Source: Candidatus Saccharimonadota bacterium
Lineage (GTDB): Bacteria > Pseudomonadota > Gammaproteobacteria > Burkholderiales > Burkholderiaceae
Assembly (NCBI RefSeq): GCF_016593155.1
Contig: NZ_AP023215.1
Span: forward strand, 437,265-469,264
Direction: 5' to 3'
DNA length: 32,000 nucleotides
Shown here in pieces: positions 1 to 32,000 of the stretch. The position numbers and the translations under genes were made by a program. Each line of letters opens with the position of its first letter. The stretch's first letter is position 1. Under the pieces are notes generated by a model. The model saw nothing but the letters and a program-made list of their open reading frames with translations. It made no database searches and was not told where the DNA came from.

Positions 1-619
1 CAGTATTTTTATCTTCATTAAATAACTTTAATATATCAATATATTTTAATCCATTAATTGGATCTCCTCCAATTCCAACTGCTGAAGATTGTCCAAAACC
101 TAATTCAGTTAATTGGCAAACCACTTCATAAGTTAATGTTCCTGAGCGTGATACAACACCAATTCTACCTTTTTTATGAATATTTCCAGGCATAATTCCA
201 ATTTTTATTTCTTCAGGTGTAATTAAACCTGGGCAATTTGGGCCAAGTAATAATGTTTTACTATTATTTTTTTTCATTTTATTTTTTAAAATTAACATAT
301 CACGAACAGGAATACCTTCTGTAATACAAATAATTAATTCTAACTTAGATTCGATAGCTTCCCAAATAGCAGAAGCAGCAAAAATCGCCGGCACATAAAT
401 AACAGAGACTGTTGCCCCGGTTTCGTTTTTAGCATTTTTTACTGTATTAAAAATTGGAATTTCTTCAAATTTTTGACCATGTTTTTTGGGGTTAACTCCA
501 GCTACGAATGCCGTTTTACCATTTCCGTAATTAAGACATAAATGAGTATGAAATCGACCAGTTTTTCCTGTAATTCCTTGAGTAATAACTTTTGTATTTT
601 TTGTAATTAAGATTGACAT
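1..619 (-). CDS. sucD: succinyl-CoA ligase alpha subunit (5' part; runs off window edge)
   Basis: Absent from the ORF track because it is open at the window edge. Minus-strand translation from ATG 619..617 reads [91 protein letters not shown]..., colinear with E. coli SucD (MSILIDKNTKVICQGFTG...). It starts 9 nt after the sucC stop. Confidence 0.85.
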
Positions 620-628
620 AAATATTTT

Positions 629-1819
629 TTATTTTAAATTATTATTTTTAGATATAAAAATAGCTTTTTTTACTGCTTCTTCTAAATTATTTACATTAAT
701 TATTGGTAAATTTGATTGAGTTAATATTTTTTTCCCAATATCTTCATTCGTTCCCTTCATTCGAACAATTAAAGGAATATCCAATAAAAGAGACTCAAAT
801 GCCGATATAATACCATGCGCAACTATATCACAACGAACAATTCCCCCAAAAATATTTACTAAAATAGCTTTTAAATTTTTTTGTTGTATCATAATTTTAA
901 ATGCTTTTATTATTGTTTTTATTGTTGCGTTACCTCCAATATCAAGAAAGTTAGCGGGCTCTCCTCCAAATAGTTTAATAGTATCCATTGTGGCCATAGC
1001 CAAACCAGCTCCATTAACTAAGCAACCGATATTACCATTTAAAGGTATATATGTTAAATCAAATTTTGATGCTTCTATTTCCATTAAATCTATTTTATTT
1101 ATGTTTTTTTTGTGAGCATATTGATAAGAAATTATTTCTGGATGCCGAAATAATGCATTTGTATCAAAGTTAAATTTAATATCTAAAGAAATTATTTTAT
1201 TTTTAGGGTTTATAATTAATGGATTAATTTCTAATAATAGCGCATCAGTTTCCCAATAAGTTTTATAAATTTTTTGTATTTCTTCGTAAAAATTTATTAA
1301 AGACCTTTTAGGTACAGAAATTTTTTTACTTATATTATCAATATTATTTTTTGTTAAACCAACCAATGGATCAATAATAGTTTTATATAATAATTCTGGA
1401 GAATTTTTAGAAATTATTTCAATATCCATCCCTCCTTTATTTGACCCTATAAATATTATATTTTGCTGAACCCTATCTGTCATAAAACTAATATATAATT
1501 CTTTTTTAATATCTATATATTCTTCAATTAATACACAAAAAACATTTTCACCTTTTTTATTGGTTTGAGATGTAATTAATTGCATTCCAAGAATTTTTTT
1601 TACATATTTTTTCACTTGTTCTAATGATTTTGCTAATTTAATCCCCCCGCATTTTCCCCGACCTCCTGCATGAATTTGTGCTTTTATAATCCAAGAATTT
1701 CCGCCTATTTTTTTAGCAGCGTTAATCGCTTCATTGACATTCATGCATAAAATACCTTGTGGAATAGTAACATTAAATTTACGAAGAATCTCTTTACCTT
1801 GATATTCATAAATATTCAT
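629..1819 (-). CDS. sucC: succinyl-CoA ligase beta subunit
   Basis: 396 aa. N-terminus MNIYEYQGKEILRKFNVTIPQG and AQIHAGGRGKCGGIKLA match the ATP-grasp SucC family. Immediately upstream of sucD. Confidence 0.95.
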   Translation of the reverse strand: MNIYEYQGKEILRKFNVTIPQGILCMNVNEAINAAKKIGGNSWIIKAQIHAGGRGKCGGIKLAKSLEQVKKYVKKILGMQLITSQTNKKGENVFCVLIEEYIDIKKELYISFMTDRVQQNIIFIGSNKGGMDIEIISKNSPELLYKTIIDPLVGLTKNNIDNISKKISVPKRSLINFYEEIQKIYKTYWETDALLLEINPLIINPKNKIISLDIKFNFDTNALFRHPEIISYQYAHKKNINKIDLMEIEASKFDLTYIPLNGNIGCLVNGAGLAMATMDTIKLFGGEPANFLDIGGNATIKTIIKAFKIMIQQKNLKAILVNIFGGIVRCDIVAHGIISAFESLLLDIPLIVRMKGTNEDIGKKILTQSNLPIINVNNLEEAVKKAIFISKNNNLK

Positions 1820-2738
1820 ATTTTATATTTTAATAATTAAATTTATAAAGAAAATATACCGGATGATAAATAGCGATCTTCTTTATCATATATAATGAAA
1901 ATAATAGTAGAATTTTTTATTTTTTTAATATTTTTAATTCTATCGCACATACTCCACCGTAGAAATACCACAAAAAACTTTCTTTTATTGTTAGTTTTCT
2001 TACCAAATATTCAACATTTTTTGATTAATAAATTCAATATGATCTATTCTTTTTTTTCATAAATTTTTAGAATATGATAATATAGATCATTTTATAATAC
2101 TAAGAATTTATGAATTTTTTTCTGGTTATATTCTAATAACCCATTCTAACTTTTGCTTGATCGCGCGCATATTTATGCTATAGGTTGTCATATTTTTTAA
2201 TCATTCTTTATTTAAATTTTCCAACATTAATAAAATTAATTTATATCCTCGTATAGTCCGATACCATTACTAATATAATATCAGTATTATCACTAGTTAA
2301 CTCAATTAATAATTAAAGTATTTCTTGTTTTTTCTTCTTCTTCTTTTTTCTGTTTTTAAAATTATAGATAATTTGGATCTATTTTTAATAGAGTTAGCTG
2401 GATTATTTTTTTTTATTTTTCCAAAAAATATTATTGCGATCTTGAGTGTTTTTCTCTCCAATATTTCTTAATTGAATTAATAGGGTATTCTAATGGTATT
2501 CAAGTATTAAATAAAGTATATTTAAAGATAATAAATTTGTAAAAAATTTATTAATTACTTGAAAAAAATAAATATTAAGTTACTCAATTTATAATAAAAT
2601 TTATTAAAGAAAAAATATTTTAATAAAAATTTTATATCGTTTTTTAAAAAATATATAAAATTTTTATTTTTTTTAGGTGTTTTTATATAGTAATTTTAAA
2701 ATTTATGATTATAAATAATAATAATATTATTTATAATA

Positions 2739-2811
<73 letters not shown>

Positions 2812-3302
2812 AAAAATTTTTTTGTAACTTAATTTTTACTATAACTAATATATTACTATAGTATCAAATTTTTTTTAAAGTATAAATAGTTTATTAAATA
2901 TTTTTTAAATAAATAAAAAAATAATTTTTATTGTTTTAAATATAATTAAATTTATTATTTTAATTTAAATTTTTAAATAATAATATTTTTCTTATTTATA
3001 GTAATTAGATAATAGGTAGTATATGTAATAAAAAAATTGAATTTATTTGTTTTTAATTAGTTATTTGCGATATAATAAAATTAACTTCATTAAATTAATC
3101 ATAAAAACATTAAAAGTAATAAATAAATGTATTTTTTAAAATTATAGATATTTATAAATTATTACAATAAATTTATTAAATATATATTATTATAATGGTA
3201 ATATATATTTAATATACTTACTGATTTTAAGTTTAAATTCTTTTAAAAATATTAATAAATTAATTATTTTGTGAGTTTATTTATTATAATTTAAATTTTA
3301 AG

Positions 3303-3375
3303 GAGGTGTTAGCTCAGTTGGTAGAGCAGCGGACTCTTAATCCGTAGGTCGAGTGTTCGAATCACTCACACCTCA
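3303..3375 (+). tRNA. tRNA-Lys(CTT), no encoded CCA
   Basis: GAGGTGT-TA-GCTC-AGTTGGTA-GAGC-A-GCGGA-CTCTTAA-TCCGT-AGGTC-GAGTG-TTCGAAT-CACTC-ACACCTC-A. Perfect 7-bp acceptor stem, anticodon CTT. Confidence 0.9.
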
Positions 3376-3376
3376 A

Positions 3377-3412
3377 TTTTATAATTTTTATAAGAAAATA
3401 AAAATTATAAAA
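3377..3412. terminator. A/T-only 14-bp perfect inverted repeat between convergent tRNA-Lys and rpoH (possible bidirectional terminator)
   Basis: TTTTATAATTTTTA (3377-3390) and TAAAAATTATAAAA (3399-3412) are exact reverse complements around an 8-nt loop. The structure overlaps the rpoH stop codon (3405-3407) and a T-run follows on the + strand. The stem contains no G-C pair, so its stability and function are uncertain. Confidence 0.25.
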
Positions 3413-4280
3413 TACTATTTTTTAATAAATTTTTCATTTTTTTAAAAGCAACTGTTTCAATTTGACGAATACGTTCTGCGGATACACTAAATTCTTTAGC
3501 TAATTCATGTAATGTAGAATTATTTTCATTAACTAACCAACGAGCTTTTACAATACGACGTGAACGTATATCTAATTTATTTAATGCACTTTTTAATTTT
3601 TTATTGTATTGTAATGATTCTATTATTTTTATTGGTTCAGTAGTTTCTAAAGATAAATAAAAAATTAAAGAAAGTTTATCATTATTATTAGATAAATAAT
3701 CCATTGTTATATCTTTTCCAGATAATCTTGTTTCCATTTCAATTACATCTTTTCGTTTTACGTCCAATGTTTCGGCTAGTAAATCTATTTGTTTTGAAGT
3801 CATTGAATTTAAATTTTCTTTATGATTGCGTAAATTAAAAAACAGTTTACGTTGTGATTTAGTGGTTGCTATTTTAACTAAACGACAATTTTTTAAAATA
3901 TATTCATGTATTTCAGCTCTAATCCAATGTATAGCATAAGATGCCAATCGAACACCTTGATCAGGGTTAAAGCGCTTAACCGCTTTCATTAAACCAATAT
4001 TTCCCTCTTGAATCAAATCAGAATGCAAAAAACTATAACCTAAATATTTTTTTGAAATTGAAACTACTAATCTTAAGTGAGATAATATTATTTTTTGTGC
4101 AGCATTTAAATTATTTTTTTTTTGTAAATCGTAAGCTAAAGATATTTCTTCATCATAAGATAATATTGGTAAATTATTTACTGTTTTAATATATTTGTCA
4201 ATATTACCTAAAGTACCAAAAAATTTACAAGCTAAATAACTATTATTAATAATAAGAGAATTATTAGTTGTGTATTTCAT
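3405..4280 (-). CDS. rpoH: RNA polymerase heat-shock sigma factor sigma-32
   Basis: 291 aa. Region 2 [37 protein letters not shown]. RpoH box QRKLFFNLR. Region 4 STLHELAKEFSVSAERIRQIE. Confidence 0.9.
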   Translation of the reverse strand: MKYTTNNSLIINNSYLACKFFGTLGNIDKYIKTVNNLPILSYDEEISLAYDLQKKNNLNAAQKIILSHLRLVVSISKKYLGYSFLHSDLIQEGNIGLMKAVKRFNPDQGVRLASYAIHWIRAEIHEYILKNCRLVKIATTKSQRKLFFNLRNHKENLNSMTSKQIDLLAETLDVKRKDVIEMETRLSGKDITMDYLSNNNDKLSLIFYLSLETTEPIKIIESLQYNKKLKSALNKLDIRSRRIVKARWLVNENNSTLHELAKEFSVSAERIRQIETVAFKKMKNLLKNSIL

Positions 4281-4398
4281 TAAAATTCCTTATTTTATAA
4301 AAAAATATTAATTTTTAGCTTTTAAAAAAATTTAATTATATATTTATAGTAAAATATATAGTAAGTTTATTTTTTATAAATTAGAAATTTATATTAAT

Positions 4399-4983
4399 TT
4401 AATATTTAGGGTTTAAATTTTTAGATTCACTCCATAATCTATTAAATTCTAGTAAAAATTTTTCAGAAACATTTGGTTTATTACGGAAATAAATTACATT
4501 CTCCGCATTACGATTCATTGCATTTTGTGTATAATTTAAGGATCCAGTTTCAACTGATTTATGATCAATAATTATAAATTTATTATGCATAATTGCATAA
4601 TTATTATTTAATCTTATTGGTATATTATTATTTGCTAAATAAGTTACGGCAGTATATTTTCCGCTATTAGCTTTTTTATCAGCAATTATTCGTATGTTAA
4701 TTCCTTTTTTATAAGACTTAACAAGAATTGTTGAGATATCTTTGTTTGTAAAAGAATATGCTGCAATTTCAATTGATTTTTTTGCTTCTTTAATTGCATT
4801 TAAAATGATTGTTTTTGCATTTCCTGGTGAAAATCCAACTTCTATATTATCATTATGATTAAAAATATTAGAATTACTAAAAATAGGTAATGTTAAAAAA
4901 AAAATTAAAAGAATAATTGTTATTTTTTTAATTATTTTATTTGGAAATGTTAAATTTTTAAATTTTTTATTTGAAATAAACAT
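4399..4983 (-). CDS. exported phospholipase-D-superfamily endonuclease (Nuc-like, single HKD motif)
   Basis: 194 aa. N-terminal hydrophobic signal/anchor (ITIILLIFFLTLPIFSNS). VGFSPGNA...AAYSFT, then HKD motif HNKFIIIDHKSVETGSLNYT (H-x-K-x4-D...GS-x-N). Size and motif order match the single-HKD Nuc nuclease family. Confidence 0.75.
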   Translation of the reverse strand: MFISNKKFKNLTFPNKIIKKITIILLIFFLTLPIFSNSNIFNHNDNIEVGFSPGNAKTIILNAIKEAKKSIEIAAYSFTNKDISTILVKSYKKGINIRIIADKKANSGKYTAVTYLANNNIPIRLNNNYAIMHNKFIIIDHKSVETGSLNYTQNAMNRNAENVIYFRNKPNVSEKFLLEFNRLWSESKNLNPKY

Positions 4984-5047
4984 TTTTATAATTTATAAAT
5001 TAATTTTATAAAAGATTTATTATATTATTCTTTGGGATTTATAAAAA

Positions 5048-5308
5048 TTATTTTGTAGTTTTTGATCCTATAGCTCCATATTTTCTTCTAAATTTTTCTA
5101 CACGTCCTGTTGTATCAATAATTTTATGTTTTCCTGTGTAAAATGGATGTGATTCTGATGAGATTTCAATTTTTACAAGAGGATATATTTTTCCTTGAAA
5201 TTTAATAGTATTAGATGTCTTAATAGTAGAGCGAATAATAAATTTAAAATCATTTGAAACATCATGAAAAAGTGTTTCTATATATTTTGGATGAATATTT
5301 TTTTTCAT
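5048..5308 (-). CDS. rpmE2: 50S ribosomal protein L31, type B (no zinc cysteines)
   Basis: 86 aa. MKKNIHPKY...[11 protein letters not shown]...[11 protein letters not shown]. Lacks the CxxC pairs of type A L31. Confidence 0.9.
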
Positions 5309-5377
5309 ATTTTATAGGTATTTTTATAAGTATATAAGTTTATAAGACTTTAAATTAAAAAAGTATTTTGTATTTGT

Positions 5378-6601
5378 TTATCCTCGTTTCATCATATTAA
5401 AAAAATCATAGTTATTTTTTGTTGATTTCATTTTATCTAAAAAAAATTCCATTGCCTCCATTTCATCCATGCTATATAACAATTTTCGTAATACCCAAAT
5501 TTTTTGTAATTGATTATTTTTAATTAATAATTCTTCGCGACGAGTACCAGATTTATTTAAGTTTATGGCTGGATAAACTCTTTTTTCCGCTAAACGACGC
5601 TCTAAGTGAACTTCCATATTACCTGTTCCTTTAAATTCTTCATATATAACATCATCCATTCGACTACCGGTTTCAATTAATGCGGTTGCAATAATAGTTA
5701 ATGAACCACCTTCTTCAATATTTCGAGCTGCTCCAAAAAAACGTTTAGGCCTCTGTAATGCGTTAGCATCTACTCCTCCTGTAAGTACTTTTCCTGAAGC
5801 TGGAATAATGGTATTATAAGCGCGAGCTAATCTAGTTATTGAATCTAGTAAAATTATTACATCTTTTTTCATCTCAACCAAACGTTTGGCTTTTTCTAAA
5901 ACCATTTCAGCAACTTGTATATGACGATAAGCTGGTTCATCGAAGGTTGAGGCAATAACTTCTCCTTTTACGGAACGTTGCATTTCTGTGACTTCTTCAG
6001 GTCTTTCGTCAATTAACATTACAATCATTATAGCTTCTGAATGATTAGTGGTAATTGCATGAGCAATATGTTGTAATATTATAGATTTTCCAGATTTTGG
6101 TGACGCAACTAGTAAACCACGTTGACCTTTTCCGATTGGTGCTATTAAATCAATAATTCTTCCGGTAATATTTTCTTTACTTTCTATATTTCGCTCTAAT
6201 AATAATAATTGTTTTGGATGTAATGGAGTTAAATTTTCAAATAAAATTCTATTTTTTGAGGATTCCGGTTTTTCTCCATTAATTTTCTCTATTTTTATTA
6301 AAGCAAAATAACGTTCTCCATTCTTTGGAATTCTTACCTCACCTTCTACGAAATCTCCGGTATGTAAATTAAATCGACGTATTTGAGAAGGTGATAAATA
6401 TATATCATCTACAGAGGCCATATAATTACTATCCGGTGAGCGTAAAAACCCAAAACCATCTGGCAAAATTTCTAATGAACCATTACCAAATATTTGTTCT
6501 CCAGTTTTTGCTCTTTTTTTTAAAATTGCAAACATTAACTCCTGCTTACGTAAACGTGTGACATTATTAGCTTTTAAATCAAACGCTATTTTTAATACCA
6601 T
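5378..6601 (-). CDS. rho: transcription termination factor Rho
   Basis: 407 aa. [13 protein letters not shown] (RNA-binding domain), P-loop [33 protein letters not shown]. The N-terminus appears about 12 aa shorter than E. coli Rho (see findings). Confidence 0.95.
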
Positions 6602-6739
6602 AAAACATGTTGGAATACTTTTAATTCATATAAATGTATATTTTCAAATTATTTTTAGGACCTATATAAATAATAGAATACTATTTTAATATAAGTATAC
6701 ATTAGATTTAACAATAATGTCCTAAATATTCAGTATATG

Positions 6740-7066
6740 TTAAATATTACTATCAATAAAAGAAATTAATTGATTTTTTGTTAAAGATCCTACTTTTTGC
6801 GCAATATTTTTTCCATTTTTAAATAAAATTAATGTTGGAATTCCTCGAATATTAAATTTTTCTGGAATAATTTTATTTAAATCAACATTTATTTTAATAA
6901 TTTTTATTTTATTTATGTATTCTTTACTAATTTCCTCAAGAATTATTGAAACTGTTTTACAAGGACTGCACCATTCTGCCCAGAAATCTACTAATACAGG
7001 TAAATTTGATTTTAATACATATTCATAGAAAGACGCATCATTAATATCTTGGATATATTTAATCAT
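6740..7066 (-). CDS. trxA: thioredoxin (variant CSPC active site)
   Basis: 108 aa, colinear with E. coli TrxA (VLVDFWAEWC-S-PCK, IRGIPTLILFKNG). The active-site dipeptide is SP rather than GP. Confidence 0.9.
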   Translation of the reverse strand: MIKYIQDINDASFYEYVLKSNLPVLVDFWAEWCSPCKTVSIILEEISKEYINKIKIIKINVDLNKIIPEKFNIRGIPTLILFKNGKNIAQKVGSLTKNQLISFIDSNI

Positions 7067-7110
7067 TATTTTTCCTAAGATTGAATTTATTTAATATATA
7101 AAATTTCAAA

Positions 7111-7428
7111 ATTATGTTATCTATTGTTTTATAATATTTATTAATTAAGAATTGTTTTTATTAATTAAGAATTATGTTATCTATTGTTTTATAATATTTA
7201 TTAATTAAGAATTGTTTTTATTAATTAAGAATTATGTTATCTATTGTTTTATAATATTTATTAATTAAGAATTATGTTATCTATTGTTTTATAATATTTA
7301 TTAATTAAGAATTGTTTTTATTAATTAAGATATTTTTTTATAATTTAATTGATTTTATATATTTTAATTAAGAATTGTTTTTATTAATTAAGATATTTTT
7401 TTATAATTTAATTGATTTTATATATTTT
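7111..7428. repeat. composite perfect tandem-repeat array (units A 40 nt, B 20 nt, C 35 nt)
   Basis: A = ATTATGTTATCTATTGTTTTATAATATTTATTAATTAAGA at 7111, 7171, 7231, 7271. B = ATTGTTTTTATTAATTAAGA at 7151, 7211, 7311, 7374. C = TATTTTTTTATAATTTAATTGATTTTATATATTTT at 7331 and 7394. All copies are identical by direct reading. TTAATTAAGA occurs 9 times. Confidence 0.95.
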
Positions 7429-7604
7429 TTATAATTTTTAAGGATTATATATATTCACAATTTTTGCGTATATATTCATAATTTTTATATATCTGTGTGA
7501 GTGTATACGTTTTTTTATTATTATAAAATATAAAGCTAAATTTTTTAAAATATTATTTTTATTCATATTTTTTACAAAAATATTAAATTTGAGTATTTAT
7601 ATCT

Positions 7605-10349
7605 ATGTTATATCCAGCATTAAGAATTCCTCCATCAACTTCATTCTGGTTCGATTCTATTAAAAAAATAATAAAACATTGTGAAGATTTACAAATAATT
7701 TTACCTAAAAAATATGATTTTTCGTCTTTTCGTGTTGTGGTTCCAAATTCTCTTCATATACAATGTTTTAAAAAATCATTTAATAAGATTTTATCTTCTA
7801 AAAATTATATTCCCCCATTTATTGGAACATTTGATAATTGGTTAGAATTACAAGCATTTAATTTTGATTTTTTTTTTCCAATTCAAAATCATGAAAAATT
7901 ACTATATTTATATTTGAAATTACAAAAAAATTATTTATTAAAAAAAAATAATGTAAATAATAAAATTGATTTATTAATATTTTCTCGAGTATTAATCAAA
8001 TTATTTCATGAACTAACTCAAGCGCTATTACCATCAATTTATACATTAGATAAAATTAAAATTCGTTGGAAATCAGCTTTAAATTATTTATCGCCATTTG
8101 TACGTACTATATTAAAAGATGAAATTGAATTAATATGGTCAATTTGGTGTGATCAAATTAAAAATGATGAAGCAGTATGGCGTTTTATAAATATACAAAA
8201 ATTAATAATTGAAGTAGAGATGCCATTAATTTGGTTTACTTCTATTCAACCATCTCCAATTGAAATAAATTTTTTAAATAATTATAGTAAAAATTGTTCT
8301 GTATTACCTATAATAATAGATTGGTCTAAAATACCATATTTATATTTTAAAGCTTGGCCGGAAATTCAATTATCAAAAACTGAATTTACTATAACTAAAA
8401 AAATTATATCTCCTTTATATAATGATGATAAAAATATTAATACTCCGTCAAATATATCAATTTGTTCTTGTAATAGCTTAGAAGATATTGCTATACAAGG
8501 AGCTCAAAATATTATTAATTGGTTAATTTTAGGTTATAAAAAAATCGCTATTATTGAATTAGATAGTTTAGTAGTACGTAGAATTTGTTCTTTATTGGAG
8601 CGATCAAAAGTTTTTGTTTTTAATAAGGTGGGATGTAAATTATCAAACACTAGTGCAGCGGCTTTTTTAATTAGTTTTTTTAATGTAATAGATGAACCGC
8701 AAAAATCTAATAAATTTTTAATTTTTTTAAAGTCACCATATATTTTAAATGATATTTCAGATAAGAGTAATTATATATTAATAATTGAATCAATTTGTCG
8801 TGATATTATGGTTTTTAATAATTTAGATTTCGTTCTTACAAAATTAAAAAATATTAATTCAAATTTACATGAATTAATACAAAAAATAATAAATAAATAT
8901 AAGAAATTAAATAGTAAATATTATTCTGTATCAAAATGGAATTCTATAATTTTAAAATTTTTTTTAGAATTAAATATTGATAAAGTATTAGATACAAATG
9001 AATCAGGAAAACTTTTATTAAAAATTTTATCAAATATGTATAAAAATATAGATTCATTATTTACATTTTTTGAATATAGAAAATTTATTGAATTACAAAT
9101 GGATATGACAAGATTTATATCAAAATCAGATGATCATCGTGTTATTGTGTTATCAATAAGTGATGTATATTTATTACGCTTTAATGCTATATTGATAGTT
9201 GGAATTGATATTAATAATTTTCCTTCCTTAGTAAAGGAAATTTTATTTTTTTCGAATACATTTCGAAAAAAATTAAAATTAAAGACAAATTATTCTTTAC
9301 GTCAAAAACAATTACGCGAATTAACGGAACTATTATGTTGTTGTGAAAAAATTATGTTACTTTGGCAAATATATAAAAATTCAGAATTAAACTTTATTAG
9401 TCCTTTAATTGAGCGCTTACAATTAATATTAAATTTCTCTGAAAAAAAATTAAGAACATATCGCTCTGAAATAAGTTTATATAATATAAAATCAATTCCT
9501 ATAAACCCTCCTCTTCCGAGTTGTAGTGAATTACTTCCCAATAAAATATCTATTACTAGTTATAATAATTTTATAGCATGTCCTTATAAATTTTTTGCAC
9601 AGAATATGCTTAATTTAAATTCTATTAATAATTTTTATAATATTCCCCAAAAATATCATTACGGAAATTGGGTGCATAAAATTCTTTTTTTATATCATAG
9701 TTCATTAAATAGCTCAAAAAAAATAATTTCTTTAGATGAGCGTTTTAAATTATTAAATTTAATTTCGGAAAAAATATTTAAGGAAGCTATAAAAATTTGT
9801 CCAGTTTCCTTAAATTACTACATTTTTTGGAAAAAATCTATTCAATGTTATTTAAAATGGTCTTATGCTCATGAATCTTTTGGTTGGAATTTTATATTTG
9901 GTGAAAAAAAATATAAAAAAACTTTATTTTTATTTAATAACAAAAAAATAACATTATATGGTCGTATTGATCGTATTGATAAAAATAATATAAATGATAA
10001 ATATCTGATATTAGATTATAAAACTAGTGACTATAATTCTTTACGAAAAAAAATATACAATAATGAGGATTATCAATTACTGCTTTATAAATTTTTATTA
10101 GAAAAAAACGTAAATATTTCTAAGTATCATGCTCAATATATTGTATTAAGTAGTAAACAAATAAAAATAATAGATATTCCTGAAAATATATTAAATTCTA
10201 TTACAACGAAAATATTAATATCAAAAATAAAAAAGCAAATGCATTCAATTGCAACTGGAGCACCATTACCTGCTTTAGGGGTTGAATCAATTTGTCGTTT
10301 TTGTAATATGAAAGGTTTATGTAGAAAAAAAGAATGGTTAATAAATTAG
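7605..10349 (+). CDS. AddB-like subunit of an AddAB-type helicase-nuclease (PD-(D/E)XK nuclease with Fe-S cysteines, no Walker A)
   Basis: 914 aa. C-terminal nuclease motifs GRIDRID...LILDYKTS. Four cysteines in the AddB 'iron-staple' pattern (CPYKFF ... CRFCNMKGLC = C-x2-C-x5-C). No GxxGxGK[ST]. Lies 26 nt upstream of the AddA-like gene. Confidence 0.75.
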   Translation: MLYPALRIPPSTSFWFDSIKKIIKHCEDLQIILPKKYDFSSFRVVVPNSLHIQCFKKSFNKILSSKNYIPPFIGTFDNWLELQAFNFDFFFPIQNHEKLLYLYLKLQKNYLLKKNNVNNKIDLLIFSRVLIKLFHELTQALLPSIYTLDKIKIRWKSALNYLSPFVRTILKDEIELIWSIWCDQIKNDEAVWRFINIQKLIIEVEMPLIWFTSIQPSPIEINFLNNYSKNCSVLPIIIDWSKIPYLYFKAWPEIQLSKTEFTITKKIISPLYNDDKNINTPSNISICSCNSLEDIAIQGAQNIINWLILGYKKIAIIELDSLVVRRICSLLERSKVFVFNKVGCKLSNTSAAAFLISFFNVIDEPQKSNKFLIFLKSPYILNDISDKSNYILIIESICRDIMVFNNLDFVLTKLKNINSNLHELIQKIINKYKKLNSKYYSVSKWNSIILKFFLELNIDKVLDTNESGKLLLKILSNMYKNIDSLFTFFEYRKFIELQMDMTRFISKSDDHRVIVLSISDVYLLRFNAILIVGIDINNFPSLVKEILFFSNTFRKKLKLKTNYSLRQKQLRELTELLCCCEKIMLLWQIYKNSELNFISPLIERLQLILNFSEKKLRTYRSEISLYNIKSIPINPPLPSCSELLPNKISITSYNNFIACPYKFFAQNMLNLNSINNFYNIPQKYHYGNWVHKILFLYHSSLNSSKKIISLDERFKLLNLISEKIFKEAIKICPVSLNYYIFWKKSIQCYLKWSYAHESFGWNFIFGEKKYKKTLFLFNNKKITLYGRIDRIDKNNINDKYLILDYKTSDYNSLRKKIYNNEDYQLLLYKFLLEKNVNISKYHAQYIVLSSKQIKIIDIPENILNSITTKILISKIKKQMHSIATGAPLPALGVESICRFCNMKGLCRKKEWLIN

Positions 10350-10375
10350 TAATATAAAATTATAAAAATAAAATA

Positions 10376-13300
10376 ATGAATAAAAAAATACAAAAACTCT
10401 CAGAAGCGTCCTATGAAATTAATGGTATTTCATCAGAAATTCAATCTTTTATTAATATATCCTGTAACCCGAAATATTCAGTAATAGTAGAAGCTTGCGC
10501 TGGTAGTGGTAAAACTTGGTTACTTGTTAATCGTATATTACATATTTTACTAAATGGCGCTGAAACATCTGAAATATTAGCGATTACATTTACTAATAAA
10601 GCAGCTAAAGAAATACTTAAACGTTTAATGAATTTATTAAAAGAGCTTTCTTTATCTTCTGATGAAAAAATTTCAATATTATTATATGAACGGGGAATAT
10701 CTGAAAAAAAAATATTAAAATTTATCCCATTAGCTCGTAATTTATATCAAAAATTAATAATAAAAAATCAAAATTTATCGATTTATACATTTCATGGTTG
10801 GTTTGCTTATTTAATGCAAATAACACCTTTATTTTTTAAATCAATTCGTGGATATAAATTAATAGAATTTACTGGAAAAATTATGGAGGATGCGTATAAT
10901 CAATTAATAACATTAGTTAGTAAATCTAAAGACGAATCTATTATTAAAAAATCTTTAATAATATTATATGATCTTGTTGGAACTAGTAATGAAAATATTC
11001 GTAAATTACTTAATATATTTATTGATAAGCGAGTTGAATGGTGGATATTATCTCGCAACAATAAAAATAATGCTATAGAAATTTTACGTAAATTAATGGG
11101 TAAGGATAGCAAATTAGATGCTCGTTTTTCTTTATGGAAGAACTCCTCTAAGATTAGTGATATTAATGTAATAGTTCATTTATTAAAAAAAGGTTCTTTA
11201 ATTAATAAAAAACGTGCTTTAATTATTGAAAAAATATTATTATCTAATCCGAGTGCTAATAATTTTTCTATTTTAACAAATCAATTTTTTGATAAAAATG
11301 GTAAATTGCGCTCTAATTTAAAAACTAAAGATTTAAAAAATGAATTAGTAAGATATTTTAAAAGTGATGAGTTATTATCAGTTAATAAATTTGATATAAA
11401 ATTTAAAAAAATCGCGGAATATTTGAAAGAATTATTAAAGCGAAGCAAAGAATCTTCAATATTATTAATAAATAAAGCACTTTTTAAGTTAGGTAACATA
11501 TATCTTAATATTTATCAAAAAATAAAATTTAAAAAACGTGTAATAGATTTTTCTGATCTTGAATGGAAAATTTATTGTTTATTTACTGATAATAATCATG
11601 TTATTTATTTGCAAAATAGATTAAATACTTTATATAAATATATTTTACTAGATGAATTTCAGGATACTAGTCCATTGCAATGGATTATTATTAAATCTTG
11701 GATAGAAAAGTATAATATAAAAAAAATAAAACCATCAATATTTATCGTGGGAGATCCAAAGCAATCAATTTATCGATTTCGTCATGCTGATCCACGTATA
11801 TTTACTGCGGCTTGTAAATTATTAAAAAAACGTAATGCTTTTGTTTTACGAGCTAATCGAACTTGGCGTAATTCTATAGATTTAATTAATGTATTTAATC
11901 TTAGTTTTAAAAAAAATCCAATTTATACCAAACAAACTACTTGTTGCAAAAATATAGGAAATGTATGGAGACTTCCATTAGTAACAAATACATTTTTTTT
12001 TGAAAAGAATATTAATAAAAATATATTAAAAAATAATATTTATAATAATTCACCGGATAATTTTTATGAAGAAGAGGATGATTTTCATAAAAAAGAAGGA
12101 AAAATGATAGCTCAAATATTATTATATTTAAAAAAAAATTTTTCAATAAATAATACTAAATCTTATAATACTAAAAATAATAGAAATTTAATATGGTCAG
12201 ATGTAATTATTTTAATAAGAAAACGTACACATTTGTTATCATATGAAAGTGCATTACGTTACTTTGGAATTCCATTTATATCAGATAAACGAAATGGTTT
12301 ACTTGAATCTCTAGAAATAACTGATTTAATTGCATTATTAAAATTTTTGAATATACCAAGTGATTCTTTATCATTAGCGCATGTATTAAAAAGTCCTATT
12401 TCAGGATCTTCTGATGAAGATTTAATTATATTAGCAAAACGTTCAGAAAAAACTTGGTGGAAACGTTTACAAGCTATATGTAAGGATAATATCGAATTAT
12501 TTTCTTTGAAAAGAATTTATAATTTATTAAAAAAATGGTTAGCAATTTCTTTAAATTTGCCTGTATGTAATTTACTGGACATTATTTTATATGAAGGAAA
12601 AATAATTAAACGTTATATTCAATATACAGCGGAATTTAAAAGAAATCAAGTAATTGGTAATATTTATAAATTTTTAGAATTATCTTTTAAATTAAATCTT
12701 AATAATTATATTACTTTATCAAAATTTATAGATATATTATCAAATTTAGACGATAAAGTGGAAAATAATTCTCCAAGTGAAGAAAAAGTTAATGCATACG
12801 TTAATGCGGTGCGTATTTTAACCGTGCATAGCGCAAAAGGATTAGAGGCGCCAGTAGTGATTATTTTGGATGCAAATCACAGTAAACAGAATTCCGATAA
12901 GATTGGTATTTTATGTAATTGGCCTCAAAATAAATTAAAACCAGAACATTTTTCTGTATATTCTCATGAAAAAGGAATGGCTCGTAATATTTTATTTAAA
13001 AGAGAGAAAAAATTTAAAGAACAAGAAGATTGGAATTTATATTATGTTGCATTAACTCGAGCTAAACAATTACTTATTATTAGTGGAGTTAGAGATAAAA
13101 ATAAAACAAATGGATTGATATTAAATAGTTGGTATGAGCGCTTAAAAGGAGCAACTGATTTATCTATTAATTTTTTAGAAAATATAATAAATAATTCTTC
13201 AAAATTAATAAATTTATATAACTCAAATTTTAAGGAAAGTAATAAAATTATTTTTTCATTATTTGAATCACCTTGCTTAGAACTTAAAAATAAATCAATA

Positions 13301-13762
13301 ATTAACATTGCTCATGATAAAATTAACATAGATAAAGGTATTATTTTTCATAATTTATTAGAACGACTTTGTTTGCAAAAAAAATGGCCAATAATTGTGC
13401 CAACAATAGATTTTATTTCGAGATGGTTAAAATGTTCATTATCATTAGCAAAAATAGGACAAGAATATGTAATAAAAGTATTATCGCAATCACACTTAAG
13501 ACGTTTTTTTGATGCATCGAAATATTTAAAAGCATATAATGAAATGGAAATTGTCATAAATAATATTACTTTTAGATTAGATCGTGTTGTGGAATTTAAT
13601 GATGAAATTTGGATTATTGAGTATAAATTAAATTTATTTAAAAGTGAGGAAAAAATTTATAGAATACAATTAAAAAAATATCGTAATTCTCTTAAAACTA
13701 TATGGATGAAAAAAAAAATTCGTGTTGCATTTATTACTTCTGATGGTAATTTATTAGAATAA
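10376..13762 (+). CDS. AddA-like UvrD/Rep-family helicase with C-terminal RecB-type nuclease domain
   Basis: 1128 aa. Walker A CAGSGKTW, motif II LLDEFQDTSPLQW, VGDPKQSIYRFRHAD, TVHSAKGLEAPVVIILD, YVALTRAKQLLIIS. C-terminal nuclease GIIFHNLLERL ... LDRVVEF...IWIIEYKLN. Confidence 0.8.
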   Translation: MNKKIQKLSEASYEINGISSEIQSFINISCNPKYSVIVEACAGSGKTWLLVNRILHILLNGAETSEILAITFTNKAAKEILKRLMNLLKELSLSSDEKISILLYERGISEKKILKFIPLARNLYQKLIIKNQNLSIYTFHGWFAYLMQITPLFFKSIRGYKLIEFTGKIMEDAYNQLITLVSKSKDESIIKKSLIILYDLVGTSNENIRKLLNIFIDKRVEWWILSRNNKNNAIEILRKLMGKDSKLDARFSLWKNSSKISDINVIVHLLKKGSLINKKRALIIEKILLSNPSANNFSILTNQFFDKNGKLRSNLKTKDLKNELVRYFKSDELLSVNKFDIKFKKIAEYLKELLKRSKESSILLINKALFKLGNIYLNIYQKIKFKKRVIDFSDLEWKIYCLFTDNNHVIYLQNRLNTLYKYILLDEFQDTSPLQWIIIKSWIEKYNIKKIKPSIFIVGDPKQSIYRFRHADPRIFTAACKLLKKRNAFVLRANRTWRNSIDLINVFNLSFKKNPIYTKQTTCCKNIGNVWRLPLVTNTFFFEKNINKNILKNNIYNNSPDNFYEEEDDFHKKEGKMIAQILLYLKKNFSINNTKSYNTKNNRNLIWSDVIILIRKRTHLLSYESALRYFGIPFISDKRNGLLESLEITDLIALLKFLNIPSDSLSLAHVLKSPISGSSDEDLIILAKRSEKTWWKRLQAICKDNIELFSLKRIYNLLKKWLAISLNLPVCNLLDIILYEGKIIKRYIQYTAEFKRNQVIGNIYKFLELSFKLNLNNYITLSKFIDILSNLDDKVENNSPSEEKVNAYVNAVRILTVHSAKGLEAPVVIILDANHSKQNSDKIGILCNWPQNKLKPEHFSVYSHEKGMARNILFKREKKFKEQEDWNLYYVALTRAKQLLIISGVRDKNKTNGLILNSWYERLKGATDLSINFLENIINNSSKLINLYNSNFKESNKIIFSLFESPCLELKNKSIINIAHDKINIDKGIIFHNLLERLCLQKKWPIIVPTIDFISRWLKCSLSLAKIGQEYVIKVLSQSHLRRFFDASKYLKAYNEMEIVINNITFRLDRVVEFNDEIWIIEYKLNLFKSEEKIYRIQLKKYRNSLKTIWMKKKIRVAFITSDGNLLE

Positions 13763-13982
13763 TTATATTGAATAAAGTTTCTTAAAAATTAATATAAATA
13801 AATTATAAAATTTTATATAAAATTTGTATTTATTTTTTAAAAGTTATAATATGCTTATAATTAAATCTCTATTCATTATTAGATAATGAAAATTATTTAT
13901 ATATATTTAAAGTCACTAATTTCATTATTTATTCTAAAATTTAAATTAAATATTATTTAACAAAATTTATTATTAAAATAGT

Positions 13983-14195
13983 ATGACTATAATTCGTGTT
14001 AAAGAAAATGAACCCTTTGAAATTGCTATACGAAGATTTAAACGAACTATTGAAAAAACAGGTCTATTAACTGATTTACGTGCTCGTGAATTTTATGAAA
14101 AACCAACTACGAAAAGAAAGCGTAAATTAGCTGCAGCAATAAAACGTCATTATAAACGTATACGTAGTCAACAATTACCTAAAAAAATGTATTAA
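13983..14195 (+). CDS. rpsU: 30S ribosomal protein S21
   Basis: 70 aa. [39 protein letters not shown] is typical S21. First gene of rpsU-dnaG-rpoD. Confidence 0.95.
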
Positions 14196-14264
14196 ATATA
14201 TAATTTTTAAGAAATTAATTTTAAGAAATAATGATTTAACTTTAATGTTATTATTTTAAATACA

Positions 14265-16094
14265 GTGATCTCGCAATTATTTATAAATAATTTAATTAAT
14301 CGCATAGATATTGTGCATATAATTAGCGATTATATTTCATTAAAAAAAAGCGGCTCTAATTTTGTTGGATTATGTCCGTTTCATGATGAAAAAACTCCTA
14401 GTTTTACTGTTTATCCAATTAAAAAATTTTATTATTGCTTCGGGTGTGGTATATATGGTGATGCAATTCAATTTTTAATTAATTATTTAGGATTTCATTT
14501 CGTAGAATCTGTTAATTATCTAAAAAAAAATATCGGTATTTACGAAAAAGATGAAAAAAATTATTATTTTAATAACAAAATATTATCTGAAAAATCATCT
14601 AAATATTCTCATATAGCTTTAACTAACATAGACTTATCTTTATTAAAAAAAATAATGATATGTGCTTCTAATTTTTATAAAATACAGTTAAAAAATTCAA
14701 AAGAAGCTGTAAATTTTTTAAAAAACCGTGGATTAAATAAAGAAATAATTTTACGATTTAATTTAGGTTACGCGCCAAATGAATGGAATGCATTAAATAA
14801 AGTTTTTTTAGATTATAATAATGTCAATATATTAACTTCCTCCGGTCTCATTGTGGATAAAATAATAGATAAAGTAAATCAATCATCTGTTATTAAAAAA
14901 CATAAGCGTTATGATCGATTTCGTGGAAGAATTATGTTTCCAATTAAAAATATTGATGGACAAATAATTGGTTTTGGTGGTCGTTTAATAAAAGATTCTA
15001 ATGAAGCAAAATATATAAATTCTCCAGAAACTCCTTTATTTCATAAAAGCAATGAATTATATGGTTTATTTGAAGCTAAAAATGCCATTAAAAAATCTGG
15101 GTATGTATTAGTTACTGAAGGATATATGGATGTAATCGGATTATCACAATTTGGTTTTTTGCAAACAGTAGCTATACTTGGAACGACCTGCACCTCTACT
15201 CATATAAAAAAAATACTATTTTATACTAATTGTATAATTTTTAGTTTTGATGGTGATCAAGCGGGACGTCGCGCTGCTCGTCGAGCTTTGGAGGTATGTT
15301 TAATTTATGCTACAGATGATAAAATAATTAAATTTTTATTTTTACCTGTTAAGTATGATCCAGATAGTTATATTAGAAAATTTGGATCTAAAATATTTAG
15401 TAAAAAAATATTAGAAGCAATGTCGTTGTTACAGTTTTTTTTGGAAGAAATTATTGTGAATTACAATTTAAAAACAATAAAAGATATTGAAAAAGCAAAA
15501 TATAATATCGAATATTTATTTAAAATAATTCCATTATCATCATCATTAAAATTTAAAATTATAAGTAGTTTATCTAAAGTAACAAAATCATCATTTAATG
15601 AAATTAATAATCTATTTAAAATAAATACTTTAAGCATTAAATCTATAAAACAAAAAAATATATTACCAATGTGTATTGAGCATCAAATTATGCGCTTATT
15701 AATTTCTTATCCATCACTAATAAATGAGATAAATTCAGAGGATATGATGATATTTTCTAAATGCTCACCAAATTATGTCAAAATGTTTTCTCAATTAATT
15801 AATACTATTTATGTTTTTGAAAATAATATTGATTATTCTAAATTTATAGAGCATTTAAAAAAAATTAATATAAATTTTGAATCAATTATTTTTAAAATTA
15901 AGAATAATTTTGAATACAGTATTGAAATTGCTAAAAAAATATTATTAGATGCTATTTATAAAATAAAAATACGAATATTAAATAATGAATTAAATGATTT
16001 AATAAAAAAGGGATCATTAGACGAGCAATCTAAAATACGTTATCGCAATATAATATCATATAAAAAAAAATTGGAATATAAAAAAATTAAATAA
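14265..16094 (+). CDS. dnaG: DNA primase
   Basis: 609 aa with a GTG start. Zinc ribbon CPFHDEKTPSFTV...YYCFGCG. TOPRIM EGYMDV...FDGDQAGRRAA. Confidence 0.9.
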   Translation: MISQLFINNLINRIDIVHIISDYISLKKSGSNFVGLCPFHDEKTPSFTVYPIKKFYYCFGCGIYGDAIQFLINYLGFHFVESVNYLKKNIGIYEKDEKNYYFNNKILSEKSSKYSHIALTNIDLSLLKKIMICASNFYKIQLKNSKEAVNFLKNRGLNKEIILRFNLGYAPNEWNALNKVFLDYNNVNILTSSGLIVDKIIDKVNQSSVIKKHKRYDRFRGRIMFPIKNIDGQIIGFGGRLIKDSNEAKYINSPETPLFHKSNELYGLFEAKNAIKKSGYVLVTEGYMDVIGLSQFGFLQTVAILGTTCTSTHIKKILFYTNCIIFSFDGDQAGRRAARRALEVCLIYATDDKIIKFLFLPVKYDPDSYIRKFGSKIFSKKILEAMSLLQFFLEEIIVNYNLKTIKDIEKAKYNIEYLFKIIPLSSSLKFKIISSLSKVTKSSFNEINNLFKINTLSIKSIKQKNILPMCIEHQIMRLLISYPSLINEINSEDMMIFSKCSPNYVKMFSQLINTIYVFENNIDYSKFIEHLKKININFESIIFKIKNNFEYSIEIAKKILLDAIYKIKIRILNNELNDLIKKGSLDEQSKIRYRNIISYKKKLEYKKIK

Positions 16095-16186
16095 AATTAA
16101 ATTGATAAAAAATATATTTTATATTAAAATAAAACACTTAGGAAAGTTTCAATTTGAAAACAATAATATAAAATAGGTTTTTCAAA

Positions 16187-18145
16187 ATGAAATTTATTAA
16201 TAAAATAAAAAATAGAAAAGCAAAAGAAAAGGCGTTATTGAAGGATGCATTTTCTTTTAATATGAAATCTAGTAGAGAAGAAATTGAAAATCAAAAAAAA
16301 AAGTTAAAAATATTAATTAAAATTGGTAAAGAACGTGGTTATTTAACTTTTTCAGAAATTAATGATTTTCTCCCCGAGGATATTATCGATCAAGAAATAA
16401 TTGAAAGTATTATTAAAACTTTTCAAGATATGGATATTTCTGTATCAGAACATGTATTAGATACGGAGGCATTAATACTTTCTGATAATATTATCACTAA
16501 TGTTACTAGCGATGATTATTTTGAAGAAGCGACAGAGGAAGCATTATCTACAGTTGATTCTAATTTTTGTCGAAACAAAGATCCAATCAAGATGTATATG
16601 AGAGAAATGGGCTCAGTTGAATTATTAACTAGAGATGGAGAGATTGAAATAGCTAAACGTATTGAGGACGGTTTAAAAGATATGATTCATGCTATTTCTT
16701 CATGCCCTACTACTATTATGGAAATATTAATAGCCGCCGATAAAATTTCAAAAAATGAAATTAAGATAGATGAAATAGTTGATGGTTTAATCGATAAAAA
16801 ATTTTTTAGTCATGATCATGTTATTAAAAAAAATAACAAAGGTAATAATAAAAAAAATAATGGAGAAAAAATATTGGTTGAATCTAGCTCAGCTGATTTA
16901 TCTACAGAACAATTAGAAAAATTAAAATATGAATCTTTAATAAAGTTTTCTAATATATCTTTTCATTTTGATAAAATGAGAAAAGCTTTTGAAAAGGAGG
17001 GATATAATTCAGAGTCATATATAAAAGCACATAATAACATTTCTAATGAAATGTTAGGTATTCGATTTACAGCAAAAATTATTGAAAAATTATGCGATAC
17101 CTTGCGAAATCAAATTAATAAAGTTTCTCAAATAGAGAAACAAATTTTAGAAATTGTTGTTAATAAATGTGGAATGCCGCGTTTACATTTTGTTAAAGTT
17201 TTTCCAGAAAATGAAATTAATTTAAATTGGATAGATAATGAAATTAAAGTTAAACATGATTATAATTTAATTTTATGTCGAAATATTCCTTTTATAAAAG
17301 AATTACAACAAAAATTAATTAATTTACAGATAGATATTGTTTTACCATTAGATGATTTACGCGATATAAATAGAAAAATGATTTCTGGAGAAATGAAAGC
17401 TCGTAGAGCAAAACGAGAAATGACAGAAGCTAATTTAAGATTAGTAATTTCAATTGCAAAAAAATATACTGATCGCGGTCTTCAATTTCTTGATTTAATT
17501 CAAGAGGGAAATATTGGTTTAATGAAGGCAGTTGATAAATTTGAATATCGTCGTGGTTATAAATTTTCTACTTATGCAACATGGTGGATAAGACAGGCAA
17601 TTACTCGATCAATTGCAGATCAAGCTAGAACTATTCGTATTCCGGTGCATATGATTGAGACAATTAATAAAATAAGTAGAATATCTCGTCAAATTTTACA
17701 AGAAACCGGTTCAGAACCAGATCCCTCTGTACTTGCAATTAAGATGGAAATGTCTGAAGAAAAAATTAGAAAAATTATGAAAATTGCAAAAGAACCAGTT
17801 TCTATGGAAACCCCAGTAGGGGATGATGAGGATTCTCATTTAGGTGATTTCATTGAAGATGAAAATATGTTAGCACCTTCAGATGCTGCATTAAATGCAT
17901 CAATGCGTGCCGTAGTTAAAGATATTCTTAATTCATTAACTCCAAGAGAAGCTAAGGTTCTGCGTATGCGATTTGGTATTGAAATGTCAAGTGATCATAC
18001 GTTAGAGGAGGTTGGTAAACAATTTGATGTAACACGAGAGCGAATTCGACAAATAGAAGCAAAAGCATTACGTAAATTGCGTCATCCTTCTCGATCTGAT
18101 AAATTAAAAAGTTTTTTAGAAGGGAAGATAATTAAAAAAAATTAA
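16187..18145 (+). CDS. rpoD: RNA polymerase primary sigma factor sigma-70
   Basis: 652 aa. [105 protein letters not shown]. The true start could be the internal Met at codon 26 (MKSSREE...). Confidence 0.95.
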
Positions 18146-18206
18146 TTTTAAAAATTCTTAATAATTTTTAAAATTAATATAATAGTTATATACTAGAAAT
18201 TAATTA

Positions 18207-18556
18207 GGGCCTCTAGCTCATGATTGGTTAGAGCAGCGGACTCATCAAAATGGTGACTTTTTTCAGAAATGAAAATTGAAAAGAATCTAAGTAAAGATTT
18301 AAAAAATTGGGTTAATTCAGGGGAACCTAAGTTTATAATAAAAATATGGCAATCCTGAGCCAAGTCAAAAATACATTTTTGAAAGGTGCAGAGACTAGCG
18401 GAGAGGTAGAGTCCTCTTAATTACCGATAAAAAATACCCGACACCTGAACAATATTTTATTTTTGAATATTGAAGGTGATGAGATAGTCCAGTAAATAGT
18501 GAAAACTATAAAAAAACTGAATCCGTTGGCGCCGTGTTCGACTCACGGGAGGCCCA
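18207..18556 (+). tRNA. tRNA-Ile(CAT) (ileX/lysidine type) split by a group I intron; exons 18207-18245 and 18520-18556; no encoded CCA
   Basis: The joined exons GGGCCTC-TA-GCTC-ATGATTGGTTA-GAGC-A-GCGGA-CTCATAA-TCCGT-TGGCG-CCGTG-TTCGACT-CACGG-GAGGCCC-A form a perfect cloverleaf. G1-C72 and an ordinary anticodon stem rule out an initiator. The sequence closely resembles E. coli ileX, including C4-G69 and C5-G68. Confidence 0.85.
18246..18519 (+). ncRNA. group I self-splicing intron (Azoarcus/IC3-like core), 274 nt, no ORF
   Basis: Inserted after anticodon nt 36 (CAT|AA). P1 has a U-G wobble (exon UCAU / intron GUGA 18253-56). P2 with GAAA loop at 18260-75. P3 UGGGU/ACCCG. P4 UCAGGG/UCCUGA. 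P5 carries the 11-nt receptor CCUAAG/UAUGG. Core GGUGCAGAGACUAG at 18385-98. P7 GACUA/UAGUC. P8 at 18442-78. P9 AUAGU-GAAA-ACUAU at 18496-509. Terminal G at 18519. Confidence 0.85.
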
Positions 18557-18559
18557 TAT

Positions 18560-19975
18560 TTATTTTTTATTTTTTTGAAATAAAGAATAAAAAAAACCAT
18601 CATAATCTTGATTTTTATTTATAGTGGGTAACAATTGACCTGGTGAATATAATCTAATAGAATCTTTATGATTTTTAGAAAAAATCATTGCTTGTTCTTC
18701 TGATTCTTCAAACCATAGTGAACATGTTACAAATAATAATTTTCCACCAGGTTTTAACATTTTCCATAAATTATCGAGAATTTTATAAGAGTATTTAGAA
18801 AGTTTTTTAATATCATTTTTTCTTCGTAACCATGGTATATCTGGATTTCTTCTAACAACACCGGATCCAGTACATGGTACATCAGCTAAAATTCGATCAA
18901 AATATTTATTTTCAGAAAATTTAAAACGATTATTAGTTTTTTTATTTATATTTATAGATAATTTCTTTAAATTAATTTTACTTATATCTAAAGGAATTAA
19001 TGTTGCTTTTAGATTTAATCGTTTTAAATTTTCTGAAATCATATTTAATCGACTTGAATTATTATCAACTGCAATTAGTTTAATATCCGCAATTTCTAAT
19101 AAATGACAGGTTTTACCACCTGGTGCAGCGCAAGCATCTAATACATACATTCCGGAACGAATATCTAATAATGGCGCAGCTAATTGAGCGGCTGCATCTT
19201 GAATTGAGCTAAATCCATTTAAAAATTTAGGAATTTTATAAATAGAAATCGGAGTATGTAATTTTATCGCTAATGGCCCAATAATAGTTGTTTCTAATCC
19301 TGATTTTTTTAAAAGTTTATTATAAGAAATAAGAGTAGTTTTACGTTGATTAATTCGTAATGTTAGTGGTGGTTTTTTATGACCAATATCTAAAATATTC
19401 TTCCATTGAAAAAAATTAGGATAAGTAATTTTAATATGATTTATCCACCATATAGGATAATTCCAATAACTTTCAGAAATATTATATATTTTTTTAAATA
19501 TTTCTTTCTTTTCTCGAAGAAATTTTCGTAAAATTGCATTAATCATATTTTTTGCATAAATTATTTTAAAATTGAACTGGGCAACATTAACAGATTGATG
19601 AACTATAGTATATATTTTATAATAATTTTTAATGTTATTATTTTTATTTTTTATATTTCTATTTTCTGTTTTAATTAATAAAGCTAAAGAACAAAAAAAT
19701 AATCCTTTTAATATTGAAATTTTTATCGGTTTTTTGATTAATTTATTTAATAACATTTCAACTAATCGAAGATGTCGTATAGTATAATAAGTAATATCTT
19801 TTATTGCTCCTTTTGCTTTTTCAGAAATATTTTTTTTATTAAATATTTCTGAAAAAGCTTTTTTTAAAGATATTCTGTTTTTTACATATATAACAGATTT
19901 TGCGGAATTATATAAATAAAATGATAAAGAATTATTATTTTTTTTATAATTATTAATATTATTATTTCGCGACAT
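18560..19975 (-). CDS. rsmB: 16S rRNA (cytosine967-C5)-methyltransferase
   Basis: 471 aa. NusB-like N-terminal domain. SAM site DACAAPGGKT. Catalytic DVPCTGSGVVRRNPDIPW and FVTCSLWFEESE. Confidence 0.85.
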   Translation of the reverse strand: MSRNNNINNYKKNNNSLSFYLYNSAKSVIYVKNRISLKKAFSEIFNKKNISEKAKGAIKDITYYTIRHLRLVEMLLNKLIKKPIKISILKGLFFCSLALLIKTENRNIKNKNNNIKNYYKIYTIVHQSVNVAQFNFKIIYAKNMINAILRKFLREKKEIFKKIYNISESYWNYPIWWINHIKITYPNFFQWKNILDIGHKKPPLTLRINQRKTTLISYNKLLKKSGLETTIIGPLAIKLHTPISIYKIPKFLNGFSSIQDAAAQLAAPLLDIRSGMYVLDACAAPGGKTCHLLEIADIKLIAVDNNSSRLNMISENLKRLNLKATLIPLDISKINLKKLSININKKTNNRFKFSENKYFDRILADVPCTGSGVVRRNPDIPWLRRKNDIKKLSKYSYKILDNLWKMLKPGGKLLFVTCSLWFEESEEQAMIFSKNHKDSIRLYSPGQLLPTINKNQDYDGFFYSLFQKNKK

Positions 19976-19981
19976 TTATTT

Positions 19982-21415
19982 TTAATAACGATAATTATCT
20001 AATTTATATGGTCCATTTTTAGAAACTCCAATATATTTAGCTTGCTGATTTGTTAATTTTGATAATTGTACATTTAATTTTTTTAATTGAAGACGAGCCA
20101 CTTTTTCATCAAGAATTTTAGGTAAAGTATATATTCCAATAGGATAGTCAGATGTATTATTAAATAATTCAATTTGAGCGAGTGTTTGATTAGCAAATGA
20201 AGAGCTCATGACATAAGAGGGATGACCAGTTCCACATCCTAAATTAACTAAGCGACCTTCCGCTAAAAGAATTATTTTTTTTCCATCTGGAAAAATAATA
20301 TGATCTACTTGTGGTTTTATATTTTCCCATTTATATTTTTTTAATTCTGAGACTTCAATTTCATTATCAAAATGCCCTATATTACAAACAATAGCTTGAT
20401 CTTTCATATTTCTCATATGATCATGAGTGATTACATGATAATTACCGGTACATGTAACAAAAATATCACCATATTTTTGCGCATATTCCATTGTTACAAC
20501 TAAAAATCCTTCCATAGCAGCTTGTAACGCGCAAATTGGATCAATTTCAATTATCCATACTTGAGCTGATAATGCTCGCATTGCTTGAGCAGATCCTTTT
20601 CCAACATCACCATAACCAATTATTACGGCAATTTTTCCAGCAATCATAACATCTGTTGCTCGCTTAATACCATCAATTAAAGATTCGCGACAACCATATA
20701 AGTTATCAAATTTTGACTTAGTTACAGAATCATTTACATTAATCGCTGGAAAAGCTAATTTACCATCTTGAAGCATGCGACGTAATCGATAAACACCTGT
20801 AGTAGTTTCTTCGGTTACTCCTTTTATTTGTTTTAATCGGGAAGAATACCATTTTGAGTGAATTTTTAATCTATTTTTAATAGATTTAAATAAATATGCT
20901 TCTTCTTCTGAGCACGGGTTAGATAATATAGATATGTTATTTTCGGCTTGAGCTCCTAAATGTAATAAAAATGTAGCATCACCCCCATCATCTAAAATCA
21001 TATTAGCTTGTTCCGTATTGGAGTTTCCTGGCCACTCAAAAATTCGATGATTAAATTCCCAATAATCATTTATAGATTCACCTTTGAATGCAAAAACAGG
21101 AATACCGTTATTAGCAATTGCTGCAGCGGCATGATCTTGTGTTGAATAAATATTACAAGAAGACCATCTTACTTTAGCTCCTAAATATTTTAATGTTTCA
21201 ATTAATACAGCGGTTTGAATAGTCATATGAATTGAACCGCTAATTCGCGCACCTTTCAAAGGTTTACTTTTTAAAAATTCTTCTCGAATAGCAATTAAAC
21301 TAAACATTTCTGTTTCAGCGATTTCTATTTCCTTTCTACCCCATGAGGATAAATTTATATCGGCAATAACAAAATCTTTTGATATAGAATTATTTTTTTG
21401 TTTTAAATTATTCAT
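19982..21415 (-). CDS. ahcY: adenosylhomocysteinase
   Basis: 477 aa. [16 protein letters not shown]-binding [22 protein letters not shown]-terminal [10 protein letters not shown]. Confidence 0.95.
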
Positions 21416-21454
21416 ATTATTATATATTTTACAAAAATTTAAATATTTAAAAAA

Positions 21455-22618
21455 TTAAAAACCCGCAGAAGCCTTTAATATTTCAGCTTTATCAGTTAAT
21501 TCCCATGTAAATTCTGGTTCTTTACGACCAAAATGACCATAAACTGAAGTTTTTTTATAAATCGGGCGTAATAAATTAAGCATTTTTATAATACTTTTTG
21601 GGCGTAAATCAAAATGTTTTTTAACTAACAAAGTTAATTTTTCGTCACTTATTTTACCGCTACCAAAAGAAGTAACCATAATTGAAGTTGGTTTTGCTAT
21701 TCCGATTGCGTAAGATATTTGTATCTGACAACGTTTCGCTAAATCAGCGGCAATAATATTTTTTGCTATATAACGTGCCACATATGCAGCAGAACGATCA
21801 ATTTTAGAAGGATCTTTTCCTGAAAAAGCCCCCCCACCATGAGGTGCAGCACCTCCATAAGTATCAACAATTATTTTACGACCAGTTAAACCACAGTCTC
21901 CTTTTGGTCCCCCAATTACAAATCTTCCTGTTGGATTAATTAAATAACGAGTGTTTTTTAATAATTTTCCAGGAATTATTGGGAGAATAATTTCTTCTAT
22001 TACCGCTTCTTTAAGAGATTTATATGATACTTCTGGATCATGTTGAGTCGATAATACAATTGTATCAATAGCTATCGGTTTTCCATTTTCATATTTTAAA
22101 GTAACTTGAGATTTAGCATCTGGACGCAACCAAGGTAAATTACCATTTTTTCGTAATTTTGATTGTCTTTTTACAAGAAGATGAGAATAATAAATAGCGG
22201 CCGGCATAAATTCTGGTGTTTCATCACAGGCATACCCAAACATTAAACCTTGATCTCCAGCTCCTTGATCAAAATTAAGACCTTCTCCTTCATTAACTCC
22301 TTGAGCAATATCCGGTGACTGTTTATTATAGATTAATAATACCGCACAACTTTTGTAATCAATACCATAATCAATATGATTATATCCAATTTCCTTAATA
22401 GTTTTACGAACTATATTAACATAATTAATATTAGCATTCGTTGTTATTTCTCCAGATAAAACAATTAAATTAGTATTACATAGTGTTTCAGCAGCAACTC
22501 GGGCTTTTAAATCTTTTAAGAAAATTTCATCTAATATGGCATCAGAAATTTGATCAGCAATTTTATCAGGGTGACCTTCAGATACAGATTCTGAAGTAAA
22601 AAGATAATCATTAGGCAT
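21455..22618 (-). CDS. metK: S-adenosylmethionine synthetase
   Basis: 387 aa. [55 protein letters not shown]. Confidence 0.95.
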
Positions 22619-23515
22619 ACGTTAACTCCTTATTTGTAAACATATTCCTATGCCCCTTCATCTTATCGCTCTAAATATTTTATCATTTTTTTATTAATAA
22701 GTAAAATTATAAAAATTATATTTAAATTAAATAATTCAAAAATAAATCAATATTTGTATTATTTTTTAATATGATGATTTAATTTTTTATGAAAAATGTC
22801 TTCTGGAATTATGAAATAGGAATATCTAATTGGATTATTCCATAAAAAAATTTTTTAACTGGATAATTTCTATTAAGTTTATTGTAAATGATAATAATAT
22901 TTTTATAGGATTTTAATATTAACTATTTTTTAAAAACAACACTAATTAATATTAATATTTTATTTCTCTTTTTAGACATTTTTTTTAATTTTACTTGAAC
23001 AAATACTGGTATTATAATAGAAAGATATGAATATTTTTCTATGTATATCTAAATTTTTATATCATCAGTTTTTATGTTATATAAAATACATATCGCTTAA
23101 TACAGAAAATTCTCTAAAATTTATTTAAACTAATACTTAAATTTAAAATAGTTTTCATTGGCGTTTTGTGTGATTTTATTATTTATTGCCCCCTCTAAAT
23201 AATAAATGTGAATGCGTTATTAATGAAACACTATTTGATTTTAAGAATTTTGTTAAACCTGAAAAATTAATAGTATAATTAAGTATTTCAATAAAACCAT
23301 TTATATTAACCATTTATATTAAAAAATTTAGTGTTAGAAATAATATTTAAAATAAGAAAAGAATGAAAATTATTAGTTTAAATTTAAAAAAATATAAATA
23401 ATTGCATTTAATGCAAAATAATTTGAAAGTAATTAAAAATTTAAACTAAAATTCAAAATTTAAATATATTTAATAAAAATTTTATAAATTTTTAATATTA
23501 ATTAAAAAAAATATT

Positions 23516-24319
23516 ATGAATATTTCTATGCATTTTTTAAATACTTCACGTATTAAATATTTATATTCTAATTATAATACTGATACTGAAATTGATATTC
23601 GAACAATTATTTCAACTAATTCCACTAATTTAAATTTATTATCTATAGCAAAGACTGGTTTATTATTTCATCCAACATTTTTAGCAACACAAATTCAAAC
23701 TTCTGGACGGGGGCGAGCTGGTCGTATTTGGTATTCAGAACCCGAAATAACATTAACTTTTTCTCTCGCGTGGAAATTCAAACTTTCTCTTCAATATTTA
23801 ACGAGTTTACCTTTAGTAATTAGTCTTGCTTTATCTATTGCATTAAAAGAATTTGGACAAAAAGTACAATTAAAATGGCCAAATGACTTATTATTAAATG
23901 GTAATAAATTTTGTGGAATATTAATTGATACTTTTATTGACAAAAAAAATAATAATTCTATATGGGCTATTATTGGAGTGGGATTAAATCTTGGGTTACC
24001 ACGTATATTAAATAATAAAATAAATATTGGTAATATTTCAGAATTATTAAAAATAGAACGTGAAAAATTATTGGCGGTATTTATTTGTTATTTAATTGAT
24101 GCTTTAAAATTATTTGAGCATTATGGTTTTTCTATATTTATAAAATATTGGAATTTTAATCACGCTTATACTAATCAGGTTGTTAATATTTTAAATTTAA
24201 ATAAACCACAAAAAGGTATTGTTATTGGAGTTGAGAAAAATGGTTGTTTATTACTGGATACTAAGCTTGGTAAAATAATAATTTCTTCAGGGAATGTCTC
24301 GTTACGTTTACGGAAATAA
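23516..24319 (+). CDS. birA: biotin--[acetyl-CoA-carboxylase] ligase (class I, no N-terminal HTH domain recognisable)
   Basis: 267 aa. Signature QTSGRGRAGRIW, KWPNDLLLNGNKFCGILI, C-terminal SH3-like tail. Confidence 0.8.
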   Translation: MNISMHFLNTSRIKYLYSNYNTDTEIDIRTIISTNSTNLNLLSIAKTGLLFHPTFLATQIQTSGRGRAGRIWYSEPEITLTFSLAWKFKLSLQYLTSLPLVISLALSIALKEFGQKVQLKWPNDLLLNGNKFCGILIDTFIDKKNNNSIWAIIGVGLNLGLPRILNNKINIGNISELLKIEREKLLAVFICYLIDALKLFEHYGFSIFIKYWNFNHAYTNQVVNILNLNKPQKGIVIGVEKNGCLLLDTKLGKIIISSGNVSLRLRK

Positions 24320-24398
24320 TATTTTTAAATAATAAGATGTAAGATGTATATAAAGTAATTAAAAATTTTTTTTATAATTGGATTATAATAAATTAGAG

Positions 24399-24884
24399 TT
24401 AAATTTTTTTAAAGTATTTTATATTTTTAAATTGATCTAGTATTATTAGAATAACTCCTATAAAAATAGAAATATCAGAAATATTAAATATAAACCAATG
24501 TAAGCGATTAATATGTATATCAAAAAAATCAATTACATAGTTATATAAAACATAATCTATAAAATTTCCTATTGCGCCGCCTAAAATAAACGATAATCCA
24601 TAACAAAAAATATATTCTTTTATAAAAATTTTAATAAAATAAATAATTAAAAAAAATATAATAATATTAATTATGATTAATATATTTTTTTGTAAATCAA
24701 TTTTTTCATAAATTAAATTAAATATTATTTTTTTATTGTTATATATAAGAAATAAATTTAAAAAAGAATTAATTATTAATATTTTTTTACAAATAAATAA
24801 TTTAGTTATGAATATTTTACTTAATTGATCAATAAAAGATATTATAAAAGATAAAAAAATCCACAAAAATTTTTTTTTCATCAA
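24399..24884 (-). CDS. lspA: lipoprotein signal peptidase II
   Basis: 161 aa, four hydrophobic segments. GGAIGNFIDYV..VIDFFD and FNISDISIFIGV match the catalytic Asp regions of LspA. Directly downstream of ileS, the conserved ileS-lspA arrangement. Confidence 0.75.
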   Translation of the reverse strand: MMKKKFLWIFLSFIISFIDQLSKIFITKLFICKKILIINSFLNLFLIYNNKKIIFNLIYEKIDLQKNILIIINIIIFFLIIYFIKIFIKEYIFCYGLSFILGGAIGNFIDYVLYNYVIDFFDIHINRLHWFIFNISDISIFIGVILIILDQFKNIKYFKKI

Positions 24885-24926
24885 GTGATTTTAGTATTAT
24901 TAAGAAAATAAATATTTTTGAATAAA

Positions 24927-27821
24927 TTAAGCGAAGTAACGTTTTTCTTCAATATTAAATAAATTATTAAAACAACGATTACATAAATCAGGATAATCAT
25001 CTCTTTCACCAACATCAGGTTGATAATGCCAGCATCGATTACATTTTTTATATATAGATGGTTTAATGATAACGCATTCCTCTGATAAATCTTTAGCTTG
25101 AAATAAACTTACAGAAGATGTTAATAAAAAAAACTTTAATTCTTTTCCAAATTCATTTAGAATTTTAAAATCTGATTTATTAATTTTTAATATTATTTCA
25201 GCTTGAAGTGAAGAACCAATAATACCAGTACTACGAATTTTTTCTAACTTTTTCATAATTTTTGATCTTATTTTTTTTAAAATTATGTATTTATATGATA
25301 ATTCATGGGAATTATAAACTATTGGTAATTTATAATGAAGTTGCGTGAAAATAGTTTCTCCTGATTTTATATAAAAATTTTTATCAGAAAAAATAGACCA
25401 AGCTTCTTCAGCCGTAAAAGATAATATTGGAGATATTAATCTTAATAAAGATTGATTAATATGCCAAATAGCGGTTTGAGCTGAACGTCTAGCATGTGAA
25501 TTTTTTTTAGCAGTATATAACCTATCTTTTAAGATATCTAAATAAAAACTACCTAAATCTTCAGAGCAATATATTTGTAATTTAGATACTATTGGATGAA
25601 ATTCATACATACGATAATGTGACAAAATTTCTTTTTGTAAATTCGTAATATTAATTATTGCATATTGATCAACTTCTACCATATCTGATATATTAACAAT
25701 ATTTATATTTGGATTAAAATCAGATGTATTAGCTAATAAAAATCTTAATGTATTACGAATACGACGATATATTTCGACTATACGATTTAAAATTTCATTT
25801 GAGATTGATAGTTCTTTTGAGTAATCTGTTGAAGCGATCCATAATCTTAAAATTTCTGCGCCAAATAAATTACATATTTTTTGTGGTTTTATTATGTTAC
25901 CTTTTGATTTAGACATTTTTTTACCTTTAGAATCCACAACAAAACCATGTGTTAATAATGCTTTATAAGGTGCGGATTTATTTAATATAATAGACGTGAG
26001 TAAAGATGAATGAAACCAACCACGATGTTGATCTGACCCCTCTAAGCATAAATCAGCTGGAAATATTAATTGTTTTTTATGTGAACCACGAATAACAGTT
26101 TGATGCGTAATTCCGGAATCAAACCAAACATCTAAAGTATCATTACTTTTTTTATAATCTGACGCCTCATCTCCTAAAAATTCTTTAATATCTAAAGTTT
26201 GCCATACTTCAATTCCATTAAGTTCTATTTTTTTTGCAATTAATTCAATTAATTCTATTGTTCTTGGGTGTAATTTTCCACTTTTTTTATGAATAAAAAA
26301 TGCTATTGGTACCCCCCAATGTCGTTGACGTGAAATGGTCCAATCTGGTCTATTGGATATCATGCTTTTTAGTCTATCACTTCCCCAAGAGGGAAAGAAT
26401 TTAATTTTATTAATAGCTGTTAGAGCAGATTCTCGTAAAGATTTTTTTTCGTTTAATGGAATTTTATCCATATTAATAAACCACTGTAATGTAGTACGAT
26501 AAATAATTGGTGTTTTATGTCGCCAACAATGCATATAACTATGTTTAAACATTTCAATATTAAATAAAGTTTTACTTTTTCTTAAATAGGAACAAATTAA
26601 TTTTGAAGCCTCCCAAATAGACATACCCCCAAATAATGGTAAAGTAGATATAAAATTACCATCATCCATAACTGGATTAATAATATCACTATCTTTCATT
26701 TTTTGTTTTTTAAAAATCAAAAAATCTTCAATACCATAGGCTGGCGCAGAATGTACGATACCAGTACCACTATCATTAGTTATATAATCACCTAAATAAA
26801 TTGGTGCTAATCTATTATAATTTATGTTAATATTTGATAGTGGATGAAAAAATTTTATTTTATTTAATTTTATTCCCTTACAAATCCCAATGATATCTCC
26901 TTTTAATCCAAATTTTTTTAAACAACTTTTTACTAAATTAAAAGCTAAAATAAGCAATAAAGAAGAATCATTTTTTATATGAACTAAAGCATAATCAAAT
27001 TCCGGGTGCACATGTAATGCTTGATTAGCGGGAATAGTCCATGGTGTACTAGTCCAAATTACTATATATCCCCTTCCGTTTGGAATATTTTTTAAATTAA
27101 AAATATTTGTTATTTTTTCGGGCTCAGCAAAACTAAATCCTACATAAATTGAAAAATCATATTTTGTTTTGTATTCTATTTCTGCTTCTGCTAATGCAGA
27201 TTTACAATCAAAACACCAATTAACTGGTTTTAATCCATGGTAAACATAGCCTTTTTTAAAAATAACACCAAATGCACGTAACTCATTTGCTTCATTTAAA
27301 AAATCCATAGTTTTATACGAATTATCCCATTCTCCTAATACACCAAGTCTTATAAAATCTATTTTTTGTTTTTCAATTTTTTCAAAAGCCAAGGCTCTTG
27401 CTTTATTTTGAATTTCAATGGGAGATAAGTTTTTACCATATAATTTTTCAATTTGAATTTCTATAGGCATACCATGACAATCATAACCCGGGATATATTG
27501 AGCATCGAAACCATCCATATTATAAAATTTAATAATTATATCCTTTAATATCTTATTAACCGCATGTCCAATATGGATATCTCCATTAGCATATGGGGGA
27601 CCGTCATGTAAAATAAATTTTGGTCGATTAATAGATGCTTTTCTAATTTGATAATATATTTTTTTTTCTTGCCATTTTTTTATCCATTCTGGTTCACGTT
27701 TTACTAACTCTCCTCGCATAGGAAATTTTGTATTAGTTATATTTATTGGATATTTATTTTTTAAATCCTTGTTTTTATTTTTTTTTCTAAAAATTGGTAT
27801 ATTATTATTTTTTTGATTCAT
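24927..27821 (-). CDS. ileS: isoleucyl-tRNA synthetase
   Basis: 964 aa. HIGH ([15 protein letters not shown]), KMSKS ([10 protein letters not shown]), C-terminal zinc knuckles CNRCWHY...CNRC. The N-terminus has about 18 extra Lys/Asn-rich residues before [12 protein letters not shown]. Confidence 0.95.
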
Positions 27822-27915
27822 AATTAAATTATTTTAATTGATATATGTTATTTAATTAATAAATAATTACTTAAAAGTTTTATAATTTTAATATTTTTTT
27901 AAAAAATTTTTAAAA

Positions 27916-28638
27916 TTACATTTCTCCCCATGCTCCATTTAATATTGCTAAAGCCACTAAACTTGCAGTTTCAGTTCGTAATATACGTCTACCTAATGAC
28001 AGTATAATTACCCCATATTTAGATGCTAAATTTTCTTCTTTTTCAGTAAAACCACCTTCTGGACCAATTAATAATTCTACTTTTTGAGTATATTGATTAT
28101 TATTTGCCCAATGTGATAATTTTTGTTTTCCTCTAGGAGAAAGTAGTATTCTTTTACAAAATATTTTGGATATTAACCAATTATTAAAAGAAATATTAGG
28201 AGCTAAAATAGGTAATATATTTCTTCCACTTTGCTCTGTAGCAGAAATTATTATATTTTTCCAGCGAATTCGTTTTTTTGTAATACGCTCATTATTTAGT
28301 TGAACACAACGATTTGTTGTAATTGGTTGTATAATTTTCACGCCAAGCTCCACTGATTTTTCAATAATTAAATTAAATTTACGATTTTCAGGTAATGCTT
28401 GTATTAATATAATTGTATATGGTAGTTCCATTTCGGATGACGAAAAAGAACTTATTTTAATCAAAATTTTTTTTTTAATTGATATTAATTTAGCAATATA
28501 TTCACCACCAAAACCATTAAATAAAATGATTGTATTTCTATATTTTATATGTAATACATTTAAATGATTGACAATATTATCGGGTAAATATAAATACTGA
28601 CCAATTATAAATGGAATTGGATAATAAAAACGTAACAT
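27916..28638 (-). CDS. rsmE: 16S rRNA (uracil1498-N3)-methyltransferase
   Basis: 240 aa. LLIGPEGGFTEKE and LGRRILRTETA motifs of the RsmE/SPOUT family. The start abuts the tadA stop with no gap. Confidence 0.85.
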   Translation of the reverse strand: MLRFYYPIPFIIGQYLYLPDNIVNHLNVLHIKYRNTIILFNGFGGEYIAKLISIKKKILIKISSFSSSEMELPYTIILIQALPENRKFNLIIEKSVELGVKIIQPITTNRCVQLNNERITKKRIRWKNIIISATEQSGRNILPILAPNISFNNWLISKIFCKRILLSPRGKQKLSHWANNNQYTQKVELLIGPEGGFTEKEENLASKYGVIILSLGRRILRTETASLVALAILNGAWGEM

Positions 28639-29121
28639 TTATTTAATATTTATATTTTTATTTTTTATAAAATTACGGCGTTTAATAAAAAATGATTTTA
28701 ATAATTTTTCGCATTGTTTTTTCATAACTCCGCCAGTTAATATAGTATGATGATTTAATTTTTTTTCCTTAAATAAATTAATAATAGAACCACAAGCTCC
28801 TGTTTTTAAAGAAGGAGTTCCATAAATAATTTCACCTAATCTTACATGTATGATTGCCCCAGCACACATTGCGCAAGGTTCTAAAGTTACATATATTTTA
28901 TAATTTTTAGAAAAACGATAATTATTTAAAGCTTTAGAAGCTATTCTTAATGCTATAATTTCAGCATGAGCAGTTGGATCATTTCTAGTAATTTGTTGAT
29001 TATATCCACATGAAATTACTATATTATTTTTAACTAGTACCGCGCCAACTGGTACTTCTCCAGCTCTCCAGGCAAGCTTAGCTTGCAATAATGCAAGTTT
29101 CATAAATTTAATGGAATTCAT
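28639..29121 (-). CDS. tadA: tRNA-specific adenosine(34) deaminase
   Basis: 160 aa. Deaminase zinc motifs HAEIIAL and TLEPCAMCAGAI. Confidence 0.9.
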   Translation of the reverse strand: MNSIKFMKLALLQAKLAWRAGEVPVGAVLVKNNIVISCGYNQQITRNDPTAHAEIIALRIASKALNNYRFSKNYKIYVTLEPCAMCAGAIIHVRLGEIIYGTPSLKTGACGSIINLFKEKKLNHHTILTGGVMKKQCEKLLKSFFIKRRNFIKNKNINIK

Positions 29122-29213
29122 TAATTTTGTTTTATTTTTAAAAAAATTATTTTTTTATTTATTAAAAGAAGAATATAATAATATCATTCAATTTTTTTAA
29201 AATTTTTAAGAAA

Positions 29214-29287
29214 AGGCGCGTAGCTCAGGTGGTTAGAGCGTTACCTTGACATGGTAAAGGTCGTTGGTTCAAATCCAATCGTGCCTA
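29214..29287 (+). tRNA. tRNA-Val(GAC), no encoded CCA
   Basis: AGGCGCG-TA-GCTC-AGGTGGTTA-GAGC-G-TTACC-TTGACAT-GGTAA-AGGTC-GTTGG-TTCAAAT-CCAAT-CGTGCCT-A. Anticodon GAC. Confidence 0.9.
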
Positions 29288-29315
29288 TTTTTTTTGTATA
29301 TGCACTAATTACTAA

Positions 29316-30101
29316 TTATTTAATATTAAATAATTTATAAAAATTATCACTAGTGTATTTTCCAATTTCAGATATAGAGGTATTGCGAAAATTTGCAATA
29401 AATTTTGCTATATTATACAAAAAAGCAGGTTCATTAATTTTACCTCTATGAGGAACTGGAGAGAGATATGGTGCGTCAGTTTCAATCAATATATTTTTTA
29501 ATGAAATTGATCTTATTACTTTTTGCAATATTTTAGAATTTTTAAATGTAACAATACCTGAAAAAGAAATATAAAAACCTAGTTCTATTATTTCTCTTGC
29601 TACCTCTAAAGATCCCGTGAAACAATGCATTACCCCCCCTGCCCCCCCCATTTTTGGGACTGCTTTTTCTTCTTTAAGAATTTTTATAATATCACCAGTA
29701 GCTAGGCGATTATGAATAATTAATGGTTTTTTTGTAATTAAAGATGCTTTAATATGAGTACGAAAACGTTGGTGCTGTAATTTAATTAAATGAGTATCTT
29801 TTAAATTAAAATAATCTAAACCAGTTTCCCCGATAGCAATAATTTTAGGATTAGAAGATAAGGATACTAATTTTTTTAAATTAGGTTCTTCTAAGTTTTT
29901 ATTAGATTTTGGATGTATTCCAATTGAGGCGTAAATGTTAGAATAATCATTTGTTAGGGAAAGAATTCTTGATAAATCTGTTAGATTAACTGATGCACAT
30001 AAGATTTTATTTACCATTTTTCTTTCCATATTTTTTAATATTTCTGGTAAACGTATATATAATTCGGGAAAATTAATATGACAATGAGAATCAATAAGCA
30101 T
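29316..30101 (-). CDS. tatD: TatD-family metal-dependent hydrolase/DNase
   Basis: 261 aa. IDSHCHINF, IGETGLDY, HCFTGS, ETDAPYLSP are the TatD metal-ligand motifs. Confidence 0.85.
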   Translation of the reverse strand: MLIDSHCHINFPELYIRLPEILKNMERKMVNKILCASVNLTDLSRILSLTNDYSNIYASIGIHPKSNKNLEEPNLKKLVSLSSNPKIIAIGETGLDYFNLKDTHLIKLQHQRFRTHIKASLITKKPLIIHNRLATGDIIKILKEEKAVPKMGGAGGVMHCFTGSLEVAREIIELGFYISFSGIVTFKNSKILQKVIRSISLKNILIETDAPYLSPVPHRGKINEPAFLYNIAKFIANFRNTSISEIGKYTSDNFYKLFNIK

Positions 30102-30145
30102 AAATTATTTATTAGATTGTATTAAAATTTTTAATAAATAAAATA

Positions 30146-30222
30146 TGGCGGAGTGGACGGGATTTGAACCCGCGACCCCCGGCGTGACAGGCCGGTATTC
30201 TAACCAACTGAACTACCACTCC
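30146..30222 (-). tRNA. tRNA-Asp(GTC), CCA encoded
   Basis: Reverse complement GGAGTGGTAGTTCAGTTGGTTAGAATACCGGCCTGTCACGCCGGGGGTCGCGGGTTCAAATCCCGTCCACTCCGCCA, nearly identical to E. coli tRNA-Asp. Confidence 0.92.
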
Positions 30223-30257
30223 TTTATTTATTTTAAAATTTTTAAAAATATTGTATT

Positions 30258-30333
30258 TGGTGGGTGTTGAGAGGATTGAACTCCCGACCTACGCCTTGTA
30301 AAAGCGTCACTCTACCAACTGAGCTAAACACCC
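30258..30333 (-). tRNA. tRNA-Val(TAC), CCA encoded
   Basis: Reverse complement GGGTGTTTAGCTCAGTTGGTAGAGTGACGCTTTTACAAGGCGTAGGTCGGGAGTTCAATCCTCTCAACACCCACCA. Anticodon loop TTTACAA. Confidence 0.92.
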
Positions 30334-30383
30334 TACTAATAATTTGAGTCAAACACTTTTAAGTGTATTTATTTTATAGTATT

Positions 30384-30655
30384 TTATTTTACAGTATTTT
30401 TTAAATTTTTTCTAGGTTTAAATTTAGGTATTTTAGTTGATTTTATTTTAATTTTTTCACCGGTACGAGGATTTCGATCAAAACGCGTTGCTCGCTTAAC
30501 AATAGAAAAAGTTCCAAAACTAATTAAAGTAATTGACTCGCCTTTTTTAAGGTTTTTGTTATTATATTAATCATTGAATTTAATACGCGCATTGAAATAA
30601 TTTTTGAAGTTTTAGATTTATTTGCGATCTATTCAATTAGTTTAGTCTTATTTAC
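30384..30655 (-). pseudogene. hupB: DNA-binding protein HU pseudogene (lost start codon, in-frame TAG, -1 frameshift)
   Basis: Minus-strand reading: SD AAGAGG (30667..30662), then GTA-NKTKLIE-TAG(30631..30629)-IANKSKTSKIISMRVLNSMINIITKTLKK. After a 1-nt deficit in the A6 run (30548..30543) it continues GESITLISFGTFSIVKRATRFDRNPRTGEKIKIKSTKIPKFKPRKNLKNTVK-TAA(30386..30384). This is colinear with HU (MNKTELI...LKKGDSV.LVGFGTF.V..RAAR.GRNP.TGE.I.I). No intact ORF appears in the track. Confidence 0.8.
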
Positions 30656-32000
30656 TTATAACCTCTTTATTTATTAGAGCACGTACAATATAAATAAATT
30701 TATTCAATTAATTTATATTTATAATAAAATTAAAAACCTGAATAAAAAATATCTATATAAAAATAAATTTTTATATTTTAAAAATTTATTTATTTTATTA
30801 ATAAACTTTTTATTTTACATTAATAAAATACTTTAAATAATAAAAATATTTTTATTAGAACAATTTTCTTGATAATTGATTATATTTTATTATATGTTCG
30901 GTGCAAAAAAAATTAGCCAGTTTTTATTTGTGATATATTGGATTCAAGAATAAATAATTGTATCACATGAAATTATTATGTTATATCCAAATTTTTAATT
31001 ATGTAAATATTTTTAGAATTTCAGTTAAGTATTATGTTAATTAAATTTTATTAAAATAAAATTATGAATATTTTTTAGTATTTTTAAAGAAAATTTTAGT
31101 ATTATTAAAAAATAAATTATTATCAATTTATTATCTTTAATATTTATAATTGGATATTTATTACATAATAAAATTATTATATAATAAAATTAATAAATTT
31201 ATCATTTGAATTAAATTTAATAATGAATTTTTATTTAATTGGTAAAAATTATTTTTTATACTGTTTATTAGAAAAAAAATCTAAAACCGATCATTATTCG
31301 TTTTTTCGATTTGTACCTATTATTTTTAATAGTCTGTAAAAATATATTTTATTATTTTTTTGTAATTAATATTTTTTTTAATAAAAAATATTGTTAAATA
31401 TTTTAATTACTTTAATTCCCCAATAAATTGTTTTCTTTAAAACTAGAGGCTCCGATTGAAATAATCATAAATTTCTTAATTCCTAAGTTATTATTAAATA
31501 TATTCATTATTAGTAATATCAAATATTGAAATAGGTATACTTATTTTTCTACTTTTGTTTATATAACGTATAATAAGTAACCAAGTTCATTAAAAGAAGC
31601 TTTAGTGATTGCAATTAAGACAAAAAGAATCGCTCTCGTAAATTGTGATTTATTTTTATTTAAGTTAATTAAAGTATGATCTAAAAAAATTTTTCATTAG
31701 AAGAAAAACCCATAATAACTTCAAAAATTTTTGTATTAATATAATTATAATTACAAGATTCTAATATTTTTTTTAAAAAATAATTTTTATTATTATATAA
31801 TTTATGTTCTTTATATTTTTTGTTAAAAATTTTAATAATATAGTATAGATAGATACTAGATTTGTGATCTAAAATATTAGATTCTGATAATATATCATAT
31901 TTAATAACAGAGAAAATCGTATGAATCTATAATTTTGTGCTCAATAATATCTACAATTACATTCATTAATGTTTTTAAAATAAAAGTTTTTATATAATTA

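Follow-up and report, generated by a model that had tools for sequence, protein, structure and literature searches.

In the genome of Candidatus Profftella armatura (Diaphorina cf. continua), what is very probably the only tRNA-Ile2 gene (anticodon CAU, ileX type) is split after nucleotide 36 by a 274-nt group I intron that contains no open reading frame and is very probably spliced in vivo. The intron is of a familiar kind and an unexceptional example of it, unannotated in this genome, and its interest is modest: it lies in the reliance of an essential, single-copy gene on a ribozyme, in the footprint that constraint has left on base composition, and in membership of a long class of introns bearing a P7.1-like hairpin. 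The finding leaves the accepted picture of group I introns and of symbiont biology as it was. The stretch of DNA analysed here (32 kb, referred to as the window) is the end of chromosome AP023215, such that AP023215 position equals window position plus 437264. This chromosome comprises 469,264 bp at 24.4% GC (Nakabachi et al. 2020, PMC7643613); the RpoD encoded in the window shares 90% identity with its counterpart in Candidatus Profftella armatura, and the first 50 nt of rpoD as well as one complete tRNA-Val in the window equal the sequences in Table S1 of that paper, which nowhere mentions the intron. The split gene (18207-18556, plus strand) sits between rpoD and the 3' end of rsmB (Table 1), matching the position of the orthologous gene in E. 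coli K-12, where the order following rpsU-dnaG is rpoD-mug-ileX. The order dnaG-rpoD-tRNA(CAU) also occurs in betaproteobacterial loci and in about 25 metagenome loci among the matches listed.

Table 1. Coordinates of the split tRNA-Ile(CAU) gene, its flanking genes and the elements of its intron (window positions).
Feature	Position	Strand	Evidence or remark
rpoD (PADco_3520)	16187..18145	+	context; conserved order rpsU-dnaG-rpoD-tRNA-Ile(CAU)
5' exon, tRNA-Ile(CAU): acceptor, D arm, 5' anticodon stem, loop to C34-A35-U36	18207..18245	+	ARAGORN on joined exons
Group I intron, 274 nt, no ORF	18246..18519	+	RF00028, 75.7 bits
P1: exon UCAU 18242-45 / internal guide GUGA 18253-56, U18245-G18253 wobble at 5' splice site	18242..18256	+	4/4 pairs canonical; unchanged in D. 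citri strain
P2 hairpin, GAAA tetraloop 18266-69	18258..18279	+	aligns with P2/GNRA loop of related introns
P2.1 extra hairpin AAUCU/AGAUU, Profftella-only insertion	18283..18300	+	alignments; 3-nt loop indel relative to D. citri strain
P3 5' strand UGGGU, partner 18436-18440	18308..18312	+	98.4% paired in 85 introns; GC/CG/AU exchanges
P4 UCAGGG/UCCUGA (18317-22 / 18353-58), enclosing J4/5, P5, J5/4	18317..18358	+	P4 99.6% paired; proximal P5 99.4%
P6/P6a hairpin	18359..18387	+	P6 100% paired; four outer P6a pairs 99.4%, many compensatory changes; three inner pairs 77%
J6/7 and P7 5' strand (G18391, GACUA 18393-97), guanosine-binding helix, pseudoknotted with P3	18388..18397	+	6/6 P7 pairs invariant in 85 introns
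P7.1-like extra hairpin CGG-A-GAGG-UAGAGU-CCUC-UUAAUUA-CCG, between P7 and P3'	18399..18426	+	absent in 205-nt Azoarcus-type introns, present in long class
P3 3' strand ACCCG	18436..18440	+	covariation in 85 introns; D. citri comparison
P8 hairpin	18442..18478	+	basal 5 bp 91.8% paired; distal part A/U-rich, 5 nt shorter in D. citri strain
J8/7 AUGAGA and P7 3' strand UAGUCC (UAGUC 18485-89)	18479..18490	+	invariant or nearly so across class
P9.0 (18491-92 / 18517-18), P9 18496-18509 with GAAA loop 18501-04, 3' tail, omega-G 18519	18491..18519	+	P9 91.7% paired; compensatory changes in 5/5 pairs
3' exon, A37 to discriminator A73, CCA not encoded	18520..18556	+	ARAGORN on joined exons; junction as in intronless L260, L261
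rsmB (PADco_3530)	18560..19975	-	context; converges on tRNA 3' end

The Rfam model Intron_gpI (RF00028) matches positions 18253-18511 of the plus strand over its full length (model 1-253; E 9.8e-18; gathering score 50), its sole match in the window. Helices P1 to P9 were derived by hand, with all pairs canonical, and this model was then projected onto a MAFFT alignment of 85 related introns. Over 59 pairs, 86.9% of the cells are paired, versus 34-47% when the partners are slid by one to three columns; 38 of the 59 pairs have changed on both sides, and none of 500 shuffles reaches the observed covariation. The structure is far beyond chance. It comprises a P3-P9 core with the P3/P7 pseudoknot, in which P3, P4, P6, P8 and P9 are 92-100% paired and show compensatory changes while P7 is invariant. 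The core string GGUGCAGAGACUAG spans 18385-98, and an 11-nt GAAA-tetraloop receptor can be read from the sequence of P5 (CCUAAG 18326-31 / UAUGG 18345-49). At the 3' end the terminal G18519 directly precedes exon AAUCC, which together with the U at -1 and its wobble pair in P1 gives the splice-site bases expected of a group I intron. Two chance ORFs (24 and 29 aa) are the only ones inside the intron; another of 56 aa on the minus strand, the longest to overlap it, crosses its 5' boundary. The original prediction of a group I intron in the anticodon loop, for which a search with RF00028 had been proposed as a check, is thus borne out by both the family match and the covariation, and all of the motif coordinates that came with it are correct in the sequence.

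The site between the P7 5' strand and P3' is where P7.1 is positioned in other subgroups of group I introns, and it is occupied here by a hairpin whose outer stems covary among related introns (GCGG/CCGC, CUGG/CCAG, AUGG/CCAU) and which differs from that of the D. citri strain by one loop substitution only. Its consensus, NNGGAGAGGUNNAGYCCUCUUAAUNACCNN, recurs in numerous introns that interrupt other tRNAs or lie on phage contigs. Other parts of the fold are less canonical. P1 has only 4 bp, no convincing P10 was found, and P8 does not present the canonical 11-nt receptor of the Azoarcus type, so that an L2-P8 contact is uncertain.

Excision of 18246-18519 joins 39 and 37 nt into a 76-nt cloverleaf that ARAGORN reads with anticodon CAU, as had been predicted. 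The acceptor stem, GGGCCUC/GAGGCCC, carries G3-C70, C4-G69 and C5-G68; these are discriminators of tRNA-Ile(CAU) and determinants for E. coli TilS, where tRNA-Met and tRNA-fMet have C3-G70 (PMC1635315). The 4-69 and 5-68 pairs are the same in E. coli ileX and ileY, and are instead U-A and A-U in metT. These pairs and the synteny with rpoD uphold the predicted ileX identity, and the gene is best regarded as the orthologue of the ileX that is linked to rpoD in other Proteobacteria. Judged by RpoD, the closest free-living relatives are L260, with the RpoD of Herbaspirillum hiltneri, and L261; both carry this tRNA without an intron directly after rpoD, where it reads ...GGACTCATAATCCGTTGG..., exactly the 18245/18520 join, and is about 93% identical to the Profftella exons. 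With a slash at the junction, the anticodon loop is CUCAU/AA: the intron lies between loop positions 5 and 6, with U at -1 and G at omega, as in the class designated Ile2.5Ug. The predicted spliced junction in RNA is GGACUCAU/AAUCCGUUGG. In DNA letters the spliced form is predicted to read GGACTCAT/AATCCGTTGG, and the unspliced forms read GGACTCAT/CAAAATGGTG at the 5' boundary and AAAAAACTG/AATCCG at the 3' boundary.

It is important to note that ARAGORN in its intron mode (-i) reports a different gene from the window, a tRNA-Gln(ctg) with a 274-nt intron, and makes the same call for 42 related metagenome loci among the matches listed. The split gene would then be a tRNA-Gln(CUG) interrupted two nucleotides earlier, leaving a C at -1 and another C at the end of the intron. 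This runs against the U(-1)/G(omega) rule, to which 98.5% of the group I introns mapped in tRNAs conform (Williams 2020), whereas the CAU split yields both the U-G pair in P1 and the terminal G. It is likewise contradicted by the intronless orthologues, which contain ...GGACTCATAATCCG... with the loop CTCATAA, and by the ileX-like acceptor stem. With its splice-site bases wrong and the orthologous junction against it, the tRNA-Gln(CUG) reading was rejected, and we assign it a negligible probability; ARAGORN in intron mode evidently miscalls this class of intron as tRNA-Gln(CUG).

The published gene table for this genome (PMC7643613) lists 34 tRNAs, including one tRNA-Ile (GAU) and two tRNA-Met, with no tRNA between rpoD and rsmB and no tRNA-Ile(CAU) or tRNA-Ile(UAU) anywhere. 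The first tRNA-Met is 92% identical to the E. coli initiator. The second (t0100) is elongator-like by its acceptor-stem pairs and by global alignment, and is ambiguous by BLAST against E. coli, where its best matches are tRNA-Thr and tRNA-Arg. A search for tilS had been proposed with the original prediction, and the gene is indeed retained according to the published table (PADco_2710). In the sister genome, that of the Profftella D. citri strain, Ile2 was reported as missing by the authors of tRNAscan-SE 2.0 (Chan et al. 2021). The window contains ileS, and ATA is as frequent there as had been claimed: over 17 genes it accounts for 50.6 per 1000 codons (8-61 per gene), which makes it the fifth commonest codon and 40% of all isoleucine codons. 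The original prediction held that every AUA codon would depend on splicing if this were the only copy of the gene. The published table without another Ile2, the Ile2 found missing with tRNAscan-SE and the usage of ATA together support this conditional dependence. That the intron-split gene is the sole tRNA-Ile2 gene is itself supported by the published annotations, our own scan of DNA having covered the window and 14 kb of the sister genome. Because ATA makes up about 5% of all codons, essentially every protein would then depend on splicing. The substrate of TilS is tRNA-Ile2, and the annotation, with its 34 listed tRNAs and tilS, showed no such substrate; this gap is closed by the 'missing' tRNA-Ile2 described here, which its intron had concealed, and the tRNA set is complete for AUA. 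A selfish-type ribozyme that resides in the sole gene reading a codon used about 50 times per 1000 could be lost only by precise deletion, and this one persists in a genome of 469 kb from which non-essential DNA is otherwise being lost.

The D. citri Profftella carries the same split gene at the same place, between rpoD and rsmB (L080; RF00028, 79.7 bits). Its exons are identical to those in the window at 74 of 76 positions, the 5' exon at all 39, a length shared with the 5' exons of Azoarcus and Oxalobacteraceae. The introns differ by 17 substitutions over 268 aligned sites (93.7% identity), significantly fewer than at the third codon positions of six flanking genes, where 523 of 3709 sites differ (85.9% identity; Fisher p = 1.4e-4). 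None of the substitutions falls in P1, P2, P4, P6 or P7, in the stems of P7.1, in J8/7 or in P9. Two in P3 swap U-A and U-G with both pairs kept, and what look like broken pairs in P2.1 and distal P8 come from indels that shift the register. The intron is under purifying selection and is older than the split of the two sequenced Profftella lineages. Base composition points in the same direction: the intron as a whole has 31% GC, and within it the core segments (90 nt) have 60%, versus 16.3% in the other 184 nt, a value close to the 15.9% of intergenic DNA in the window. The core has resisted AT pressure where the periphery did not, and this contrast amounts to a natural map of indispensable intron nucleotides that could help in the design of minimal ribozymes.

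Reduced symbiont genomes lose tRNAs and carry pseudogenes, and the locus might accordingly be a decaying relic, in which the intron is inactive, tRNA-Ile2 is dead, and AUA is read by an unannotated tRNA, by misreading or by an imported tRNA. The gene is absent from the published annotation, and 10 pseudogenes are reported for the Profftella (D. cf. continua) genome (PMC7643613), both of which would suit a relic. Such decay is nevertheless hard to reconcile with exons and intron that are conserved between lineages well beyond third codon positions, with a core held at high GC against strong AT pressure, and with substitutions that all fall in loops or preserve pairing; the retention of tilS, the heavy use of ATA and the lack of any listed alternative tRNA-Ile(UAU) or tRNA-Ile(CAU) also speak against it. 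We consider a relic very improbable, and favour an intron that is removed from a functional tRNA.

We hypothesize that the gene would be transcribed as a precursor of about 350 nt, in which the intron folds to its P3-P9 core, the exon UCAU and the guide GUGA form P1, and the GAAA loop L9 would lie in position for docking with the receptor in P5, the contact made in the Azoarcus ribozyme. An external guanosine would then attack after U18245, G18519 would enter the guanosine site in P7, and ligation of the exons would yield ...CUCAU/AAUCC.... The spliced tRNA would finally be trimmed and receive its CCA; TilS, whose gene lies outside the window, would modify C34 to lysidine, and IleRS would charge the product. 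The order of these maturation steps and the L9-P5 docking are presumed, and it is from conservation that we take splicing to be probably autocatalytic in vivo.

A somewhat different possibility is that the intron is removed in vivo but no longer splices itself efficiently, having come to need a bacterial or host protein as chaperone or cofactor after AT drift. P2, distal P5, P6a and distal P8 are almost pure A-U, the whole periphery has about 16% GC, and the nested parts of the native fold amount to -35 to -37 kcal/mol versus -57.6 kcal/mol for a non-native minimum-energy fold, some 20 kcal/mol more stable. An A-U periphery combined with a more stable non-native fold suggests that folding may be slow or need a chaperone. 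The short P1, the lack of a clear P10 and the non-canonical receptor in P8 would fit as well, and protein-assisted splicing of group I introns is well known from organelles, with CYT-18 and CYT-19 as examples (PMC3984707). On the other hand, neither the catalytic core nor the L9/P5 tetraloop-receptor pair is damaged, both are conserved, and no candidate cofactor was identified. Minimum-energy predictions, moreover, take no account of tertiary contacts and regularly fail to find group I folds, and the minimum-energy fold of this intron, being non-native, was discarded as evidence. We regard dependence on a protein as a real but lesser possibility, and autocatalytic splicing as the likelier course.

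The type of intron found here is well represented in the literature. The survey of Williams (2020) covers 5292 group I introns mapped in tRNAs and sorts them into 21 settings, of which Ile2.5Ug is one of the four classical bacterial ones, and the Profftella intron shares with that setting loop position 5, U at -1 and G at omega. It differs from the introns mapped there in being extremely AT-rich, in residing in an obligate symbiont with a 469-kb genome and in carrying a lineage-specific P2.1. Likewise, the tRNAscan-SE 2.0 paper (Chan et al. 2021) attributes the apparent lack of an fMet or Ile2 gene in 36 genomes to a group I intron, and its Supplementary File S5 annotates Profftella armatura DC with 'possible group I intron in Ile2', a flag in a table that comes without structure or analysis. 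The DC intron is located at the orthologous locus and has the same architecture, including P2.1 and P7.1; it is 271 nt long rather than 274, differs by indels in the P2.1 loop and distal P8, and belongs to another host psyllid lineage. The original prediction had presented such an intron, in an essential single-copy tRNA of a streamlined genome, as unusual, and in this it overstated the case, the setting being classical and the DC orthologue having already been flagged.

The original prediction had also placed the insertion at the same site as in Azoarcus, correctly, for the Azoarcus pre-tRNA-Ile has a 39-nt 5' exon followed by a 205-nt intron (PMC13168695), inserted after nucleotide 36. The two systems have in common an orthologous host tRNA whose 5' exon of this length lies directly downstream of dnaG-rpoD, insertion after U36, the U-G pair at the 5' splice site, an intron that ends in omega-G, P2 and P9 capped by GAAA, and a P5 that contains the 11-nt receptor. 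They differ in that the Profftella intron has 274 nt versus 202-205 and adds the P7.1-like hairpin at 18399-18426 as well as P2.1. In place of UCGGYG/YGCCGA it has UCAGGG/UCCUGA in P4; in the core, GGUGCAGAG stands for GGUGUAGAG and GAUGAGAUAGUCC for GAAGGCAUAGUCC; and its P8 is without the canonical receptor. It therefore does not show the compact IC3 architecture of the Azoarcus type (P2 to P9 alone in some 205 nt, with two tetraloop-receptor pairs, L2-P8 and L9-P5), even though it has both the GAAA loop of L9 and the receptor in P5. The further claim of core strings nearly identical to those of Azoarcus stands for short strings, with UAUGGCAA, GAGCCAAG, AGAGACUAG and AUAGUCCAG common to both, but near-identity does not extend to the intron overall, which is 55-60% identical to Azoarcus-type introns over 190 aligned positions. 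Of 13 columns that tell the classes apart, it agrees with the long class in 10 and with the Azoarcus type in none; four of these columns are fixed in the long class by the search pattern, and the independent ones are 18306, 18312, 18319, 18354, 18356 and 18381. Direct descent from an Azoarcus-type allele of other Oxalobacteraceae is for these reasons unsupported.

Judged by these columns and its P7.1-like hairpin, the intron belongs to a widespread long class distinct from the Azoarcus type. A pattern specific to this class retrieves at least 120 metagenome loci and 53 viral contigs. Among the matches listed, 57 loci with both exons mapped have a CUCAU/AA loop, and about two dozen of these lie downstream of dnaG-rpoD, with an RpoD about 52% identical. 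The nearest structural relatives of the Profftella intron are environmental long-class introns in tRNA(CAU), tRNA-Asn, tRNA-Thr and other tRNAs. Longer members of the class (704-773 nt) encode HNH endonucleases; in those on viral or metagenome contigs in tRNA(CAU)-like genes (L208, L213 and L166), an HNH_3-domain protein is encoded near the 5' end, unlike in the ORF-less Profftella intron, with which they share the core signature and a nearly identical P7.1-like hairpin, e.g. GGAGAGGUUCAGUCCUCUUAAUCACC. Probable Burkholderiales carriers of long-class introns exist, for example L150, with Parvibium at 51% as the best named match; L150 and the nearest GC-rich relative, L181, are only distantly similar to the Profftella intron.

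It is tempting to speculate that these introns form a separate clade with a P7.1-like domain, some of whose members bear HNH endonucleases and are present on phage contigs, and that one of them entered the rpoD-linked ileX of a free-living ancestor, or replaced an allele there, before genome reduction locked it in. We offer this scenario tentatively and think it less likely than not to hold in full; the clade has apparently not been described as a subgroup of its own. If it were true, the ribozyme would be an irreplaceable step, possibly helped by a chaperone, in the decoding of 5% of the codons of an organelle-like symbiont.

Patchy distribution has long been known for tRNA introns. When one genome per species was scanned with a sequence pattern, introns of the Azoarcus type (202-205 nt) turned up in Pseudoduganella, Duganella, Rhodocyclaceae, Chitiniphilus and a Neisseriaceae bacterium, where they occupy this same tRNA and site, behind rpoD. 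The scan missed Profftella: its pattern needs ACCUAAG and UAUGGCAA, where the D. citri strain, possibly the genome that stands for the species in the set scanned, has GCCUAAG and UAUGGUAA. Since carriers of both kinds and intronless loci were found, this site in Oxalobacteraceae-like genomes can be occupied by no intron, by an Azoarcus-type intron or by a long-class one. At the very same ileX site, close relatives of Profftella carry either no intron or one of the Azoarcus type.

At the orthologous tRNA-Ile(CAU) position, Pseudoduganella and Duganella carry an Azoarcus-type intron, whereas the gene is intronless in L260 and L261, the loci of the closest free-living relatives of Profftella by RpoD (74-75% identity; the L260 protein is that of Herbaspirillum hiltneri). 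A single family thus has three allelic states of tRNA-Ile(CAU) at the same site, counting the 274-nt intron of Profftella. The Profftella RpoD itself (window 16187-18145) has 652 aa, while its homologues in free-living Oxalobacteraceae are longer, at 702-1016 aa and mostly 740-900 aa among those listed. In a Sterolibacterium contig that also holds an Azoarcus-type tRNA-Ile intron, a Polynucleobacter-1 sRNA (RF01718, 94 bits) lies at 523-666 of locus L008; it has no relation to the Profftella intron.

With introns allowed, ARAGORN shifts the intron at window 18207-18556 two bases upstream of its true place and calls a tRNA-Gln(CUG), as it also does at 42 metagenome loci among the matches listed (L086-L205). 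A glutamine identity is ruled out by the group I rule of U at -1 (the last 5' exon nucleotide) and G at omega (the last intron nucleotide), together with the intronless orthologues, so that these genes are tRNA(CAU). The miscall is a systematic annotation trap for long-class introns, those with a P7.1-like hairpin.

Larger long-class introns, of 704-773 nt, reside in tRNA(CAU)-like genes of viral and metagenome contigs (L208, L213, L166, L238, L242, L244, L248 and L251), several of which are phage contigs of 60-185 kb. Because they carry, near the 5' end, an open reading frame with an HNH_3 endonuclease domain, these introns are probably mobile. ARAGORN found no tRNA around the long-class core match in 39 of the 53 viral contigs (L206-L258), for which protein genes or unusual tRNAs are candidate hosts.

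In the thermodynamic minimum-energy fold of the Profftella intron (18246-18519), the U-run at 18258-63 pairs with an A-rich region near 18374-86. The nested helices of the native-like model are less stable than this fold by ~20 kcal/mol, a hint that so AT-rich a ribozyme may face a kinetic problem in folding. The tRNA ends in GGCCCA followed by TAT (window 18554-18560), and therefore CCA is not encoded; pnp is the sole entry in the published Profftella gene table with the word 'nucleotidyltransferase'. In that table miaA also appears, as a split gene located outside the window. Besides tRNA-Ile(CAU), the window holds five other tRNAs (see table), and ileS, rsmE and tadA are encoded at 24927-29121.

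Coordinates of intronless tRNA-Ile(CAU) orthologues and of other tRNAs in the window
Feature	Sequence	Position
tRNA-Ile(CAU), intronless, orthologous position	L260	4757-4832
tRNA-Ile(CAU), intronless, orthologous position	L261	5132-5207
tRNA-Phe	window	2738-2812
tRNA-Lys	window	3303-3375
tRNA-Val	window	29214-29287
tRNA-Asp	window	30146-30222
tRNA-Val	window	30258-30333
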